Shown here piece by piece: positions 1 to 64,000 of a stretch of 64,000 nt of DNA. Every line of letters begins with the position of its first letter. The first letter of the stretch is position 1. Source of the stretch: a virus (taxonomy: Duplodnaviria > Caudoviricetes); IMG/VR virus record IMGVR_UViG_3300025410_000009. The stretch is one strand, 5' to 3'. Below the pieces are notes generated by a model. The model did no database searches. It was not told the origin of the DNA and worked only from the letters and a program-made list of their open reading frames with translations. A program made the position numbers and the translations under genes.

Positions 1-56
1 TCCTCATCCATGTTATCTTCAATTTCCTGAATCTCAGCTTTGGTTAATTTAGACAT
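1..56 (-). CDS. Partial hypothetical protein (MSKLTKAEIQEIEDNMDE...), runs off the window edge
   Basis: ATG at 56-54 with upstream AAGGA; open to the window start. Confidence 0.5.
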   Translation of the reverse strand, partial: MSKLTKAEIQEIEDNMDE

Positions 57-91
57 AATAAAAATCCTTTATTCTATTATACAGTATTTAA

Positions 92-421
92 TCATTTAAA
101 CAGTATCAAACCCATAAGCAACGTCTCTCCGGCAAATCCCAAACAAATGGTTGCCAGATAAAGAAAATTGCGTTCAATTAATGATTTAAAGAATAATGAA
201 ATCAATGCTGACCAAACAAATACCATGATATCCACTGGCGGTAGTTTGTCATTTTGAGTCATTAACACCGCCAATAATGTGGGAATACTGGCAAAATGCA
301 ACAGGATAATGGTAATCCATCCCAGTGTATGCGAACTAATATGACCCAAGTGTTCCTTGAAAAATGTATAGATTTTAGAAGGAATACTGCTGATTTGATT
401 TAAAACATTATCTACTGTCAT
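92..421 (-). CDS. Small membrane protein (about 3 TM helices; PQ-loop/SemiSWEET-like or holin-like)
   Basis: Hydrophobic segments (LGWITIILLHFASIPTLL; IMVFVWSALISLFF; FLYLATICLGF); start moved to MTVDNV after an AAGGA RBS. Confidence 0.55.
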   Translation of the reverse strand: MTVDNVLNQISSIPSKIYTFFKEHLGHISSHTLGWITIILLHFASIPTLLAVLMTQNDKLPPVDIMVFVWSALISLFFKSLIERNFLYLATICLGFAGETLLMGLILFK

Positions 422-429
422 GGTTTTCC

Positions 430-1008
430 TTAGTTGTAAAAAATATGATGTCCAATATGTGCTATGGGCTTTTTGCCCCAATGCGGATTAATATAATCGG
501 CGTGATAATATAGTGCATTGGTCAAGCCAGGTAATCGATAGTTTTCCATCAAGACCTTTTGTGCCGCAATTACACTTTCATTATAATTGACTCGGTTGGT
601 GGGCCTAAATGCTGCTTCACGATCACAGGTCCAAGAAAATTGACAAACTACCTTTTCGTAGAATATGTTTTTTTGGAATATGACCTTGCACACATCACCG
701 GGAAACTGGCTGTTATTGACTCGATTCATTGTGACCTGTGCCACTGCAATCTTGCCTTCAAACGGCTCACTGCCGGCTTCGTGATAGATGTTTTTGGCCA
801 AGCAACCAATTTGACGATCACGCATTTCGGCTGTGACTGTTGTGGTATCAGGAACTTCGGAATTGGACATCTTGGTGTTTATGGCCCACTGTAATAGCAT
901 AACAGCCAATACTAGAGCCGCTGTCATTAACAATATATTAATGATTTTTGCAACTGGTAAAGTTGATTGAGTTGGAGTGTCCTCCAATGGCAATGCAACA
1001 TCATTCAT
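430..1008 (-). CDS. Cell wall hydrolase, SleB/Hydrolase_2 family, with N-terminal TM anchor
   Basis: CLAKNIYHEAGSE, GKIAVAQVTMNRV, CQFSW, ALYYHADY, IGHHIFY motifs; start at MNDVAL after AAAGGA. Confidence 0.88.
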   Translation of the reverse strand: MNDVALPLEDTPTQSTLPVAKIINILLMTAALVLAVMLLQWAINTKMSNSEVPDTTTVTAEMRDRQIGCLAKNIYHEAGSEPFEGKIAVAQVTMNRVNNSQFPGDVCKVIFQKNIFYEKVVCQFSWTCDREAAFRPTNRVNYNESVIAAQKVLMENYRLPGLTNALYYHADYINPHWGKKPIAHIGHHIFYN

Positions 1009-1091
1009 GCATGATCCTTTCATATTAATTAACCAACTGTGTATGTTAACACAGAAGTTGTTCAAGAGCAACCGGCAATGTTGCCAGTTGA

Positions 1092-2663
1092 TCAATAGCC
1101 CCGCATGCTGCCTAATTGACGGGCATAAGCCATTGCATCCATCTTGGTGCCCGGGTTGACTCCAAACACCTGCAATCGACTTAGATTTCTACTTTCAGAC
1201 AAGCTGGCTTGCATGGCTTCACCATACACATCAGGAGTGGACATGCTGTGTAGTGTGCTGCCTAGTCCCAGGGCCATGGGATCCAGGGCCATGCTGGGAA
1301 TTTGTTGATTGAGATTCATCACACCCATCATGTTGCCGGTGGGTGCGCCTGAGCCCAACTGTACGCCAGCAATGGCTTGATTTTGTTGTTCGGTGGCCAG
1401 CTGACTGCCAATGTTGATGTACTGTTCGTTGGACGAGTTTATCACGTCCTGTAGCTCGGGTTTGGTGTTGACACCATTGACCAAGCCCTGCAACACTCCT
1501 GGATCTGGCTGTGGATTGGCCGCAAGATATGTGTGCAAGGCAGCAACATCACGGTCATTTTGTACTAGACTGGTTTGTGCTTGAGTGCATTTTTGAATAC
1601 TGTCAGTGTAGCCCACACCCGATGCGCTGCCAGTGATATCAGTCACTGTTGGGTTGTTGAATACACCACTGCCTTGACCAATTTGACTGGACAAGCCCTC
1701 TAGGTGTGAGCTGGGCAGCACAGTATTCATAGCCTGCAACGTTGGATAGTTACCGTACTCGATGGAACCATACAGACTGGCTGCTTGGGTAAATGATGCG
1801 AACGATCCACCCACGTTGCCCAGCTTGTTGGCCAGGTTGGCCAAATTGCCCACACGCCGTACCAAGTCTGGCGAGAACAAGTTGTTGATGTTGAACACAT
1901 CGTTTAGTGTGCGTATACCCAACAAGTTGTAGGGTCTAAAGTTGGTGACCATGATCATTTCTTGTAGGTTACTGCCAGTTATTGTGCTCAGTACAGTTTC
2001 CACCAACAAAGGTTCCGCATCCGGCAAGTCATTCAAATTCAAGCCCTGTGCCAAGAGATTGTTTGAAAAGTTACCAACAAGGCCCAGGCCTTGATTGATC
2101 AAGTTTTGTGCCAGTGTGCCGGGATTGGTCAGCTGGAACATGTTGTAGCTGTCAAACATGGTGCCTAGGTTGGGCAGTTGTTGGGCCAACATGGCCGACG
2201 TGACAGCATCAAATTGACTGGATACCCCGCCAGTGGCCACATCGCCGTAGTTGTTGAACGAGAATCCCAGGTCATTGAACTTTTGTCCCTGACTCTGCAT
2301 GATGGCACCGTGAAAGGCAAATGTGGTGGCAGCATAAGATGCAGCCTGCCCCAAGTGACTAGAGAAACCGGTCACACCGTTAGCAAATAAAGCATTGCCG
2401 GATGCAACCACAGCCGACACTGAATTAATACTGCCGCTGGGACCGACACCAGCAGGTGGTATGCCCGACATGAATGGTGGTATCTGTTGTACAATGGCCT
2501 GATTGGCAGGTGAGTATGACGAGTAGTTGGCCTGCACCACGCCAGTGATGGGCGACGAGTTGTAGGCAGTGGCTGCGCTGGTCAGGTTCACACTCACACC
2601 CAGGCCTGAACCTTTTGCTAGGCCTATACCGGCCAATAGTAGTAGTGGTGTTAGATTTGACAT
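1092..2663 (-). CDS. Hypothetical 523-aa G/N/S/A-rich protein, probably a virion (baseplate/tail) protein
   Basis: Long ORF between two peptidoglycan hydrolases; composition typical of structural proteins. Confidence 0.5.
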   Translation of the reverse strand: MSNLTPLLLLAGIGLAKGSGLGVSVNLTSAATAYNSSPITGVVQANYSSYSPANQAIVQQIPPFMSGIPPAGVGPSGSINSVSAVVASGNALFANGVTGFSSHLGQAASYAATTFAFHGAIMQSQGQKFNDLGFSFNNYGDVATGGVSSQFDAVTSAMLAQQLPNLGTMFDSYNMFQLTNPGTLAQNLINQGLGLVGNFSNNLLAQGLNLNDLPDAEPLLVETVLSTITGSNLQEMIMVTNFRPYNLLGIRTLNDVFNINNLFSPDLVRRVGNLANLANKLGNVGGSFASFTQAASLYGSIEYGNYPTLQAMNTVLPSSHLEGLSSQIGQGSGVFNNPTVTDITGSASGVGYTDSIQKCTQAQTSLVQNDRDVAALHTYLAANPQPDPGVLQGLVNGVNTKPELQDVINSSNEQYINIGSQLATEQQNQAIAGVQLGSGAPTGNMMGVMNLNQQIPSMALDPMALGLGSTLHSMSTPDVYGEAMQASLSESRNLSRLQVFGVNPGTKMDAMAYARQLGSMRGY

Positions 2664-2664
2664 A

Positions 2665-3552
2665 TCAAGTGGCCAATTGTGCTAGTTTGGTAAATTTGAG
2701 TTGACCATTCATCATGGTCAAGACTCGATTCTGTGGAGCCACTTGTTTGCCAGTGCCTACATACACGCTGGCATGTATCCAGGCCACCAAGGGTCCGCGG
2801 GCTGTGTGGTATTCCAGAATCAGCTGATCAAAGGCAATGTTGTCTTTGATCCATAGTGCAATGTCGTAGTAGTCAGCAGGTGGAATGCTGCCGCCACTGG
2901 ATTGATTGAATTGCATGTCGCAGGCTTGACCGGTGCCGTGTGGGCCAGCACCAATGTCGGCACCAGTACGCAGGTTACAGGTCATGACAGCATTGGGATA
3001 ACGTGCCTTGATGGGTTCCCATACGTTCAAGGCCAAGGCTGCCAAGTTACATACTATTTGATCTGGCTGCAGTCCCATTTGGGCCGGCACTGCGCTGTAT
3101 CTATACTTGGGTATAGCCGGTGCTTGCTGAATAAAAGCACCCAAGGTGTAATGAGTTGACAATTGAGTGGTCAAGTCAAAATGTTGGTGTATGGCAGTAC
3201 AGTCAGCTGGTGTGCCAGTTTTACCATTGAGCGGAGTATCATCGGTCTTGGCGGGACTTGCAGCCGCAGCATTGCCTTTGTCAATGGACGACTGATCATA
3301 AGTGCCATTGGCTATCTGTTGTTTTTGATAGGCCTGGGCAGCAGCAGCACCTTCAGGAGTGCCATCGTCGGCATCGTCGTTGGCATATTGTCTAGCTTGT
3401 ACAGTGACCGTATTCATGCCCGCGGCTATATTGGAACTGGCCGAAGTCACAATGGTTAAGCCATTGTCTTCGTTGGCAATTCCGTTGTTGTCATCGCCCA
3501 CATGCACTGTGGACGCAAACGGGGTAACTGAATAGGTGACTGGTCCGCTCAT
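2665..3552 (-). CDS. Peptidase M15A-like (LAS Zn-endopeptidase) domain protein, probably tail-associated
   Basis: C-terminal HGTGQACD, FDQLILEY and WIHAS motifs. Confidence 0.75.
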   Translation of the reverse strand: MSGPVTYSVTPFASTVHVGDDNNGIANEDNGLTIVTSASSNIAAGMNTVTVQARQYANDDADDGTPEGAAAAQAYQKQQIANGTYDQSSIDKGNAAAASPAKTDDTPLNGKTGTPADCTAIHQHFDLTTQLSTHYTLGAFIQQAPAIPKYRYSAVPAQMGLQPDQIVCNLAALALNVWEPIKARYPNAVMTCNLRTGADIGAGPHGTGQACDMQFNQSSGGSIPPADYYDIALWIKDNIAFDQLILEYHTARGPLVAWIHASVYVGTGKQVAPQNRVLTMMNGQLKFTKLAQLAT

Positions 3553-3863
3553 ACTATGATAGAAGGTTTAGAAACTGGTTTGATTCCAGTAGTGGTCTCA
3601 AGGTAGTGATCGCGCATTTGGTCCATGGCCTCACACATCATCATGACATGCTCGGACTTGATTGGCACCTTTTTGTCCAGTGCTAGACTGAACATGGCCT
3701 GGATCAAGCCAATGCCTTTGGCTCCACCAACCACCACGCACGGACGATCTAGCAGATACTCGTCGGGTGTGATTTCAGCAACTCTAGCAACAACTTCGTC
3801 GCCATTGACCAACTTGAATGCCCATACTTCGCCAACGGCGATTCTTGAATTTGAAACTAACAT
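3549..3863 (-). CDS. Hypothetical protein (Sm-like fold suspected)
   Basis: FKLVNGDEVVARV beta pattern; co-oriented with glutaredoxin. Confidence 0.5.
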   Translation of the reverse strand: MLVSNSRIAVGEVWAFKLVNGDEVVARVAEITPDEYLLDRPCVVVGGAKGIGLIQAMFSLALDKKVPIKSEHVMMMCEAMDQMRDHYLETTTGIKPVSKPSIIV

Positions 3864-3864
3864 G

Positions 3865-4113
3865 TTATTCCTTGATTAAATTTGCTAACTCTTGATCTGA
3901 TAGCTTGGCCAAGCCAGTGTAGCCACCTTCTACAAACAAAGTGCCGTTTTGATAAATTTGCGGAACTGTTCTATGTCCAGCAGACATCACGAACTCGCGT
4001 GCCTCAGGATTCTCGTCAATTTTGATTTCTTCAAAGGCAATGCCTTTTTGCTCTAATAGATATTTTGCCTTGACGCAAAACGGGCAATTATTTTTACTAT
4101 AAACTGTCAACAT
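3865..4113 (-). CDS. nrdC: Glutaredoxin
   Basis: CPFC active site, RTVPQI motif, adjacent to nrdAB. Confidence 0.92.
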   Translation of the reverse strand: MLTVYSKNNCPFCVKAKYLLEQKGIAFEEIKIDENPEAREFVMSAGHRTVPQIYQNGTLFVEGGYTGLAKLSDQELANLIKE

Positions 4114-5240
4114 TATAAACTAAAACCTTTAAAAGTATTGCTGTCCACATCTTGCTTGGTGCCGCCCACAATGTACGAACTCAATTCTACTTCTTGTGGT
4201 GCCACTTGCACTTCGGATCCAGCGATCCACTTGGCGGTCCAGGGCAACGGATTGCTACCAGGTTTGATACCGCAACTTAATCCAATTGCAGTCATACGCT
4301 TGCAGGTCAACCAATCAACATAGTCGCAAAGTAGTTGTTTATTTAAACCTATCATGCTGCCATCTTTGAATAAGTACTCTGCCCAAGCCTTTTCTTGTTC
4401 GGCGGCCTCCAGGAACATTTTTGTGCATAAATCTGCTGTTTCCTCTTTGATTTTGGCAAAATCTGGGTCGTCTTGAGGCAGTAATTTGATCATGGTCTGC
4501 GTACTGCCCAAGTGTATGTTTTCGTCTCGGCAGATGAGTTTGATGATCTTGGCATTGCCTTCCATTTTCTTTAGTTCAGCAAAGGCCCACGAGCAAGCAA
4601 AGCTGACATAGAAACGAATGCCTTCCAGTGCATTGGCGCTGTTGATACAGAGCCACAGTTTCTTTTTGAGCTCGTAACGATCAATATCAATGGTGGCACC
4701 GTTCACAGTGTGTGAGCCCAAGCCCAACAAATTGTAGTAGCCACCATAGGTGATCACATCATCATAATAGCGGCTGATGTCTCGGGCACAGTTTACAATG
4801 GCCTCAATCTCTAGCAGTCCATCAAAGATTTCGCTGGGGTTGCTGTAGATGTTGCGTATGATATGTGTGTAACTACGACTGTGAATGGTCTCGCTAAAGG
4901 CCCAGGTCTGTACCCAAGTTTCTAGCTCGGGTATGGAAATGAACGGCAGCAGAGCCAAGTTGGGACTGCGCCCTTGAACGCTGTCCAACAGGATCTGTCG
5001 TTTAAGGTTGCTGGTAAAAATATGCTGTTCGTGAACAGTTAATTCTTTAAAATCTTTAGCGTCACGATTGACATCAACTTCTTCGGGTCTCCAAAAGAAT
5101 CCCAACTGCTTGTCTGTGAGTTTGTCAAATTGTCTATACTTGAGCGTTTCAAATCTTTGTACTGTTACAGCTCCTGCGGGGTCTAAAAATGCAAGAGCTT
5201 CTGTGTGTTTTGTTTTGTTGTTAATATTAAATACACTCAT
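4113..5240 (-). CDS. nrdB: Ribonucleotide reductase class Ia beta subunit
   Basis: FFWRPEE, LLDSVQGR, ETIHSRSY (radical Tyr), LEGIRFY, DENIH, VAPQE. Confidence 0.97.
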   Translation of the reverse strand: MSVFNINNKTKHTEALAFLDPAGAVTVQRFETLKYRQFDKLTDKQLGFFWRPEEVDVNRDAKDFKELTVHEQHIFTSNLKRQILLDSVQGRSPNLALLPFISIPELETWVQTWAFSETIHSRSYTHIIRNIYSNPSEIFDGLLEIEAIVNCARDISRYYDDVITYGGYYNLLGLGSHTVNGATIDIDRYELKKKLWLCINSANALEGIRFYVSFACSWAFAELKKMEGNAKIIKLICRDENIHLGSTQTMIKLLPQDDPDFAKIKEETADLCTKMFLEAAEQEKAWAEYLFKDGSMIGLNKQLLCDYVDWLTCKRMTAIGLSCGIKPGSNPLPWTAKWIAGSEVQVAPQEVELSSYIVGGTKQDVDSNTFKGFSL

Positions 5241-5249
5241 TCTATTTCC

Positions 5250-7553
5250 TTAAATTACGCAAGAATCACAGTCTTCTTGATCTATCGCTGCTGTCTCTAA
5301 TGGGGCTTGAAATTTGTTTACCAGCTTGTCAACATCGACTTCGCCTTGACCATCGTAGGTGTTAAAATAATACAATTGCTTGCCACCGTACTTGTAAAAT
5401 TGTACCAGGTGCTTGAGCATTTCGCTCATGGGGATTTTTTCATCTTCATAGTACTGCGGATTGTAGCTGGTGTTTACACTGATACCTTGGTCGATGTATT
5501 TCTGCAACACCGCACAGATATTCATGTAGCCTTCGGGACTGCGTTGGTCCCACAACAGCTCGTATTTGTTTTTCAGTTTACGATACTCAGGCACCACTTG
5601 TTTAAGCACGCCATCTTTGCTCTGCTTGACACTGATGAAACTGCGTGGTGGCTCGATACCATTTGTGGCATTTGAAATTTGTGCACTGGTTTCAGCCGGC
5701 ATCAAGGCCATCAAGGTGGCATTACGAATACCAGTGTCAAGAATTTGTTCACGCAGGGCACGCCATGGCATGCGCTCTTGATGTGGCACAAGTTCGTCAA
5801 TTTCTTTCTTGCGAGTGTCAATAGGCAAACGACCATCAGCATACTTGAGGTCGGTCCAGCGTGTGCACGGCCCTTGCTCGGCAGCGAGATCAGCTGATGC
5901 CTTGATCAAGTAGTAGCTCCAGGCTTCGGCATACTCATCCACCAACGGTAGTGCATCAGGATCGCTATAGCCCACATCGTTCTTGGCCAAGAAGTAGGCA
6001 AAATTAATGATGCCAATGCCCAAGGGACGGAATTCCTGAGTGGCCAATTCAGCGGCCAAGATGGGATAATTTTGATAACTCAGCAGTGCATCTAGTCCAC
6101 GCACAGCCAAGGTACACATGCGTTCAAAGTCTTGTGGACGTTTGACATTGCCCCAGTTGATTGCACTCAAGGTGCACAAGGCAATACGTCCATTAGGGTC
6201 GTTGACATCCCGAAGTGGCACAGTGGGCAAATCAATTTCTGTGCAAAGGTTTGACATCTTGATGGGTGCAACTGCTTCATTGAACGGACTGTGTGTGTTG
6301 GCATGGTCCACATTCATCAAATAGATACGTCCTGTGTCCTTGCGCTCTTGCATGAAGCGACTGAACAAGTCTCCGGCCTTGAATGTTTTCTTTCTCAGCT
6401 TGGTGTTGCGTTCAGCACGTTCGTAGAGTTCTTTGAACTTGTCTTGGTCATTGAAAAATGCATCATACATTTCAGGCACATCATGTGGGCTGAAGCAAGT
6501 GATGTCACCACCAGTGATCAAACGTTCGTACATGAGCTTGTTGAATTGGATACCGTAGTCCATGTGACGCACACGATTTTCTTCGGTGCCCTTGTTGTTC
6601 TTCAGCACCATTAGTTCTTCAACTTCAAGATGCCATATGGGATAGTATAGGGTGGCTGCTCCGCCACGCACACCACCTTGACTGCAGCTCTTGACCGCGG
6701 TCTGGAAATATTTAAAGAACGGAATTACACCAGTGTGGTAAGCATCACCTTTGCGTATGGGACTGCCTAGTGCACGAATGCGACCAGCGCCTACACCAAT
6801 GCCGGCTTTTTGGCTCACATACTTGACAATGCTGCTGGCTGTGGCATTGATACTGTCCAAGCTGTCGTCGGTCTCGATCAAGACACAACTGCTGAATTGT
6901 TTTTGCGGAGTACGCACACCGGCCATGACCGGAGTGGGCAAACTGATGTCGTGCTGACTGACTGCTTCATAATAGTCACGCACCCACTTGAGTCTAGTTT
7001 CTGGCGGATATGACTGGAACAGGGTGGCCGCAATCAACATGTAGGCCATTTGTGGCGTTTCAAAAATTTCTTTGGTCACACGATTTTGTACCAAGTACTT
7101 GCCGCGCCACTGCTCCATGGCCACATAGGTAAAGTTTAAATCTCGTTCGTGATTGAGATAGGTGTCCAAGGTGTTCCACTCTTCTTCACTGTAGGCGGCG
7201 ACTAGCCCGGGATCGTAAAATCCCAACTCCTCGTTGAATTTGACCAAGCGATACAGGGGCCATGGCTTGTAGTCGCCGTAGACTTGTTTACGCAAATGGT
7301 AGTTGATGAGTCTACCAGCCACGTACTGGTAGTTGGGTGTTTCTTCTGTGATCAAGTCGGCTGCACTCTTGATCAGTGTTTCTTGAATGGTGGAAGTCTT
7401 GATGTTACTATAAAACTGGATGTGGCTCTTGATTTCTACTTCACTGGGACTGACCCCAGTTATGCCCTCTGTGGCCCAAAACACCACTTTATGTATTTTT
7501 TCTAGATTTAATTCTTCCCTTTGCCCATCTCTTTTAGTAACTGTGATATGCAT
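5250..7553 (-). CDS. nrdA: Ribonucleotide reductase class Ia alpha subunit
   Basis: ATP-cone VTKRDG, QFSSCVL, SNLCTEI, LMPAETS, C-terminal CDSC; uninterrupted. Confidence 0.97.
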   Translation of the reverse strand: MHITVTKRDGQREELNLEKIHKVVFWATEGITGVSPSEVEIKSHIQFYSNIKTSTIQETLIKSAADLITEETPNYQYVAGRLINYHLRKQVYGDYKPWPLYRLVKFNEELGFYDPGLVAAYSEEEWNTLDTYLNHERDLNFTYVAMEQWRGKYLVQNRVTKEIFETPQMAYMLIAATLFQSYPPETRLKWVRDYYEAVSQHDISLPTPVMAGVRTPQKQFSSCVLIETDDSLDSINATASSIVKYVSQKAGIGVGAGRIRALGSPIRKGDAYHTGVIPFFKYFQTAVKSCSQGGVRGGAATLYYPIWHLEVEELMVLKNNKGTEENRVRHMDYGIQFNKLMYERLITGGDITCFSPHDVPEMYDAFFNDQDKFKELYERAERNTKLRKKTFKAGDLFSRFMQERKDTGRIYLMNVDHANTHSPFNEAVAPIKMSNLCTEIDLPTVPLRDVNDPNGRIALCTLSAINWGNVKRPQDFERMCTLAVRGLDALLSYQNYPILAAELATQEFRPLGIGIINFAYFLAKNDVGYSDPDALPLVDEYAEAWSYYLIKASADLAAEQGPCTRWTDLKYADGRLPIDTRKKEIDELVPHQERMPWRALREQILDTGIRNATLMALMPAETSAQISNATNGIEPPRSFISVKQSKDGVLKQVVPEYRKLKNKYELLWDQRSPEGYMNICAVLQKYIDQGISVNTSYNPQYYEDEKIPMSEMLKHLVQFYKYGGKQLYYFNTYDGQGEVDVDKLVNKFQAPLETAAIDQEDCDSCVI

Positions 7554-7575
7554 TATTGATGTTTCCTTATTATTT

Positions 7576-8031
7576 TTAATAGAGATTTAGCCCCAAGTCG
7601 TCTGGTGTGTACCTATACAGCAAGTCTAGGTCTTTTGGCAATTGTGTAATATTTACTACCGTGTCAAACTCGAAATTAAGTATATATTTTCCTTGAAACA
7701 TCTCAACTAAATTATGTGTCTCCCGGGTTTGGTTATTACGGTATATAGACAGAGCTAGATCTGCGGGTTTATGGTCGCTTAGATATAAAGTATACAGCAT
7801 TCCTAGGCTTTTAGCAAGATCGCAGTAGTAATTTTCGTGTAATAATAGCCAGGGATCTGGCCAGGCTATCACACTGGAGTCACGATCGGGGTCTAGGTAG
7901 TGTGCCATGTAGGGAGCATAGCTCCAAAGATGAGTAGTCGCTTGACAGGCATCTTCGATTGACATGACTCTGATTTGGTTGCGAAATGATTTCCATTCCC
8001 GCAACCGTTCCTCAGGTTTAAGAGTCCACAT
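7576..8031 (-). CDS. Hypothetical protein
   Basis: 151-aa ORF abutting the upstream fibre gene. Confidence 0.6.
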   Translation of the reverse strand: MWTLKPEERLREWKSFRNQIRVMSIEDACQATTHLWSYAPYMAHYLDPDRDSSVIAWPDPWLLLHENYYCDLAKSLGMLYTLYLSDHKPADLALSIYRNNQTRETHNLVEMFQGKYILNFEFDTVVNITQLPKDLDLLYRYTPDDLGLNLY

Positions 8032-8045
8032 TGTTTGAAAAATAA

Positions 8046-9623
8046 TTAGTGTAAAGTTTTAATATCGAATGTAACACTGGCAGCATGACCAGCGGCAGTC
8101 AGGGCAGCCTGCAAGTTAAAAAACGCATGACCCGACTGTTTAGAAAATCCCAATGTGACTCCAATGTCGGCAGTGTCAGCATAGTCGTCCTCGTAGCTGA
8201 TGTTGCCACTGGTGTCGCATGCAAATTTAATTATGCCAACTCGAGCCAGATTGTTTCGTGTTACAGTATAGTTAATTATGCCGGCCTTGGCTGACACATA
8301 TGGAAAAACTGTAATTTGTCCATCGGCGGCAGTATAACTATGTCCAGCGTATTGATGAGCAGCACCCAGTCTAAAGCCTTCATCTAGTGCAGTACTGATG
8401 ATGGCATAGCCTGAAGATTCCACTCGCGGCACTGGCGAAACAGTATCAGAGGCCACTGATATAGTTCTAGAAAATACATCACCGATAGAATAGTTGTTGT
8501 CGGCTTGAAACAAGATAACTGGTACCACTGGAGCAGCATCAGTGCCGCTTTGGTTGCCTACATTGATGTAGGTATTAAATGCACTCACAATGCCAGTCAC
8601 ACCAGGGCCACCGTAAATGGCGCTAGAGTAAACATCTTCGACTCTACTGTTGGTGATACGTATGCCGCGTGGATTGCTTGACCCTGGTACCAACTCTAAT
8701 GCTTGATACAAACTGGTAAACCTGCAGTTGTCAAACAATACCTCACTGGTACCAACATTGGCCTCAAGGTATGCAGCATAGGTGGTGCCGCTGAATCTGC
8801 AATTTCTAAAGGTAATTTTGTTGGTGGCTGCATTGGTGGATTTGATATGCACACCGGTGCCGCCAAGGGTTACTCCAGTAATGTTATTGGTCAAGTTGGG
8901 TCCTGTAAAGCCCATGTTCTCAAACACACATTCAGTGGCAGCATCAATGATCAAGAGATCAATGTCGGTCTCGGCAGACAATGTGACGCCGTGCACGGTG
9001 ACCAAGTTGGGATAGCTGCCAGTGACCACACCAGCTGGGTCTTCACCGATGGTGGTGGTCAGTCGAGCCACGCAAGTGGCATCTGTTCCAGTTTGCAAAA
9101 AGGTAACATCGCCTTCAGCAATCAGCAAGGCATAAGGTGGAATGTGTAATTCAGCTGACAACTTGTACACACCAGCACTGCATCTAATGGCACGACGAGT
9201 TCTAGGTGCTACGCTCACTTGCAGTCGATTGTATGTTTGATCTATACAGCGTTGTATGGCCGCTGTATCATCAGTTAGTCCGTCGCCAACTGCACCATAG
9301 TCTCTAAGATTAACAAAATCGTCAAATTTGTTTTGATAGTCGCGTGTGATCTGTCCACCGTCAGGACCAGTAATCACTCGATAACCGCCCTCTTGTCCAT
9401 AATAGGTGTACGCACCCAACACAGTACCAAGATCTGAACTGTTTTGCCCCACAGTGAGGATTTCGGTGTTGCCAGGAATTGGTGCACCTTCAGCTAGTGT
9501 TCCATTACCAATATATAATTTTTGTGTATCAATTGCCCACGCCAATTCACCGCTGGCCAGCTGACCGATGTCTTGTGCTAGGCCCCGACGAATTTGTATT
9601 TTTGATATTTGTGTAACTGCCAT
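8046..9623 (-). CDS. Tail fibre/spike-like protein: Mtd_N-like N-terminus plus pectate-lyase-3-type beta-helix
   Basis: IQIRRG...LASGELAWAIDTQKLYIGNG; VNLRDYGAVGDGLTDDTAAIQ; beta-helix-type repeats. Confidence 0.75.
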   Translation of the reverse strand: MAVTQISKIQIRRGLAQDIGQLASGELAWAIDTQKLYIGNGTLAEGAPIPGNTEILTVGQNSSDLGTVLGAYTYYGQEGGYRVITGPDGGQITRDYQNKFDDFVNLRDYGAVGDGLTDDTAAIQRCIDQTYNRLQVSVAPRTRRAIRCSAGVYKLSAELHIPPYALLIAEGDVTFLQTGTDATCVARLTTTIGEDPAGVVTGSYPNLVTVHGVTLSAETDIDLLIIDAATECVFENMGFTGPNLTNNITGVTLGGTGVHIKSTNAATNKITFRNCRFSGTTYAAYLEANVGTSEVLFDNCRFTSLYQALELVPGSSNPRGIRITNSRVEDVYSSAIYGGPGVTGIVSAFNTYINVGNQSGTDAAPVVPVILFQADNNYSIGDVFSRTISVASDTVSPVPRVESSGYAIISTALDEGFRLGAAHQYAGHSYTAADGQITVFPYVSAKAGIINYTVTRNNLARVGIIKFACDTSGNISYEDDYADTADIGVTLGFSKQSGHAFFNLQAALTAAGHAASVTFDIKTLH

Positions 9624-9647
9624 GGTCTATTACCCCTAATGTAGTAT

Positions 9648-10358
9648 TTAGTTTAGGCTGTAATACAATTCCACACGGCGACGCCACTCTAGTGTCCACG
9701 ATTCAAATTCGTCTCCTTCGATGACAAATTCCAAGTATTCTGGCGTGGTATAGGTCTGATCTTCCAGCAATTTAGGCTGAACAGCCATCAAAATTACACC
9801 GGTATTGATATTGGTACCATGTGTGTGATTGTGTGCTGCGGCGTATGCGGCCAGCTGAACAAAATAGTCGTCTATGTATTCGCGTTTTTTAACTTTGTTG
9901 CTCTGCTTGAAGTCCAGTATGGCCGGTTTCCCTTTCCATACACCCACGCAGTCAGTGGTGCCAGCATATAACCCACTATAATACAACGGCACTTCGCTGC
10001 CCCAATATTCATCCACATGAATCAAACCCTTGAGAATAACTTCAGCAGCCATGAACCAGCTGGGATGAGCATAGGGATTGCTGGGCAAGGGTTTCATGTC
10101 GTCGCTTAGAATATAATTTTCCAAGTAGGCATGCATACGTGTGCCGCGATTGGCAGCTTCTGTGGTAATTTGTTGTGCACGTTCATGCCCGATTGCATTA
10201 CGCCAATTTTGAAGTGCTTGTCGACTCTCTTCGCTTTTGGTACGGTCCAATATTGTGGTCACACTGGGCACTCGACTGCCATCAGGCAAACAGTAGTGTC
10301 TTTTGCCATCAACTGTTTCTCTGTTGAGCGGGGCATAATTGTATTTAGGAATAATCAT
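9648..10358 (-). CDS. PD-(D/E)XK exonuclease (T4-like phage exonuclease/MGME1-like)
   Basis: PSVTTIL, RGTRMH, SEVPLY, YAGTTDCV, ILDFKQS, QLAAY. Confidence 0.85.
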   Translation of the reverse strand: MIIPKYNYAPLNRETVDGKRHYCLPDGSRVPSVTTILDRTKSEESRQALQNWRNAIGHERAQQITTEAANRGTRMHAYLENYILSDDMKPLPSNPYAHPSWFMAAEVILKGLIHVDEYWGSEVPLYYSGLYAGTTDCVGVWKGKPAILDFKQSNKVKKREYIDDYFVQLAAYAAAHNHTHGTNINTGVILMAVQPKLLEDQTYTTPEYLEFVIEGDEFESWTLEWRRRVELYYSLN

Positions 10359-10367
10359 AGTATGACA

Positions 10368-10988
10368 TTATAGCATACTGGGATCACTTAATGCAAGTTG
10401 TTCGAACCCCCAATGCCGTTCGCGACATCCATTACAGGTGTTGCATCTAGTGATTTCGTATTTTTCACAGGCGTGTGTGATATAAAACAGTGCCTGTTGA
10501 TTGTTCTTTATGACCAAATCAAGCACATGTGGTTTTTGCAAATTTCTAATAGGTGTTCTATAAAAATTATTTTCGGGTGCTGTGGGCTTTTCATAACCCA
10601 GCGTGTGTTCATCTAGTTGTTCTATAATACCAACATAGGCCTGCTGGAATCCCAAAGTATACAATTGTTGCACTGCAGACTTGACTTGTTGTCCTTCAGG
10701 CAGTTCAGGATTGCCCACAATTAACGGAGCCACATACGGGCGATTGAAGCTTGCTGCCATATGCCCCACTACCAATTTGGCAAAGTGTTTGCTGCCATCT
10801 TTACGCGATACCGATGCTGGTACAATTTCGTGCAGGTTGCCCATGTCCTGATTGGCCAACATCAACATATAATACAGTATGGCACTGTCGATACCACCAC
10901 TGATGCACACAGCAATGCGAGATTTAGTTGGGGGTAATTCGAATTTTAAAGTCCGCACATCGTGTGCAGGACCACAATCAATTTGCAT
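10368..10988 (-). CDS. QueC-like PP-loop ATPase (7-cyano-7-deazaguanine synthase-like)
   Basis: ISGGIDSAIL PP-loop; C-terminal HAC-x7-CNTCNGCRER Zn-binding motif. Confidence 0.7.
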   Translation of the reverse strand: MQIDCGPAHDVRTLKFELPPTKSRIAVCISGGIDSAILYYMLMLANQDMGNLHEIVPASVSRKDGSKHFAKLVVGHMAASFNRPYVAPLIVGNPELPEGQQVKSAVQQLYTLGFQQAYVGIIEQLDEHTLGYEKPTAPENNFYRTPIRNLQKPHVLDLVIKNNQQALFYITHACEKYEITRCNTCNGCRERHWGFEQLALSDPSML

Positions 10989-11361
10989 GTTTATTTAGAT
11001 AATCGTTTACTGCGGCTTTTATAGCATCTTCTGCAAGAATCGAACAATGTATTTTAACCGGTGGGAGGGCAAGTTCTTCAGCAATACTTGAATTAGTAAT
11101 CGCTCGTGCTTGGTCAAGCGTCCTTCCCTTGACCCATTCGGTGACGAGACTTGAGCTTGCGATCGCGCTTCCACATCCGTACGTTTTGAATTTGGCATCG
11201 GTTATTACCCCCTCAGTGTTTACTTTGATCTGAAGTCGCATGACATCTCCACATGCTGGTGCTCCCACTATGCCAGTACCAACATCAGTATCGTCTTTAG
11301 AGAAGGAACCCACGTTGCGTGGGTTCTCATAATGATCAATGACTTTGTCACTGTAAGCCAT
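10978..11361 (-). CDS. iscU: Fe-S cluster scaffold protein IscU
   Basis: YSDKVIDHYENPRNVG, APACGDVM, FKTYGCGSAIASSS, LPPVKIHCSILAEDA. Confidence 0.97.
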   Translation of the reverse strand: MAYSDKVIDHYENPRNVGSFSKDDTDVGTGIVGAPACGDVMRLQIKVNTEGVITDAKFKTYGCGSAIASSSLVTEWVKGRTLDQARAITNSSIAEELALPPVKIHCSILAEDAIKAAVNDYLNKHAN

Positions 11362-11777
11362 TACGACCTCTTGTTCAGTGCTCGCTTGGCCATAGAGGTA
11401 ATAGTTTTTTCAGGGTTGTTAATATTGCCACCTGCGGTGTCTAATGTGGTGTCATCGGGGTCATCTGAGAACGTGGTCAAATACACATACTTGACGCCAT
11501 CCTTGTTGTCCTTGATGTCTTTGATTAGATTTTTGATAGTGTCGTTGGTTTTATATGCCTCTAACAAACTATCCACGGTGAACATTTCTGTCCCTGGCAT
11601 ACCTCTAATAATGTTGATCAATGAATCAACACGAATCATTGGTACATCGTGTACGTCATGACTTTGATTTCTTAATGATTCCAATGCAGTGGCTAAATTG
11701 CCGTCACCACGTACATCGGCTTCATCTTCGATTGCGTCACTGATTGGTGACTCAGATAAAAATTCGTGTGCTCTCAT
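11361..11777 (-). CDS. Hypothetical acidic protein, putative internal head protein
   Basis: N-terminus MRAHEFLSES resembles a T4 capsid-targeting sequence. Confidence 0.55.
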   Translation of the reverse strand: MRAHEFLSESPISDAIEDEADVRGDGNLATALESLRNQSHDVHDVPMIRVDSLINIIRGMPGTEMFTVDSLLEAYKTNDTIKNLIKDIKDNKDGVKYVYLTTFSDDPDDTTLDTAGGNINNPEKTITSMAKRALNKRS

Positions 11778-12460
11778 TAGCGTGGCTCACGTCCCATTGC
11801 ATCAGGTCCACCTGCGGCTGCATCAGTGGCACCAAAGTCGTCGCCTTGATCTAGATCGCTCTCGGGACCTAGTTCAGGACCGCTTGGCATGGGTTGTCCT
11901 TGAGGCTGTGCTGGCATAGCCATTCCTGTGGGAGCCATTTGCTCACCAGCCAATTGGCGTGCTGCACCGTCAGCTTGTTCACGTGCTTGTGTCATGCTGT
12001 CCAACATGCCGGCCAACAATTGACCCACGCTGTTCTTAAATGCATCTGCTTGTTCGTTACCAATCTGATCACGAATGATGTCAATCAAGGCTGGCATTTG
12101 TTCCACTTGCATCTTGCTGACTTTTTCCAACATGTCTTGGATACTGTCAACCATGTCTTTAGCGGCTAGGATAGCTTCGCTTTTGCCCATCTCGCCTTCG
12201 TTGAGTTGGCGGTGTTCGGCAATCCAACGGCCCAATGCTTCACGGATCATTAACAGTTCCATGTACTTGGGGTTGGTTTCTGTTTTGTGTGTACCGTATG
12301 TGTTACGGATAAGGTTAATGTTTTCTGCAATGCTACGATTTAGACGACTGGCTTTTTCAAATGTCAATTTGCTAAAGTCAATGCTGAAGCCAAAACGGCT
12401 TTCCATTACACGATTCATTTTTTTGGTAGAAGATTGCGGATTTAATTCTTTAAGATTCAT
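11777..12460 (-). CDS. Hypothetical helical protein, possible prohead core/scaffold
   Basis: Coiled-coil character, acidic low-complexity tail, LNE putative cleavage site. Confidence 0.5.
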   Translation of the reverse strand: MNLKELNPQSSTKKMNRVMESRFGFSIDFSKLTFEKASRLNRSIAENINLIRNTYGTHKTETNPKYMELLMIREALGRWIAEHRQLNEGEMGKSEAILAAKDMVDSIQDMLEKVSKMQVEQMPALIDIIRDQIGNEQADAFKNSVGQLLAGMLDSMTQAREQADGAARQLAGEQMAPTGMAMPAQPQGQPMPSGPELGPESDLDQGDDFGATDAAAGGPDAMGREPR

Positions 12461-13029
12461 GGCTTAACGTCCCATATTTTAAAGTATTTAGTTAAATTCA
12501 AAGTTTTTTGTAATTGATTTTTTGCGTCCTCGATATCCATGGACATGTTCTCTACTAGTATGCTAAACAAATCTATTCTCCAGTAATCTTTCTTTTTACG
12601 TGCACCACTCAAGTTATGTTTGAGGGTGACCAGTTTGTTCTGTAATTCATTGTACCTGGTGTCTCTAGCCAGTATTTCGTCAGCTAGTGGTACTCGTCCC
12701 GATTGGTTGCATACTGCATACGCCACTGCACTCAGCTGACTACTGAAGAATTTAGAACTGTAACGATTGTATTCGACCAGTTCCCAGTCGCCACCGGTGG
12801 CAGGTTTGACCACCAGCTTGCCAATCAACAGCATGTTTTTACCAATTGGTATGCATGCTGTGGGTGGATTCGCTGATTCCACCAAGTTGTTGATTTGTTT
12901 GAGCTTCCACTGTTTGACGTAATTGGCTGCAAGATCCACAGCCTGTGTTACTTCGGCCAGTTGCTGTTTTTGCTCAGGGGTGCCAAAATATTTAATCTTT
13001 GATTTTTTTTGAGTACGAGATTTGGCCAT
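12457..13029 (-). CDS. Hypothetical protein
   Basis: 190-aa ORF in an overlapping gene chain. Confidence 0.55.
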   Translation of the reverse strand: MAKSRTQKKSKIKYFGTPEQKQQLAEVTQAVDLAANYVKQWKLKQINNLVESANPPTACIPIGKNMLLIGKLVVKPATGGDWELVEYNRYSSKFFSSQLSAVAYAVCNQSGRVPLADEILARDTRYNELQNKLVTLKHNLSGARKKKDYWRIDLFSILVENMSMDIEDAKNQLQKTLNLTKYFKIWDVKP

Positions 13030-13201
13030 CTTGATTTTTTCGTAGCAGCACGTCTTTGTTTACTAGTTGATTAGCGACCTGCTGCTGCCTTTCATTGAAT
13101 TTGTTTTTTGGTACTGGCTCGTCGCCAATTTGATGCAAGACGTCGGCTTCCTCGTTGGTGATGGGAAGAATAACGTTATTGAATAACTCTACTATTTTCA
13201 T
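12992..13201 (-). CDS. Hypothetical small protein
   Basis: MKIVELF start; start overlaps the upstream stop. Confidence 0.55.
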   Translation of the reverse strand: MKIVELFNNVILPITNEEADVLHQIGDEPVPKNKFNERQQQVANQLVNKDVLLRKNQDGQISYSKKIKD

Positions 13202-13455
13202 TTAGATGCTAGGTGAACGGTTAATGTTATGATGCCAGTGATCAATACACTAACAATGGCTGTACCTATTGCAATAATTTGTTTGCTGGACTTGTCGTTA
13301 GCACCAGCCAAGCCTTCCTTAATGGACACAATGTGACCTTCAAGTTTTATTACAGTTTCAGTCAATTGTTGTAGTTTATTGTCTAAGGCATTGTATCTTT
13401 CTGCACACAATTCCACATGGGCCTCCAGGCTCTTTTTTTCAATATCGGTAGACAT
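13198..13455 (-). CDS. Coiled-coil protein with C-terminal TM segment
   Basis: Heptad pattern followed by IIAIGTAIVSVLITGIITLTV. Confidence 0.65.
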   Translation of the reverse strand: MSTDIEKKSLEAHVELCAERYNALDNKLQQLTETVIKLEGHIVSIKEGLAGANDKSSKQIIAIGTAIVSVLITGIITLTVHLASK

Positions 13456-13559
13456 ATCATTCTTTCGTTGGTTAACCTATGCCGTATAGTAGTGAGCCTA
13501 AGGGTAGCCATGATATGAGCCATAATGGAAATGTGCCTATCGTGCACGATTTTTTATAT

Positions 13560-13994
13560 TTACTTATTTGGGAAAGAAATGAAATGTATATTTTTAATGG
13601 CACCATGTGGATGAAACACTGGTAGCATAAAGCGAGCAGTCTCATCAAGTCCAGTAATAATGGGTATATTTTCAAAGTCCAACAACAATCCACCAATGGC
13701 TTCTTTGCCCACAGTGAATACACTGGGATGATCTACTCTAAATTCCCATATCCATACAGCATGTTCTCCAGTGTACATGTCGCCAAACAGGTCTGACACG
13801 TCCATAAAAACTTGCTCGGGGCCTTGTATCACATGCGGTTGTGTACGCAGTCCCATTAATTGCTTGACTGTTTCCCAATTTCGTTGTTGGTTGCGCTCGT
13901 ATTCATTGCCGTGTGTTGCTCTAGTCACCCCAGTGGCAGTGATATCGACTAATGTAAATCCTACTATACGATCAATTTCTTGTTGCGCGGTCAT
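13560..13994 (-). CDS. Hypothetical protein
   Basis: Start moved to MTAQQE, 5 nt after TAAATA; the longer track ORF runs into a terminator. Confidence 0.6.
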   Translation of the reverse strand: MTAQQEIDRIVGFTLVDITATGVTRATHGNEYERNQQRNWETVKQLMGLRTQPHVIQGPEQVFMDVSDLFGDMYTGEHAVWIWEFRVDHPSVFTVGKEAIGGLLLDFENIPIITGLDETARFMLPVFHPHGAIKNIHFISFPNK

Positions 13995-14016
13995 GCAAAT
14001 ATTTATAGGATAAGAG

Positions 14017-14041
14017 AAAGGGCAGAATGAATCTGCCCTTT
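14017..14041 (-). terminator. Intrinsic terminator hairpin
   Basis: AAAGGGCAGA-loop-TCTGCCCTTT 10-bp inverted repeat just after the stop at 14061. Confidence 0.8.
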
Positions 14042-14060
14042 TCATTAGAACAAGTTCTAA

Positions 14061-14444
14061 TTAGCTTTTTAGGCCAACTGCAGTAACAGTGGTAGAACTT
14101 AGGTCAGCACCGTTAACAGTACCTAGAGCTTGAACTGCTGTTTGTAGGTCAGCAGCAGAGAAGCCAGTAGCTTCAACGACAACACGCAATTCGCCGCTGT
14201 TGTCGTTCTCAACTTGATAAGCAACGATTGTGCTTTGTGTAGAGATAGTGCGTAGCAAAGCTTCAACAGCGCCACCAACACCAGTTTGACCGCTGATGTC
14301 AACGGAACCTGTGTCTAGTTTGAAAATGCTGATGTGTTTGCCGATACCGGTAGAAACGATAGAACCAATGCCGCCACCGTGGATGCCGGTGTCAACGTGT
14401 ACAACGCCGTTTGCGTCGCCATTTGTGCGTGTAAAAATTGCCAT
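14061..14444 (-). CDS. Small virion structural protein (head decoration-like)
   Basis: Own TAAATA promoter (14488-14493), strong AAAGGA RBS, own terminator; G/T/V-rich. Confidence 0.55.
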   Translation of the reverse strand: MAIFTRTNGDANGVVHVDTGIHGGGIGSIVSTGIGKHISIFKLDTGSVDISGQTGVGGAVEALLRTISTQSTIVAYQVENDNSGELRVVVEATGFSAADLQTAVQALGTVNGADLSSTTVTAVGLKS

Positions 14445-14490
14445 TTTAGTTTTCCTTTAAAAAATTTACGCTGTATGCGTATGTAAATAT

Positions 14491-15777
14491 TTATGATTCG
14501 GGAGCAATATTTGATCGTTTCCAGTCTTGTTTGCCGGCAAAATTTTGTCTGCTAAACTCTAGACGATCTACCAGTTTGATTGCCCCACCATCATGCCCAA
14601 TGGCTACAAATCCTTCAGGATTCATAACTTGATATCCAGTGTCAGTTTTAACAAACGTTCCCACCAGACTCTCAACTTGTTGCAGTTTACGCAATATAGC
14701 TAGCTTTAATGATATGACCTTGGTATAGATAGCCATCACACCCAGTAGGGTATTGCTGTTATCGGCCATAAAGCGTTCCTGTTGTTGTATTTTTTCAATG
14801 CGGGCTTGAGCTGCTCGGCTCTCGGGCCCACCTTTCAATTTGGCAATTTCTGCATTTTGTTTTTTAGTGTACTCTTCAAAGAATCTTTTCAAGAAAGCAA
14901 TAGGCTCGCCCACCTGTTCGCCGGCACGTATGTTATTGTTAATGAAGGGTTTGATATACTGTGCAAACTCAGCATTGTGAATAATGACATCAAAATTGTT
15001 TTGTGGTATCTTGGCCAAGGTGGCACGACCAGCTTCGATGTTTTTGCTTAATGCTCGGTTTTCACCGGTGGTAAGAGTAGCACGACCTGTCAAGTCTTTG
15101 TAAGTGGCATCATCGACCCAGACATCACGAGTCGAGTTTAGGCCAGCCACACTGGCACCAAAGCTGGCCTTCATTTCAGGCAAGCTGGGACCTTCATAGG
15201 CGGTATGGAATATAATGCCCATCTTGGCTGCACCAATAGCAGCACCCAAACGACTTTCAACTGGCACAGCATAACTGATGGTGTTGGGAGTAAACACATA
15301 ACATTTGTCTCCACCAACTTGGTCAACACCTAGGTCATCATGCGTAAACATCATGTCACCCTGTAGCACATTGCCAATGCCCAACTTGGGCAGATACTTG
15401 AATGCAATACGCAACTTGGCAGCTAGGCCAGGTTGTGCACTATAATAGGTGTCAATGTCTCGTGCGCTTTTTATCAGTTTGGCATCCTTGGCAAACACAC
15501 TCTTGGTACCAATAAAGAATTTGCCATCAGCTGGATCGATGCCGCATATGATTGCTGGAGCACCATCCCACTTGGTTGTGACCTTGGCTGCTGGGCTACC
15601 AGTGCCGGGACTCAGCATGGCTCTTAGACTGTCAAGGTAATTAAATGCCTTGGCAGCGCCAGCATAACCTTGATTGAATATTTCATCTTCAAGATGCTCA
15701 AGGTGAACGTTCTTGCCTTCTTTGCTTTCAAGCAAGAGCCATGGTGCTGGCTGATTACGAATTTCAAATAATTTCAT
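14491..15777 (-). CDS. Ligase-superfamily nucleotidyltransferase-like protein (DUF6267-like)
   Basis: TTKWDGAP (motif I KxDG), LQGDMMF, NPEGFVAI, AIKLVDR. Confidence 0.6.
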   Translation of the reverse strand: MKLFEIRNQPAPWLLLESKEGKNVHLEHLEDEIFNQGYAGAAKAFNYLDSLRAMLSPGTGSPAAKVTTKWDGAPAIICGIDPADGKFFIGTKSVFAKDAKLIKSARDIDTYYSAQPGLAAKLRIAFKYLPKLGIGNVLQGDMMFTHDDLGVDQVGGDKCYVFTPNTISYAVPVESRLGAAIGAAKMGIIFHTAYEGPSLPEMKASFGASVAGLNSTRDVWVDDATYKDLTGRATLTTGENRALSKNIEAGRATLAKIPQNNFDVIIHNAEFAQYIKPFINNNIRAGEQVGEPIAFLKRFFEEYTKKQNAEIAKLKGGPESRAAQARIEKIQQQERFMADNSNTLLGVMAIYTKVISLKLAILRKLQQVESLVGTFVKTDTGYQVMNPEGFVAIGHDGGAIKLVDRLEFSRQNFAGKQDWKRSNIAPES

Positions 15778-15779
15778 TG

Positions 15780-16526
15780 TTAGACTTTCCTCTTACGTGC
15801 TAGGTCTAGCAATCGTTTAGATTCACGAATCATGCGATTCAAATGTGCCAATTTGCGTTCAACCTGCAGGTTGCGTTTGGCATCGGCTGCACTGATGAAT
15901 TTTTTACCGCCAACTGTTTGAATGTTGTTGTATCTATCGGCTGTGGGGTTTGGCTGTTGTAACGGTCCGCCGGCAACAAACCACTCTTTGCCAGGATCGC
16001 CAGTATACTGCAATACAGTTTGTCCAGCTTGCACAATGTCACCACGTTTTCTGGCTGGTGCTGCAGGTGCAGCCGCTGGTTTTGGTGCTGAAGGTGCAGC
16101 CGCTGGTTCTGGTGCTGCAGGTGCAGCCGCTGGTTCTGGTGCTGGTGCTGCAACAGGAGCATCGTCCTCGGCATCACTGTATTTTTGAGCGTAAGCTGCT
16201 GCAAGATAATTTAATGTGTCGTCGTTGTTGTTTAAATCACCGGCAAATTTAGGTAGGTTGGTAACTTTAAAAAAGTTTGTGGCCCAGCGGTAAAATCTGT
16301 TTGCATCAGGTTGAATGCCTCGTAACTTGTCGCCAGTTGATTGGCGTTGCCAATACGGTAACGCTCGCTTGGCCATGTCTTTAAATTCTGACTCAGCATT
16401 GTTATCTATAGGATTACCAGTGTTATCGGGCTCGTAGGGTCTAGCTTGGTATTGGGATTGGGGATTAAAGAATTCTTTTGCACGATCCCACCAACCACCA
16501 GCTTCATGTATTTCTGAAAATCTCAT
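15780..16526 (-). CDS. Hypothetical protein with Ala/Pro-rich linker, putative internal protein
   Basis: MRFSEIHEA N-terminus; PAAAPAAPE repeats. Confidence 0.6.
   Translation of the reverse strand: MRFSEIHEAGGWWDRAKEFFNPQSQYQARPYEPDNTGNPIDNNAESEFKDMAKRALPYWQRQSTGDKLRGIQPDANRFYRWATNFFKVTNLPKFAGDLNNNDDTLNYLAAAYAQKYSDAEDDAPVAAPAPEPAAAPAAPEPAAAPSAPKPAAAPAAPARKRGDIVQAGQTVLQYTGDPGKEWFVAGGPLQQPNPTADRYNNIQTVGGKKFISAADAKRNLQVERKLAHLNRMIRESKRLLDLARKRKV
16057..16137. repeat. Three tandem 27-bp repeats encoding an Ala/Pro linker
   Basis: ggtgctg(c/a)aggtgcagccgctggtt(t/c)t x3. Confidence 0.85.
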
Positions 16527-16762
16527 TTTATTTTCCTAATTCCTCTGGTGAATTTTGCGGTGTCTTGTGACTTGATGCTGTTTAACAGTCTACGCTCAAG
16601 TTCAAGAGCAGTGGCTGAATCATAGCTTTCTTTAAAGTAGTTGATGAGATTTATAGCACCTTGTATGACATGGCTGGCACGACTTTCGATCAGCTGCTCT
16701 TTGTCACGTGTAGTGGGCAATGTATCTAGTTCATCAAGAATACTACGGGTCTTTTTTTGCAA
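16523..16762 (-). CDS. Hypothetical protein
   Basis: 79-aa ORF overlapping the next start. Confidence 0.6.
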   Translation of the reverse strand: MQKKTRSILDELDTLPTTRDKEQLIESRASHVIQGAINLINYFKESYDSATALELERRLLNSIKSQDTAKFTRGIRKIK

Positions 16763-16816
16763 AATTCTCTCCGGGGTTTGATTATTTATTGGAATTTTTA
16801 AAAAAGGATTTTCAAA

Positions 16817-18205
16817 TCAAACATCGGTGGTGTTACGCAAACTGGACTTTCTGTCGGCCAGTATTTTCTTGATATCTATGCTTTCAGACTTGGCTGTGAT
16901 CTTGCCTGCAGTGGGTGCTGGCGAGTTTTTAATTTGATTCATGATATCGCTGGCCTTGGTGGTAGTGGGTTCTGCAGTCTCACCTGAGTCAGTGATACGC
17001 ATGGTCTCGATGTTGTACTCTAAATCAATCTTTTGGCCAACACCGGTACTGCTACGCGATTTCATACATTGTATCTGATACTTGCCACGTTCACGCATGG
17101 CTCTGCTGGTAAAAATACCAAACACATTATCTGCTGTGTTAATCTTACTGATACCGCCTGCAATATGGCTATGGTCAAACTCGGGTTCGTCGACAGCACT
17201 ACGATTCAGCTGACTGGCAGTGACTAGCAGTATGCCCATCTCCTTGGCCAAGTTACGTAGTTCTTCAGCCACGTACTTGTCCTTGATAAACTGATCGTTG
17301 GGGTTGACTTTGACGCTGACCGGCATCACCAAGTCAAGATAGTCAACCATGACAAAGTCAATGCCAATACCGGTCTGTATTTGTACTTCTTTCAAGTAAG
17401 CACGTATGTCATTGACTGTGCTCTGTGCCGGCATGCCTTTGACACGATACTTACCAAACTTTTTGCTGTGCATGGAAACCTTGAGTGCAGTGGTGTCAAT
17501 GTCTTTGCGAATCTCTTTTGTGCCGGTATTGGTCAACATGGCATCGGTTCTCAAACTGGTCAGTTCCTCGCTCAACTCTAGTGATATGTAAACGCCACTC
17601 ATGCCCACCTGTAGCCAATTCAAAGCCATGTTCATCATGACAAGAGATTTACCTGATCCTGATCCACCAGCAAAGATATTCAGCTCGCCTCGGCTCATGC
17701 CACCATACAAGATACGATCCATTTGCGGCCAACCTGTGCTGACTTGACCACCATTGTTGAAGTATCGGTTGATACGTGCGGCTGGATCCGCAAAGTAGTC
17801 AGTGCCCATGTCTTTGGTCAAACTGATTTGCACCGCATCCTTGATCAACTTTTCAACTGGATCAAAGTCGCCAGCTTCCAACAAATCTGCTGCCTTAAGG
17901 ATAGCACGTTCAAGTTCTTGCCTGCGACTAAATGCTTCAAACTCGTCTAAGAACCAATCGCTGTGCCCTTCATTGAGTTCAGGTACTGGTTTTAATTCAA
18001 TTCCACACACAGCTTGTACTTGCTCTCTAGTGGGCAAGGTCTTGTGTGCTGTGGCATGCTCTTGAAAGAACGCGGCAGCGGATCTTAGACCACGATCAAA
18101 ATTTTCAGGATTGTAAATGTTCTGCACTCGAATAAAAGTGCTGGCATCATTCAGCATGATCTCCAAAAACAACTTTTGTAGATCTGCGCTGTATTCCTTA
18201 GACAT
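16817..18205 (-). CDS. 41: Replicative DnaB-like helicase (T4 gp41-like)
   Basis: RGELNIFAGGSGSGKS, ISLELSE, VMVDYLDL, TASQLNR, CMKSRSS. Confidence 0.92.
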   Translation of the reverse strand: MSKEYSADLQKLFLEIMLNDASTFIRVQNIYNPENFDRGLRSAAAFFQEHATAHKTLPTREQVQAVCGIELKPVPELNEGHSDWFLDEFEAFSRRQELERAILKAADLLEAGDFDPVEKLIKDAVQISLTKDMGTDYFADPAARINRYFNNGGQVSTGWPQMDRILYGGMSRGELNIFAGGSGSGKSLVMMNMALNWLQVGMSGVYISLELSEELTSLRTDAMLTNTGTKEIRKDIDTTALKVSMHSKKFGKYRVKGMPAQSTVNDIRAYLKEVQIQTGIGIDFVMVDYLDLVMPVSVKVNPNDQFIKDKYVAEELRNLAKEMGILLVTASQLNRSAVDEPEFDHSHIAGGISKINTADNVFGIFTSRAMRERGKYQIQCMKSRSSTGVGQKIDLEYNIETMRITDSGETAEPTTTKASDIMNQIKNSPAPTAGKITAKSESIDIKKILADRKSSLRNTTDV

Positions 18206-19262
18206 ATTTCTTCTTTCTTAATTCAATTTTTAATCTACTGGTTTCCACTGAATCTAATATGGTACGTAACACAAACAATTTACCATATTTGACCACAGCT
18301 TCATTTATATCTTTGCAGGTCTCGCTCCAGACTGGAAAGCTGACACTCCAGCCGTATTCAACAGCATGGTCGATCAAGGCAGCTCCGGCCCACCGCCGCC
18401 GTCCAGTACGCTCATCTACCTTGACATCAAAGTCCGGCACCACAATGACTTCACGTGCCAGATTGTCAATCAAGTTGGCCTGCCGTTCACTGCACTCACT
18501 GCCTTGTACCGATACACCATCAATGCTCATGGCATCAAACGGTCCTTCGCATACTATGACAAATTTGGCACCCGGCTGTTGTTGGTCTAGGTTAAACACA
18601 AAGTCAGGTTCATGCTCGGTGTAATACTTGGGCTTGACAGTATCCACAATTGCTCGAGCACTATATCCTATGGTGTCGCCGCGCCACACAAAAGGTATTA
18701 TGACTCTATGTGATAATTTATGCTCATGGTGCGGAGTCCATAAAAATTCATATCGTTGCATGTCAATTTTGCGATCACTGACATACTTGACTGCTTCAAC
18801 AAACTGTAGGGGATAGTCGACACGATTGGCCAATTCATAAAACTCTACCATGCCGTTAAAACTGGTTGCCTCAGGTGGCAGAGGTCGTGCCTGATATGTG
18901 ATGTTTTCTTCAACAGCAGCTACGGGTTCGGGATTGGTTAGCTCGTAAAATTCTTTTACTCGAATCGACTCAATCACCAGCTGGCGTATGTCGTTTTCGC
19001 TGGCACCCAACCAACTCAACAATTTTCTAAATTTATAGCTGAGTGGTCGTCCGGGTTGGTAACTGGTCTTGTAGTTGCAGTTGAAACAGTGATAGCTGAC
19101 ACCATCCCCGTTTTGTATGATACCGCCACGATTTCTAGTGTCTGCACTTTCACCACGATGATGGCAGCAGGGTGCATTAAAGCTGACCCAACCTTTGCTG
19201 GTAGATTTACGGCGTGCCGGCAAAATACCATTTATAAAGGTCACTAGAAAGTCAGAATTCAT
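18198..19262 (-). CDS. 61: DNA primase (T4 gp61-like)
   Basis: Zn finger PCCHH...HCFNC; TOPRIM VCEGPFDAMSI, VPDFD; KDINEA. Confidence 0.88.
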   Translation of the reverse strand: MNSDFLVTFINGILPARRKSTSKGWVSFNAPCCHHRGESADTRNRGGIIQNGDGVSYHCFNCNYKTSYQPGRPLSYKFRKLLSWLGASENDIRQLVIESIRVKEFYELTNPEPVAAVEENITYQARPLPPEATSFNGMVEFYELANRVDYPLQFVEAVKYVSDRKIDMQRYEFLWTPHHEHKLSHRVIIPFVWRGDTIGYSARAIVDTVKPKYYTEHEPDFVFNLDQQQPGAKFVIVCEGPFDAMSIDGVSVQGSECSERQANLIDNLAREVIVVPDFDVKVDERTGRRRWAGAALIDHAVEYGWSVSFPVWSETCKDINEAVVKYGKLFVLRTILDSVETSRLKIELRKKKYV

Positions 19263-19268
19263 CTAACA

Positions 19269-19297
19269 AGTATACTATACACACCGCACAAAGTCAA
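19269..19297 (-). promoter_or_regulatory. Sigma70-type promoter for primase/helicase
   Basis: TTGACT-17 nt-TATACT, ending 6 nt before the ATG. Confidence 0.75.
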
Positions 19298-19331
19298 ATT
19301 GAACGGTGTTTTAATTATGGGTTTTATTGCC

Positions 19332-20315
19332 TTATGCGCCCGGGCTGTGCAGTACCACCAGCAATGCAGCTATTCTGTCCAGTGCTTCTTGTACTGTGGT
19401 GGGTGGTGTTGAATTCCAAGAACCTGGTGTGCTGGGTGTATACGAAATGGTTCCGTTAGTGGGCACTTCTAATCCGCCATCGGTGTTGAACACCCAACGA
19501 CTATCGCCTGGGTAAACCGAGCTACCAGGGAAAATGGCTATGTTACCGGTTGTGGTGGCCACAGTCATGTCAGTGGAGTTGACATTGATACCAGCACTGG
19601 TTCCACGAGTGGTAGATGGGAATGTGAGTGCACCGTCGGCTCCAAATACCCATGATCCGCCACTGGTGTTGAATACCAAGCCAGCACTGCTAGAGATACC
19701 TGTGACATTGGCCACAAAATTATCGCTGGTGATGACAATGGGGAAGCCGGTGGCATTTTCTGGCCAAGTTCCAGTTAGGGTATACACACCCGAACCCAAT
19801 GCGGTGATACTGGTGATGGTGGCATTGGTAGGACCACCGTTAAAGTCAATATGGAAGTTGGTGGGAGCCGCAGTGATATCGGCTACCTTTTGCGGATCAG
19901 TAATCAACACAAACAGCGAGTTGGTCTGCACACTGGTGTCACCAGTGGCGTTCAAGGCCGCGGTCATGGTCCAACCCACATTGGTATTGGTTATGGTACT
20001 GGCATTTGGTAGAGTAATATTGCCATCTGAATCAAGATACAACTGAGCTGAACCATTGGTCAGCTGATTGGTGGCTGGTGCCACGTTAGATATCAATGTA
20101 GTAACCAGGGCGGGAATATTAGCAGTAATGCCAGCAACCTGTGCTTGGCTGGCCATGAGCCAACCGCCTGGAGTGGCAGCATCTTGTACTCGCAACGACA
20201 TTAGATCACTGTCAACCACTACTTCGCCAATGGGGCCGGTGTAGGCTGATGCCACCGCGGTGTTGCCGCGTTTGAGCAGCACTTGTTGAATTATTAAATG
20301 GTTACTTACGGTCAT
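19332..20315 (-). CDS. Virion fibre-like protein with Mtd_N/hyaluronidase-like N-terminus
   Basis: LLKRG...GPIGEVVVDSDLMSLRVQDAATPGG; repeated WxFxxDGxLxxP units. Confidence 0.6.
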   Translation of the reverse strand: MTVSNHLIIQQVLLKRGNTAVASAYTGPIGEVVVDSDLMSLRVQDAATPGGWLMASQAQVAGITANIPALVTTLISNVAPATNQLTNGSAQLYLDSDGNITLPNASTITNTNVGWTMTAALNATGDTSVQTNSLFVLITDPQKVADITAAPTNFHIDFNGGPTNATITSITALGSGVYTLTGTWPENATGFPIVITSDNFVANVTGISSSAGLVFNTSGGSWVFGADGALTFPSTTRGTSAGINVNSTDMTVATTTGNIAIFPGSSVYPGDSRWVFNTDGGLEVPTNGTISYTPSTPGSWNSTPPTTVQEALDRIAALLVVLHSPGA

Positions 20316-20803
20316 ATGGTGCCTGCATCAATGGTGTATACTGTGGTATCTTTTACGTTTGCAGTAGAATAATAAGCTGGTAGCACTTCTACTTCTAGTG
20401 GAACTCCGTAGTTGGCATCGGTGTACATGGGACGCTCGGTGTTGTTGCTGGAGTTAATGATCTTGAATGTGATTTGATAAAATCTCAAATCTAAAATATC
20501 CAAGGTGGTTCTTGGTATTGTGAAATAGCCAGCACCGTGAATGATGTCGCTCCAGACCACTGGAAAAGTTTCTATAGTACTTTCAATGGTGGAATCTTGT
20601 ATGGCAGCTTCCACTCTAAAATTGGTGACGTTCAAGGGTTTTTGATCTTGGTTTCTCACGCTTACTACTATAGGATTGTCAATTCCTTGGTATATTTTTA
20701 TGGGGCGTACATACACAGCTCTGTTCCTTACGGTGTAGATTCCAGTGTCCAAAATTTGAATGTCCACTGTTTGGTTATATAAATAAGTTTGGATGGAAAT
20801 CAT
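20312..20803 (-). CDS. Hypothetical beta-rich protein (baseplate/fibre-associated)
   Basis: IYQGIDNPIVVSVRNQDQKPL; coupled to the fibre gene. Confidence 0.5.
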   Translation of the reverse strand: MISIQTYLYNQTVDIQILDTGIYTVRNRAVYVRPIKIYQGIDNPIVVSVRNQDQKPLNVTNFRVEAAIQDSTIESTIETFPVVWSDIIHGAGYFTIPRTTLDILDLRFYQITFKIINSSNNTERPMYTDANYGVPLEVEVLPAYYSTANVKDTTVYTIDAGTI

Positions 20804-20827
20804 TATAACCTATTTATCCTATTGACT

Positions 20828-21205
20828 GTGCAAGAACAAGACATAAAAAAACTGCTGGATCAATACCCCTTTATTAGCTACCTAACATATGGCGGTAATG
20901 ACTATATTGGCATCATACAAAACGTAGACGATATCATTACCACCATCTACGACTATGGCGTACTCAAGACCGAAGAGCAAAAATTAAGATTTTTGGCCCT
21001 GGGCGATCAATGGTGGTGGGAAAGCAATCGTCTTATTCCCATCAATGTGTTTTTAAAAGCCGACTGGGCCGAGTTTAGAATCTCGTTAAAAACCATGAAC
21101 AGTCGAGATGTAAAAATACAGTTTGGCCCGCACGTGAGTCTTAAAGAAATTGCTGCCAAACGAACCAAACGCAGATCAATAACTCTAGTTAGAAAGATCG
21201 CTTAA
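20828..21205 (+). CDS. Hypothetical protein on the opposite strand
   Basis: TAAATA at 20780-20785; probable GTG start (the track uses TTG at 20789). Confidence 0.6.
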   Translation: MQEQDIKKLLDQYPFISYLTYGGNDYIGIIQNVDDIITTIYDYGVLKTEEQKLRFLALGDQWWWESNRLIPINVFLKADWAEFRISLKTMNSRDVKIQFGPHVSLKEIAAKRTKRRSITLVRKIA

Positions 21206-21766
21206 CAGATTCATGTGCACCACCACTAGGTGTGCATAGGCCACGCCGTGAGCCTTTTTAAAATAATACACATCATCACTGGGTCTGTCCCACACAGTCT
21301 TGGCCACTGTGCTCCAAGTTTCCCCGATTAAATAACGCTTGGCTGGTCGCATCACAGCCAAGAACATGGCCATTCTAGGTATGCTGTTTACAGCTTCGGG
21401 CATGCGAATCAAGGTGTCGTAGTGGTTACCAATGTGTATGACCTGTTGGCAAAACTCTGGTTCATATAGCCTATCCCAAGCTGGTTCACGCCGCATCAGC
21501 TCTTCAAGATGCTGCTCGTTTTTGACTTGACTGTACACACCCACATTGAGAAAATCCAACTTGATGTAGCCGCGATCTTCAGCTTCACGATAGTCAATGG
21601 TGGATGTACGACTCACGGGATTGTGTGGAATGTCAGTGAAATAAACCCCAGTATTATGACGAGTCATTTCGCCATTGCGTACAATGACCGCATCTGTGTG
21701 TGGCACAAGGTTTAATATCTGTTGTCGATCACCAAAGTCGATATCAATGTCACTGCGAAATTTCAT
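21185..21766 (-). CDS. Minimal DNA polymerase III alpha (DnaE)-like catalytic core, 193 aa
   Basis: SDIDIDF, HNTGVYF, YIKLDFL, AVMRPA, YFKKAHGVAYA in the same order as DnaE motifs. Confidence 0.8.
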   Translation of the reverse strand: MKFRSDIDIDFGDRQQILNLVPHTDAVIVRNGEMTRHNTGVYFTDIPHNPVSRTSTIDYREAEDRGYIKLDFLNVGVYSQVKNEQHLEELMRREPAWDRLYEPEFCQQVIHIGNHYDTLIRMPEAVNSIPRMAMFLAVMRPAKRYLIGETWSTVAKTVWDRPSDDVYYFKKAHGVAYAHLVVVHMNLLSDLSN

Positions 21767-21999
21767 AGGTATTGTGCCCAACGTAAAGCAAATAGTGTGG
21801 CATACGAGTCATTGACACCGTAGAATCTAAAACGCACCTCCTGCGATTTGGGTATAAACGACCAATCGTAGTCCTGATCAGGTACCATGCCCTGTTCCTT
21901 GCACCATCTACTGATCTCAGCACCCAAGGTGGCACGCCAACCCAAGATGCCCATACCATCGGGACGCACCTGATCCAGTTTCAATGTCATGCTGATCAT
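21763..21999 (-). CDS. Hypothetical protein
   Basis: 78-aa ORF overlapping both neighbours. Confidence 0.5.
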   Translation of the reverse strand: MISMTLKLDQVRPDGMGILGWRATLGAEISRWCKEQGMVPDQDYDWSFIPKSQEVRFRFYGVNDSYATLFALRWAQYL

Positions 22000-22763
22000 A
22001 AACCGGCTGCCTGCAGTATTTCTTTGACCCAGTCAACATCTGCGGCATAGTGATGGAAACGATCAAACCAATAAGCAGGATCAATTTGTGGTAGTATCAA
22101 CTCGGATTGATCTGCACTAAGCTGTTCGAGGAATTCAATTCCACTAGTGCAGTTATAACACACCCACGGACTAATTCGTCCTGTGGAGATATGGTGTATA
22201 ACACGATTGGTATTGCCGTAGCGAAAATAATCGTTAAAGCCATTCTTAAGTTCTGGATGATGGTCTGCATAGTTTTGCATCTCCTTTAGGGCACGTTCAA
22301 GTGCATCTTGCACTGGTTCTCGTCGTATGTAGTCGGCAAGCCATTCTGAATAATAGCTGTCACGGCACCACTGATCCAATTTCTTGTTGTTCTTGAGCAA
22401 CCAATTACAATAGTCTCGAGCATTGACAGCACGTACATCCACCATGTACCTGCCAAATCGCACAAACGCTGTGTAATAGGAACTGGCTGCAAAATCAGCA
22501 TAGGTCTTGCTCTTGGTTGATCCCTGTGTCAGCTCGTAAAAACGTAGATAACTTTGGAATCCAATTTGAACACCAACTTCTTTTTCCTGTTGCCAACGAC
22601 GTTTGCTTTCGCACTGATGCGCTGCCAAAGTGGATTCTTTGGCAAATGTGCGCTCGCAGTAGCGACACTTATAGTTCGGCTTTGATTCGCTTGTCGTCCC
22701 AGCCGAATTCTCTAGCCAGATTTTTAAGATCGTCTCGGGTGTTGATTTGTTCAAGTAATTCAA
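21996..22763 (-). CDS. Zinc-finger protein (start uncertain: TTG at 22763 or ACG at 22697)
   Basis: CRYCERTFAKESTLAAHQC C2H2-like finger. Confidence 0.7.
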   Translation of the reverse strand: MNYLNKSTPETILKIWLENSAGTTSESKPNYKCRYCERTFAKESTLAAHQCESKRRWQQEKEVGVQIGFQSYLRFYELTQGSTKSKTYADFAASSYYTAFVRFGRYMVDVRAVNARDYCNWLLKNNKKLDQWCRDSYYSEWLADYIRREPVQDALERALKEMQNYADHHPELKNGFNDYFRYGNTNRVIHHISTGRISPWVCYNCTSGIEFLEQLSADQSELILPQIDPAYWFDRFHHYAADVDWVKEILQAAGL

Positions 22764-23136
22764 TCTCGTTGGGTCTCAAATTGGGGTACAGTTCAGTCAA
22801 GAACTTTTTTGCCTTGTTGTCGCCTTCTTTCTTTTTGCCAGCCAACCAGTAATGCCGTTGCAGTCCCAGGCCCGGGCTGGCAGTTGTACACACCAACCAC
22901 TGCAGTTTTTTGTGTTGCGAAGTACTTATATCAAAAAAGTTCTTGTTTACACGTTCGTTAGTGGCACGTAGATACCACTCTTGCATGGCTGGATCACCAT
23001 CTACTGATGCACTATAACGCAACATCAAGTAAGGACTAAACTTCTTACGTTCCTCGTCAGTGAGACTGTCGTAAAAGCCCACATCCTTGCGATCCAGAGC
23101 CGCTGTTTCACTTTTGACTGTTAATTTATCACTCAT
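22669..23136 (-). CDS. Clamp loader small subunit (T4 gp62-like)
   Basis: FSPYLMLRYSAS...NERVN, helical, replication-gene context. Confidence 0.55.
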   Translation of the reverse strand: MSDKLTVKSETAALDRKDVGFYDSLTDEERKKFSPYLMLRYSASVDGDPAMQEWYLRATNERVNKNFFDISTSQHKKLQWLVCTTASPGLGLQRHYWLAGKKKEGDNKAKKFLTELYPNLRPNEIELLEQINTRDDLKNLAREFGWDDKRIKAEL

Positions 23137-23413
23137 CGCTGGGTGTCAATCCGTTGCTGTGTCGATCGTTAGGAGTATCAACATCTTGGAACAGGCGTTT
23201 TTCTTGCTGTGTTAATTCTTTAAATGTCTTACGAGGATTGCTACATAACACGCATTTTGGATCACCGCAATTCATGGCATGATGTTTGGCAAACTTGTGT
23301 GGCTCTTTCACAGTCATACCATGCTCTTTTGCAATCTTGGTCTGCTTCTTGACAGCGTTTTCGTCTTTTTGCAGACGTTTAGAGTGCTTGAATTTGTCTT
23401 GTTCAGTGCTCAT
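23129..23413 (-). CDS. Hypothetical basic protein with H/C motif
   Basis: KHHAMNCGDPKCVLCSNPRK. Confidence 0.6.
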   Translation of the reverse strand: MSTEQDKFKHSKRLQKDENAVKKQTKIAKEHGMTVKEPHKFAKHHAMNCGDPKCVLCSNPRKTFKELTQQEKRLFQDVDTPNDRHSNGLTPSDE

Positions 23414-23421
23414 GATTACTC

Positions 23422-23706
23422 CTATACTGGATGATGTTCGACATTGTTTTCTTGTTCTAACAAACGATAAAACATTATAACACGTTCCAGCTCTTCACGC
23501 AAGCCTTCATGTTCAAGTGCCATACGACGAATGTCGCCCCAGAGTTTATCTTCTTTCAAGTGGTCGTACAATGGGCGACCATCACGGGTTCTAGCGTCCC
23601 AACCGATTGCGACTCGGGTACTGGGATCACTGCCTTGCTCACGTGCATAGGTTACATCGCCCACACGTTCGTACACGTATATTGCACCATGTTTAAGATT
23701 GCCCAT
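23422..23706 (-). CDS. Hypothetical protein
   Basis: 94-aa ORF in an operon chain. Confidence 0.55.
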   Translation of the reverse strand: MGNLKHGAIYVYERVGDVTYAREQGSDPSTRVAIGWDARTRDGRPLYDHLKEDKLWGDIRRMALEHEGLREELERVIMFYRLLEQENNVEHHPV

Positions 23707-23707
23707 A

Positions 23708-24214
23708 TCACCACGCCTTGCTGAAATCTACCACTTCACTGACCCTGCTGATTTCTTTCACACAATACACACACAGGCTGCCTGGTGTGTTGGCCTCAAG
23801 TGGTATGGCCAACATCTGCCCGGGCTTGAGTTTGGGGAAATACCATTTGACATCTTGATAGATGTCCAATATTTCGATGGGGAAGAACTCGGGTTTGAAA
23901 CTGCTGATAGGGTTAAATGCAAATGCACTAAATCCACGATCGTTTATGCTGGTAAACGGCACAACCTCCAAGTCACCTAGATCTTTCTCGCCAATCAGGA
24001 TCTGCCAGTCCACTGGCATTTTGATGGTGTGTTCGCCAATCTTTAACACCAAGGCCGGACTGTTAAAACTTTCCAAAAAGATCAAGGGAATGTAAAAGTA
24101 ATCGGGTTCCTTGGGGTTACTGTTGTCCAGTACACAAAAGCGCATGTCCTCGACTTCATCGGGGATCTCGCTCATTTCATATGCTGTATTGTTGTCTAAA
24201 ATTAATATACGCAT
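23708..24214 (-). CDS. Hypothetical protein downstream of uvsW
   Basis: 168-aa ORF abutting the UvsW stop. Confidence 0.6.
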   Translation of the reverse strand: MRILILDNNTAYEMSEIPDEVEDMRFCVLDNSNPKEPDYFYIPLIFLESFNSPALVLKIGEHTIKMPVDWQILIGEKDLGDLEVVPFTSINDRGFSAFAFNPISSFKPEFFPIEILDIYQDVKWYFPKLKPGQMLAIPLEANTPGSLCVYCVKEISRVSEVVDFSKAW

Positions 24215-25687
24215 TTATTGCCACTCCACTTTCTCAATTGTGAAAGGGTAGCTGGCCTCCTTGTAAAAACTTTTTCTTTTGGTCAAGTGACGTTTGGCAA
24301 ACTTGCAGGTGCTGGTTATGTCCCAGATTTGTACAAAGTCCTTGTCTTCCGCTTTTCTAATACCTCGCCCAATACTTTGTATAACTCGTGTAAAGCTCTT
24401 TCCGGGTTCCACAAGAACCAAATTAAAAATACGTGGGATATTAATACCCACAGCGGCAACGCCATAAGTCGCCACAATAATTTTGTCACTACTGATTGCC
24501 ACTTCGTCATATTCGGCCTTTCGGTCGGCGGCCTTGGTGCCACCAGAAACAAAAACTGCTCGGTCACCCAAATACGATGTCAGCAGTTTGCCACTGGCAA
24601 TTCGGTCTACCAAGACCAAGGTGTTACCATTTTCGTTTACACGCAGAATCATACCGGCCAAATGCGCCACACGGGCATCGGTCTCGACTAGATATTTTAG
24701 TTCAGTTTGGTAGTTGTTGTATTCCACATGATCCACCAATTGCAAGATGTTGACATGGCAGTTGGCCAAGTGACCAGCATCCTGTAGATCCTTGGCTGCA
24801 AGGCGTCCCACAATGGTACCCAGACTACAAAAGATAGCATGGTATGCATAATCTTCTTTGGGTATGGTTCCAGTCAGACCCCAACGTATGGGTATACGTG
24901 CCATGACACCGGTCAGCAGAGTTTTCAGTGCATCGGCCTTGGCCATGTGTACTTCGTCCACAATCACACACACCACATCTTGCAAGAATTCGCCAATTGT
25001 GATATCGGCATCATGACTCTGTGATTGTTTGAGCAAGATGTTGAGACTTTGCCAAGTGCATATGGTGTGTGTGCGACCAAACTCTTTACGATCGCCAAAA
25101 TATACACCAGTATCCAGTCCCATGTTTTTGTAGTCGGCTTCGGTTTGTGTCACTAGACTCTTGTTGGGCACAATGACCAAGCTACGACCATGCGGTTCCA
25201 CACTTGCGCTAAGAGCCGCGGTCATGAGAGTTTTGCCAGCACCAGTGGCAATTTCCTGCAGGCTTTGTGGATTGCTTAGAAAGTTATTGATCAACTCAAC
25301 TTGGTAATCACGTATCATGATGGGCTGGCCCGCACGAGGATGCCCGGGAGGCCAAACACGATCAGCAAATGTGTTTTCATCTACAGGATCAAATGTGTAA
25401 TTGGTCTTGTAGTTGCGTTGATCATCAATGTCAATGTCGTAGCCGGCATTGTCTAGATAGGTCAAGATCTCGGGCAAGAGATTTATGTAGGTGCTACCAC
25501 TCAGCTGAAAGTATGATACTTTGCCGTCCCAGCGTCCTAGTCGCACACTGGGTTGATATCTAGCTCCAGGAATTTCAAATTTGAATTTGTTAACTAGATT
25601 TTTACGATCGACTAGTTCAAGTCCTTCAATTTTTACATTCACTTCATCACGTATTACAAGATTAGCCTGCAATTGTTTTAGCCCCAC
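24215..25687 (-). CDS. uvsW: UvsW-like SF2 DNA helicase
   Basis: RDYQ, IATGAGKT, IVDEVH, GLTGT, QSIGRGIR. Confidence 0.9.
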   Translation of the reverse strand: MGLKQLQANLVIRDEVNVKIEGLELVDRKNLVNKFKFEIPGARYQPSVRLGRWDGKVSYFQLSGSTYINLLPEILTYLDNAGYDIDIDDQRNYKTNYTFDPVDENTFADRVWPPGHPRAGQPIMIRDYQVELINNFLSNPQSLQEIATGAGKTLMTAALSASVEPHGRSLVIVPNKSLVTQTEADYKNMGLDTGVYFGDRKEFGRTHTICTWQSLNILLKQSQSHDADITIGEFLQDVVCVIVDEVHMAKADALKTLLTGVMARIPIRWGLTGTIPKEDYAYHAIFCSLGTIVGRLAAKDLQDAGHLANCHVNILQLVDHVEYNNYQTELKYLVETDARVAHLAGMILRVNENGNTLVLVDRIASGKLLTSYLGDRAVFVSGGTKAADRKAEYDEVAISSDKIIVATYGVAAVGINIPRIFNLVLVEPGKSFTRVIQSIGRGIRKAEDKDFVQIWDITSTCKFAKRHLTKRKSFYKEASYPFTIEKVEWQ

Positions 25688-26834
25688 CGAATGTGGATCC
25701 GGTATAATAAATTACTTTTTCAGCTTGCTGAAGCATGTGTTGTTTCTCCGATCCGTGTAGCATGGCATGAGTACTTATCAGTAATGGAATACGATGTTCC
25801 CATGTGCGCTTTAATTTATTTAAGTATACACACCTTGCACCTGCAAAGTCAATGGTTTTTGTAAATTTTTTATCCGTGGTGTCGTAGAAATCCTTGGGAG
25901 CAAACATGGCCCGAGCAGTATCTCTTAGCCGATTGCTGGCATCGGGTTCGTAGATGTATATTGGCCAACGTCGAGTCAGTGTAGCATATTCTACCATGGT
26001 TTCTAACATGACTGCACCATCATCGTAGGGATCGTGTCGTGTCCAGTGGCCATGGAAATTTTGAATCAAGTCCACAGTGATGGGTCGATGTTGCTGTTCT
26101 AGACTCTGCAGAATTGATGGGTGTACTGTATAGCCCAACAAGGCCGAATTGTCCACAAGACTCAGCAGGTTATCGGCATGCACGCCACCCAAATTATCTT
26201 CTATGTATTGATACAACGATGATTCTGCATTGGTGATGGTGATGCCTTGGTCGGTAGGCTCTAACTGTATGCGGTATTCGGTCTGTTCGCACTCGGTAAT
26301 CAATTTCATGAGTTGACTGACCTCAGGGGCAATTTCAAATTGATTCGCTTGCCCAAATGCAACAGCCCAACTCACATTGTATTCAGATAAATCCAGTATC
26401 CAAAGTTTGTCATCACGATCGAATTTGAACCGGCCCTGGCTCATTTTGGCGTCGGCTGTGATTGCAGTAATTAGATTTTTCTCATAGGCAAATTTCAGCA
26501 CAAGATTGCCGTTATCAATATAAATGCGGCGGCTGCGATCTACCGTGCGTAGTGGTAGTCTAAATTTTGGATTTGTGATATGATCAGACACATCTAGGCC
26601 GTATGCCAGTAGTTGTCTCCGGTATTTGATCACTATTTTGTGCGCCAGTTCACCCTGTCGATCAGTCAAGGGTTTACCATTCAAGGCCTGTACTGCTAGG
26701 CTTTCGGTCACATTGACATCGTAACGAGCCAATCGTATTTCAGTGCCTGCAGGAACTGCTACATTGAGCTTTACTGTAAAACCAGCAATTAACTCAAGGT
26801 AATCCTCAATGAATGGCAAAGATTTTAAAGACAT
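25662..26834 (-). CDS. Hypothetical protein
   Basis: 390-aa ORF overlapping the uvsW start. Confidence 0.6.
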   Translation of the reverse strand: MSLKSLPFIEDYLELIAGFTVKLNVAVPAGTEIRLARYDVNVTESLAVQALNGKPLTDRQGELAHKIVIKYRRQLLAYGLDVSDHITNPKFRLPLRTVDRSRRIYIDNGNLVLKFAYEKNLITAITADAKMSQGRFKFDRDDKLWILDLSEYNVSWAVAFGQANQFEIAPEVSQLMKLITECEQTEYRIQLEPTDQGITITNAESSLYQYIEDNLGGVHADNLLSLVDNSALLGYTVHPSILQSLEQQHRPITVDLIQNFHGHWTRHDPYDDGAVMLETMVEYATLTRRWPIYIYEPDASNRLRDTARAMFAPKDFYDTTDKKFTKTIDFAGARCVYLNKLKRTWEHRIPLLISTHAMLHGSEKQHMLQQAEKVIYYTGSTFGGAKTIAG

Positions 26835-26847
26835 GAAGTTGGCACAC

Positions 26848-27090
26848 TTACTTACCGTTTTCTCGAAGTTGTTTAGATAACAAGGTCAATTGCTCGATCA
26901 TGTTATCACACCCACATTGGTTCATGCTTAATCTTGTGTGACCAATTTGTAGCACAATGCGCTGTGCACCGATGCCAAGGAAGTAACAGACTTTGTCATC
27001 GTCTTCTTCCTTGGATTTGGTCTGGGCTTGATCGATAAAGGGTGTGGTTTCAGGCATGTGGATCTCGGATCGATCAAAAAAGTTAAACAT
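26848..27090 (-). CDS. Hypothetical protein
   Basis: 80-aa ORF whose start overlaps the upstream stop. Confidence 0.5.
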   Translation of the reverse strand: MFNFFDRSEIHMPETTPFIDQAQTKSKEEDDDKVCYFLGIGAQRIVLQIGHTRLSMNQCGCDNMIEQLTLLSKQLRENGK

Positions 27091-27205
27091 GGTTGTACTC
27101 TACTAGATGGTATTGACTATAGGGATACTGCGTCTGCAACCACTCCAGCATGCCGGGTTCGTTGGGTATGACCACCGAGTGGTATTTGTTTGTTATGTAT
27201 CTCAT
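27083..27205 (-). CDS. Small hypothetical protein (40 aa, MRYITNKYHSVVIP...)
   Basis: Read manually; ATGA overlap with the upstream gene. Confidence 0.5.
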   Translation of the reverse strand: MRYITNKYHSVVIPNEPGMLEWLQTQYPYSQYHLVEYNHV

Positions 27206-27381
27206 TTGTGCACATTTACGGAACTTTTAAAAAGTCCGCCCAAGATGACCATGGCGGCCCAAGTCTCTAATGTGTAAGGAATGGCCAATGCCGGAAACAG
27301 AGTGTTCAAGGCCCACACAGTCAAGAAAGGTCCAATAACGATCAGTGCCAAGATCACAACTGCAAAAATAACAACTTTCAT
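27202..27381 (-). CDS. Small membrane protein (59 aa, MKVVIFAVVILALIVIGP...)
   Basis: Read manually; AAAGGA RBS; two hydrophobic helices. Confidence 0.6.
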   Translation of the reverse strand: MKVVIFAVVILALIVIGPFLTVWALNTLFPALAIPYTLETWAAMVILGGLFKSSVNVHK

Positions 27382-27494
27382 GATACGTCCTTTACGCCAA
27401 TGCCAACAAAATAACTATAAATGCCAGGACAGGATGTCCCGCGAACAATGCAAACAATGCAAATACGGTACCGTAAAACATCCTATCGTCCATG

Positions 27495-28523
27495 TCAAGC
27501 AGCCTTCATACATGTAGTAGCAGCCATCACTTTCCATTTCAACGGAAAGCTCTTACGCAAGTCTGCAATCTTGAGAGCCATACGCAGACTCATTTCACGC
27601 AAACGATTTTGGTTGTCGCTCATGAAATCAATGATCTCGTCTTGCACACACTTCTCAAAATCGTAGCCGTTAAACAACTCACCGTCTTCGGCAATTTGTT
27701 TGATACGCAACACCTTGTCACGCATGGTGTCAAGTGTCAGGTCAAGATAGTGACAGCGTGACTGCAGTGCATCCAAGTGATCACGCAATTTCTGCGATTT
27801 CATTTGATCAAACTTCAAGTTGGTAATAAAGATTACCGAGCCCTTGAACTCAAATTGATCTGGGATGCCTTCGCGACGCAGAGCCGAGCTCTCGCTCAAC
27901 CAAGAAATTTTGCGTTTCTTGCCTGAGTCCAGTGCACCTTTTAACAAGTTCAAGCACACATCATCCAGCAAGATGCTGTCGCAGTCGTCAAACACCAACA
28001 CACAATTGGCATCGCTGTACTTGTACAGGGCTTGGTACAAGCCGATGGGAGTAGCCGAACCTTTGACCACTTCAGCACGAAGTTTGCGTCCAGCAATGGT
28101 GTCAAACAAGGTGGCTTTTTCAATTTCCAACTCAACACCAAAGCTCTTGCCGACACCGGGTGGGCCCGACACAATCATGGCGCGGATGTCGCCTGTGGTG
28201 GCAGCTTGAGTCATCTCGGTCAAGATCTCAAAACGTTCACGGATACGAGCCATAACTTGCTCGTCAGTTTCAATATTTGTCATTTCAGTCACTTTTGGTT
28301 TAGTGTCAGTCGCTGTACCTTCAGCAACAAATTCATATGCGGCCACACCGTCTACATTGATGCGAATCTCTTCGGGCATGCCAGGGAATTGTCCGGTGTT
28401 GCGAACTGTAACAAATTGTTTCTTAGCAGTACGCTGAAACTGTTGCACCAATTCAAACACCATGTTGTCGGCGGGTTGATTACGGTATGTACCTTTTTTA
28501 ATACGTACTGTTGCCTGGGACAT
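27495..28523 (-). CDS. AAA+ ATPase
   Basis: SGPPGVGKS Walker A, VLVFDDCD Walker B, FITN sensor, ALQSRC arginine finger; start MSQATV after AAGGAG. Confidence 0.85.
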   Translation of the reverse strand: MSQATVRIKKGTYRNQPADNMVFELVQQFQRTAKKQFVTVRNTGQFPGMPEEIRINVDGVAAYEFVAEGTATDTKPKVTEMTNIETDEQVMARIRERFEILTEMTQAATTGDIRAMIVSGPPGVGKSFGVELEIEKATLFDTIAGRKLRAEVVKGSATPIGLYQALYKYSDANCVLVFDDCDSILLDDVCLNLLKGALDSGKKRKISWLSESSALRREGIPDQFEFKGSVIFITNLKFDQMKSQKLRDHLDALQSRCHYLDLTLDTMRDKVLRIKQIAEDGELFNGYDFEKCVQDEIIDFMSDNQNRLREMSLRMALKIADLRKSFPLKWKVMAATTCMKAA

Positions 28524-28553
28524 TCTAGACTCCTTGTTGCTAAACATGTATGT

Positions 28554-28582
28554 ATTATAGCGGGTTTTTACGGTGTTGTCAA
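28554..28582 (-). promoter_or_regulatory. Consensus sigma70 (early) promoter
   Basis: TTGACA-17 nt-TATAAT. Confidence 0.9.
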
Positions 28583-28627
28583 GCCCAAAAAGCCAGATTT
28601 TTTGTTGTTTTTTTACAACATTTTGGG

Positions 28628-29092
28628 TCAGCTGGCGTACCAAATTTGTGTAAACCCTTCTTGTTCAGTGGGCATTTCGAAACTGGCCAACATACCTTCG
28701 ATAATAGAATCGGGAATTTCTTTTCCTGGACGACTTGTTAATCGACGCTGTAATTCGATTCTGTCGGGAGTTTCAAATACTATGGCAACGTGTTCATAAT
28801 CGGGTAACATTCCAAACTTACGAGCTCGGCTTGCCACAGTGGTACTGGTTTGATCCCATATAATGTCTCGTTGCATTTCACGGGCTACACCAACTTCTTG
28901 TGCCATTAACTCTACAGCCCGGGGCATGAATTCTGCGAATACTTGGCTGTAGGTTTTACCCACTTCTTGAGCATAAGCATCCACAAACTTGTCAGTATTA
29001 ATATATGCACAGGTCATAGTCCAATCTTGATTGTTGACCCAAGTGGTTTTACCACTAGCAGGAACTCCAACAAGTTGATAACATTTGGGCAT
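28628..29092 (-). CDS. P-loop kinase (AAA_33/polynucleotide kinase-like)
   Basis: LVGVPASGKTT, IIWDQT, lid RRLTSRPGK. Confidence 0.8.
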   Translation of the reverse strand: MPKCYQLVGVPASGKTTWVNNQDWTMTCAYINTDKFVDAYAQEVGKTYSQVFAEFMPRAVELMAQEVGVAREMQRDIIWDQTSTTVASRARKFGMLPDYEHVAIVFETPDRIELQRRLTSRPGKEIPDSIIEGMLASFEMPTEQEGFTQIWYAS

Positions 29093-29093
29093 A

Positions 29094-29291
29094 TCACTTC
29101 CAGTCGTCGGTGTTGCTTAATCTTTCAATTTCATCGGCAGCTTCTTCTAACAAGTCTGCTATACGATCGCGGGCACCTTCCTCGACACTACGACGTCCAG
29201 GAATTTGCCTGCGAATTTCAGCCCGCTTTCTCAAACGGAACACTAGACTTTGTTCGCTTACTGGTAGATGACTTTCGTCTTTGTTGTTCAT
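29094..29291 (-). CDS. Hypothetical protein
   Basis: 65 aa ending in RIADLLEEAADEIERL. Confidence 0.65.
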   Translation of the reverse strand: MNNKDESHLPVSEQSLVFRLRKRAEIRRQIPGRRSVEEGARDRIADLLEEAADEIERLSNTDDWK

Positions 29292-29297
29292 GTTGGT

Positions 29298-29326
29298 ATT
29301 GTAACACAGGTCACGACCTGTGTCAA
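29298..29326 (-). promoter_or_regulatory. Sigma70 promoter with a palindromic spacer
   Basis: TTGACA-17 nt-TACAAT; ACACAGGTC-N2-GACCTGTGT at 29304-29323. Confidence 0.8.
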
Positions 29327-29328
29327 GC

Positions 29329-30480
29329 CTAGATCTCCCGATTTGGGTGTGTGGGATATCGTCTAGTGAGCCAGTCTAGATTGTCTCGTTTGGGGTTGGG
29401 TTCATACCATCCGCGGCGTCCGTAAATGTTTAGGATGCTAGCAAAGTATTCTTCAAACATGGGAGCCACTTTGTCAAACAAAAAGTTACTGCCCCATTCG
29501 CGACAGTTCAAGGGATTGATACGTCCGGCATTACGAGCAGCCCAAGTTATTTGTTCGAATGTTCTGCAACGATATCCGGTAACACCATGTAGATTCAATT
29601 CACCAAAGCAGGCCCAGTCAGTGCTGATCACAGGAGTCCCACTCAGCATGGCTTCAATTTGAACTCCACCAAACGGCTCACCGTACTGTGTCATGACAAA
29701 CTGTGCTCGTGCACGACTCATGAGCCGGCGTCGTGTTTCTACATCAGCATAGCCCACCAATTCCACATGGTCTGGCACCTTTTGATAACCCATGTCAGCA
29801 ATGCTGCCTTGTCCGGCAATTTTTAAACGAGCACCAATTTCGGCTGTGGCCTGTATGGCAATGTGTGTGCCCTTGTGTTCACCAACACGACCTAGATACA
29901 AGAAATAGTCGTCTTTTTCTTCACTGTAGTCAAAATCGCGGGCATCAAAATAATTGGGAATAACTGCATCATACCAGCTGAACTTGCCAGGACCTTTGAC
30001 AGCATCCATACCAAACCATGCGGCCATGATGCTTTGACTTTCAAACACTCGATAGGGTGCAAACACGCCGCCAGGATAACCAATACCGGGTTCAACCACC
30101 AGCATATCGGGATGTGCATCAGCAATGGCTTTGTGACCCCAACCCCAAAAGCACAATAAAAAATCATTGGGCTGTTTACGCAGTCCCACCTCACGTATGG
30201 CATTGTCGTAGAAGTATCGGTAAGCACTGTCGTTGAGATCGTACTTGAAGGTATTGGCACGCCAGTCATGGTCACCGTAGGCAGCATCTAGTACTGCATC
30301 ATTAGTGACTGCAACATTTTCATCACAGGCCACTGTACTACGATCATGTCCGTAGTGAATAATGGTATGGCCACGGCCTTGCATCATGTCACAGAATTTG
30401 ACCACCTTCTGTGTAAAAGCACAGGCCACATAGTCTTTGTTTGAAATGGTGTGTGGTACACCTAATACGTGAAATCTCAT
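29329..30480 (-). CDS. Glycosyltransferase, GT-B (GT4-like)
   Basis: FLYLGRVGEHKG, EPFGGVQIEAMLSGTPVISTDW. Confidence 0.9.
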   Translation of the reverse strand: MRFHVLGVPHTISNKDYVACAFTQKVVKFCDMMQGRGHTIIHYGHDRSTVACDENVAVTNDAVLDAAYGDHDWRANTFKYDLNDSAYRYFYDNAIREVGLRKQPNDFLLCFWGWGHKAIADAHPDMLVVEPGIGYPGGVFAPYRVFESQSIMAAWFGMDAVKGPGKFSWYDAVIPNYFDARDFDYSEEKDDYFLYLGRVGEHKGTHIAIQATAEIGARLKIAGQGSIADMGYQKVPDHVELVGYADVETRRRLMSRARAQFVMTQYGEPFGGVQIEAMLSGTPVISTDWACFGELNLHGVTGYRCRTFEQITWAARNAGRINPLNCREWGSNFLFDKVAPMFEEYFASILNIYGRRGWYEPNPKRDNLDWLTRRYPTHPNREI

Positions 30481-31265
30481 ACGGGTGGTTGAAAAATTGG
30501 TGTAATGTATCTATTGTGTGTTAGGCTGTACGAACCCACTGGATAGCGATGATGATAGTGCCATCCCGGGTAGCCAGATCTACCACCTAAGGTATTACTG
30601 ACTTCAGCCCAAACTGGATTGCCGGATGCTATCCAAGCTTCGTGATCAAATCGATAAAGATTTTTATCTATGGTATAACCTGTGTACTCGCTGACCGAGC
30701 CCATGACATAGCTGTCGGGATGTGGCAAAGGTTTTAATCGTTTGATGTAACTGGTACGTGCCCACCAAAAACCACCGCTGTAGTGTGGCCAGTCTCGAGT
30801 TTTCAAATCGGCGCCCATAAACGGAACATCAATATAATTGGTACCACAAGTTTCATAACCTTGATCCAACAGCTGAACATTTTCTTGCCACTGATCAATG
30901 GTCCAATACTCCATGTATTCACGCCAGTCATGAATGCCTTGGTGCCCTTTATGTGTGATGCCTTTAAGGTGAAAATACATGATGTATTCTTCTTGTTCGG
31001 TACGATCAGCAATGTCTTTGACCAGCATCAGAGCCGGGTATTCCATTAGGTCGCTACGGTCTGATGTATGACACAATCTGACATTAGAGTAACCCGACAG
31101 CGACTGTGCCAGTGTAAGAAATTTGGTGATGTCACCATTCAGGCTGACATAGATATCAGCTCTAGTGCCCAGCTCAGTGGCCATTAATCGTTGCAGTTGT
31201 GCAACACTTTGTTCTTCGCTGCCGGGCAAATCGCAGCATTGGTAAACAACATTGAGTTTGGTCAT
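30477..31265 (-). CDS. Putative glycosyltransferase-like protein
   Basis: YFHLKG, HYSGGFWWARTSYI motifs; position in the sugar operon. Confidence 0.45.
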   Translation of the reverse strand: MTKLNVVYQCCDLPGSEEQSVAQLQRLMATELGTRADIYVSLNGDITKFLTLAQSLSGYSNVRLCHTSDRSDLMEYPALMLVKDIADRTEQEEYIMYFHLKGITHKGHQGIHDWREYMEYWTIDQWQENVQLLDQGYETCGTNYIDVPFMGADLKTRDWPHYSGGFWWARTSYIKRLKPLPHPDSYVMGSVSEYTGYTIDKNLYRFDHEAWIASGNPVWAEVSNTLGGRSGYPGWHYHHRYPVGSYSLTHNRYITPIFQPPV

Positions 31266-31276
31266 ATGGAGTATCT

Positions 31277-32119
31277 TTATAATAATGATTTAAGTTGTGT
31301 CATGGCATGATCAACATCAAATCGCCGCACACATTCGTTGTCCTGGCGAGCACATTTGTACCCCAATAGTGGCGCAGGCAATGTTTCAACACAGCCGTAA
31401 CATTCAATGTTGCTGGCAATGTTGATATGCCGGGCTTGACGATATCGAGGTTCGCGATATTCGGCACGTACTGCAGTGAAAAATCCCAATATTGGAGTTT
31501 CAGTACAAGCAGCCACATGCAGTAGGCCGGCATCTACACCAACAAAAGCACTGGCGCGATCTATCAAGGCCAAATTTTGATGTACTGTTAATTTATTGAC
31601 CAAGTTGACCAATTTACCAGGAATGTCTCTAACAAAATAGTCAGTGCCGTGTCCCACCAACACAATGGCATGATCCAATTCTTTAAGTATACGAAGAATC
31701 AATTCCTTGTAAAATTCCATTGGCAGATTACGATTGGGACCGTGATACTTACGCAGATGCAATACAACGAACCGGTCCGACAACTTTAAGTTGTCAATGA
31801 ACTCGCGGTCAGTGTGATCAGCAAACATTTCAGGTTTCAGATCTTCAACAGCAACATTGGCTCGTTCGGCATAGGCCTCAATTGGATGCAGCTTGGGTTT
31901 TAATTCGTAGGCTTGATCCAGGTTAATCACTAGATCAAACAGGGCAGGATCAACCTTAGTGGCAGCAGTGGCATAGGGGCTACGATCAAACACCAGTGGG
32001 TTTTCAGTCGAGACCACTATTTCACAGTCAGGCTGATACTTGTTGTACAAGGCTCTAACGATCCCGGTGGACAATATGACATCGCCCAAGGCCTGTTGGC
32101 GTACTACCAAAATCTTCAT
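31277..32119 (-). CDS. Glycosyltransferase family 9 (heptosyltransferase-like)
   Basis: RQQALGDVILST, FVGVDAGLLHVAAC. Confidence 0.85.
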   Translation of the reverse strand: MKILVVRQQALGDVILSTGIVRALYNKYQPDCEIVVSTENPLVFDRSPYATAATKVDPALFDLVINLDQAYELKPKLHPIEAYAERANVAVEDLKPEMFADHTDREFIDNLKLSDRFVVLHLRKYHGPNRNLPMEFYKELILRILKELDHAIVLVGHGTDYFVRDIPGKLVNLVNKLTVHQNLALIDRASAFVGVDAGLLHVAACTETPILGFFTAVRAEYREPRYRQARHINIASNIECYGCVETLPAPLLGYKCARQDNECVRRFDVDHAMTQLKSLL

Positions 32120-33354
32120 GTGGACTCTACGCTGACTCGAGGGAAGTAACGCAAGAATCGATCATGTTCGATACGACCACGTTCGGCCAGTATGCGATCG
32201 CGTATCTCGTTATAGAAGTTCCAAGCTAAGGGTATGAACAAGATTGGCTGTGACTCAGGAATGGTCTTTAACACATCGATACCAACTACGGGCACATGAA
32301 GTCCCGGGCTTACAAGACCCTGCTTCATGGGATTGTCATCAATGATCATGTCAGGGCTAATTTTGACAAAATTCAGCAAGGTATTGCCTTTGGCCGCAGC
32401 ACCATATCCGATTATTTTATAATTGCGTTCATGGAACAACTCAAAATGCATTCGGGTGCGGAACGCTGTTTCGTTTACAGTACGACTCCAACTGCGATAA
32501 GTTTCTATGTTGTACAAGCCGCTTAGTTTTTCCAATTGCACCTTGTTGTCAATTCGGCTGGGGTAGCTTTGGTTTACGCCCAACACAAACACATAGCTGG
32601 TGCCGTGTATGGGTGTTTTTTGTACATCCACTAGATTGAATCCAGTACGAGCACACAGTCTACGCATACTTTCGATATTGTAGAAGTTGACGTGTTCATG
32701 ATAGATGGTGTCAAATTCGTTGTTCAATACCATGTCCGATTGGCTGGTTTGAATAAAGAACAAGCCGTCAGGATTGATAATTTTACGTAGCGCAGTCAAG
32801 TAGCCCACTGGATCGGGCACATGAGCAAAACTGTTTTGTGCCACCACAAGATCCATCTGACCATGCTGAGCCATAAACCGATCAGCTGAATCAGCATTAA
32901 AGAAGTCACACATGATGGTGTGCTCTTGACTACTGGTGGGGTAGAGATTTTCAGCAGGGTCAATACCGTAGGTGTCTAGTCCCAACTGTTTGAAGTAGTG
33001 CAACTGTGTGCCGTCGTTGCAACCAATGTCCAGCACTCGACTGGGAGCGTCGTGAAAGTATTCACGTGCAAAGGTGGCAAACCACTCCATGTATTGGTGT
33101 TGAGTACGACTGGTACCGCTCACATACAAATAGTGTGTGTAAATCAAGCCAGGATCCACAGCATGTGTCAATTGCAAATGGCAGCAGTCATGACACACAT
33201 TTACCGCCAAGGGATAGAACGATTCGGGGTCGGTGGCGGTGGCCAAAAAATTATTGGCCAAGGGTTGATCGTTAAGGTCTAAGACCAATTCCAAATGATT
33301 GCCACCACAGGCCAAACATTCAGTCAAGTGTTTTGCTCCAGCAATATCTGTCAT
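32116..33354 (-). CDS. NDP-hexose C-methyltransferase (Zn-binding N-terminus, C-terminal domain)
   Basis: CLACG, QPLANNF, CHDCCHLQL, VLDIGCNDG, FDTIYHEH, GYGAAAKGNTLL, IDDNP. Confidence 0.88.
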   Translation of the reverse strand: MTDIAGAKHLTECLACGGNHLELVLDLNDQPLANNFLATATDPESFYPLAVNVCHDCCHLQLTHAVDPGLIYTHYLYVSGTSRTQHQYMEWFATFAREYFHDAPSRVLDIGCNDGTQLHYFKQLGLDTYGIDPAENLYPTSSQEHTIMCDFFNADSADRFMAQHGQMDLVVAQNSFAHVPDPVGYLTALRKIINPDGLFFIQTSQSDMVLNNEFDTIYHEHVNFYNIESMRRLCARTGFNLVDVQKTPIHGTSYVFVLGVNQSYPSRIDNKVQLEKLSGLYNIETYRSWSRTVNETAFRTRMHFELFHERNYKIIGYGAAAKGNTLLNFVKISPDMIIDDNPMKQGLVSPGLHVPVVGIDVLKTIPESQPILFIPLAWNFYNEIRDRILAERGRIEHDRFLRYFPRVSVEST

Positions 33355-33355
33355 G

Positions 33356-34111
33356 TCAATTCCTAATAGGGGCACCGTTGGGGGCAATGTTACCAGTCAC
33401 ACCCATTACGTCTCGGTTAATGACCTTGTTGGCATCTAAAAATTTATACAGGCAGTGCTCGATGTCGGCATAACCGCCAGCGGCCAAACGCTCGTACATG
33501 TATTGCAAACTGTTTTCGTAGGCTTGGATGACTTCTTCGTTGAGTGTAGTGGGCCAAGACCAAAGACGACACATGTACTGTGCTTCAACCAGGGTCACCG
33601 AGTACGGAAACTGACTGGACTGTTTGTGACCAATCACCATGCTGTGTTGATTCTTGTAGTCATCATAGAAGCCGATATCAAAACGCTCGTCCAAGATGTA
33701 TCTGCCGCTGACCTTGAACACACGCTGAAACTCGCCCAGCATGTCAACATCACGTGTCAATTTCTTAAGTGCGTTACCAAAACACATGACTTCGGTCACA
33801 TTCTTGACCACGTCCCAGTTATCGGTACTGTTGTACAAGCCAACCACGTCGGGGTCGGTGGTGAAGTCAATCACGTGATCAACTTGAGCAGTCAAGGTTT
33901 CGGCTTGACTGGCTGTCAGTGACACTCCGGAAATTTCTAATAAGAAAATCTTACAACCTGGGATGCGCTCACGCACACTGGCAATGGTGTCCAGTGTTTG
34001 TGCTAGTCGTTGTTCTGAACTGTAAACACCAAACTTGGTGTTAATTGCGCTGGTAATGATTACCGCATATTGATTTACTTGCTGAGCCAACGTGTGTTCT
34101 CCAAGGTCCAT
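33356..34111 (-). CDS. Hypothetical protein, putative glycosyltransferase
   Basis: IITSAINT...QTLDTIASVRERIP, FKVSGRY; sugar operon context. Confidence 0.45.
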   Translation of the reverse strand: MDLGEHTLAQQVNQYAVIITSAINTKFGVYSSEQRLAQTLDTIASVRERIPGCKIFLLEISGVSLTASQAETLTAQVDHVIDFTTDPDVVGLYNSTDNWDVVKNVTEVMCFGNALKKLTRDVDMLGEFQRVFKVSGRYILDERFDIGFYDDYKNQHSMVIGHKQSSQFPYSVTLVEAQYMCRLWSWPTTLNEEVIQAYENSLQYMYERLAAGGYADIEHCLYKFLDANKVINRDVMGVTGNIAPNGAPIRN

Positions 34112-35109
34112 TTTGTCATTTCTGTGATGCGATCACTCAACTTAATTTTTGGTTCCCAACCCAGGCTCTTTAACAAGCCACCATCAAGTGCATAACGCAA
34201 GTCATGTCCCGGGCGGCTGCCATGGAAGTCAACCATTTCATAGTTCAACACTTTGTCTTGTGCCTTGGCAATCATTTGAGCCAGGGTCAAGTTGTCAATT
34301 TCTTCAGTGCCCACCAAGTTGAATTTGGGGCAACGAGCATGACCATAGTCGCCATGATGTTTGTAATCTTTAAGTCCCAAGATAAACATCAAGCCTTCGG
34401 CTACATCTCGTGCATGAATGTACATGCGTGTGCCAGCATGGCGACGTGTGGGATCTGCGTGAATGTAGACTTTTTCTCCGTCTCGGGCACGTTGAATCAC
34501 CATGGGAATAAACTTCTCAGGGTGCTGGCGTTCGCCAAACACATTCATGGTATGAGTGACCACAATGGGCATTTTGTAAGTATTCTCATATGCCACACAG
34601 AATTCTTCAGCTGCCGCCTTTGAAGCTGAATACGGATTAGTTGAGTTGTATCTATCATATTCTTTATAGCTCACTCCGGGTGGTGCAACACCAAAAATTT
34701 CATCAGTTGAAAAATAAACAAAACGCTCTAGATTAGGCAAGTGTTTACGTGCATAGTCCAGCATGTTGACAGTGCCCACGGTGTTGTCTAACACAAATTC
34801 CATGGGGTATGTGATGCTACGATCCACGTGACTGCTGGCACCCAAATGCAACACGATGTCAATGGGACCAATGTCCTTGACAATCATTTCATTTAGTTCG
34901 GCCTTGAAGTCATGGAACACAATACGCAGACGTCCAGCAACGTCAACGGGATCATGCTCTTGTAGCATGTCGTGCAAGCGATTAAGGTTACCGGAAATGT
35001 CTAGTCGATCTAGACACACAATATTCCAGTCGGTGTCGGACAAGATTTTGTCGACCACATGGTGTGCAATAAAACCGGCACCACCGGTGATTAGTACGTT
35101 TTTGCTCAT
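34075..35109 (-). CDS. rmlB: dTDP-glucose 4,6-dehydratase (RmlB-like)
   Basis: GGAGFIA, SHVDRSI, STDEIFG, YSASK, NVFGERQHPEKFIP, RPGHDLRY. Confidence 0.9.
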   Translation of the reverse strand: MSKNVLITGGAGFIAHHVVDKILSDTDWNIVCLDRLDISGNLNRLHDMLQEHDPVDVAGRLRIVFHDFKAELNEMIVKDIGPIDIVLHLGASSHVDRSITYPMEFVLDNTVGTVNMLDYARKHLPNLERFVYFSTDEIFGVAPPGVSYKEYDRYNSTNPYSASKAAAEEFCVAYENTYKMPIVVTHTMNVFGERQHPEKFIPMVIQRARDGEKVYIHADPTRRHAGTRMYIHARDVAEGLMFILGLKDYKHHGDYGHARCPKFNLVGTEEIDNLTLAQMIAKAQDKVLNYEMVDFHGSRPGHDLRYALDGGLLKSLGWEPKIKLSDRITEMTKWTLENTRWLSK

Positions 35110-35134
35110 TGAAAATCTCAGTTGTATGTGTGTG

Positions 35135-35140
35135 TATTTA
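35135..35140 (-). promoter_or_regulatory. T4-type late promoter for the sugar operon
   Basis: TAAATA 25 nt upstream of the RmlB ATG. Confidence 0.65.
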
Positions 35141-35173
35141 AGTATCTTGTGCAGGTGCCCAAGAATTTAACTA

Positions 35174-35326
35174 TCATGCAGCCGATTTGTTTGATTCCAA
35201 GTACTCTTTGATCACACGTAACGCTTTGCGACTGGTGTCGTATACATATTCTTTGGTTTCGTCTTCGGTAGTGACCACCAGAATAAAACCATTTGCGGCC
35301 TTGCGGATTTCGATTGATTCAAACAT
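35174..35326 (-). CDS. Small hypothetical protein (50 aa, MFESIEIRKAANGFILVV...)
   Basis: Read manually; TAAGGA RBS and its own sigma70 promoter. Confidence 0.65.
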   Translation of the reverse strand: MFESIEIRKAANGFILVVTTEDETKEYVYDTSRKALRVIKEYLESNKSAA

Positions 35327-35357
35327 GCAGATTCCTTATAGTATAGTGCAGTACTAT

Positions 35358-35386
35358 AGTATACTGTATCTAGTGTTAGCGGTCAA
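35358..35386 (-). promoter_or_regulatory. Sigma70-type promoter
   Basis: TTGACC-17 nt-TATACT. Confidence 0.7.
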
Positions 35387-35390
35387 CCTA

Positions 35391-35855
35391 TTATTTTAAC
35401 TGTTTTACCATACGCACAAATTCAGGCACATACCCGTTGGCTTTGGCTATGTCCCGAATTCGTGTGTTATCAACGTGCAACATGCTGCCAGCACGAGTGC
35501 ACTTGTTGCGGCGTGCAGAAACTTCAAAAAATTGATGCAACTGGGCATACAACCCACGTCCTTGATATTGATTGTGTACATTAGTAAAAACAATCCAGGC
35601 CAAATCACTGTCAAATCTAAAGGTTATACTGGCTGCAATGGTGTCGCCATACTTGATATAGATTGTGGGATTGTTAGTAAACGGTACGGTACTGCCAATA
35701 GGCGCATGCCCGGCATCCAGCAGGTCGGCATACTGTCTCAATACTGTAGTATATAATGTGGGCACATCTTTGATACTACTGGTGTACCAAGCAGTATAGG
35801 TATCGCCCAATTTATCAGTCCCAGTTTTAATTTGAAAGTGAGTAATTTCAGTCAC
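35391..35855 (-). CDS. GNAT-family acetyl/acyltransferase
   Basis: VFTNVHNQYQGRGLY motif A; N...AKANGY. Confidence 0.8.
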   Translation of the reverse strand: MTEITHFQIKTGTDKLGDTYTAWYTSSIKDVPTLYTTVLRQYADLLDAGHAPIGSTVPFTNNPTIYIKYGDTIAASITFRFDSDLAWIVFTNVHNQYQGRGLYAQLHQFFEVSARRNKCTRAGSMLHVDNTRIRDIAKANGYVPEFVRMVKQLK

Positions 35856-36657
35856 GGCGTGAGCGTCCTAATACAGGTAAAAATATAACACAGGGATCAA
35901 ACTCCCACCACCGACCACTGGTGCCGCGGCCAAAATCAAAATTGGCTGGTCTAGCATGATGATTGTTGTGCCAGCCTTGACCCCAGCCCAAATAGCCCAA
36001 TACAAAATTATTTTGGCTATGATCTCGAGTGTCGAAGTTTCTATAACCAATCAAGGCCTTGACATGTCCAAACACATTGACAGCATTGTCCTGCAATAGT
36101 CCAACCATGCCGGGAATGAAACACATGCTCATGGCCAAACGCCAATCGTACAGGGCAATCACGGCCGGTGTCAACCACAATATCTCGTAGCAGTACTTGT
36201 GAAAGAACACAAAATTGGGTTTCTTGAGTAAGTCAACTGCATATTTCAAATTGACCACATTGAATGTGTCACTGTTGATCCAGCCCATGAAGGCTTGCCA
36301 TCGGCTGTAGGCCACTGGGCTATGATAATCTTTTGCAGTATCAGCGTGGGGGTGATGATATCCTCGATGTAGTGCTACCCAAAAAATACAAGAACCCTGA
36401 CCCGACAAGGTGGCAAAGAATAGTATGATGTTTTCTTTCCAAGTGGGTATCACATGTGTTTTGTGACTAAAAATTCTATGATAACCCACAGCAATACCCA
36501 GTCCCGAAATCAAGCACCACATGATCAATGATGACCATAGGTATACCAAGGGTATGATGCCTATAGCAAACAACACCGTGGTCACCAGGCCCATGGTCAG
36601 CAAAGGTACCACGCCAAACCACATGCCGCGATTGACATTAAATCTATTAAAAAACAT
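35848..36657 (-). CDS. Membrane acyl desaturase (delta-9/OLE1-like)
   Basis: His boxes HRIFSH, HRGYHH, WHNNHH; NAVN; TM helices. Confidence 0.9.
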   Translation of the reverse strand: MFFNRFNVNRGMWFGVVPLLTMGLVTTVLFAIGIIPLVYLWSSLIMWCLISGLGIAVGYHRIFSHKTHVIPTWKENIILFFATLSGQGSCIFWVALHRGYHHPHADTAKDYHSPVAYSRWQAFMGWINSDTFNVVNLKYAVDLLKKPNFVFFHKYCYEILWLTPAVIALYDWRLAMSMCFIPGMVGLLQDNAVNVFGHVKALIGYRNFDTRDHSQNNFVLGYLGWGQGWHNNHHARPANFDFGRGTSGRWWEFDPCVIFLPVLGRSRRD

Positions 36658-37259
36658 TATATGTTGCCCCCAATTGGTAATACTGTGCGGAATTCTTGTT
36701 TTAAAAAACTGCATCGCACAATACTGTCTGTGGGCAGCAGGCTACGCTTAAACAATAACTCCCAATCTCGATTGTAATAAGTTTTGTATTTAGCTGGTAC
36801 CATGTACTCGTCAACATAGTGATAACGATTGCTGTTGTATTCACTCCAGTACAGTCTACGTAGAATACGTGCATGGTCAGCATTGACCAAAGAATACACC
36901 TTTAATCTACCCTGTGCTTCTTGCATGGCAATAATGACATCCAAGATGTCTTTGAGTAGTGCATTGTTGCCATTGGATCTTGCCAGGGTATAGTACCAGC
37001 TGGGCTCATCGACACTGGTATAGTAACACACAAATGCATGCACGATACCCGCTTCGTCTATAGCACCATAGGCACCAAAGTTATTGAGATCACCAATATA
37101 GGCATTGCAAAATCTGTCGAATGTGGCATGAGCAAAAGTTTCGGGGTCAGTGTCCCACGTCTGTTGGTTTACCTCGGCACCCATGTATTTTTCATTGAAA
37201 AACAAATCGCGCACACCTGCACGATGTTCTTCGGTGAGCTTAACTATGTTCATGATCAA
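36657..37259 (-). CDS. Hypothetical protein, possibly GNAT-fold
   Basis: AYGAIDEAGIVHAFV beta hairpin; coupled in the ACP operon. Confidence 0.45.
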   Translation of the reverse strand: MIMNIVKLTEEHRAGVRDLFFNEKYMGAEVNQQTWDTDPETFAHATFDRFCNAYIGDLNNFGAYGAIDEAGIVHAFVCYYTSVDEPSWYYTLARSNGNNALLKDILDVIIAMQEAQGRLKVYSLVNADHARILRRLYWSEYNSNRYHYVDEYMVPAKYKTYYNRDWELLFKRSLLPTDSIVRCSFLKQEFRTVLPIGGNI

Positions 37260-38169
37260 TTCCCAATTGTTTGTATAATTCAGTTAAAGGTATGCCGTCA
37301 AGACTGGATTCTAATCTACGCACATGAGTTTGGTTCAGCGTATTGTAGGTTTCTTCATTGAATCCCAGCAATTTTTCGTAGCCGGTGGTCTTGGCCTTGC
37401 GTATCAAGTTGGGCATGTACTGATACAGCACTGAATTTTTAGTGCTCACGCTGCCCAGCTTGTAATTGAATCTTTCACGGACCATGCTGGCTATTGTGGG
37501 ATGACGTAGATAATACACCATCATTTCAGGAGTATAGCTGAACCACTCGTTTACCAGTGGCAAATTGTATTTGAGGCTAAAGCGCATGGCGCTGGCATCT
37601 TCGTTTTCGCGAATCACATAGTACCAATAACTGTCGCCGTTGGCAGGTACTTGTCGACGCAACAGCATCTCACCACCCATCACAGCCGGTAGGCCCATTT
37701 TTTTAATTTGGTTGTAGACTGTGAGATAAGCCATCTGACGACAAGCAATCTCACCAGCAAATTCGGCTGCGGCGCCACTGCGGTAAAATTCTCGAATGTT
37801 GACGTCGGCTACTTCGAGCTCGAGATCTAGTTGTTCGCACACCAACCGTGCATTGATATAGTCAATGTTGTTGTAGCGATTTTCAAATCGTATGAATACT
37901 GCACGAGGTCGAACACCAATTTTGAGAAATGCACGTAGCACTATCTCACTGTCAGTCCCGCCCGAAAACATGACCACAAAATCTTTGCCAAATTGATCAC
38001 GCACAGCTTCGGCAGTACGATATTGTTCATTCAGCCAGTTGCTGGTACGTAGTTGGTCTGGGTCAACTGTACCCACTGCCACACGATAACGATCAGTGGG
38101 CCATTCTCTAGTGCCGTAAAGTCTATCTTCGATCCAGTATTTTAAATGATTGCCTAGGGTAAATTCCAT
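37240..38169 (-). CDS. PP-loop ATP pyrophosphatase-like protein (asparagine synthetase/TilS superfamily)
   Basis: VVMFSGGTDSEIV followed by a Rossmann-like alpha/beta pattern. Confidence 0.65.
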   Translation of the reverse strand: MEFTLGNHLKYWIEDRLYGTREWPTDRYRVAVGTVDPDQLRTSNWLNEQYRTAEAVRDQFGKDFVVMFSGGTDSEIVLRAFLKIGVRPRAVFIRFENRYNNIDYINARLVCEQLDLELEVADVNIREFYRSGAAAEFAGEIACRQMAYLTVYNQIKKMGLPAVMGGEMLLRRQVPANGDSYWYYVIRENEDASAMRFSLKYNLPLVNEWFSYTPEMMVYYLRHPTIASMVRERFNYKLGSVSTKNSVLYQYMPNLIRKAKTTGYEKLLGFNEETYNTLNQTHVRRLESSLDGIPLTELYKQLGIDHEHS

Positions 38170-38183
38170 GTCAAATCATTTTC

Positions 38184-38408
38184 TTAGATCAAAACCATCA
38201 GATCCCCAAAAGTCACTGGTGCAGAATCAGGATCGGGAATTTCACGTCCCAGAGTCTCTTCGATCCACATTTGCAGTTCAATCGAATCTAGGCTATCTAG
38301 TCCCACATCAGTCAATTTGACTTCGGGTGTGATTTCCACAGTCAGCGGTTTCTTTTTAACTGCTTCTAGGCCTTTTATGATTAACTCGAGTTTTTCAGTA
38401 TCAGTCAT
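38184..38408 (-). CDS. Acyl carrier protein
   Basis: LTDVGLDSLDSIEL phosphopantetheine attachment motif; acidic 74 aa. Confidence 0.9.
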   Translation of the reverse strand: MTDTEKLELIIKGLEAVKKKPLTVEITPEVKLTDVGLDSLDSIELQMWIEETLGREIPDPDSAPVTFGDLMVLI

Positions 38409-38423
38409 GATGTTCCTTGTTGA

Positions 38424-39035
38424 TCAAATATTTATTTGACCCCGGCTCCATGCTTGTAATTCAGCCAAGTTGATTTGACTGTCGGTTTGACACACTGGCT
38501 TTATCACACACCATTGCGGTGTCGATCGTATACGTACTTGTTTTTCAACAGCCACACAGTCGTCCCACCACGAACTCCAACCGCGGGTGACTCGATACAG
38601 CCCACGTGCCACTGCCACATGCAGGCCTCGATTGTAGTCATTGAATGTCAACAACATAAAATTACAACCACGCTCACGTGCCCAAATCAACTGTTGATCA
38701 AGAAATTGACTGGGCAATTGCTGTGTTCTATGTTGGTCGGTGATCCATATACGTATGCCACCAATGGCCCAGGCCTGGGTATTTTCAGGATACTCTACAC
38801 AACTCACTGCCACAATTTGGTTGCTGTGCTCGGCCACATAAATGGCGCCTTGATCGCTGTTCCACCGCAGTTGATTTTTTATGTTGTACAGCAGGCCGGC
38901 TGTGGAATCCATGCCCATGTTTGCCGCTGCCGGCTCAGTGCTGTTGGCAATTTCCTGATTGACAAAGTCTGACAGCTTGGAAAATTCTGTGTCAGTGATG
39001 GTGTTGCTGGTAGTGGACCAGAATGTGTAATTCAT
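38424..39035 (-). CDS. GNAT-fold protein
   Basis: IVAVS, IRIWITDQHR...WARERGC; true start MNYTFW because the longer track ORF overlaps the tRNA. Confidence 0.6.
   Translation of the reverse strand: MNYTFWSTTSNTITDTEFSKLSDFVNQEIANSTEPAAANMGMDSTAGLLYNIKNQLRWNSDQGAIYVAEHSNQIVAVSCVEYPENTQAWAIGGIRIWITDQHRTQQLPSQFLDQQLIWARERGCNFMLLTFNDYNRGLHVAVARGLYRVTRGWSSWWDDCVAVEKQVRIRSTPQWCVIKPVCQTDSQINLAELQAWSRGQINI
38429..38434 (-). promoter_or_regulatory. T4-type late promoter for the ACP operon
   Basis: AATAAATA followed by AAGGA RBS and the ACP ATG. Confidence 0.65.
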
Positions 39036-39041
39036 GTTGTA

Positions 39042-39339
39042 TGGTGCTCCGAGCCAGACTCGAACCGGCACGCCTTTCGGCGAGAGATTTTCTTACCACT
39101 ATAGCTTTCGCTACCTTTACAGTTTTGTGGTCTGGACTATACCTTCATCATAGCATCAATGCCTTAGATGCCCGCCGTCTAGTCTCTACACGTTCAAAAG
39201 TATTTCTACTTAGGCTTCGCTCGGTATTAGCATTTTACAGCCTTCACCGAATTTGACGGGTTCTACTCCTATCGTTTCCAATAGGGCACTCAAATTTTAC
39301 TCTCAAGTCTCTTGTGTCTACCTATTTCACCATCAGAGC
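39042..39339 (-). tRNA. trnL: tRNA-Leu(UAA) split by a group I intron (exons 39339-39305 and 39091-39042)
   Basis: Joined exons: GCTCTGA/TCGGAGC acceptor, AGAGA-CTTAAAA-TCTCT anticodon arm, long variable arm GCC-GAAA-GGC, GCCGG-TTCGAGT-CTGGC T arm, A73, CCA. Confidence 0.93.
39092..39304 (-). mobile_element. Group I intron (IC3-like, 213 nt, no ORF)
   Basis: P1 ACTT/GAGT with U-G at the 5' splice site, P3 CCCGTC/GGCGGG, P4 TTCGGT/ACCGAG, GTGTAGAGACTAGACG and GAAGGTATAGTCC core (P7), terminal G. Confidence 0.93.
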
Positions 39340-39346
39340 AATTAAA

Positions 39347-39423
39347 TGGTGCGCCCACTAGGACTTGAACCTAGGACCAATGGATTATGAGTCCACTGCT
39401 CTGACCAACTGAGCTATAGGCGC
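39347..39423 (-). tRNA. tRNA with CAU anticodon, most likely tRNA-Ile2
   Basis: Full cloverleaf, GTGGA-CTCATAA-TCCAT, C4-G69 and C5-G68 pairs, encoded CCA; lacks initiator features. Confidence 0.88.
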
Positions 39424-39435
39424 TACTAAGTGTTA

Positions 39436-39464
39436 ATTATAGCACTAGGTGTGCGTGGTGTCAA
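39436..39464 (-). promoter_or_regulatory. Consensus sigma70 promoter for the tRNA operon
   Basis: TTGACA-17 nt-TATAAT, 12 nt upstream of the tRNA 5' end. Confidence 0.9.
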
Positions 39465-40603
39465 GTTCTTTCTGCTCGAGTGCCACCAGATTTGGGCACA
39501 CTGGGTGCAGCAGTTTTACCAGGTCGACTTATTCTGTCAGCACCTAAACTGGCTCTAGCTGCCTTGGGCTGTGCAACAGGTGCACTGGGTACTGCAGCTG
39601 ATTTGGCAACACTGCCTTTGCTACCGCCCCCGCCATCTGGCAACAAACGCACTTGTGGCATGATTTCGCCTTCGGGTGCATATATGTACATGGTTGCAAT
39701 GTGTATCTTGCCCTTCATTGCATCATAATCTTTAAAGTATTGCGATGATTCAGACTTAACATCCATCAACAAGATACCTTCAAAATTTGAATAGGCTTTG
39801 TAATTTTCGTAACCGGTTCTCAATTGCTCATCAATAATAGCAGCAGGATCGCCACTGGCCAGTGCACGAGCATAGTTTTTAGAGTCAACATAATTAAATG
39901 TTTTGGCAGCTATGCTAGTGGTCAAGACCTTGACCTTCTTGGGATCAACTTTGGGAAGAATATCATAACACCAAGTTTGTGCATTGATACGGTCTGGCAA
40001 TTCAGTCAAGCCAGTAGCAACCATGATGTCGCTGGCCACACCAGCAAGATCCATTTTGGCCTTGCGTGGATTAATCCAGCGCCCGCCCTTGATCGCCGAA
40101 GTTTTAACTTCAATGGCACGTTTACCCACCATGATGTCGCCACCACCAGCAAGACGCCCGCTCCACTGAATTTTGGGACTCATCACAGCCAAGGCAACTT
40201 CGCCAGGACCCACACCCTGGCTTACCAGCACAGTGGTCAATATTTTAAATAATGCCTTGGCAAATTCGCTATCGTCCACTAGAGACAAAAATGTTTGCGG
40301 GCTACCACTGAGTAATTTGTTGACATTGACAATGCCAGTGGGGAATTTTTTTAGGAACGCATCTTTGTCTTCAACAGGAAAATCCATGCTGACTATGACT
40401 CGAGCAATTTCGTGAACAAATCTGCTGCCGTCGGGATCGCGTGACACCACAGAAGAAATACGCTCTTCAATATTGCCGGCCTTGAGCGTTTTGAGCACTT
40501 TTTGTAGCAGGCCCTCATCGTCGGTGTTTTTAACCAAATCAATAACTTGTTTTTTGGTTACGGGATCTTCAAATAGATCAATTAGTTTGCGTATGTCAGT
40601 CAT
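39461..40603 (-). CDS. Restriction-endonuclease-fold (PD-(D/E)XK) protein, putative internal protein
   Basis: GVGPGEVAL...GGGDIMVGKRAIEVKT; N-terminus MTDIRKLIDLFE. Confidence 0.55.
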   Translation of the reverse strand: MTDIRKLIDLFEDPVTKKQVIDLVKNTDDEGLLQKVLKTLKAGNIEERISSVVSRDPDGSRFVHEIARVIVSMDFPVEDKDAFLKKFPTGIVNVNKLLSGSPQTFLSLVDDSEFAKALFKILTTVLVSQGVGPGEVALAVMSPKIQWSGRLAGGGDIMVGKRAIEVKTSAIKGGRWINPRKAKMDLAGVASDIMVATGLTELPDRINAQTWCYDILPKVDPKKVKVLTTSIAAKTFNYVDSKNYARALASGDPAAIIDEQLRTGYENYKAYSNFEGILLMDVKSESSQYFKDYDAMKGKIHIATMYIYAPEGEIMPQVRLLPDGGGGSKGSVAKSAAVPSAPVAQPKAARASLGADRISRPGKTAAPSVPKSGGTRAERT

Positions 40604-40729
40604 GGTAGTTTTGGGTATATTGTATATTTATACTAAATGAATTTTATGTTAAATTGTTGCAGAGCAGCATAAATATCTAAGTAGAAACACTGATATGGTT
40701 TCTACTAATTATCAAAAAGGAAACACACA

Positions 40730-40900
40730 ATGTTGACATATATTACAATAGCCTTAGCAAAACTGGGCGAATTTTTTGGTTCAAGAACTTACAAAAACAG
40801 TTTGGAACGTTTTATTGAATCGCAACAGCCCACCAACGCCGCCGAAGTAGACTACTACATTCGCGAATATGATCGTATGCATCGCCGAGGTGCCCTATGA
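40730..40900 (+). CDS. Small hypothetical protein (56 aa)
   Basis: Read manually; AAGGA RBS; TAAATA at 40670-40675. Confidence 0.7.
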   Translation: MLTYITIALAKLGEFFGSRTYKNSLERFIESQQPTNAAEVDYYIREYDRMHRRGAL

Positions 40901-40995
40901 TTCAAGCAATTAAGCAAGCATGGAAAGATTATTGGACTGCCTATAAAGAATATGCTGGGATGCGTTTGCGTGGCCGCGGTATGTACTACTTCTAA
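40897..40995 (+). CDS. Small peptide (32 aa, MIQAIKQAWKDYW...)
   Basis: ATGA overlap with the upstream gene. Confidence 0.55.
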   Translation: MIQAIKQAWKDYWTAYKEYAGMRLRGRGMYYF

Positions 40996-41006
40996 AGGAG
41001 TCTAAC

Positions 41007-41099
41007 ATGAAAAAATTTCTTAACTTTGTTTGGGCAGTAATCAAGGCCCGTAAAGAAGCTCACGCCAGAGCCATCATCAACGGAACAGCATGGGTATAA
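41007..41099 (+). CDS. Small peptide (30 aa, MKKFLNFVWAVIKARKE...)
   Basis: Strong AAGGAG RBS. Confidence 0.6.
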   Translation: MKKFLNFVWAVIKARKEAHARAIINGTAWV

Positions 41100-41103
41100 A
41101 ACA

Positions 41104-41667
41104 ATGCCATTACAAACTGTTAGACGGGTACTACCGCATGAGTACTCTAAATATCGTACGCACCTTAAAGCCCTTGACTCAGACTCTAGGACCCTTAGGT
41201 TTGCTAATCCAGTCTCTGATTTTATAATTGATCAGTTTTGCGATGGTGTTGAGGCAGAACCCAGCCGACACATACTGTTTGCAGTGGAAGATAGCGAGTT
41301 AAACTTTATTGCTGTGGGACATATTGCCCGTTTTGAGCCCATGGAGTTGGCTTTTAGCGTGTTAAAAGAATACCAAGGACAAGGCCTTGGTAATCGTTTG
41401 ATGGAACGTTGTATACAGTGGTGTCGTGTGCACGACATACTGGAAGGTACCATGATTTGTTTGACGCATAACAGCGCCATACGTCACTTGTGCCGCAAAC
41501 ACGGTATTGCTGTCACCACCGAAGCAGGTGAAGCCTTGGCTGATATTCGTTTGCCACCTGCTGACATGACCACATTCATAAGCGAAACTGTGGACAACAA
41601 TGTGTCAACTTTGGATTGGTTTGCCAAACGAGTGGCTAGGCTGGCCCCCCGGTTAACAACTCAATAA
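41104..41667 (+). CDS. GNAT-family acetyltransferase
   Basis: RFAN, ELAFSVLKEYQGQGLGNRLM, NSAIRHLCRKHG. Confidence 0.9.
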   Translation: MPLQTVRRVLPHEYSKYRTHLKALDSDSRTLRFANPVSDFIIDQFCDGVEAEPSRHILFAVEDSELNFIAVGHIARFEPMELAFSVLKEYQGQGLGNRLMERCIQWCRVHDILEGTMICLTHNSAIRHLCRKHGIAVTTEAGEALADIRLPPADMTTFISETVDNNVSTLDWFAKRVARLAPRLTTQ

Positions 41668-41890
41668 CCAATTTCTTTTTTAGTGCTTCCAGTCTAGGTT
41701 CCAGCTGATGGCAAGCTTCAGCTATCTCAAGCTCGCTGCCCCATCCCAGTTGATTGTTGAGATGCACAGCCCACTTGGATACAGCATCTTTTTCCAGTTG
41801 TAGGTCCACTGCATTGTGCATGGGTTTGGCACGACAGCACATGTTGAATTCATCTATTAACTCTTTGGCTCGAGCTTTCCAATCCATCAT
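41636..41890 (-). CDS. Hypothetical protein
   Basis: Start at MMDWKAR overlapping the uvsY stop. Confidence 0.6.
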   Translation of the reverse strand: MMDWKARAKELIDEFNMCCRAKPMHNAVDLQLEKDAVSKWAVHLNNQLGWGSELEIAEACHQLEPRLEALKKKLVIELLTGGPA

Positions 41891-42342
41891 GATACTGTGA
41901 TGTCCTCCATGCCAGCGGTACGCAAACGCACAATGTGACCCATTTGCCATTGTTTGGCTTCAAGACCCTTCATGACACCCAACCAACGATTGCGTAGTAG
42001 CGCAACTTCGTTGATCAAGGTTTCGTAATCAACAACTTCGTCTTCACCATCCACGTACTTTTCAGCATCTCTAGCGGTCAATGCACGAGCATAGTTTTCT
42101 AGATATTTTTGAAAATGGCGGCGACGTATTTTACGAAGTTGCAAATTGAGATAGTTTAACACAGCTTCAATTTCTTGAAGCTGGTTAAATCTATGCTCGG
42201 TCACGCCGGGTAATTGTGCTATGTTGCGCTCGACATTGCCACGTATTCTACACTCGTCTTTGGCCAACTCAAGTTCGCCATCGTAGTAGGTGATAAAATT
42301 TGGCAATTCACTGAGATCTGCTACTACACGGTTATACCACAT
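41887..42342 (-). CDS. uvsY: Recombination mediator UvsY
   Basis: KYLENYARALTARDAEKYVDGE; downstream of uvsX. Confidence 0.8.
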   Translation of the reverse strand: MWYNRVVADLSELPNFITYYDGELELAKDECRIRGNVERNIAQLPGVTEHRFNQLQEIEAVLNYLNLQLRKIRRRHFQKYLENYARALTARDAEKYVDGEDEVVDYETLINEVALLRNRWLGVMKGLEAKQWQMGHIVRLRTAGMEDITVS

Positions 42343-42344
42343 AG

Positions 42345-42575
42345 TCAGTCTTCGTAGTTTTCGTAATCTTCTGCGTCTTCTTCAGTGTCGCTGTATTCTT
42401 CATAACTGCGCTTGAGATAGCTGTCAACACCAACCAGTTCGGTGATGTCAAGATCGTTTAATTCATCAACCATGACACTCATTAAACTATCTGCGGCGCC
42501 TTGACGCTCCTTAGGAGGAATATATTCTTTTAAGGTGGTATATACTTCAATTAAGGTTTCAATTTCGATACTCAT
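42345..42575 (-). CDS. Hypothetical acidic protein
   Basis: 76 aa between uvsX and uvsY. Confidence 0.65.
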   Translation of the reverse strand: MSIEIETLIEVYTTLKEYIPPKERQGAADSLMSVMVDELNDLDITELVGVDSYLKRSYEEYSDTEEDAEDYENYED

Positions 42576-43642
42576 TCTACGGTTTCCTCTTCGGGTTCAA
42601 CAGCAGTGGTAGTGGCATGCGGATTGGCTGTGTAATCTACCATGACCTTATCTAGCGAACCATCTTCGTTGCGTTCCCATGCTTTACGGAACTGCTTGAT
42701 AATGGTACCATCTGCTAGAGTGTATTTAAGACTGTTGCCTTCCTTGGTCAATAAACCTTTGCCTTCAAACAGGTCAACCAGGCCCGAGTACGGGTTCATG
42801 CCCGACTCATAAGGAATCTTGACCTGCACACTTTCAAAAGGCTTGGCATAGCGTGTTTTCATGATTTTACATGCGGCACGAATACCTTTGACTTCTGAAA
42901 TCTTGTTGCCGTCCTCGTCCTCTTTGAGCTTGAGTTTTTTCATAGCAACCACAATCGAGCTGGCATAGATAAAGCCTTGTCCGCCCGAGATCTTGTCATC
43001 GGGATCAAACATGTCTTGGCTGGCGTAAGTGTGATTGGTAGCAACTAGACCAATGTTCAAGTCGCCAAACATGTTAACACAGTTACGAACCAAGGCAGTC
43101 AATGCTTTAGGTTTACGGCCCATGTCACCTTTAAGGTCGCCGGCTTCAAATTGGTTAACGTCAGTGGGAGTCAACAACATGCCCAAGCTGTCTAAGATAA
43201 ACAAAACTTTTGGACGTTCTGTTTCAGGCAAGGTCTTGTACTCTTTAACAAATTCATGAATCATCTTCGCAACGTCGTCGATCATGGCCATGTTTAATTT
43301 GAGCAGTTTGTCTTCGCTGGTGTCAACACCTAGAGCGTGTAGCCATGCTTCATCGAGAGCGTTTTCTGTATCAATCAGGATAACGTAGATGCCTTGAGAT
43401 TGTGCATTTTTAACTAGATTGCCCGAGCAGATAAAACTTTTTCCTGCGCCAGACTCACCAGCAAACACCGTAACTTTGCCCATGGGCACTCCCTTGTGGA
43501 AGTCACCCGAAATCAAGTAGTTGAGTGCGTAGTTGTTGGTAGACACCCAGTCAGTGGGGTCTTTAAAGCCGAAGCTGATGCCATCGATGCTTTTTGTAAT
43601 ACTTTTTCTGAATTTACTTACGTCAAATGGACGATTTGCCAT
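42572..43642 (-). CDS. uvsX: RecA-like recombinase UvsX
   Basis: FAGESGAGKS, IDTENA, ILDSLGML, TNHTY, SGGQG. Confidence 0.95.
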   Translation of the reverse strand: MANRPFDVSKFRKSITKSIDGISFGFKDPTDWVSTNNYALNYLISGDFHKGVPMGKVTVFAGESGAGKSFICSGNLVKNAQSQGIYVILIDTENALDEAWLHALGVDTSEDKLLKLNMAMIDDVAKMIHEFVKEYKTLPETERPKVLFILDSLGMLLTPTDVNQFEAGDLKGDMGRKPKALTALVRNCVNMFGDLNIGLVATNHTYASQDMFDPDDKISGGQGFIYASSIVVAMKKLKLKEDEDGNKISEVKGIRAACKIMKTRYAKPFESVQVKIPYESGMNPYSGLVDLFEGKGLLTKEGNSLKYTLADGTIIKQFRKAWERNEDGSLDKVMVDYTANPHATTTAVEPEEETVE

Positions 43643-43694
43643 TGGTGTGTTCCTTATGTTTTAAATATGCAGCACTTCTTGCCTCAGAAGAGGA

Positions 43695-43728
43695 CCTGGG
43701 CGTACAGATTACTCTGCAGAGGCCCAAG
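43695..43728 (-). terminator. Stem-loop after gp32 (possible terminator or processing site)
   Basis: CTTGGGC..TGCAGA-GTAA-TCTGTA..GCCCAGG; no U-tract. Confidence 0.4.
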
Positions 43729-43736
43729 CCATGTTT

Positions 43737-44735
43737 TTACTTTTGACGGTTACGGATCATAGCCAAAATGTCTTCGGCACGTTTACCGCTGGCATTGGCT
43801 GGTGTCACTACTGGAGCGGCTGCTGATGCTGGTTCATCATCGTCCATGGGTGCTGGTGCTGATCTGGTCACAACAGGTTCGTCGTCATCGTCAGCGATGG
43901 CTGGAGCAGCCACTGTGGCCGCGGCCGGGGCGGCTGCACGATCACTTTGGAAGCCAGCTGGCTTGAAGTAAGCACCCCAACGATCGGGATCATAGGGTTC
44001 GCCGTCAACTGACGCTTCGAACATTTCCTTGATCACTTTGAGTTCGACTTCATTGGGTTTCTTGGGCAAGAAATCGCTCAAGTTAAACAAGCCGTGCTTC
44101 TCAATGGCTTCGTGTTCGGCTGCAGTCAAACCGCTTTCTTTACGAGCCCATTTGCTGGTGTTGTAGTCAGCATAGCCACCTTTGCTGGTTTTACTGACCA
44201 CAAAGTCAAGACCACGTGCGTAGTCGGTTGGCAATTCTTCCATTTCGGGATCCATCAATGCGCTCTTGATGATATTAAAGATTTGTGGGCTAATGATGAA
44301 ACGACGGATTGGATTTTCCGGAGTTTTGTCATCGCTCAAGGGATTTTCGTGTACAAAGCCCTGGAACAAATAGGATTTTTTCTTCCAGTACTTACGACCC
44401 ATGTCTTCCAGTGAAGGGTCTTTGAACCAGCCGCGAACTTCGGCCAGGATTGGGCAAGCTTCATTCCACATCTCAACGCAGGGCACTTGCACAGTGACTG
44501 GTTTGCTGTCGCTTTGACCTTTGATGCCGGCAAACGGCAATTTGATCATGGCTCTTTCGATCCAGAAAAATGTGTTTTTGGGGTCAGCGTCGGGGAGAAA
44601 ACGCAGTTTGGCACTAGTGCCTTCTGGGATGTTCCAGTGTGCAAAGATGGCATTGTCGCCACCTGATTGTGAGTTTCCGTTACCACGGGATTCTTGAGAT
44701 TGTAGTCTTGCGCGGATTTCTGCTAATGTTGCCAT
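43737..44735 (-). CDS. 32: Single-stranded DNA-binding protein (T4 gp32-like)
   Basis: LRFLPD, PC...CP Zn ligands, KTSKGGYADYNTSKW, acidic tail. Confidence 0.92.
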   Translation of the reverse strand: MATLAEIRARLQSQESRGNGNSQSGGDNAIFAHWNIPEGTSAKLRFLPDADPKNTFFWIERAMIKLPFAGIKGQSDSKPVTVQVPCVEMWNEACPILAEVRGWFKDPSLEDMGRKYWKKKSYLFQGFVHENPLSDDKTPENPIRRFIISPQIFNIIKSALMDPEMEELPTDYARGLDFVVSKTSKGGYADYNTSKWARKESGLTAAEHEAIEKHGLFNLSDFLPKKPNEVELKVIKEMFEASVDGEPYDPDRWGAYFKPAGFQSDRAAAPAAATVAAPAIADDDDEPVVTRSAPAPMDDDEPASAAAPVVTPANASGKRAEDILAMIRNRQK

Positions 44736-44835
44736 AATATGTTTCCTTTATAAATTAAGATGGTCTTAGATGTGCCTAGATGTATACCAGCACATGACTA
44801 GTATACAACATTAATATTTATCTGTCTAGGAGTTT

Positions 44836-46329
44836 TTAAACTTTTTTTGCCAAACCTGCAAGACGCAAAATTTGGTCTATGCTTTCGAATGGTTTAGTGG
44901 GACGATCACCATTTCCGGGCTGAGCCTGACCAACCGAATTCTGCGGAGCCGGTGGGCTTTGTGGACCAGGATGATTGGCTTGTGGAGTCAATTCGCCTGG
45001 CTGTGGCACAGTGGGATCGGTGCTGGTTTCGTTTTGCAGTATTGTGGAAAATTCCTGTGCTAGGTCGTTTTCTCCAGTTTTGCGTAGCCAGCTGATGACC
45101 ACGGGTCTTGCGTCAGACCCCGGATTGCCTTGACTCAATTGATAAAATTCATCGTCAAGTGCGTCGGAGCTGATCTGCGGATCGATAGCTGCACTGGCGT
45201 CTGTGCCGTTAACACCCACTGTAAGTGGTTTACTCATGATGTTTCTTAAATGATATAAATCATCATCGGTAAATCCATCATCCTCGTCTTCAGTTAGTGA
45301 TGTGGCCCAATCGTCAAATTCGGCCACGTAGGCATTCTCGCGGGCCAGTTGTCGTTTTTGGTATGCGCGGTACACATGGGGTAGTGCTTCGCTGAGTCTA
45401 TCGTCAAACACCTTTTTAACAAAGCGCTCTTTGAGAGCATCAATGTCCATGTCATCTTCTGTGATAATGGTGTCTTGTGGTTTAAAACTTTCACGGAATT
45501 GTTGATAACCGCGATGACCGGTCATGGACAATAGGCCGGTTCGTAATTCGTTGTAGCGTTCGGTTGCAGCTTCAACCATGCCCACTGTTTCGGCATCTTC
45601 AAATGTGCGATTACGCATGTTGCGTACAAACACACTCATGTCCGACATTTCTTTGACCACGTTCACAATGTGCTGACCAATTTCGTCTTGTATGATGCCA
45701 CCTTCGCTGATGTGGCGTGCCATGGCTCGTGCTGGATTTAGTTTGGTAAATGGCAATAGGAATCGCTCGCCCAAGTGTGTTTCTACAAATATGGATTCAA
45801 TGTTGCGTGTACGCGAACCTGGCACTGCTTCATCAATATTGGATTTATGACGCACCACAAGTCTCACTGGTCCTACTGACTGGTAGCTGCTTTTAGAGCT
45901 GCCAAACATTTTGCTTTCAGATACACGAACTTCGGATGCATCCTGTGTGCCGTCTGCAGCACTGACATGTTTCAAATCACGCAGTTTTAAATTGCTGCGT
46001 GTGATATCGCGAGTGTCAAACGACAGTAGATTACGTCTAGCAAACTGGCGCATGTTACGCAAAAAGTCAAACCATTCAGCACGTTGCTCGGGATTTAACT
46101 CGCTGGTGATATTTTTGCTGAAATAGACTTTTAGACTCTGCTCGTCAATGATACTGATGGTTATGTTACCAAAGTTTTGCCCGTCGCGGGCCACATAGTC
46201 AAAATTAAAGAATCTGGCCTTGGCAGGATCTGTGGTGTTTTTGGCCAATTCGTCGCCCACACTGACATTCTCAAATCTCGAGCGTATTTTGTCAAACAAC
46301 TCTTCGGCAATTTTGGTAAGTTCTCTCAT
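44836..46329 (-). CDS. Hypothetical protein, probably virion-associated
   Basis: 497-aa ORF; TAAATA 4 nt upstream; follows terminase. Confidence 0.6.
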   Translation of the reverse strand: MRELTKIAEELFDKIRSRFENVSVGDELAKNTTDPAKARFFNFDYVARDGQNFGNITISIIDEQSLKVYFSKNITSELNPEQRAEWFDFLRNMRQFARRNLLSFDTRDITRSNLKLRDLKHVSAADGTQDASEVRVSESKMFGSSKSSYQSVGPVRLVVRHKSNIDEAVPGSRTRNIESIFVETHLGERFLLPFTKLNPARAMARHISEGGIIQDEIGQHIVNVVKEMSDMSVFVRNMRNRTFEDAETVGMVEAATERYNELRTGLLSMTGHRGYQQFRESFKPQDTIITEDDMDIDALKERFVKKVFDDRLSEALPHVYRAYQKRQLARENAYVAEFDDWATSLTEDEDDGFTDDDLYHLRNIMSKPLTVGVNGTDASAAIDPQISSDALDDEFYQLSQGNPGSDARPVVISWLRKTGENDLAQEFSTILQNETSTDPTVPQPGELTPQANHPGPQSPPAPQNSVGQAQPGNGDRPTKPFESIDQILRLAGLAKKV

Positions 46330-46344
46330 AGTGTATTTATTCTT

Positions 46345-47913
46345 TTAAATCATTATAAATGGCATTGGCATTATGACATCATCTAGTGTATCACGCAATC
46401 TAGCGTCTAGATTGCTGTCATAGTTTTGCAGAGCTTGAATCATGCGTATGGCCAACAACATGGCCATGACCAAATCGTCAGTTTCGCCAATTTTGGCTGC
46501 ATAGCTGGTGCCCGATGCCACAAAAGTCTTTAGTTCGCTGATGGTATTTGAACTAGAAATGGTCATCTTTTTGGTTTCTAGCATGTTTTTAAACTTGGCA
46601 CAGGCAGCAATCTTGCTCTTGTTTGTGGTAGTAAATCCTTTACGGTATCTAGTACCACTGCCCATGCTGCGTCTAGGTTCGCTTAAGAATGTACCAGGTA
46701 TGTTTTCTTCGCCCATTTGTGAAATACAGATCAGTGCTGCTTCGCCTAGGGTGTTGTTTTCCACGCTGTAGTATATGTCGTTGCCGTTGCCGGTTTCATC
46801 GACAATGTGCTGGCAAATATCACGTAGGATCACCACCTGCTGTTGTACTCGAGTTTTGTTGTGCTGCCACTCGCCCACTTGTAGACAACCCGGTAATTCC
46901 AACACCTGTATGGCAGCAGGGTCGCCGCCTGTGCCTAGGCTGGGATCCAGCGCCACAATGTAAGTATGACCGCGTGTGGGTCGTTTGTACCAGCGCACTT
47001 GGCCAGTACGATACAAGGGCTCGATCCCACCCAACTCGGCCAGCATGATGGAATTGATCAAGGTCTCATCATAGATCAAAAATTCGCAGCCGTGTTCACG
47101 ACGGAAACGTTCTTCACCAATGCGACCAATTTCTTCAGCTTTCCACTGCTCATCACGATCCGGATGCTCGTCCCATCTGGCTTGATAGGGTCGAAATCCG
47201 TTAATGCCCAATTCAGTTTCGTTGCCGTGCTCGTCAATGCGTTTGTTGGCCTGTTTCCAAATATGTGCAAATTGATCTTCGTCGCTGTTGGGAGTTGATG
47301 TAATAATGGCTTTACCACCAGTGCTGAGTGTGGGCGAAATTGATGTCCAGAACTCTTTAGCAATTGTGGGGCGCACGAATGCAAACTCGTCACAGTATAA
47401 CAGAGTAATAGACATACCACGACCGGTTGTTTCTGTAGTAGTGGCACTGACTATGCGCGATCCGTTTTCGAATTCAATACTGCCCTTGTTGTAGTTGGTG
47501 GCACCAGCACGTATAAAATCCGGACACAATTCGTAGGCATAGCGCACACGTTGCATAATTTCCTGTGCACCAGTGTATTTGTGTGCAGCAATTAGAATGG
47601 TTGCATCAGGAATAAACATGGCATACCACAAGAGATATCCAGCAGCACTGGTTGTTTTACCAGTCTGTCGTGGCATAAGGCTGATACTGAAACGATTTTG
47701 ATGATAGGTATCAATCAACTTCTTTTGATACTCAAATGGGTGATACAGCATCTTGCCTTTTGTGGGATGCTGTATGTAAAAATAATTGTCCATGAAGTAT
47801 TTGGGCCCCGACACTGGGTCAGCACATTTGGCAAACTCACGTATCTGGTGCTCGGTGTACGATTCTCTTTGATGAGCACGTTTTACCAGAGCATTTTCTG
47901 CATTACCACTCAT
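46345..47913 (-). CDS. 17: Terminase large subunit (T4 gp17-like)
   Basis: PRQTGKTT, LYCDEFAF, ITSTPN, LDPSLG, DDLVMA. Confidence 0.96.
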   Translation of the reverse strand: MSGNAENALVKRAHQRESYTEHQIREFAKCADPVSGPKYFMDNYFYIQHPTKGKMLYHPFEYQKKLIDTYHQNRFSISLMPRQTGKTTSAAGYLLWYAMFIPDATILIAAHKYTGAQEIMQRVRYAYELCPDFIRAGATNYNKGSIEFENGSRIVSATTTETTGRGMSITLLYCDEFAFVRPTIAKEFWTSISPTLSTGGKAIITSTPNSDEDQFAHIWKQANKRIDEHGNETELGINGFRPYQARWDEHPDRDEQWKAEEIGRIGEERFRREHGCEFLIYDETLINSIMLAELGGIEPLYRTGQVRWYKRPTRGHTYIVALDPSLGTGGDPAAIQVLELPGCLQVGEWQHNKTRVQQQVVILRDICQHIVDETGNGNDIYYSVENNTLGEAALICISQMGEENIPGTFLSEPRRSMGSGTRYRKGFTTTNKSKIAACAKFKNMLETKKMTISSSNTISELKTFVASGTSYAAKIGETDDLVMAMLLAIRMIQALQNYDSNLDARLRDTLDDVIMPMPFIMI

Positions 47914-47970
47914 TGACCTTGTCCTTTAGCTGTGTTATAATCCATGGGTTAACTTTGGTTAAATATACTT

Positions 47971-48507
47971 ATGATTGATACCCTTCTTCTAAATTCAGAT
48001 TTCAATCCAATTTCAGTTCTTCCGTTAAGTGTAATTTCGTGGCAACATGCCGTAAAACTTATGTTTTTGGATCGTGTGGTTGTGATTGAAACCTATCCCG
48101 GCCGCCTAATACGCAGCGAACACCTCACACTAGAAGTACCCAGCGTGTGTATGACCAAAGATTATTTTAACTACAAGAAAACAGTCAAGTTCAGCAGAGC
48201 CAATATGTTTTTGCGTGACTTGTATCAATGTCAATACTGCGCTGACACTTTTGCTGTTAAAGATCTAACACTGGATCATGTTATCCCACGTGCCAGTGGT
48301 GGAAAAACTACATGGGAAAATTCAGTTACAGCCTGCAAGTCTTGCAATCACAAAAAAGGCAGCAAGTTGCAAAGACCAATTCGTACTCCATTCAAACCCG
48401 ACTACTACGGCTTGATCAATCAGTGGAAGAATCGTCCGTTCCGTGTGGGTCACCCCAGCTGGTACAAGTATTTGGGAATTGAAGAAGTTGCCGCAATTGC
48501 TAGTTGA
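47971..48507 (+). CDS. HNH endonuclease
   Basis: CQYC, LTLDHVIPRASGG, WENSVTACKSCNHKKG. Confidence 0.93.
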   Translation: MIDTLLLNSDFNPISVLPLSVISWQHAVKLMFLDRVVVIETYPGRLIRSEHLTLEVPSVCMTKDYFNYKKTVKFSRANMFLRDLYQCQYCADTFAVKDLTLDHVIPRASGGKTTWENSVTACKSCNHKKGSKLQRPIRTPFKPDYYGLINQWKNRPFRVGHPSWYKYLGIEEVAAIAS

Positions 48508-48820
48508 GATCTAGCTTTTCGGGATTTTTGTATTTGGGCGCCTTGTCGTCACCAATAGGCTTTTCCCCGGTCAAATAGGGTCTAGAGAACCAAAGTTTAA
48601 ACCACTCATCGCTGCCAGGTTTGATGTGGTGCTTTTTCTCTAGGTCTCGTTTTTCCATACCAGTCATGCTGATGTTGCTGCCCACCGGGCTCATGATGCC
48701 GGCTGCTGTATTACTTTGTGTGGGATCGGCTGAATTTTCCAATATGCTCTTGACTGGCATTAAGCCAGCTAGACGCAGCATATCGCGCAAGGGATCATCA
48801 GGTGATAGTTTGGCCCACAT
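48500..48820 (-). CDS. Hypothetical protein
   Basis: IKPGSDEWFKLWFSRPYLTGE; LRDMLRLAGL motif. Confidence 0.65.
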   Translation of the reverse strand: MWAKLSPDDPLRDMLRLAGLMPVKSILENSADPTQSNTAAGIMSPVGSNISMTGMEKRDLEKKHHIKPGSDEWFKLWFSRPYLTGEKPIGDDKAPKYKNPEKLDLN

Positions 48821-48823
48821 GTG

Positions 48824-49192
48824 TTAAACGCCGTAACGATTTTTCTTTTTGGGTGCCACTGGGCTGGCCTTGTTGACACTGTCAATTTCTCGGCTGCGAC
48901 TGTCGCTCCAGACTCGTTTGCTACCATCACCAATTTGCTGTGCAGCATAATTAATGATTTCCATTTCGGCCTCAGTATAAGGAGCCAATAAAGGATCACC
49001 GGCAATATAGTTGTCGGCCTTGGTGGGATATTCGGGTGCACCAGCTAGAGCAATACCAAAACGATAGTTAAGATACAGCGACCCGCTGTTCATGTTTTGG
49101 TCAGGAAAAGTTGTAAGATTGCGAATCGCAGTCTTGTGATGATGATGCACTGGCTCGCGACCACCTTCAACAATGACGTCTTTAATCTTCAT
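48824..49192 (-). CDS. Hypothetical protein, paralog A (putative internal head protein)
   Basis: MKIKDVIVE start; YRFGIALAGA, AGDPL, SPV..KKKNRYGV. Confidence 0.7.
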   Translation of the reverse strand: MKIKDVIVEGGREPVHHHHKTAIRNLTTFPDQNMNSGSLYLNYRFGIALAGAPEYPTKADNYIAGDPLLAPYTEAEMEIINYAAQQIGDGSKRVWSDSRSREIDSVNKASPVAPKKKNRYGV

Positions 49193-49593
49193 TATACGCC
49201 GTAACGATTTTTCTTTTTTGCGTTCACTGGGCTGGTTTTGTGAACTTCATGATGCTCTTCGCTGCGTTTGCTACCCAAGGGAATAGCTTGCCCAGCGCCC
49301 ACCATGTCGGCAGCATTTTTCATCATGGCGCCTTCTTCGTCAGTGAAAGTCAAGAACAACGGATCTCCAGCCATGGGGCCTGCGGGATCAGTGTGTACGC
49401 TTTTGTCTTTGTCACTGTGTGCACCAGCCAAAGCAATACCATAGCGATACTGCAAGTAAGCAGATCCATTGCTCTTGTTATTACTGATGTCGGGCATACT
49501 AACTGCGCCCTTAAGGCTGGCAACTGCACCCTGGTCAAGATTTTTAGGGTTTGCAGGAGTATCAACTTCTACTAGTATGTCTCTAATTTTCAT
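49192..49593 (-). CDS. Hypothetical protein, paralog B
   Basis: MKIRDILVE start; YRYGIALAGA, AGDPL, SPV..KKKNRYGV. Confidence 0.7.
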   Translation of the reverse strand: MKIRDILVEVDTPANPKNLDQGAVASLKGAVSMPDISNNKSNGSAYLQYRYGIALAGAHSDKDKSVHTDPAGPMAGDPLFLTFTDEEGAMMKNAADMVGAGQAIPLGSKRSEEHHEVHKTSPVNAKKKNRYGV

Positions 49594-49599
49594 AGCTTA

Positions 49600-50247
49600 T
49601 TAGGGTTTTGGTGGCAAACCAGCTAGACTACGCAACGAAGCTAAATCGCTCATGTTGTTGCTGGTATCGCCAACTTGAGCTGTGGTCAACGGGAAATTTT
49701 TTCCAGCTGCTTTGCGTGCCGCTGCAGGAATGTTTTCTGGACGCGGTTTTGTTGCAAATGGCAAGTTGGTGGTTGTAGATTGTATTGGGCTGATGGCTTC
49801 ATCAATACCCAGGTCCTGTTGGAAACGATTGCTGACCCACTCGTGCGGATCACTATCACGGGCTTTTTTGGTACCATATGGCATATCATCAAAGTAATAG
49901 TCATACAAGGCATCGTACAAGTGATTTGACATGTTGCCGGTGGTTTTGAAATCAGATACATCACGTTTGAATGTGTTGCAAATATGATCAAAAGTGCTGC
50001 CGGTATGATCGTTCATGACACTTTCTTTCACATGATCTGGCAAACCTTTGTGTTTGGTGCTGGCAAAATCTTTGGCAGCTTTTTTGCTCATGGTACCTGC
50101 AACTTTGGCAACAGCTGGGCTAGCAGCTTTTTTGCCAGTTTGTGCAGCATGAACCATGCCCATGAATTTCTGCTGAGCTTGGCTTACCGCACGTTCAGCA
50201 ATAGTGGCTTCAGCTTCAGCAATATAGTCAACAAAACTTTTTTTCAT
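49600..50247 (-). CDS. Hypothetical head-associated protein (DUF3008-like segment)
   Basis: AVSQAQQKFMGMVHAAQ...KDFASTKHKGLP; MKKSFVDYIAE start. Confidence 0.6.
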   Translation of the reverse strand: MKKSFVDYIAEAEATIAERAVSQAQQKFMGMVHAAQTGKKAASPAVAKVAGTMSKKAAKDFASTKHKGLPDHVKESVMNDHTGSTFDHICNTFKRDVSDFKTTGNMSNHLYDALYDYYFDDMPYGTKKARDSDPHEWVSNRFQQDLGIDEAISPIQSTTTNLPFATKPRPENIPAAARKAAGKNFPLTTAQVGDTSNNMSDLASLRSLAGLPPKP

Positions 50248-50249
50248 GA

Positions 50250-51530
50250 TTATTTTGCCTTTGTAATTTTGATTGTGGCCAATTCTTCAAACAGGCTGCG
50301 TTCCAATTTGGCTAGTTCGTCGGCTTCGCGCATTTCATTGTGCTTACGCATGGCCATGGGATTGTCGCCGTTACGATAGCCATGTTTGTGTTGTGCTTTT
50401 TCACTGTTCAAATCATTACCTTGATGCATTTGTGTATCAACAGGTTGTGTTTCTGGTTCAGGCTCATTGGCATAAGCTTCTTCAACTTCGTGCTCTTGCT
50501 CGCCTGCGCCACCAAAATCAAAACCGCCATCTTGTTGTGCAAGTGGAACAGAAATTACTTTGATATGATCAGCCATGGTGGGCTCAGCCGCCGCTTCGGG
50601 TTCGGCTTGATGTGCACCATCATGACCAATTCCGGCCATTTTCAACATCTGCATCAACTCGTCAGCTGACTCACCGTCAGCATTGATGTTGATGGTCTTT
50701 TTACCGGTGCGTGTGTCAATGGTGGTGTTGATGCTCATGCCAGACTCTGCATCTTCAACAAATTCGTTAAGTTGACTTTCTTTAAAAGTAGACTTCTTTT
50801 CCTTGTTGGCTTCTTTGTCGCCTTTTTGGCTTTGCCATCCTTGTACTGTGGTAGCTTTGACTTTGGCACCGCTGGGTAGTTCTACTTCGCGTTCAGATTT
50901 TTTGGCAGGAGCTTGTTTTTCTTCAGCTTCAGCAACTTCTTCTTTGTTGCTGTGATCGCAAGAGCATTTGCTTTCCCACATGCCGCATTCGTTGCATTTC
51001 TCACCGCACTCACCAGTGTGTACTTCACCGCAGGTGCTGCATTTTTCTTCAGCTTCAAAGATGCCAGTCCAGCGTTTCATTAGGTCAGCACTGGTGGCTT
51101 CTTTGACATGATATTCTTTGCCGCCAACTTTGAAAGTATCTTTGTGTTGTGCTTTGGCTTTGGCCAATTCACCAGAGAATTCATTGCCTTCTTCCATATC
51201 ATCTTCTTTGACTTTTTCTTTGGCAGCACTCTTCATGGGTTCTTTTTTATCGCCGTCTTTGTCAAGATCTAGGAAGTCGGGTTTGGCGCCTTCTTCAATT
51301 TCATCGGGCACAGCATATTTGGCATATCTGCTTTGATTGCCATATGATTTGCGACCTGGGTCGCTGGAGTCGGCTTCTTTACCGGTGTACTTGTCGCCTT
51401 TGACAGCGGTACCGGTGTGTTCTTTACCAGCCTGGTCGGTCCATGGCTTGTCGGTTTTAGTAGCAGCTTCAGACAATGTGGTTGGTGCACCGATGGCGTC
51501 TAGCTTGCTTAATAATTGGGAGAAGTTCAT
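50250..51530 (-). CDS. Acidic low-complexity protein, putative scaffold/internal protein
   Basis: KPDFLDLDKDGDKKEPMK motif; many xxE|G/A sites; Cys-rich CxxC cluster; start MNFSQLL after AAAGGA. Confidence 0.55.
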   Translation of the reverse strand: MNFSQLLSKLDAIGAPTTLSEAATKTDKPWTDQAGKEHTGTAVKGDKYTGKEADSSDPGRKSYGNQSRYAKYAVPDEIEEGAKPDFLDLDKDGDKKEPMKSAAKEKVKEDDMEEGNEFSGELAKAKAQHKDTFKVGGKEYHVKEATSADLMKRWTGIFEAEEKCSTCGEVHTGECGEKCNECGMWESKCSCDHSNKEEVAEAEEKQAPAKKSEREVELPSGAKVKATTVQGWQSQKGDKEANKEKKSTFKESQLNEFVEDAESGMSINTTIDTRTGKKTININADGESADELMQMLKMAGIGHDGAHQAEPEAAAEPTMADHIKVISVPLAQQDGGFDFGGAGEQEHEVEEAYANEPEPETQPVDTQMHQGNDLNSEKAQHKHGYRNGDNPMAMRKHNEMREADELAKLERSLFEELATIKITKAK

Positions 51531-51531
51531 T

Positions 51532-52119
51532 TTATTTTCCTTTAACTGGGCTTGGTATTTTATTTTGGCGACTGCCAACTGGACTGACATGTTCTGTTGG
51601 GATGTCATTTAGCGTCTTGCCATCAGACTTTTCCTTGCCAGCTATTTCATATTTACGTGATTCTAACTCTTTGATCAGGCTACCAATTCTTTGTTGTCCC
51701 ACAACTTCTTGGCCACCAGGAGCAGCTTTGAGTTCGGGCTGTTCTAGTAGAGCACCTTCATGGTCTTTGCCGTACGCTTCAGCAGCTTCGGTTTGATCGT
51801 ATTCGTTTTTGGTACGCACCATGAAACTACCAGGAGGAACAAAAGCTCGTTCACTGAGTACTTGTGCCAATTGAGCTGTAGTAACTGGATAGTTTACAGC
51901 AAAATCAATCAAATGGCATTCGCAAGCACCCAAATTAGGGAACTCACGATGTTCTTGGATTGGCAATCTCTTTGGTTTGCTAATGGTGGCCAATGAATAG
52001 GTTTCCAGCGCATGTTTGATTCTATCTAGATTTTCGCTAGTAGGTTCATGATTCGCCAGCTTAATACAAAACTCAAAAGTTTTATGAGTTTCATACAAGT
52101 ATTGTGTGAATGCTTTCAT
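51532..52119 (-). CDS. Hypothetical protein, putative internal head protein
   Basis: MKAFTQYLYET closely resembles the T4 IP leader MKTYQEFIAE. Confidence 0.6.
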   Translation of the reverse strand: MKAFTQYLYETHKTFEFCIKLANHEPTSENLDRIKHALETYSLATISKPKRLPIQEHREFPNLGACECHLIDFAVNYPVTTAQLAQVLSERAFVPPGSFMVRTKNEYDQTEAAEAYGKDHEGALLEQPELKAAPGGQEVVGQQRIGSLIKELESRKYEIAGKEKSDGKTLNDIPTEHVSPVGSRQNKIPSPVKGK

Positions 52120-52151
52120 AGTTAAATCCTGTTATCTATATTTATATTATT

Positions 52152-52646
52152 TTAAGACTTTGGTGCCGTATTGCTCAACACTTGTTTTAGTAATTCGTTG
52201 CGATCTAACACTACAGCATGCCCTTCTAGTGGTGGAGCACCTGCATCGGCTTTGCCAGCCTGTTGATCTAGTCGAGCTTTTTTTAATTGCAAATCAATCA
52301 TGCGTAGTTTTTTATCTATCTTGGCCTGTTTGGCTGTGATGGCATGTCCCAATAACACACCGGCTGTTTGCAATATAGTGCCCGAAAAACGTGCTTCTAC
52401 ATTCATGCCCAAGTCCATAAGGTCTTCAAATTTGTCTTTGGCCAGCTTGGCCAACTCGTCCATTTCGGCATCGGCTTGATCAAGCTCACGCACTTGCGGT
52501 AGCGCCAAGTCAATTCGATCAATAATTGAATCAGCTTCACTCAACATGTGTTGCTGTTCTTCAATGTCATTGACATACGATTCTGCAGCAGGCTCAGTAG
52601 AGTCCAGTAGCGGAAGATCAAATAAGGCTTCGAGTTTTTTAGTCAT
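52152..52646 (-). CDS. Possible terminase small subunit
   Basis: Helical coiled coil, size and late promoter; weak resemblance only. Confidence 0.4.
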   Translation of the reverse strand: MTKKLEALFDLPLLDSTEPAAESYVNDIEEQQHMLSEADSIIDRIDLALPQVRELDQADAEMDELAKLAKDKFEDLMDLGMNVEARFSGTILQTAGVLLGHAITAKQAKIDKKLRMIDLQLKKARLDQQAGKADAGAPPLEGHAVVLDRNELLKQVLSNTAPKS

Positions 52647-52654
52647 ATAGATAT

Positions 52655-53095
52655 TTAGCGAGTGGATTTTATTCCCGAGAAGATGTCTTGCTCGGTTACC
52701 ACACGAAATTTAAGTCCCTGCTGTGCACACCAGGCTCGTGCCGCAGCCCATTTGGCCATGTTCAATATGGCAGCAGCCTGTGCCCTAGGACTTCGACCAG
52801 CTTCGTGCAAACTGGTTTCTTTAAGCGGTTTGACCTCAACTACTTCGGCATGTTGTTGTGAATTTTTGTCCACATACAGGATCATGAAGTCGGGTACGTA
52901 TATGGTATTCTTGCCAGTGAGTGGATTGCGGTAGGGAATCATGAACGGCTCACTGGCCCACTGTACCACAGCAGGATTGTTGTCGCAAAAACTCATGAAT
53001 GTAAATTCCCAACCTGATCTATAAGTTGGAGTTTTTTTGCCTATGTATTTTTCAGGGTTTTTGACTTGAAACTTGCCCTGTGCATATTTTGCCAT
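52655..53095 (-). CDS. 4: Head completion nuclease (T4 gp4/TnsA-like)
   Basis: GKFQVKNPEKYIG, YRSGWE, WASEP, YVPDF, EVKP, KWAAA. Confidence 0.9.
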   Translation of the reverse strand: MAKYAQGKFQVKNPEKYIGKKTPTYRSGWEFTFMSFCDNNPAVVQWASEPFMIPYRNPLTGKNTIYVPDFMILYVDKNSQQHAEVVEVKPLKETSLHEAGRSPRAQAAAILNMAKWAAARAWCAQQGLKFRVVTEQDIFSGIKSTR

Positions 53096-53096
53096 G

Positions 53097-53468
53097 TCAC
53101 GCCTTGATTAGCCTAGCCACATACTTGCTGGTCTTGGGGGCATTGTTTATGCCTAGGTAGCTGGTACCAATTCTGTTTAGATTTAAAAACATGGTAAGGT
53201 AAGCATTCAATTGATTGGCCGGCATGGATTTAAATTGTTTGATGGTGTCTATGGGGTTAATTTTTTGCGTGGCACTGGTCAATATAACTGCGCTGGCCAG
53301 TGCTCGGGCAGATTCTGGCGTATCAGTTATTTCTTCAAAGTAGGCCAGAATAGCATCATCGATGTTTTGACTTACAGTTGTTTGCGGTTGATAGAAATTA
53401 TTGAAATACGTGTTGGTATTTGCAAGACTGTCAAGATTGATTTGTGAATTAGTGTTATTTGAGTTCAT
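53097..53468 (-). CDS. Hypothetical protein (tail module)
   Basis: 123 aa, coupled to the tube-like gene. Confidence 0.55.
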   Translation of the reverse strand: MNSNNTNSQINLDSLANTNTYFNNFYQPQTTVSQNIDDAILAYFEEITDTPESARALASAVILTSATQKINPIDTIKQFKSMPANQLNAYLTMFLNLNRIGTSYLGINNAPKTSKYVARLIKA

Positions 53469-55138
53469 CTTAGTGCTAGGCTAGCTGATATATAATTTTG
53501 ATGCTGTTGATTTAGATATTCCAATCTAGTTCGGTTGGCTGCTGCTTGTTCTTGGGATCTAATCAATATTTGTGCTTGTTGGCTGGCACTGGCTTGCAGT
53601 CGTTTGATATACGGACTGTCCGGTGATTCACCGCGGCCCAATGCAGCCGAAATTTGACTATTGTAATAGTTCAAGGCATTGGTAGACATCTGCTGTTGGT
53701 TTTGTGCCTGATACAAATCAATTTGAGTAGTACGAATATTAGACACCACAACCGAAGCATTGTAGTTGTTGAACTGTATTTGTGCCACCGGATTGATTGA
53801 CCCTTGATTTGAATTCAAGCCTATGTTGAGACTGACATTGTCTAATCTAATAGATGCGGCGGCAGTCAAGGGATACTGATATTGTTGTTGCGGAACCACA
53901 CCTGACACAGTGGGGAATCGATTGTAAGGCGAATATGGTGCATATGGTCTACCACCCAGTGCATATATTGTGGCTGCAGTGATTTCTCTACTAATTGGTA
54001 CTCGTTTGTCTCTTAGCAGCACCGCGGCACCAATGGCCACAATTGATGATAACATGCTCCGGTTACCGCCGTTGCCAAGACCGTTATAGGGAGTCGATAC
54101 CACTGTGTTTGGTATACCAGCTGCTGGTCCGTAACCAATACCAGGGGCGTATCCATAAGCTGCAGTAGTGGCTTGTGCTATACTGGTGGCATTCAAGTTA
54201 GGCACATAGATGGGTGCAGTGGAATTATTTGCCTGCAGTATGGCTGCACTGATAGCTGTCATGGGTGGCACCGGGTAAGCAACCGGGCTGTTAGACGCAT
54301 TAATTGATGTTAGGTTTTGACTTACACCTGTAGTAACCGGCGCATCGATATCGGCCAAGTTATGTTCCACATTGTCGGGTGTGGCAGGCAAATCAGTGCC
54401 TCCTGCAGACAACAACGGACTGGGCGTATTGTCGTAGTGTAGTGTTGCAAACCCGTTGACCACCTCAGAACTTATAGTACCGTAATAATACAGCACAGTT
54501 TCAAATTCAACAGTCATTTGATGTTGCATCACATTGTTGGTATCATTGGATTGATGTTCGCCGTGTGCAAAAGTCTTGATCACAGGATTGATCAACACAT
54601 ACTCACTGAATTGTTTTTGATGTAGACTATAGATACGAATACTGTTTAAGTATCTGGCACCGCTGGTGTCACGCGGCGTGTAACCCCACTCAGTGGCTTG
54701 TCGTGTTGTACTGTATTTGTGCGGGGCAGCGTATACACTTTCCTGATAGTCGCTGTCTCTATAGTGATAGTTGAAATAATCGTACCAAAAATTTCGTACT
54801 ACATCAGCACTGTCGTCGTGAAATGCTATTTGTACAGGATCGTATTTGATCTTTGATTGTACATAATTCACTCGATTGTATGCGTTGTAATTCTTAACAT
54901 CAATGTTGAACTTGGGCAGACTGACTGATTTGGCCAACATACCAATTTCGGTCTTGGTAATAGAACTGTCTTGCCCAAAGCTGGCCACCTGATCGTTTAT
55001 GTCAATGTACACATGGAACAGGAATCCATATTTGGGGGATAGTCTAAAATTATCGCCCACAAATAATTTGCTGGCGTGCTGATAATCTCTTAAAACCGGC
55101 TCGCTAGCTGACTGTGGTGGCGGAAAATTGGTGGCCAT
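53465..55138 (-). CDS. Tail-tube-fold baseplate protein (gp48/gp54-like) with a long C-terminal extension
   Basis: LAKSVSLPKF...YDPVQIAFHDD resembles the tube fold. Confidence 0.6.
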   Translation of the reverse strand: MATNFPPPQSASEPVLRDYQHASKLFVGDNFRLSPKYGFLFHVYIDINDQVASFGQDSSITKTEIGMLAKSVSLPKFNIDVKNYNAYNRVNYVQSKIKYDPVQIAFHDDSADVVRNFWYDYFNYHYRDSDYQESVYAAPHKYSTTRQATEWGYTPRDTSGARYLNSIRIYSLHQKQFSEYVLINPVIKTFAHGEHQSNDTNNVMQHQMTVEFETVLYYYGTISSEVVNGFATLHYDNTPSPLLSAGGTDLPATPDNVEHNLADIDAPVTTGVSQNLTSINASNSPVAYPVPPMTAISAAILQANNSTAPIYVPNLNATSIAQATTAAYGYAPGIGYGPAAGIPNTVVSTPYNGLGNGGNRSMLSSIVAIGAAVLLRDKRVPISREITAATIYALGGRPYAPYSPYNRFPTVSGVVPQQQYQYPLTAAASIRLDNVSLNIGLNSNQGSINPVAQIQFNNYNASVVVSNIRTTQIDLYQAQNQQQMSTNALNYYNSQISAALGRGESPDSPYIKRLQASASQQAQILIRSQEQAAANRTRLEYLNQQHQNYISASLALR

Positions 55139-55174
55139 AAAGTGGATAGATCCTTATGTAATATTTATGTCAAT

Positions 55175-55198
55175 AAAAAACCCGGCCTAAGCCGGGTG
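55175..55198 (-). terminator. Intrinsic terminator after the tail tube gene
   Basis: CCCGGC-TTAG-GCCGGG followed by TTTTTT on the minus strand. Confidence 0.88.
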
Positions 55199-55219
55199 TT
55201 ATAAGAATTGATACCAGAA

Positions 55220-55840
55220 TTACATTGTTATATTCTGTCCATAGGTACGTCCAACAAACGTACCGACTCCAGTACCAAGTGGTGTTTGAACTGCATTATC
55301 AAACAGCATGGTCATGGTGATTTGAACTGGCTCGTTGGTGCTGTAGTTCATTTCGCCATAGGCTGCGCTCTTGATGTAGCAACCATACATTTCCCATGTT
55401 TCTAATACCAATGGTGTGTTAACTCCGTTGCCACCGTCTAGCATTTCTAGACGTGTAACAAACTTATAGTCAATACCGCTACTGGCAGTGCTTTGTTGCA
55501 TGAAGTCAAATTGCTTCTGGATTTGTTCGCCAATTAGTTTGGTAACGTTTCCAGGTGCATCGTCACGCAATACAACTTGACATTCGCTCCAGCTAGGTTT
55601 ACCAGCCAAATTGACTTTGGAGTTGTAAACGTGGATAGCAATATCTTCAAAAGTAACTGTGGGTCTTGCGAACGAAACAATTTGTTTGGTTAATTCTACA
55701 CGTTGACCTAAACTTACTCCGAACCCTTCGAAACTTGCTCTGAATCTGAAGGGCAATTTTGGCATTAACAGACCCTGGCTGGTTGCACTTTGGCCACCTG
55801 CTAGGGGTACTGTGTAGTTAATTAATGATGCAACTGACAT
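55220..55840 (-). CDS. 19: Tail tube protein (T4 gp19-like)
   Basis: PKLPFRFR, FARPTVTFE, LETWEMYGC; follows the sheath gene. Confidence 0.85.
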   Translation of the reverse strand: MSVASLINYTVPLAGGQSATSQGLLMPKLPFRFRASFEGFGVSLGQRVELTKQIVSFARPTVTFEDIAIHVYNSKVNLAGKPSWSECQVVLRDDAPGNVTKLIGEQIQKQFDFMQQSTASSGIDYKFVTRLEMLDGGNGVNTPLVLETWEMYGCYIKSAAYGEMNYSTNEPVQITMTMLFDNAVQTPLGTGVGTFVGRTYGQNITM

Positions 55841-55882
55841 ATAATATTCTCCGGTTATACTTATTTATCTGTATTCCTATGC

Positions 55883-55911
55883 ATAACTGCCACCACCAGG
55901 ATGGCAGTTAT
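55883..55911. terminator. 10-bp inverted repeat between sheath and tube genes
   Basis: ATAACTGCCA-9 nt-TGGCAGTTAT. Confidence 0.6.
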
Positions 55912-55920
55912 ATATGCACT

Positions 55921-58900
55921 TTATGCTTTACCAGCTGCGATTGAGCCAGTGTTTCTCAATCTAACAGGAATGTAAATAAACTCAACTGATTTCACAGGTT
56001 CAATTGCAACGTCAACATACAATTCATTTCGATCAATACGATCTGGTGTATTGTTGGTGTCATCACAAACTACCAAATAGTCGTAAATACCACGTTTGGC
56101 TATCAAGTCGTTACATACACTTTCAATTGCTTGTTTGATTTGATCACGTGTGATCTTGTCATTGGGTTCAAACAAGAAACCGTTAGCTGTTGCTTGGAAT
56201 ATCACACGCAAGTAGTTGGTCAAACGTGCCACATTCACACGGTCCATGCTGGATGTCACTGGATTACGTGTTTTCTGTCCATATACCACTAGACCTGTAG
56301 TGGTCAACAATGTGATCGGATTGATGTTTAGTGGATACAATGCATCACGCAATTGTTGGCTAATGCCAGTAGTGATAAACAAACCACTGTTGGCATCCAC
56401 ATAACCAATCGAAGTTGCATTGTCAACTAGGCCACGACGTGTACCAGCTGGTGCAAACCATGGATAGCTCACGCTGTCGCTACGTAGATATGTGCGTAGT
56501 GCAATGTGGCTTGGTGGAACCACAACTTCGTGTCCGCTCAAATCATTGGTCATTGCGCTGGGATAGTACAATGCCACATAAGGGTCATGGTTAATAGCTT
56601 CGGTTGCATTGTAGTTGGTGATAGCAGTAACATTGGCTGGCAATGTCATTGGGGTGTCACCAATAATAAATCCAGTGTCGTTACGATCGTTGTTCAATTG
56701 AATCATGTTTGCTACTAGTTCAGGATAACCGGGGCAAACAATCAAACTGAAGTTGTAACGATCTTCACGGATATCCAAGCTGCTGTCAATAGCTGCTTTA
56801 AGAGCTTGTACAACCAATGCACGTTGAGCATGATGTCCAGCATATGGTGTACCATCTTCTCTCAAGCCGCTTTCGGTAACCCATGTTGCAGAAACTGCTG
56901 GCAAGCTCATGTTAGGATATGCTCTAGCATTGAAGTAGTTGCCAACAAAACGTTTGATGTTATAACCACTGCGACGTGTGTTAAACAACAATGTGCCACG
57001 TGGATACAATTCATAGTTGGGAGCGTCTAAGTCAATATAGTCACTGTTTTGTAATGCAGCAATGCTTGGGTAAGCGCCACTGATGGGGTCAGTAGTACCA
57101 GTATTGTCCCAACGAGCATCAGCAAACACAATACCATTTTGGCTGATGGTGTCAGTGTTGTCAATTTTAACCCAGCTGCCCAATGAGCTGTAACGATATA
57201 GACTTGGCCAATTTTCCAAATCACCAGTGTCTAACCACAAATCACCAGCCACTAGTGAAGCACCAGTGCTTTGTGTGATTGGTTGACTAGCTGTAACAAT
57301 AGGACCATTGGGGTCAGTGTTTTGCAAATTGTATCCGCGGCTGTCGCGTGGTACATTTTTGTAGCCTTTCCAGCCGTCAGTGTCGCAAACCATGATGTCA
57401 ATTTCAGTTGGATCACTATAATACCATAGTGTACCATCAGCAGGTGCAACATAAGGTGCAGTAGCACTGAATGTATAGCTGGCCACTGACCAGTGAGCCA
57501 AGTTGATCGCACCAGGAACAATGTTGGGAACAACACCGACTGTGCCGCTTACAAAACCTGCTGTGGTAACTGGGTTTCTACCAGAACCGCCCATAAGGTT
57601 TTCAAGAGTAATAATACCACCAGCTAGGTGTGTAATTGTGATAATACCGGCTGCTGTTGTTGATGCGGTCACGTTAGGAATGTTGGCTGCAAGAACACCA
57701 GAAACAAAAGCTGCAGCAGTTGTACCATTAATGGTGACAGTGTATGTGTTTGGCGAGCTGCTACCTGGCACAGAAACAATCATGTTGAATTGATCTTGTG
57801 GGGTAAATGTACCAGCTGCTTGGCTGCCTTTTACTGCAGTAACGCCACCAGTTGTAGATGAATAAAATTTGAAACTCAAATTACCATCATTGTTGGTGTT
57901 GTATTTAACAAAAATAGTGCCGGCTTGAATGTTCAAACCACCACCAGCTGAATCGAGGCCGTTTAATGCAGCGAAACCATCAGCATACAAAGGTGCTGCT
58001 AGTGTGTTCCATGTGCCCAATGCTGCGTTGTATTGGTTAAACACAAAGTTAGCACCGTTGCCAGAAGCAGTGGTTTTAACCCAAATACTGCCACTTGGTC
58101 TTGGAATAGCATCCAATTTGTGCCACGCAGGCACTTGTGCATATGTGCCATAATGTATAACAGGCGAATAGTACATGCCAGGAGACAAGTTCAATGCTGT
58201 TGTCAATGGAGTGTTGGCTCCGTCTACTAATTGTATAGCACCATCAGCATCGGTACCGTTGCTTTCAGCAGCGGCAGTTGCGTACAAGATCAATGCACCA
58301 GTGATGTCTAGGTCAGCATATACACCAGGAATACTTAGTGCATTAATGATATCACGGATAGCTGAGATTTCGTTAGTGCCGCTGGGAATTGATACAGTTG
58401 TTCCGTTAATGGCAAAATCTGCAGCAGAAACAATGTTGACACTGGTATTGCCGCTGGTCGCAGCAGGTACGCTGCTTTGCCAATCAGCACTGCCAACTTG
58501 AACCCAAACGTTCATGCTGTTTTTGTAGAACACATAGTTGTTGGTGTCGTTGACAACCACCGCATAGCTGCCGATAGTACCAAAACTTTCTTTAGGGAAG
58601 TGAATTCCATTTTCTACCACGGTATCAGCTGTGCTAGTGATAACAGTGGGTTCCATGTCAACAAAAGTGTCGGCATTTTGATCATATTCAAACAAGCCCC
58701 AGTGTGTCTTGGCTGTGTCGAGCCAGTTGGTACCATCAAATGGTGCACCAATTGGACGTACTGTGGTACCAACCAATTGATCCAAATCAATGTCGGCACG
58801 CATGACCCATGCTAGGTTACCTAGACCCAAGGCGCTGTAAGCTGCCAATAGGCCATATTCATTTAGTTCATTGCCATTAAGTGGTGTACCAGCTGAACTC

Positions 58901-59127
58901 AAACGGAAGTTTGGAGTACCAAAAGTGGTCACTAGATCACGTTGACTAGCAATGCCGTATACTTTACCAGCATTAGCTTTTGTAGTGCCGGGTGCAATTG
59001 CATTGTTATACATTTTGTTTTCTGAACTAGCAAACAAAATAAAGGGGATGGTGCCTACTGCTGTAGGTAGATAGGTGCTTTGGTCGATAATCGTTACGCT
59101 TGCGCCTGGAGATACTAATGCTGCCAT
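55921..59127 (-). CDS. 18: Contractile tail sheath protein (T4 gp18-like), 1068 aa
   Basis: LVSPGASVTIID, WFAPAGTRRG, INPI, VNVARL, FEPND, IEPVKSVEFIYI. Confidence 0.95.
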   Translation of the reverse strand: MAALVSPGASVTIIDQSTYLPTAVGTIPFILFASSENKMYNNAIAPGTTKANAGKVYGIASQRDLVTTFGTPNFRLSSAGTPLNGNELNEYGLLAAYSALGLGNLAWVMRADIDLDQLVGTTVRPIGAPFDGTNWLDTAKTHWGLFEYDQNADTFVDMEPTVITSTADTVVENGIHFPKESFGTIGSYAVVVNDTNNYVFYKNSMNVWVQVGSADWQSSVPAATSGNTSVNIVSAADFAINGTTVSIPSGTNEISAIRDIINALSIPGVYADLDITGALILYATAAAESNGTDADGAIQLVDGANTPLTTALNLSPGMYYSPVIHYGTYAQVPAWHKLDAIPRPSGSIWVKTTASGNGANFVFNQYNAALGTWNTLAAPLYADGFAALNGLDSAGGGLNIQAGTIFVKYNTNNDGNLSFKFYSSTTGGVTAVKGSQAAGTFTPQDQFNMIVSVPGSSSPNTYTVTINGTTAAAFVSGVLAANIPNVTASTTAAGIITITHLAGGIITLENLMGGSGRNPVTTAGFVSGTVGVVPNIVPGAINLAHWSVASYTFSATAPYVAPADGTLWYYSDPTEIDIMVCDTDGWKGYKNVPRDSRGYNLQNTDPNGPIVTASQPITQSTGASLVAGDLWLDTGDLENWPSLYRYSSLGSWVKIDNTDTISQNGIVFADARWDNTGTTDPISGAYPSIAALQNSDYIDLDAPNYELYPRGTLLFNTRRSGYNIKRFVGNYFNARAYPNMSLPAVSATWVTESGLREDGTPYAGHHAQRALVVQALKAAIDSSLDIREDRYNFSLIVCPGYPELVANMIQLNNDRNDTGFIIGDTPMTLPANVTAITNYNATEAINHDPYVALYYPSAMTNDLSGHEVVVPPSHIALRTYLRSDSVSYPWFAPAGTRRGLVDNATSIGYVDANSGLFITTGISQQLRDALYPLNINPITLLTTTGLVVYGQKTRNPVTSSMDRVNVARLTNYLRVIFQATANGFLFEPNDKITRDQIKQAIESVCNDLIAKRGIYDYLVVCDDTNNTPDRIDRNELYVDVAIEPVKSVEFIYIPVRLRNTGSIAAGKA

Positions 59128-59226
59128 AGTTGTTTCCTTTTATAAGAACATTGTAGTTATTTATTATGCAACATGCAAAAGTAGGTCGTTGTTGGTCCTT
59201 TGCAACGAAATAGGATTAAATACGTT

Positions 59227-59577
59227 ATGGAAGCAAGAAAGATGTGCCCATGTGGTGCAAACCCAGTGGCAGTTAATTATATCAAACAAGGTCGCACACA
59301 CTATCGTACCCTGTGTACCCCGTGTATACATAAAGGACGAAAGAGTAAACCGCCAGCACCCAGCTGGTTTCGGTCAGGGTATAGAAAAAAACCACATTGT
59401 GAAAAATGTGGTTTTAAGGCCAAGTATCCCGAGGATCAACTTAGAGTGTTTTATCTAGATGGCAACTTGAAAAACAACACCAATGTCAATCTCAAAACAA
59501 TTTGTTTGAATTGCCAACCTGAGGTATATCGATCTAGGCTACCTTGGGCTGCTGCTGTAATTGTACCAGATTTTTAA
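59227..59577 (+). CDS. Zn-binding protein with a degenerate HNH-like domain
   Basis: CPCG...CTPC; CEKCG...VFYLDGNLKNN..NLKTICLNC. Confidence 0.65.
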   Translation: MEARKMCPCGANPVAVNYIKQGRTHYRTLCTPCIHKGRKSKPPAPSWFRSGYRKKPHCEKCGFKAKYPEDQLRVFYLDGNLKNNTNVNLKTICLNCQPEVYRSRLPWAAAVIVPDF

Positions 59578-60190
59578 TTTGATCGTGCAGTTCGTCAATG
59601 GTGCCATCATTGGTCAGTGTTGCATCAAACTCGGTACCAGCCCATGATGATTCACTGGAGTGAATGTTTAAACGTTCAATTTTGACCTTGCTCAAGGCCC
59701 ATGTGGTATTGCCAACTGGCCCACGATTTACACTGGCTGCAGCATCAAACCATTCAGGTTCGCTGCCACGACGTATACGAACCACAATGCCTCCGGCGGC
59801 ACGTATGGCTTTAATCTCGTTTGGAAACCTGCAATCACTGATGACAACGTCGGTACGGATCTTACGCAATTTGTTTTCTAGGCTAGCAATCCAGATGTCG
59901 TCGTGGAAGCCTTGACGGCAAACTTCTGTACCCCAATGTTGCAATACCCAGCGTGGAGTAAGCTGAGGCATGTCAAGGCGTTGGCTCCACCAAGGGTCCA
60001 CTTGTTCGCGCCAGGCACGTGCACCTGGGGTTAGACCTTCTAGGTGCTGGCGATCCCACCCAAATATCAATGCCACTGCATCTTTAAGACTTGATGCAAA
60101 ACTCTCTCGTTGAAATCCATACGAACTTACCAAGTAATCGGCTGCAGTATCCTTGCCTGAGCCAATAAAACCTGTGATGCCAATAATCAT
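59534..60190 (-). CDS. 1: Deoxynucleoside monophosphate kinase (T4 gp1-like)
   Basis: GITGFIGSGKDT, PRWVLQHWGTE, VISDCRFPNE, HSSE. Confidence 0.92.
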   Translation of the reverse strand: MIIGITGFIGSGKDTAADYLVSSYGFQRESFASSLKDAVALIFGWDRQHLEGLTPGARAWREQVDPWWSQRLDMPQLTPRWVLQHWGTEVCRQGFHDDIWIASLENKLRKIRTDVVISDCRFPNEIKAIRAAGGIVVRIRRGSEPEWFDAAASVNRGPVGNTTWALSKVKIERLNIHSSESSWAGTEFDATLTNDGTIDELHDQIKNLVQLQQQPKVA

Positions 60191-60202
60191 GTGCTTGCCC
60201 CT

Positions 60203-60251
60203 TTGTAATATTTTACAACAATATTACAACTGTATCTAACAAAATGGTCAA
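60203..60251 (-). promoter_or_regulatory. Sigma70-type promoter overlapped by a 10-bp inverted repeat
   Basis: TTGACC-17 nt-TGTAAT; TTGTAATATT-7 nt-AATATTACAA at 60203-60229. Confidence 0.6.
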
Positions 60252-61385
60252 TTAGCCTGTGATCCAAGTCAATGGTTGCGCCCCATCAACATAGTTCTTC
60301 AAGTCTTCCTCTAATTTTTCCATCTCGGCTTGTGCTTCTTGTTTTAAGGTTTCGCCGTTCAATGTGGTGCCACCTTGTGGACCAGCAATAGATCCGAACT
60401 TGCTACGAGCTTCACCCACAATGCGTTTGGCAAAACTGTAAGCATAGTCTTGCAACCAGGGGAAAGCCATGTAGTCGTTTAACAGCATAGAGTCCGGTTT
60501 CTGATTGTAGATCCACAGCAACACAGTTTCGCTGGGAACATCGGTCATGGGGTTCCAAACTTGTGTGCTACGCAGATCATGTGTTAACACTTGAGTGGCC
60601 TGTAGCGGTGTTACTGCTTTCACTGTTATGGTGGTGCCCAAGTAATCCACTGTATCAATTACATAATTGTTGTTATAGCCGCCCACATGACAGTTGGCAA
60701 TGGTGATAACATCACCAGGACTCACGGTCCACACTTGAGAAGTCACAATTGTAATGGTACTACCAGCAGTCAATCCCGATGAGTACAAGGCATTTAACGG
60801 TATGTAATTGTGATAGGCAGCCGGCATCTTTCTCACCAGAGTGATCTTTTTAGTCACTGGATTCCAAGTGTAGTTCATGAAGCCACCAAACATCTTCATG
60901 GCCAACTTTTGATAGTCAGCAAACAGTTCGTAGTTGGTCAAGCCACCTACACGTCCAGCAACCAGCATGTAGGTATTCAGATAGCCACTGGCAAATGGCT
61001 CAAATTGACTGGCAGTGGTACCAGTTATACTACCAATACCGCGTCTGAACACTTGACGCACTTGCATGATTTCTTGCGGCAGTATGTATTCTTGTACTTC
61101 GGGTAGTAGATCCAAAAAGGCATAGCTTTCTTCCACGCTGTTGGCGCTACGCTGACGATATTTGATCAAGGCCTGCTTTAGGGCCAGCTCGTAGTGTTCT
61201 TTGTCTAGTTCAACATCAACAATTTGATCACCTAGACGCAGCCTAATGTAGTCGTAAATTTCACTACGTTTGATGTTCAGTGCAACCAGCTGACTGTCAT
61301 CAAAAGCGATTCGGCCTGGACCACCAAGATTGTCAGTTTGTATACTTAATGTATTGGGCTTTAACCCAGGTTGTAGTGTTGCCAT
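60252..61385 (-). CDS. 13: Neck protein (T4 gp13-like)
   Basis: LRLGDQIVDVEL, KFGSIAGPQGGTTLNG..LKQEAQAEMEKLEE. Confidence 0.88.
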   Translation of the reverse strand: MATLQPGLKPNTLSIQTDNLGGPGRIAFDDSQLVALNIKRSEIYDYIRLRLGDQIVDVELDKEHYELALKQALIKYRQRSANSVEESYAFLDLLPEVQEYILPQEIMQVRQVFRRGIGSITGTTASQFEPFASGYLNTYMLVAGRVGGLTNYELFADYQKLAMKMFGGFMNYTWNPVTKKITLVRKMPAAYHNYIPLNALYSSGLTAGSTITIVTSQVWTVSPGDVITIANCHVGGYNNNYVIDTVDYLGTTITVKAVTPLQATQVLTHDLRSTQVWNPMTDVPSETVLLWIYNQKPDSMLLNDYMAFPWLQDYAYSFAKRIVGEARSKFGSIAGPQGGTTLNGETLKQEAQAEMEKLEEDLKNYVDGAQPLTWITG

Positions 61386-61392
61386 ATAAAAT

Positions 61393-61421
61393 CCCGTTTA
61401 AAGTATTTATCTTTAAACGGG
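61393..61421 (-). promoter_or_regulatory. Late promoter ATAAATA in the loop of a perfect 11-bp inverted repeat
   Basis: CCCGTTTAAAG-ATAAATA-CTTTAAACGGG, 7 nt before the gp13 ATG. Confidence 0.8.
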
Positions 61422-61433
61422 GTGGCACACTTG

Positions 61434-62606
61434 TTACGCAGCCTTCAACAGCACACAGTCGGCATTGATACGACCGTTTAGCAAGATCTCGGTGGCTCGT
61501 ATGTCTCTAAGGAAGGTGCGTAGTGCCACCTTACCGGCTCGAGCAAACTCTGCCAACTGTTCAGCCGGCTTACGCAGAGTCTTGGCCACTGATTTCTGTT
61601 CATCAAAGTCGGCAATGCTGGCGCCTTTGACTGTCAGGGTCTTGTATGCACCTGCAATGTATCGTCCCAGTTTACGAGTCTTGGTGTTGTAGACCCATAG
61701 CTCGCTGGCACCCACAATGTCAGCAGGATTGATACTGACCAATTTGAGTTCTTTGTGCTCTTTGGCATACTTGAGTTTGGCGATCACTTTCTCTTTGCTG
61801 GGTGCCTTTTTAACACGAGCTTTTTTGGTGGCTTTCTTGACACCACGATACTGCTCGATGGCGGCCAGCAATTGATCAATAAACGCATAGATACGTCTAA
61901 AGTCTGTGGCCTTAAGGAATCGGTAACCTTCAACCAATTGTGCATCAGCCTTGGCCTGTGCTTGCTCAAGTTCGGATCGTACTCGAGTGTAAACAGCTTC
62001 ATATTTGCCCAACTGACTTTGCGGCACATTGTTTGAACTCAAGTAGTCGTAGGGTTTGAAGTCAACTCGATTGCCAGCTACAACTTCGTCGAAATGGCCT
62101 TCGATCTCACCAATTAACTCACTGGTGCGTTCGTTCAAACGATCTTGAATACTGGGACGATACACTTCGGGCACAGCAGTGGTAGTGGTCACTGTTTCCA
62201 CTTCAGGGGCTGTGGCCATGATTGCGGCTCGAATGTTCTCGTTCAAAAACTTCACATGTCGTTCTTTGAGCGGCATACCTGCACGATGAGCCATGATCAG
62301 ACTACATGCTGTCATCGAAATGCTCTTGTCTGCACTACGGTCAAAGGTCTTGACATCGTCTTTGGTGTATTCTTTTACAGTACGCATCCATTCAACCACG
62401 TACTTTTTGGTATCTTTTTGGCTGTAATAATAATTGTAGTAGTAGAAACTGCGGCGCAGGTGATGATCAAATTCGGTATCGGTCATGCTCAAGGCACGTT
62501 CAGTGTCCCATGCCGGTTCACCACCGGTGTATTTTTCATCAAAAAAGATAGGATTGCGGGTTTTTGCTTGTTTTGTTTTGATTTTAACGCCAGCTACTGT
62601 TGCCAT
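61434..62606 (-). CDS. Hypothetical early protein
   Basis: 390 aa; TAGGAG RBS; own sigma70 promoter. Confidence 0.7.
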   Translation of the reverse strand: MATVAGVKIKTKQAKTRNPIFFDEKYTGGEPAWDTERALSMTDTEFDHHLRRSFYYYNYYYSQKDTKKYVVEWMRTVKEYTKDDVKTFDRSADKSISMTACSLIMAHRAGMPLKERHVKFLNENIRAAIMATAPEVETVTTTTAVPEVYRPSIQDRLNERTSELIGEIEGHFDEVVAGNRVDFKPYDYLSSNNVPQSQLGKYEAVYTRVRSELEQAQAKADAQLVEGYRFLKATDFRRIYAFIDQLLAAIEQYRGVKKATKKARVKKAPSKEKVIAKLKYAKEHKELKLVSINPADIVGASELWVYNTKTRKLGRYIAGAYKTLTVKGASIADFDEQKSVAKTLRKPAEQLAEFARAGKVALRTFLRDIRATEILLNGRINADCVLLKAA

Positions 62607-62637
62607 GAGTACTCCTAAATCTAGTCACTAAGCTCGT

Positions 62638-62666
62638 ATTATACACTAGTTTTCCCTGATTGTCAA
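62638..62666 (-). promoter_or_regulatory. Consensus sigma70 (early) promoter
   Basis: TTGACA-17 nt-TATAAT. Confidence 0.9.
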
Positions 62667-62726
62667 GTGTTATTTAACAGGATGCACAGCCCGCATATGG
62701 CTAAATACTAAAAAGGATCCGTTTTT

Positions 62727-63926
62727 ATGCCACGTCTCAGTCTCTGGCGGGAAAATTTCTCGAATGATTACAAATACATTGATCGCAACATCAGCGAACA
62801 ATTCACTGTGGGCGGAACTGGCGTATTGGTACACAAATACCTTGGCACCAAAACTGATCCAACTTCTAACAATGCCGAAATTCCCAATTACCCAAGTCAA
62901 AGTGCACAGAACATACAAGACTTGCTGTTTTTGGAAAACCGAGATCGCAAATACGATACCAGTGTGTACAGCATGCGCGGTATCTATCAAGTCAGTGACA
63001 GCGACTTTGACCTGACTCAGTTTGGTTTGTTCTTACAAACTGGAACTGTGTTTATGACCTTCCATATCAACGACATGGTGGCCACCTTGGGACGCAGAAT
63101 AATGAGCGGCGACGTGTTGGAACTCATGCACCTTAAAGACTACGAAGCATTGAATGATTTGCCAGTGGCCTTGAAACGTTTCTTTATTGTGGGCGACTGC
63201 AGTAAAAGTAGTGAAGGTTTTAGCCCCACTTGGTGGCCGCATTTGTGGCGTTGCAAAATCAGTCCGTTGGTGGACAGCCAAGAGTACAAAGACATCTTGA
63301 ACTTGGTAGAAACCACAACCGATGCTGCCGGCAACACAGTGCCTGTTGGTTCTTTGAGCACCTTGTTAAGCACCTACAACAAATACAGCAACATCAATGA
63401 TGCTGTGATTGCACAGGCCGAAGCCGACTTGCCAATGAGCGGTTACGACACCACAGTGATTTATGTCAAACCACTGACACTGAACACCCAAGGCAACATA
63501 GGAGATCCATTGGGACTAAGCGCAGACAATATTTCTACCATAGATGCATCGCTCACAACCATCAGCAGCGACAAGAGCATAGTAAGCCCAGATCAAAAGG
63601 TAAAAGGTTATCTAGCCGGCGACGGACTAGCACCAAACGGATTGCCAGTGGCATCGGGTATCGCGTTCCCACCAAATCCCATTGCCGGCGACTACTGCCT
63701 GCGTGTGGACTATTTGCCAAATCGACTGTTCAGATATGACGGCAACAGATGGACCAAGGTTGAAGATGCGGTGCGTACCAACCTTACACCCGGTGCCAGC
63801 GATAATCAAACTCAACGCAGCAAGTTTGTCAACAACACACGAACTCACACCAACAGTGGTGGCAACCAAGTACCTAATTTGCAGGGTCTTAGTAACGCAC
63901 TCAAACCGCAAGCGGATAATCTATGA
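62727..63926 (+). CDS. 14: Neck protein (T4 gp14-like)
   Basis: LFLENRDRKYD, DFDLTQFGL, GRRIMSGDVLEL; TAAATA at 62702-62707. Confidence 0.75.
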   Translation: MPRLSLWRENFSNDYKYIDRNISEQFTVGGTGVLVHKYLGTKTDPTSNNAEIPNYPSQSAQNIQDLLFLENRDRKYDTSVYSMRGIYQVSDSDFDLTQFGLFLQTGTVFMTFHINDMVATLGRRIMSGDVLELMHLKDYEALNDLPVALKRFFIVGDCSKSSEGFSPTWWPHLWRCKISPLVDSQEYKDILNLVETTTDAAGNTVPVGSLSTLLSTYNKYSNINDAVIAQAEADLPMSGYDTTVIYVKPLTLNTQGNIGDPLGLSADNISTIDASLTTISSDKSIVSPDQKVKGYLAGDGLAPNGLPVASGIAFPPNPIAGDYCLRVDYLPNRLFRYDGNRWTKVEDAVRTNLTPGASDNQTQRSKFVNNTRTHTNSGGNQVPNLQGLSNALKPQADNL

Positions 63927-64000
63927 CCACAGCCTATACCACTTTTTTCTACGATAGACAAATACGTAGATTCTTACAACAATTCATTCGAATGATCAGC
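63923..64000 (+). CDS. Partial tail terminator/sheath stabiliser (T4 gp15-like)
   Basis: MTTAYTTFFYDRQIRRFLQQFIR start, overlapping the gp14 stop. Confidence 0.6.
   Translation, partial: MTTAYTTFFYDRQIRRFLQQFIRMIS

Follow-up and report, generated by a model that had tools for sequence, protein, structure and literature searches.

A conserved phage operon with an AsnB-type synthetase, GNAT-fold proteins and a membrane fatty-acyl desaturase, and its possible role in making unsaturated N-acyl amides

Six co-oriented genes occupy positions 35,391–39,035 of the window (the whole 64-kb stretch of DNA analyzed), on the minus strand, and all of them are present in the ORF list of the window; the source of the operon is a freshwater jumbo phage. 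The genes and accompanying signals are, from upstream to downstream:

39436..39464, minus strand: sigma-70-type promoter, TTGACA-17-TATAAT with TG (pattern match, 12/12)
38424..39035, minus strand: GNAT-A, divergent GNAT-fold acyltransferase, 203 aa (structure, near-threshold Pfam match)
38429..38435, minus strand: ATAAATA, 7/8 match to the T4-type late promoter core, ca. 20 nt before the ACP start
38184..38408, minus strand: acyl carrier protein (ACP), 74 aa (PF00550, DSL serine)
37240..38169, minus strand: stand-alone AsnB-type PP-loop synthetase domain, 309 aa (SGGTDS motif, predicted structure)
36657..37253, minus strand: GNAT-M, cryptic GNAT-fold protein, 198–200 aa (AlphaFold model, synteny)
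35848..36657, minus strand: SCD1-type (delta-9 class) membrane di-iron fatty-acyl desaturase, 269 aa (PF00487, ligand set)
35391..35855, minus strand: GNAT-B, GNAT acetyltransferase-family protein, 154 aa (PF00583)

As the first-pass annotation had described, the genes are contiguous and tightly packed, with gaps of at most 15 nt or with overlaps of 14 nt (PP-loop and GNAT-M genes), 1 nt (GNAT-M and desaturase genes) and 8 nt (desaturase and GNAT-B genes). The desaturase likely starts at the ATG within the TAATG of the 1-nt overlap. For GNAT-A, we placed the start at the ATG at 39,035 because the longer GTG ORF (to 39,071) overlaps the 3′ end of the upstream tRNA. The sigma-70-type promoter (39,464–39,436) is located upstream of tRNA-Met(CAU) and an intron-bearing tRNA-Leu, two genes that adjoin the operon, and from its sequence it is possibly an early or host-RNAP entry point. 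At the late promoter proposed earlier ahead of the ACP gene, pattern searches found only ATAAATA and no exact TATAAATA. Such matches number 15 across the window, where 9.4 would be expected, and 13 of the 15 are on the minus strand, which is weak evidence for a promoter.

Pfam and structural comparisons corroborated the earlier assignment of four of the products. The ACP scored 31.1 bits with PF00550 (cut-off 20.8) and its D38-S39-L40, within the GLDSL motif, is invariant in 15 homologs, S39 being the predicted phosphopantetheine-attachment serine. GNAT-B is above the PF00583 cut-off (23.4 versus 20.7 bits), while GNAT-A is slightly below the Pfam GNAT cut-off (19.2 versus 20.7 bits), its Atlas model showing a TM of 0.71 to GNAT clusters; among the matches listed, no GNAT-fold protein of the operon resembles an acyl-ACP-specific GNAT subfamily. 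The desaturase, the sole hydrophobic protein among the six, matched PF00487 with 33.4 bits (cut-off 29.7) and its family profile retrieved SCD1 (4ymk, E=5e-21). Histidines H79, H84, H116, H120, H121, H217, H249, H252, and H253 (numbered on the 288-aa ORF), covering the three His boxes plus additional SCD1 ligands, are invariant in 22 sequences, and likewise N213, so that the full SCD1 metal-ligand set is kept. The superfamily of membrane desaturases includes hydroxylases and acetylenases too.

The PP-loop enzyme had been described as adenylating; its predicted structure refines this to an AsnB-type synthetase domain lacking the glutaminase. The PP-loop ATP-pyrophosphatase motif SGGxDS, here S69-G-G-T-D-S74, is fully or almost fully conserved among 26 homologs. 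In Pfam, the protein had no match to PF00733 (Asn_synthase) above the cut-off and matched only QueC, below cut-off (E=4e-4), whereas two of its distant relatives matched PF00733 (E about 0.006). The best PDB matches of its structure model (pLDDT 85) are ASNS (Z 15.1), AsnB (14.4), and beta-lactam synthetase (13.4), followed by carbapenam synthetase (12.1) and TsnB9 (11.4), with matches over about 250 residues and a shared SGGxDS; conversely, the generic PP-loop enzymes LarE, NadE, QueC, and TilS reached Z values of at most 10.3. Stand-alone “asparagine synthetase domain” proteins in AFDB also matched the model (TM 0.73 and 0.67). The alignment begins at ASNS residue 117 and comprises the synthetase domain only; unlike AsnB-class enzymes, therefore, the 309-aa phage protein stands alone without the N-terminal Ntn-type glutaminase domain, and it is always paired or fused with a GNAT. 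By its predicted structure, the PP-loop enzyme is thus an amide synthetase of the AsnB/beta-lactam-synthetase type. The class is carboxylate-adenylating and amide-forming, the adenylated carboxylate being attacked by a nitrogen nucleophile, and from this we infer the role of the phage enzyme.

The gene left as “unknown” by the first-pass annotation codes for a third GNAT-fold protein, GNAT-M. Its AlphaFold model (pLDDT 86) has a GNAT fold, with Z 13.8 to 3fix, and 200 chains gave Z values of at least 8, all of them GNATs among the matches listed. By sequence, GNAT-M has no match in Pfam, and Pfam GNAT is absent from all 26 members of its family at E≤1. The region of the CoA/pantetheine-binding motif (Q/R-x-x-G-x-G/A) is only approximate, R94-S-N-G97-N-N, with R94 invariant and G97 nearly so; GNAT-M could therefore be non-catalytic.

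To evaluate conservation of the operon, we compared 54 complete, non-redundant loci of large uncultured phages. GNAT-M is encoded directly downstream of the PP-loop gene in all 54, and the desaturase gene is adjacent to this pair in 53 (43 downstream and 10 upstream of the PP-loop gene). Of the other members, GNAT-A occurs in 39 loci, the ACP in 26–27 and GNAT-B in 11. The synteny expected from the earlier interpretation was therefore found for the PP-loop enzyme, GNAT-M and the desaturase, but not for the ACP or GNAT-B, which are not fixed. Thus, the fixed core consists of the amide synthetase, GNAT-M and the desaturase; GNAT-A is an accessory member of the module, and the core includes neither the ACP nor GNAT-B nor the sugar genes. 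Additionally, distant relatives have the PP-loop enzyme joined to a GNAT in a single protein, either as GNAT-PP-loop (P0250, P0254, and P0281) or as PP-loop-GNAT (P0294) fusions, and GNAT-M probably acts together with the PP-loop enzyme. Neither of these two proteins had a match in 50,697 GenBank phage records, and a literature search found no published account of the module, in agreement with the earlier impression that such a pathway had not been described in phages.

This co-conservation far exceeds what chance would explain, and synteny largely refutes the possibility that the operon only gathers unrelated auxiliary genes: a desaturase for membrane fluidity, as in cyanophages and pelagiphages, stray acetyltransferases and a PP-loop enzyme of the tRNA/queuosine type connected with the adjoining tRNA genes. 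Phage-borne membrane fatty-acid desaturases are indeed known, as in Pelagibacter phage Mosig and Acinetobacter phage MD-2021a, although they are only 26–28% identical to the one described here over 70–76% of the protein; likewise, the PP-loop enzyme has weak sequence matches to QueC, LarE, and WbuX, and the operon adjoins two tRNA genes. Nevertheless, the three core genes are adjacent in 53–54 of the 54 loci, with PP-loop identities of 46–87% and with varied flanks (RNR, PAAR and hydrolase genes in some, tRNA and sugar genes in others), they overlap as in translational coupling, and domain fusions occur. Furthermore, the PP-loop structure resembles AsnB (Z 15) much more closely than it does TilS or QueC (Z 8), and we regard a collection of unrelated genes as extremely improbable. 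Together, these results support that the module is a conserved, co-oriented and translationally coupled biosynthetic unit of phages.

A sugar operon, coding for an RmlB-like dehydratase, a C-methyltransferase, GT9 and GT4, lies directly beside the cassette both in this phage and in its closest relatives, and RmlB also adjoins a differently arranged cassette in loci L054, L060, L062, and L074. The deoxysugar that this operon makes, destined for host LPS or a virion glycan, could then be decorated by the module with an unsaturated acyl or amide group; O-antigen pathways are known to include N-acylation of amino sugars that depends on an ACP. However, only 8 of the 54 non-redundant loci have RmlB within 7 kb, unrelated genes flank most cassettes, and we recognized no sugar aminotransferase that would provide the amine acceptor. 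Decoration of a glycan is thus highly unlikely, and the glycan acceptor entertained earlier is weakly supported since both the sugar operon and GNAT-B are accessory.

The origin of the acyl chain can be approached from the genes that accompany the cassette. We found no ketosynthase in the records of five relatives, and PF00501 (AMP-binding/ANL ligase) was absent from them or more than 45 kb away from the cassette; the acyl chain must then be host-derived. There is also no ANL-type fatty acyl-AMP/ACP ligase in the six-gene operon, and the PP-loop enzyme is consequently the sole ATP-dependent activating enzyme of the module. Searching the window ORFs with a phage AcpS as query retrieved no PPTase, as had been noted before, although an AcpS-type PPTase is encoded inside the islands of two relatives (L044 and L059).

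These observations bear on a thiotemplated route similar to those of JamABC or mbtK-N, in which the PP-loop enzyme would adenylate a free fatty acid and load it on the phage ACP, the desaturase would act on the acyl-ACP and a GNAT would off-load the chain onto an amine. LarE shows that a thioester can be the end point of PP-loop chemistry. The ACP gene is immediately ahead of the PP-loop gene, with a 14-nt gap, and one relative contains an in-frame GNAT-A::ACP fusion (L026, 6,237–7,004); the PPTases of the two relatives and the lack of another activating enzyme in or near the cassette are also in its favor. Moreover, membrane desaturases of the JamB type require a dedicated ACP (PMC8341276; bioRxiv 10.1101/291195), and those of the JamABC and polyyne pathways act on acyl-ACP (PMC8341276, PMC9828172). 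Still, the PP-loop enzyme is universal among the loci whereas the ACP is missing from 27–28 of the 54, and a CheckV-complete 524-kb relative carries the cassette without any PP-binding domain anywhere in its sequence, which indicates that a thiotemplated route is not obligatory. Likewise, the nearest structures are amide synthetases, not thiol ligases, and it is with GNAT-M, rather than with the ACP, that the PP-loop enzyme is invariably paired. We therefore consider amide formation at least as likely as ACP loading, and the thiotemplated reading as a whole unlikely.

The similarities of the phage operon to its nearest functional analogs are likewise partial. JamABC/TtuABC terminal-alkyne and polyyne (cay/pgn) clusters also combine, in a compact cassette, an ATP-dependent activating enzyme, a small dedicated ACP and a membrane di-iron desaturase that acts on the chain bound to the carrier (PMC8341276, PMC9828172, bioRxiv 10.1101/291195). 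However, activation in the JamABC type is by an ANL-type fatty acyl-AMP/ACP ligase, in place of which the phage has only the AsnB-type synthetase, and their ACP is dedicated to the desaturase, while that of the phage is dispensable in half of the loci. The phage cassette also lacks a thioesterase or a PKS/NRPS hand-off and adds two or three GNAT-fold proteins, and its SCD1-like desaturase, in contrast to terminal-alkyne cassettes, shows no sign of acetylenase activity. A second precedent is the gene set mbtK-mbtN of the mycobactin mbt-2 locus (PMC10667711). Both mbtK-N and the phage operon bring together the same four functional roles within one small locus. In the work of Krithika et al. in 2006, MbtK is reportedly a GNAT that moves the acyl group from a carrier protein, the ACP MbtL, to an amine; MbtM is said to be the adenylating enzyme and MbtN to introduce the double bond into the carrier-bound chain. 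Nevertheless, MbtM belongs to the ANL ligases and MbtN is a flavin acyl-ACP dehydrogenase; the phage PP-loop enzyme and di-iron desaturase are homologous to neither, and the acceptor is known for mycobactin whereas that of the phage operon is only inferred.

Other enzymes are plentiful in the islands of the relatives: Asp/Arg-hydroxylase-like cupins occur in 49 of 78 loci, with related families in addition, and they are accompanied by TauD enzymes (33) and by radical SAM enzymes of the SPASM and other types. With SPASM radical SAM and Asp/Arg-hydroxylase-like neighbors, peptide or protein substrates fit these relatives equally well.

Accordingly, the module might lipidate a peptide or protein, through N-acylation plus amidation or cyclization of a ribosomal peptide or of a phage or host protein, in a lipopeptide- or RiPP-like manner. 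AsnB-type enzymes also act as lasso-peptide cyclases, and GNATs put acyl-ACP-borne chains on RiPPs. The abundance of oxygenases and radical SAM enzymes in the relatives agrees with this possibility, as do relatives of the PP-loop/GNAT pair that lack the desaturase and are sited among phage genes, from which it follows that the pair can use non-lipid substrates. Conversely, none of these oxygenase or radical SAM families occurs anywhere in the 64-kb window, the six operon genes include no evident RRE, protease or small precursor-like ORF, the N-terminal domain found in lasso cyclases is missing from the phage PP-loop enzyme, and a membrane desaturase that is nearly always present suggests a lipid chain. 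Peptide or protein lipidation seems to us quite unlikely.

We instead favor, with about even confidence, a role of the operon in making or modifying, during infection, a fatty-acyl compound that is unsaturated and amide-linked. This reading builds on the folds and families of the proteins, the coupling and co-conservation of their genes and the domain fusions, whereas the substrates, order of steps, product and acceptor are what we propose on that basis. A fatty acyl chain made by the host would be thioester-bound to the phage ACP or, in phages that encode none, to host ACP or CoA, and the membrane desaturase would put in a double bond. The GNAT-fold proteins would then acylate the amine of a small molecule, for example an amino acid, a polyamine or a peptide, and the AsnB-type enzyme would close a second amide on a free carboxylate; alternatively, and less likely, it is the fatty acid that this enzyme would activate. 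Further diversity of the product would come from GNAT-A, GNAT-B and, among the relatives, numerous 2OG oxygenases and radical SAM enzymes. Of the sequence of ACP loading, desaturation and transfer to an amine originally put forward, the last two steps remain the most economical reading, while the phage ACP is not central.

More broadly, we tentatively suggest, as a possibility that we still hold to be doubtful, that large aquatic phages use a glutaminase-less AsnB-type enzyme and a cryptic GNAT, as a two-component or sometimes fused ligase, together with an SCD-type desaturase in a biosynthetic route not known before, making a new class of unsaturated N-acyl amide lipids or lipopeptides while they infect the cell. 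If so, this would be phage-borne natural-product biosynthesis, with the oxygenases and radical SAM enzymes of the relatives diversifying a product that could be a signal, a toxin, a superinfection-exclusion factor or a membrane remodeller.

The six genes of the cassette are arranged in tandem on the minus strand over 3.6 kb (window 35391-39035), as the first-pass annotation had described for a contiguous and co-oriented cluster:

Genes of the cassette, in order of transcription
38424-39035, minus strand: GNAT-A, a GNAT-family gene; start ATG at 39035
38184-38408, minus strand: ACP, an acyl carrier protein of 74 aa (PF00550)
37240-38169, minus strand: PP-loop enzyme, an AsnB-type synthetase of 309 aa with the motif SGGTDS (AsnB-like fold in the predicted model)
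36657-37253, minus strand: GNAT-M, 198 aa (GNAT fold in the predicted model)
35848-36657, minus strand: desaturase (PF00487); start most likely the ATG in a TAATG stop/start overlap
35391-35855, minus strand: GNAT-B, a GNAT-family gene (PF00583)

The genes are separated by gaps of 15 and 14 nt or overlap by 14, 1, and 8 nt, and this spacing is the layout of a single operon. The start of GNAT-A was placed at the ATG at 39035 because a longer, GTG-started ORF would overlap the 3' end of the preceding tRNA; the copy of GNAT-A in the ESM Atlas begins at the residue encoded from this same position. A late promoter had been annotated before the ACP gene, but we did not find an exact TATAAATA near the operon; instead, pattern matching retrieved an ATAAATA at 38429-38435, around 20 nt 5' of the ACP start, a motif that shows modest enrichment and a strand bias in the window. 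Pattern matching also revealed a perfect sigma-70-type TTGACA-17-TATAAT promoter with a TG extension (window 39464-39436, minus strand), followed downstream by a tRNA-Met(CAU) gene (39347-39423, minus strand) and by a further tRNA ending a few bases short of the start codon of GNAT-A. Since this promoter and the tRNAs directly precede GNAT-A, the operon may be transcribed by readthrough from a host-type promoter. A fourth GNAT gene, weakly Pat/RimI-like, is located 2 kb upstream of the operon on the opposite strand (41104-41667, plus strand) and is present in only three related loci.

The ACP scored 31.1 bits against the PF00550 cut-off of 20.8, and its D38-S39-L40 motif is invariant among 15 homologs. 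The desaturase and GNAT-B were also above the cut-offs of their Pfam models (PF00487 and PF00583), whereas GNAT-A fell slightly under the cut-off, its Atlas model matching GNAT clusters with a TM of 0.71. A profile of 22 desaturases matched mouse SCD1 at E=5e-21 and human SCD1 at 2e-19; the complete SCD1-type ligand set is invariant in the family, and long hydrophobic segments are found in the desaturase alone among the six proteins. The structures of the PP-loop enzyme and GNAT-M were each predicted from an alignment of 26 homologs. The model of the PP-loop enzyme (pLDDT 85) most closely resembled synthetase domains, namely those of human asparagine synthetase (Z 15.1) and E. coli AsnB (14.4), followed by beta-lactam synthetase (13.4), carbapenam synthetase (12.1), and the hydroxyamidotransferase TsnB9 (11.4), with LarE, NadE, QueC, TilS, and MnmA at Z of 10.3 or less; its best AlphaFold DB clusters contained stand-alone "asparagine synthetase domain" proteins of 323-329 aa (TM 0.73 and 0.67). 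The enzyme lacks a glutaminase domain and, at the sequence level, produced nothing stronger than weak N-terminal matches to QueC, LarE, and WbuX. Likewise, PDB profile searches yielded only motif-level matches for the PP-loop family (E>=0.07) and no meaningful match for the GNAT-A family. The gene between the PP-loop enzyme and the desaturase, previously left as an unknown, does have a recognizable fold: the GNAT-M model (pLDDT 86) adopts an ordinary GNAT fold (Z 13.8) and matches at least 200 PDB representatives at Z>=8, although no Pfam model detected any of its 26 members. Neither GNAT-A nor GNAT-M had a family in PHROGs, where the PP-loop enzyme gave just a weak QueC-like match, and the acyl-ACP-specific GNATs of the LuxI, FeeM, OlsB, and MbtK types did not appear for GNAT-M or GNAT-A among the structural and Pfam matches listed.

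Homologs of the PP-loop enzyme are abundant in metagenomes (772 clusters at 90% identity, mostly around 60% identical, in contigs of up to 361 kb), and IMG/VR contained 73 loci with a cassette PP-loop homolog. To these we added three further loci from large contigs, called the ORFs in all of them, built family profiles, and clustered the genes; after collapsing the loci at 95% PP-loop identity and requiring sufficient flanks, 54 loci were compared.

Occurrence of cassette genes, and of the sugar 4,6-dehydratase gene RmlB, in the 54 loci
GNAT-M, immediately 3' of the PP-loop gene: 54/54
Desaturase, adjoining: 53/54 (43 after GNAT-M, 10 just upstream of the PP-loop gene)
GNAT-A, within 2.5 kb: 39/54
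ACP: 26/54 adjacent, 27/54 anywhere in the locus
GNAT-B: 11/54
RmlB: 8/54

The flanks of the cassette vary: many loci contain genes for ribonucleotide reductase, glutaredoxin, PAAR, and cell-wall hydrolase, and the window and its closest relatives are flanked by tRNA and sugar genes instead. Amid these varying flanks the immediate neighbors are constant, and the PP-loop enzyme, GNAT-M, and the desaturase therefore form the fixed core. A synteny search in related phages had been proposed as a check of the cluster, and it thus found the core to be co-conserved; this synteny largely rules out a chance juxtaposition of unrelated auxiliary genes.

The ACP is an accessory member of the module. GNAT-A and the PP-loop gene lie directly side by side in many loci, leaving no space for an ACP gene, and a CheckV-complete relative of 524 kb contains the cassette with no PP-binding domain detected in its whole genome. 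The first-pass annotation had proposed that a host acyl group is loaded on the phage ACP, desaturated, and transferred to an amine; a conserved module with a desaturase and GNATs stands, whereas a general role for the ACP is at odds with its presence in only half of the loci or fewer. Where they occur, phage ACPs are probably real holo-carriers, as supported by genes for AcpS-type 4'-phosphopantetheinyl transferases (PF01648, E=4e-16) within the islands of two related loci (L044 11536-11895 and L059 9272-9664, both plus strand), that of L044 immediately following a second desaturase gene. Additionally, one related phage contig carries an in-frame GNAT-A::ACP fusion of 255 aa (L026 6237-7004, plus strand). 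The records of five relatives contained no ketosynthase, and AMP-binding ligases were either absent from them or more than 45 kb away from the cassette; the host would therefore supply the acyl chain, and the sole ATP-dependent activating enzyme of the module would be the PP-loop enzyme. The main alternative to an amidating role for this enzyme is that it charges the ACP in place of the customary acyl-AMP ligase. Such loading is countered, though not decisively, by the uneven occurrence of the ACP and by the fact that GNAT-M, and not the ACP, is the invariant partner of the PP-loop enzyme; a predicted complex between the ACP and the PP-loop enzyme scored 0.00 in a run without controls and weighs neither way.

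A profile search of the whole library retrieved 984 clusters at 50% identity related to the PP-loop enzyme. Among these distant relatives there are fusions to GNAT domains in both orders (GNAT-PP-loop in P0250, P0254, and P0281; PP-loop-GNAT in P0294), encoded in phage-like contigs (L081-L084) of which none contains a desaturase, indicating that the PP-loop/GNAT pair is a broader phage module. An Asp/Arg hydroxylase gene is found nearby in L081-L083, and aminoacyl-tRNA synthetase genes in L084. The only match among 185,579 GTDB species genomes, in a pattern-based scan that may miss others, was a distant PP-loop relative (32% identity, 323 aa) in an 8.9-kb Bdellovibrionales MAG contig (L007 4936-7651, accession no. 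JAPKGD010000045.1), followed by genes for one GNAT and two Asp/Arg-hydroxylase-like proteins and neighbored by others for a Crp-family regulator, a metallo-beta-lactamase-fold protein, and an ATP-grasp protein. The islands of the cassette relatives (L004-L080) are also richer: Asp/Arg-hydroxylase-like cupins occur in 49/78 loci, with four further families related to this cupin by profile comparison (five in all), TauD dioxygenases in 33 loci, and a radical SAM family of ~500 aa and a SPASM radical SAM family in 17 loci each, together with paralogous PP-loop and desaturase genes, also as pairs. None of the cupin or TauD families is found in the 64 kb of the window, which thus contains a minimal version of the island. 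Since SPASM and hydroxylase genes neighbor the cassette in relatives, the acyl acceptor may still be a peptide or protein. A glycan is a weakly supported acceptor, RmlB being present in just eight of the compared loci.

Downstream of the cassette, the genes at 28628-35109 (minus strand) look like a deoxysugar and glycosylation operon, with an RmlB-like 4,6-dehydratase, a 251-aa protein, an NDP-hexose C-methyltransferase, a GT9 enzyme, a 262-aa protein, a GT4-type glycosyltransferase, and an AAA_33 kinase-like protein; no sugar aminotransferase was recognized among them.

AsnB-class enzymes adenylate a carboxylate and hand it to a nitrogen nucleophile, GNATs take an acyl group off a pantetheine thioester and attach it to an amine, and at the membrane SCD-type enzymes introduce double bonds into long acyl chains. 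Acyl-ACP can serve as the substrate of membrane desaturases, as in the terminal-alkyne cassette JamABC and in polyyne pathways (PMC8341276, PMC9828172). The data themselves show the protein folds and families, the coupling of the genes, their co-conservation, and the domain fusions; from these we infer a route in which a host-derived acyl thioester would be desaturated, the GNATs would transfer the acyl group to an amine, and the PP-loop enzyme would amidate a carboxylate of the product, with an amide-linked unsaturated lipid as the putative outcome. The adjacent tRNA-CAU prompted us to consider tRNA modification by a TilS- or TmcA-like enzyme, a reading that we rejected given a fold far nearer to AsnB than to TilS and a near-obligate membrane desaturase.

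The window derives from a jumbo phage: the UvsX/RecA-like recombinase encoded in it (42572-43642, minus strand) shares 63-69% identity with counterparts from phages of 340-490 kb, including Vibrio phage 2.275.O, Agrobacterium phage Atu_ph07, Pectobacterium phage CBB, and Cronobacter phage GAP32. Six public freshwater metagenome DNA runs from 2017, three of them flagged as potential sources, each contained at least 91% of the sampled words of the stretch, and no public RNA run was listed as containing them. The first-pass annotation had not recognized a described phage pathway with this architecture, and our searches agree: among 50,697 GenBank phage records there was no match to the PP-loop enzyme or GNAT-M by tblastn, or to the DNA of the whole cluster by megablast; the desaturase had only three phage homologs, all distant; and in the literature searched we found no description combining phage, ACP, desaturase, GNAT, and asparagine synthetase. 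Nevertheless, the module is not categorically new, since all its parts belong to known superfamilies and its logic is akin to that of JamABC and of the mbtK-N genes from the mycobactin mbt-2 locus.

The auxiliary genes of phages typically encode lone enzymes that enhance host metabolism; in this case, instead, there is a multi-enzyme, carrier-protein-linked module conserved across many uncultured giant phages and missing from every cultured phage genome searched, in an operon of 3.6 kb that is small enough for direct synthesis and expression. Should its product prove to be a defined lipid or lipopeptide, phages would count as a source of specialized metabolites; the module would join an AsnB-type synthetase and a GNAT in a new combination, possibly a new route of acyl activation or amidation, and would offer an entry point to the ways in which jumbo phages modify the envelope or the signaling of their hosts.

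Follow-up and report, generated by a model that had tools for sequence, protein, structure and literature searches.

A split tRNA gene on a jumbo phage contig

The window (the whole 64-kb stretch of viral DNA that was analysed) carries on its minus strand two adjacent tRNA genes, one for tRNA(CAU) and, 7 nt downstream of it, one for tRNA-Leu(UAA) whose anticodon loop is interrupted by 213 nt with the features of a group I intron (Table 1). A predicted sigma-70 promoter lies about 12 nt upstream of the pair, and there is no terminator-like site between this promoter and the downstream genes. Judging by its G1-C72 pair and an anticodon stem that lacks a GGG/CCC run, the tRNA(CAU) is not initiator-like and could be an elongator tRNA-Met or a tRNA-Ile2. 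The gene directly after tRNA-Leu gives a weak, sub-threshold GNAT match. The protein of 380 aa encoded upstream of the pair was considered as a candidate free-standing homing endonuclease and rejected: it has no Pfam or PHROG match, and its 172 homologues, found on contigs of up to 366 kb, are more in keeping with a conserved gene of phages than with an endonuclease of sporadic occurrence. A search of the intron and of the two genes beside it revealed no homing endonuclease.

The phage origin of the DNA, claimed in an earlier note made from the sequence, is borne out by the terminase, tail sheath, UvsX-type recombinase, gp32-like SSB and ribonucleotide reductase encoded in the window. The terminase is nearest to those of jumbo phages (PA5oct, 54%; Sinorhizobium phage Phosso, 50%; Atu_ph07, 49.5%), and none of the GenBank phages shows close similarity in DNA sequence. 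The source is a jumbo myovirus from lake metagenomes, with a contig of at least 239 kb (the contig of the upstream 380-aa protein).

The window DNA is present in many freshwater metagenomes, and DNA contigs from independent lake samples cross both splice junctions with 0 differences. A separate IMG/VR fragment (L244) is 99.5% identical over 4 kb that include both tRNAs, with the same junctions, and DNA runs searched at 97% identity contain no intronless joint in the phage's own population. The occurrence of the intron-bearing gene in independent samples and in L244 shows that it is not an assembly artefact. Introns of the same type are common in bacterial genomes of many phyla, and a stretch of bacterial DNA, for example the host trnL, could conceivably have been mis-joined into a phage contig; the chance of this is nevertheless vanishingly small. 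With 0 differences, contigs from the independent samples connect the intron on one side to the phage gene at 38700 and on the other to tRNA(CAU) and the phage gene upstream of it, L244 has the same arrangement, and the nearest introns are all located on viral contigs, within large phage-type tRNA arrays.

When introns are enabled, ARAGORN reports tRNA-Leu(taa) at c[39042,39339] and puts an intron of 213 nt after its position 35 (gactt-intron-aaaat), so that the exon and intron coordinates given earlier prove exact to the base. The joined exons (39339-39305 and 39091-39042) make an 85-nt class II tRNA-Leu(UAA), for which ARAGORN draws a 7-bp acceptor stem, a 5-bp anticodon stem with the loop CUUAAAA, a 5-bp T stem, a 4-bp variable arm with a GAAA loop, A73 and an encoded CCA. 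This is the complete cloverleaf with a CU-UAA-AA loop that the earlier note had described, and its long variable arm, A73 and UAA anticodon are those of a class II bacterial tRNA-Leu. The expectation that standard tRNA annotation would overlook the gene also holds, given that default ARAGORN and the Rfam tRNA model both miss it and call only tRNA(CAU) at this place. With its U34 modified in the usual way, a UAA anticodon reads both UUA and UUG by established wobble rules; the earlier description of the product as a UUA-decoding tRNA is therefore right for UUA and too narrow. UUA and UUG together account for 51% of the leucine codons in the window ORFs (12% and 39%, respectively).

Table 1. Features of the tRNA locus. 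Intron nucleotides are counted from nt 1 = 39304; the structure was read from the sequence and the Rfam alignment. Percentages and counts of phage copies refer to the alignment of 32 phage sequences described in the text.
Feature	Intron nt	Window position	Strand	Evidence or remark
Sigma-70 promoter (predicted): TTGACA, 17 nt, TATAAT, TG before -10		39436..39464	-	12/12 hexamer matches
tRNA(CAU), uninterrupted		39347..39423	-	ARAGORN; Rfam RF00005, 74.3 bits
tRNA-Leu(UAA) 5' exon, 35 nt		39305..39339	-	ARAGORN; ends ...GACUU, last U = U34 (wobble base)
Group I intron, 213 nt, ORF-less, IC3-type		39092..39304	-	RF00028, covariation model, MFE fold, homologues
Internal guide sequence (IGS) UUUGAGU	11-17	39288..39294	-	Sequence
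P1: exon ACUU with GAGU, U·G at splice site	14-17		-	Sequence; 93% paired
P10: UUU with first AAA of 3' exon	11-13		-	90% paired
P2 hairpin, 7 bp, GAAA loop (L2)	20-37	39268..39285	-	7/7 pairs compensatory
P3 5' strand CCCGUC, then J3/4	45-50	39255..39260	-	100% paired, 4/6 pairs compensatory
J3/4 AAA				32/32 phage copies
P4-P5-P6 domain and P6b		39190..39250	-	Near-invariant junctions J4/5 GAA, J5/4 AAU
P4, 5 bp	55-59 with 80-84		-	100% paired
J4/5 GAA				30/32 phage copies
P5, 3 bp	63-65 with 74-76		-	83% paired
P6, 3 bp	85-87 with 113-115		-	99% paired
P6b, GAAA loop	94-107		-	88% paired
J6/7 GUAGA				31/32 phage copies
P7 5' strand GACUA, J7/3, P3 3' strand GGCGGG	121-125 (P7), 129-134 (P3)	39171..39184	-	Pseudoknotted catalytic core
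J7/3 GAC				32/32 phage copies
P8, internal loop UCUAAG...UAUGA	135-159	39146..39170	-	P8 99%, P8b 83% paired; compensatory changes
J8/7 AAGGUA				24/32 phage copies
P7 3' strand UAGUC, after J8/7	166-170	39135..39139	-	Alignment and conserved junction
P9.0 ACCAC/GUGGU, around P9	174-178 with 206-210	39095..39131	-	97% paired
P9 hairpin UAGC-GAAA-GCUA	192-203	within 39095..39131	-	99% paired, 4/4 pairs compensatory
Terminal (omega) G	213	39092	-	G in 32/32 phage and 49/49 bacterial homologues aligned
tRNA-Leu(UAA) 3' exon, 50 nt		39042..39091	-	ARAGORN; AAAA-anticodon stem-variable arm-T arm-acceptor-A73-CCA

Fold, classification and conservation of the intron

The group I covariance model, which had been proposed as a check, recognises the intron: in a search of the whole 64-kb window against all 4227 Rfam families, RF00028 (Intron_gpI) matches 39308-39117 (model positions 1-253, E 8.5e-11) at 53.6 bits, barely over the gathering score of 50. 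The elements listed in the earlier note, namely P1 with its U·G pair, P10 (AUUU/AAAU), P3, P4, P7 and the terminal G, are all present and backed by homologues. An unconstrained MFE fold of the intron alone recovers P2, P3, P4, P5, P6b, P8, P9.0 and P9, with z = -2.6 and 1 of 200 shuffles folding equally well. The 213 nt contain no sense-strand ORF, and an antisense ORF of 77 aa has no Pfam match.

Introns of subgroup IC3 possess P2, lack a P5abc extension, have P9.0 as well as P9, and are braced by tetraloop-receptor contacts. Here, P5 is a plain 3-bp hairpin, P2, P9.0 and P9 are all present, and the internal loop of P8 is receptor-like, in that we take it, after the Azoarcus structure, to resemble the 11-nt receptor of GAAA tetraloops. 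In the Azoarcus IC3 ribozyme, P2 and P9 are each capped by a GAAA tetraloop and P8 contains a receptor-like internal loop; the window intron likewise combines GAAA loops in L2 and L9 with such a loop in P8. Both are compact IC3 ribozymes, roughly 200 nt long and without an ORF, that interrupt the anticodon loop of a tRNA (PMC13168695); the likeness is drawn from described features, and the two differ in tRNA and position (Ile2.5Ug for Azoarcus as opposed to Leu.3Ug).

The trnL(UAA) intron of bacteria and plastids has a long history, the report of Kuhsel et al. in 1990 reportedly being among the original accounts. Its site, Leu.3Ug, is the classical cyanobacterial/plastid one (CUU/intron/AAAA, subgroup IC3) and the type has been recorded from many other bacterial phyla as well; the survey that defines it comprised 81,000 genomes, all of them bacterial and archaeal assemblies (Williams 2020, bioRxiv 10.1101/2020.01.27.920355). 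Insertion after U34, which the earlier note had equated with the cyanobacterial/plastid site, matches this definition. The window intron shares with the cyanobacterial trnL intron the insertion site, U-1, the omega G and the P1-P9.0 architecture, and the segments J6/7-P7-J7/3, J8/7 and the P9 GAAA hairpin can be aligned between the two. It differs in its location in a phage genome, its length (213 nt, compared with 220-312 nt in the cyanobacterial copies sampled), its guide sequence (UUUGAGU instead of A(A/C)UGAGC) and its placement in a mostly viral cluster (see below). By every sequence-level criterion tested, it belongs to the IC3 Leu.3Ug family, with predicted catalysis.

The conservation of the fold was assessed in a structural alignment of 32 distinct phage sequences with 82 pairs, those of the cloverleaf and the P3/P7 pseudoknot included, against controls in which the 3' partners were shifted by 1-3 columns. 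A standard pair is formed in 95.4% of the cells, compared with 33-40% in the shifted controls, and 51 of the 82 pairs show double (compensatory) changes, compared with 17-30. Compensatory changes occur in each helix from P2 to P9 and in every stem of tRNA-Leu, the stems of which are 85-100% paired. P7 is 100% paired, and its last pair swaps between A-U, U-A and C-G among the homologues. P1 and P10 are conserved but invariant and show no covariation, in the case of P1 because its pairs do not vary; the guide sequence is UUUGAGU in 22 of the 32 phage homologues and AUUGAGC in 7. Pairing remains at 93.4% over 81 sequences, once 49 bacterial homologues are added to the phage set (six cyanobacterial copies are among those aligned). 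The phage copies also retain the GAAA tetraloops in L2 (31/32) and L9 (29/32), and the motif (C/U)CUAA(G/A)...UAUG(G/A) predominates in their P8. Such a combination of conservation and covariation is as expected if ribozyme activity and tRNA function are both under selection.

Splicing of the window intron is thus predicted from sequence features. The phage itself is absent from the RNA runs searched. Contigs of the unspliced form, from a relative about 96% identical to the gene, are found in four lake metatranscriptomes; contigs from RNA libraries cannot tell apart DNA carry-over, precursor and excised intron. Two metatranscriptome joints skip exactly 39092-39304; because their flanks differ from the window tRNA-Leu, they are not taken for spliced product and probably come from the intronless trnL genes of other organisms.

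The intron could be real and yet splice itself inefficiently, either needing a protein cofactor of host or phage or residing in a gene that is an inactive remnant. The restriction of the RNA libraries to unspliced-form contigs, the marginal Rfam score and the short P5 (3 bp, 83% paired) would agree with this reading, which we nonetheless consider improbable. All core helices and junctions are intact and under covariation, the two exons still form a faultless cloverleaf whose stems all show compensatory changes, and the RNA-library contigs are ambiguous as to their origin. Moreover, the related compact IC3 tRNA introns of Anabaena and Azoarcus self-splice in vitro (cited in PMC3984707).

Distribution among phages and bacteria

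A BLAST search of GenBank phages finds the same site of tRNA-Leu(UAA) split by a 278-nt intron in Agrobacterium phage Atu_ph07 (MF403008, about 112,890-113,251), where the gene is unannotated and a CDS labelled 'hypothetical protein' covers its 3' end. At this site the uncultured phage LR756501 (735 kb) has a 205-nt intron, and the 595-kb uncultured phage LR756511 (595,163 bp) one of 700 nt that contains an HNH ORF (PF01844, 26.4 bits), both unannotated; given this ORF, endonuclease-driven homing is available to the intron family. RF00028 fails on the Atu_ph07 and LR756501 homologues, and the phage homologues L001-L003 have no match even at E 0.01, which is a failure of sensitivity and not evidence against homology. 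The intron core alone also occurs between the halves of a capsid gene (Pelagibacter phage HTVC120P, an uncultured marine podovirus).

A scan of IMG/VR with one exact 17-nt core motif yields at least 120 matches. Among the 120 listed, 36 lie inside a tRNA-Leu(UAA) that ARAGORN finds split at the same site, and another 13, miscalled as Tyr(ata) or Phe, prove to be tRNA-Leu(UAA) with the boundary GACUU/...G/AAAAUC, for a total of 49 copies of the same intron at the same site. In bacterial genomes, 51 of the 121 listed matches to the motif are trnL(UAA) introns, found in Pseudomonadota, Acidobacteriota, Cyanobacteriota, Bacteroidota and others. The intron called in the earlier note is real, and its novelty is lower than it might have seemed, since the same element is present, unannotated, in Atu_ph07, LR756501, LR756511 and dozens of IMG/VR contigs.

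In a quick maximum-likelihood tree of 210 intron columns, 28 of the 32 phage copies, along with a single MAG contig labelled Bacteroidota, form one cluster (SH-aLRT 86), which joins one clade of cyanobacterial and one of Bacteroidota introns (SH-aLRT 91). The label 'viral' requires 5 changes on this tree, compared with 25 expected by chance. The nearest relative of the window intron (L062) shows 93% identity. A mostly phage-resident intron lineage is therefore likely rather than proven, because the alignment is short and the tree search was quick.

A scan for the joined anticodon arm detects at least 120 viral contigs with an intronless tRNA-Leu(UAA). The best two among the matches listed (L325 and L329) carry an uninterrupted gene identical to the joined exons at 82 of 85 positions; in BLAST alignments its 5' and 3' halves abut exactly at the missing 213 nt, and both contigs share with the window a protein gene of about 69% nucleotide identity. 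Where jumbo phages of Klebsiella and phages of Bacteroides carry a tRNA-Met/tRNA-Leu(UAA) pair, the alignment with the window ends exactly at 39305. That intronless alignments meet or stop at the junction shows the exon boundaries to be right. The survey of related phages suggested in the earlier note has thus turned up both kinds of allele, with the intron (Atu_ph07, LR756501 and IMG/VR contigs) and without it (L325 and L329), and intron-plus and intron-minus alleles of essentially one tRNA circulate among phages.

The close relatives of the intron occupy differing positions inside large phage tRNA arrays. Relatives of the window phage identified through the upstream gene (57-67% identity) have a lone tRNA-Met or no tRNA downstream of it, so the tRNA pair is not syntenic there; a search for related loci with the same 380-aa gene matched only a fragment of the same phage. 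From the varied array positions and the relatives without tRNA-Leu at this site, it follows that the split gene moves as a cassette.

The introns of T4 td, nrdB and nrdD, the SPO1 DNA polymerase gene, Twort and cyanophage psbA are, like the window intron, group I introns of tailed phages. These classical elements reside in protein-coding genes and many of them bring a homing endonuclease, whereas the window intron lies in a tRNA gene and has no ORF. Despite the many tRNA genes of phages, all phage introns known at the time of the review of Hausner et al. 2014 were in protein genes (PMC3984707). Lak megaphages have tRNA introns in the genes for Phe, Gly, Thr and Tyr, which Devoto et al. (10.1101/356790) term enigmatic and describe as missed by bacterial tRNA finders; in the portion of that article available, the introns are tested against Rfam and no class is named, and tRNA introns are predicted in a 595-kb phage genome and held to be perhaps common in large phages. 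The Lak introns likewise belong to very large phages, but they interrupt other tRNAs and are assigned to no class in that portion, whereas the window intron is a clear group I ribozyme. A full-text search of the literature outside subscription journals found no account of group I introns in the tRNA genes of phages. The setting in a phage tRNA gene is unusual, while the mechanism is conventional and the element abundant in public phage data.

Predicted splicing, persistence and implications

Taken together, these observations make it very probable that a jumbo phage here carries a functional gene for tRNA-Leu(UAA), split between U34 and A35 by an ORF-less IC3 group I intron that is homologous to the bacterial/plastid trnL(UAA) intron. 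From the sigma-70 promoter, host RNA polymerase would transcribe tRNA(CAU) and the tRNA-Leu precursor, and probably also the genes that follow. The intron is then expected to fold into the P3-P9 core, braced by the L2 and L9 GAAA tetraloops, and the guide sequence to pair with the exon ACUU in P1, with the U·G pair at the splice site. Free guanosine bound in P7 would attack the 5' splice site, after U34; the terminal G would subsequently take the same pocket, P10 align the 3' exon and the exons be ligated. RNase P and 3' trimming may finally release the 85-nt tRNA with its encoded CCA, which should read UUA and UUG.

Most probably the intron is a passenger, selfish or close to neutral in its effect. 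Such an element could persist because it splices cleanly, and might spread in phage tRNA arrays by recombination of the whole locus or along with endonuclease-bearing relatives; the mode of spread is guesswork, because neither the intron nor the two flanking genes revealed a homing endonuclease gene.

An intron of a phage-resident lineage (in jumbo-phage tRNA genes, Leu-UAA above all and also Arg, Lys, Asn, Thr and others) might instead be kept because it benefits the phage. The separation of 28 of the 32 phage copies from most bacterial copies suggests long residence in phages, and the intron is strongly conserved even though it has no ORF. Phage tRNA clusters are, furthermore, known battlegrounds, with SegB homing (PMC2330249) and the cleavage of tRNA-Tyr by Septu (PMC13096335) as reported examples. 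We still regard a benefit of this kind as unlikely. The intronless alleles of 82/85 identity in other phage tRNA arrays indicate that the intron is dispensable, and conservation of the ribozyme would be expected in any case, since failure to splice would abolish the tRNA; nothing in the window ties the intron to a defence or counter-defence gene, and the phage cluster is only moderately supported in a quick tree of few columns. The specific advantages that can be envisaged, that is, destruction of the target of a tRNA-gene-specific homing endonuclease borne by a competing phage, concealment of the anticodon loop from host anticodon nucleases until late through its absence from the precursor, or control over the timing of tRNA-Leu, are doubtful to the same degree. 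Were one of them to apply, the intron would be a device of counter-defence or competition and not a neutral parasite.

The trnL intron of Anabaena underlies the permuted intron-exon methods for the production of circular RNA, and the shorter natural relatives described here (196-213 nt) could serve as starting material for such tools. Atu_ph07, grown on Agrobacterium C58, provides a culturable system with a homologous gene. Because default tRNA finders and the Rfam group I model miss genes of this kind, the tRNA complements of large phages are under-counted. Finally, the existence of a sizeable, mostly phage-specific cluster of tRNA introns raises the question by what routes introns are exchanged between the tRNA genes of bacteria and phages.

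Genes adjoining the split tRNA gene

The two nearest upstream neighbours of the split tRNA-Leu(UAA) gene in the window are a tRNA(CAU) gene and a gene for a 380-aa protein (see the table). The protein has no match in Pfam or PHROG; given its 172 homologues (45-67% identity), which are encoded in contigs of up to 366 kb, it is a conserved jumbo-phage gene. These results lend no support to interpreting the protein as a nuclease. The tRNA(CAU), as read from the sequence, has a G1-C72 pair and an anticodon stem devoid of a GGG/CCC run; it is accordingly not initiator-like and could serve either as an elongator tRNA-Met or as an Ile2 tRNA that depends on lysidine. The tRNA(CAU)/tRNA-Leu(UAA) pair is found again in distant jumbo phages, Klebsiella phage LPKP23 and Bacteroides phage DAC19.

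Features of the window and of homologous loci (split calls are examples)
Feature	Locus	Position	Strand
380-aa protein	window	39461-40603	-
tRNA(CAU)	window	39347-39423	-
Split tRNA-Leu(UAA), 278-nt intron	L001 (Agrobacterium phage Atu_ph07, MF403008.1)	1494-1855	
Split tRNA-Leu(UAA)	L369 (595-kb uncultured phage, LR756511.1 408700-411200)	470-1256	-
Group I core between two capsid CDS	L003 (Pelagibacter phage HTVC120P)	about 1464-1654	
Group I core between two capsid CDS	L368 (KT997847)	about 1173-1358	
Arg-UCU split calls (ARAGORN)	L059, L096, L101		
Lys split calls (ARAGORN)	L034, L058		
Asn split call (ARAGORN)	L072		
Thr split call (ARAGORN)	L093		
Ala split call (ARAGORN)	L053		
Met/CAU split call (ARAGORN)	L056		

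Split tRNA-Leu(UAA) genes in phages and bacteria

In the culturable jumbo phage Atu_ph07, the homologous tRNA is not annotated, and its 3′ end is overlapped by a CDS for a 38-aa "hypothetical protein" (AUZ94936.1). Furthermore, the terminase of this phage is matched in two parts, each under its own CDS, a pattern suggestive of a further intervening element. The LR756511 record carries no annotation; its tRNA-Leu(UAA) contains a 700-nt intron that is inserted between U34 and A35, the same site as in the window, has a core matching the window's intron family and encompasses an HNH endonuclease ORF (PF01844, 26.4 bits).

The Rfam group I intron model, RF00028, did not match the clear homologues in three GenBank phages (L001, L002 and L003) even at E 0.01, in line with the remark that the seed of this model includes no bacterial sequences (Williams, 2020, bioRxiv 10.1101/2020.01.27.920355); this lack of sensitivity helps explain why introns of this type have been left unannotated.

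Among the genome contigs listed (L124-L243), trnL(UAA) introns of the Leu.3Ug type are frequent beyond cyanobacteria, with carriers including Burkholderia, Paraburkholderia, Caulobacteraceae, Sphingomonadales, Acidobacteriota, Bacteroidota and Vulcanimicrobiota. One contig labelled as a Bacteroidota MAG (L236) is placed within the phage cluster of the intron tree; it could represent either a prophage or a phage contig that was mis-binned.

Related introns in other phage genes

Among the IMG/VR matches listed (L004-L123), the 17-nt core motif was detected in about 24 further split tRNA calls, most commonly Arg-UCU, the isotypes being uncurated ARAGORN assignments, several of them unreliable. 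About 47 of the listed matches lie outside any tRNA call, presumably in protein genes. In the marine podoviruses HTVC120P and KT997847, the annotation divides the capsid gene into two distinct "capsid protein" CDS, and the group I core in the gap is ~75% identical to the window's tRNA intron. A single intron lineage thus occupies protein genes as well as tRNA genes in phages.
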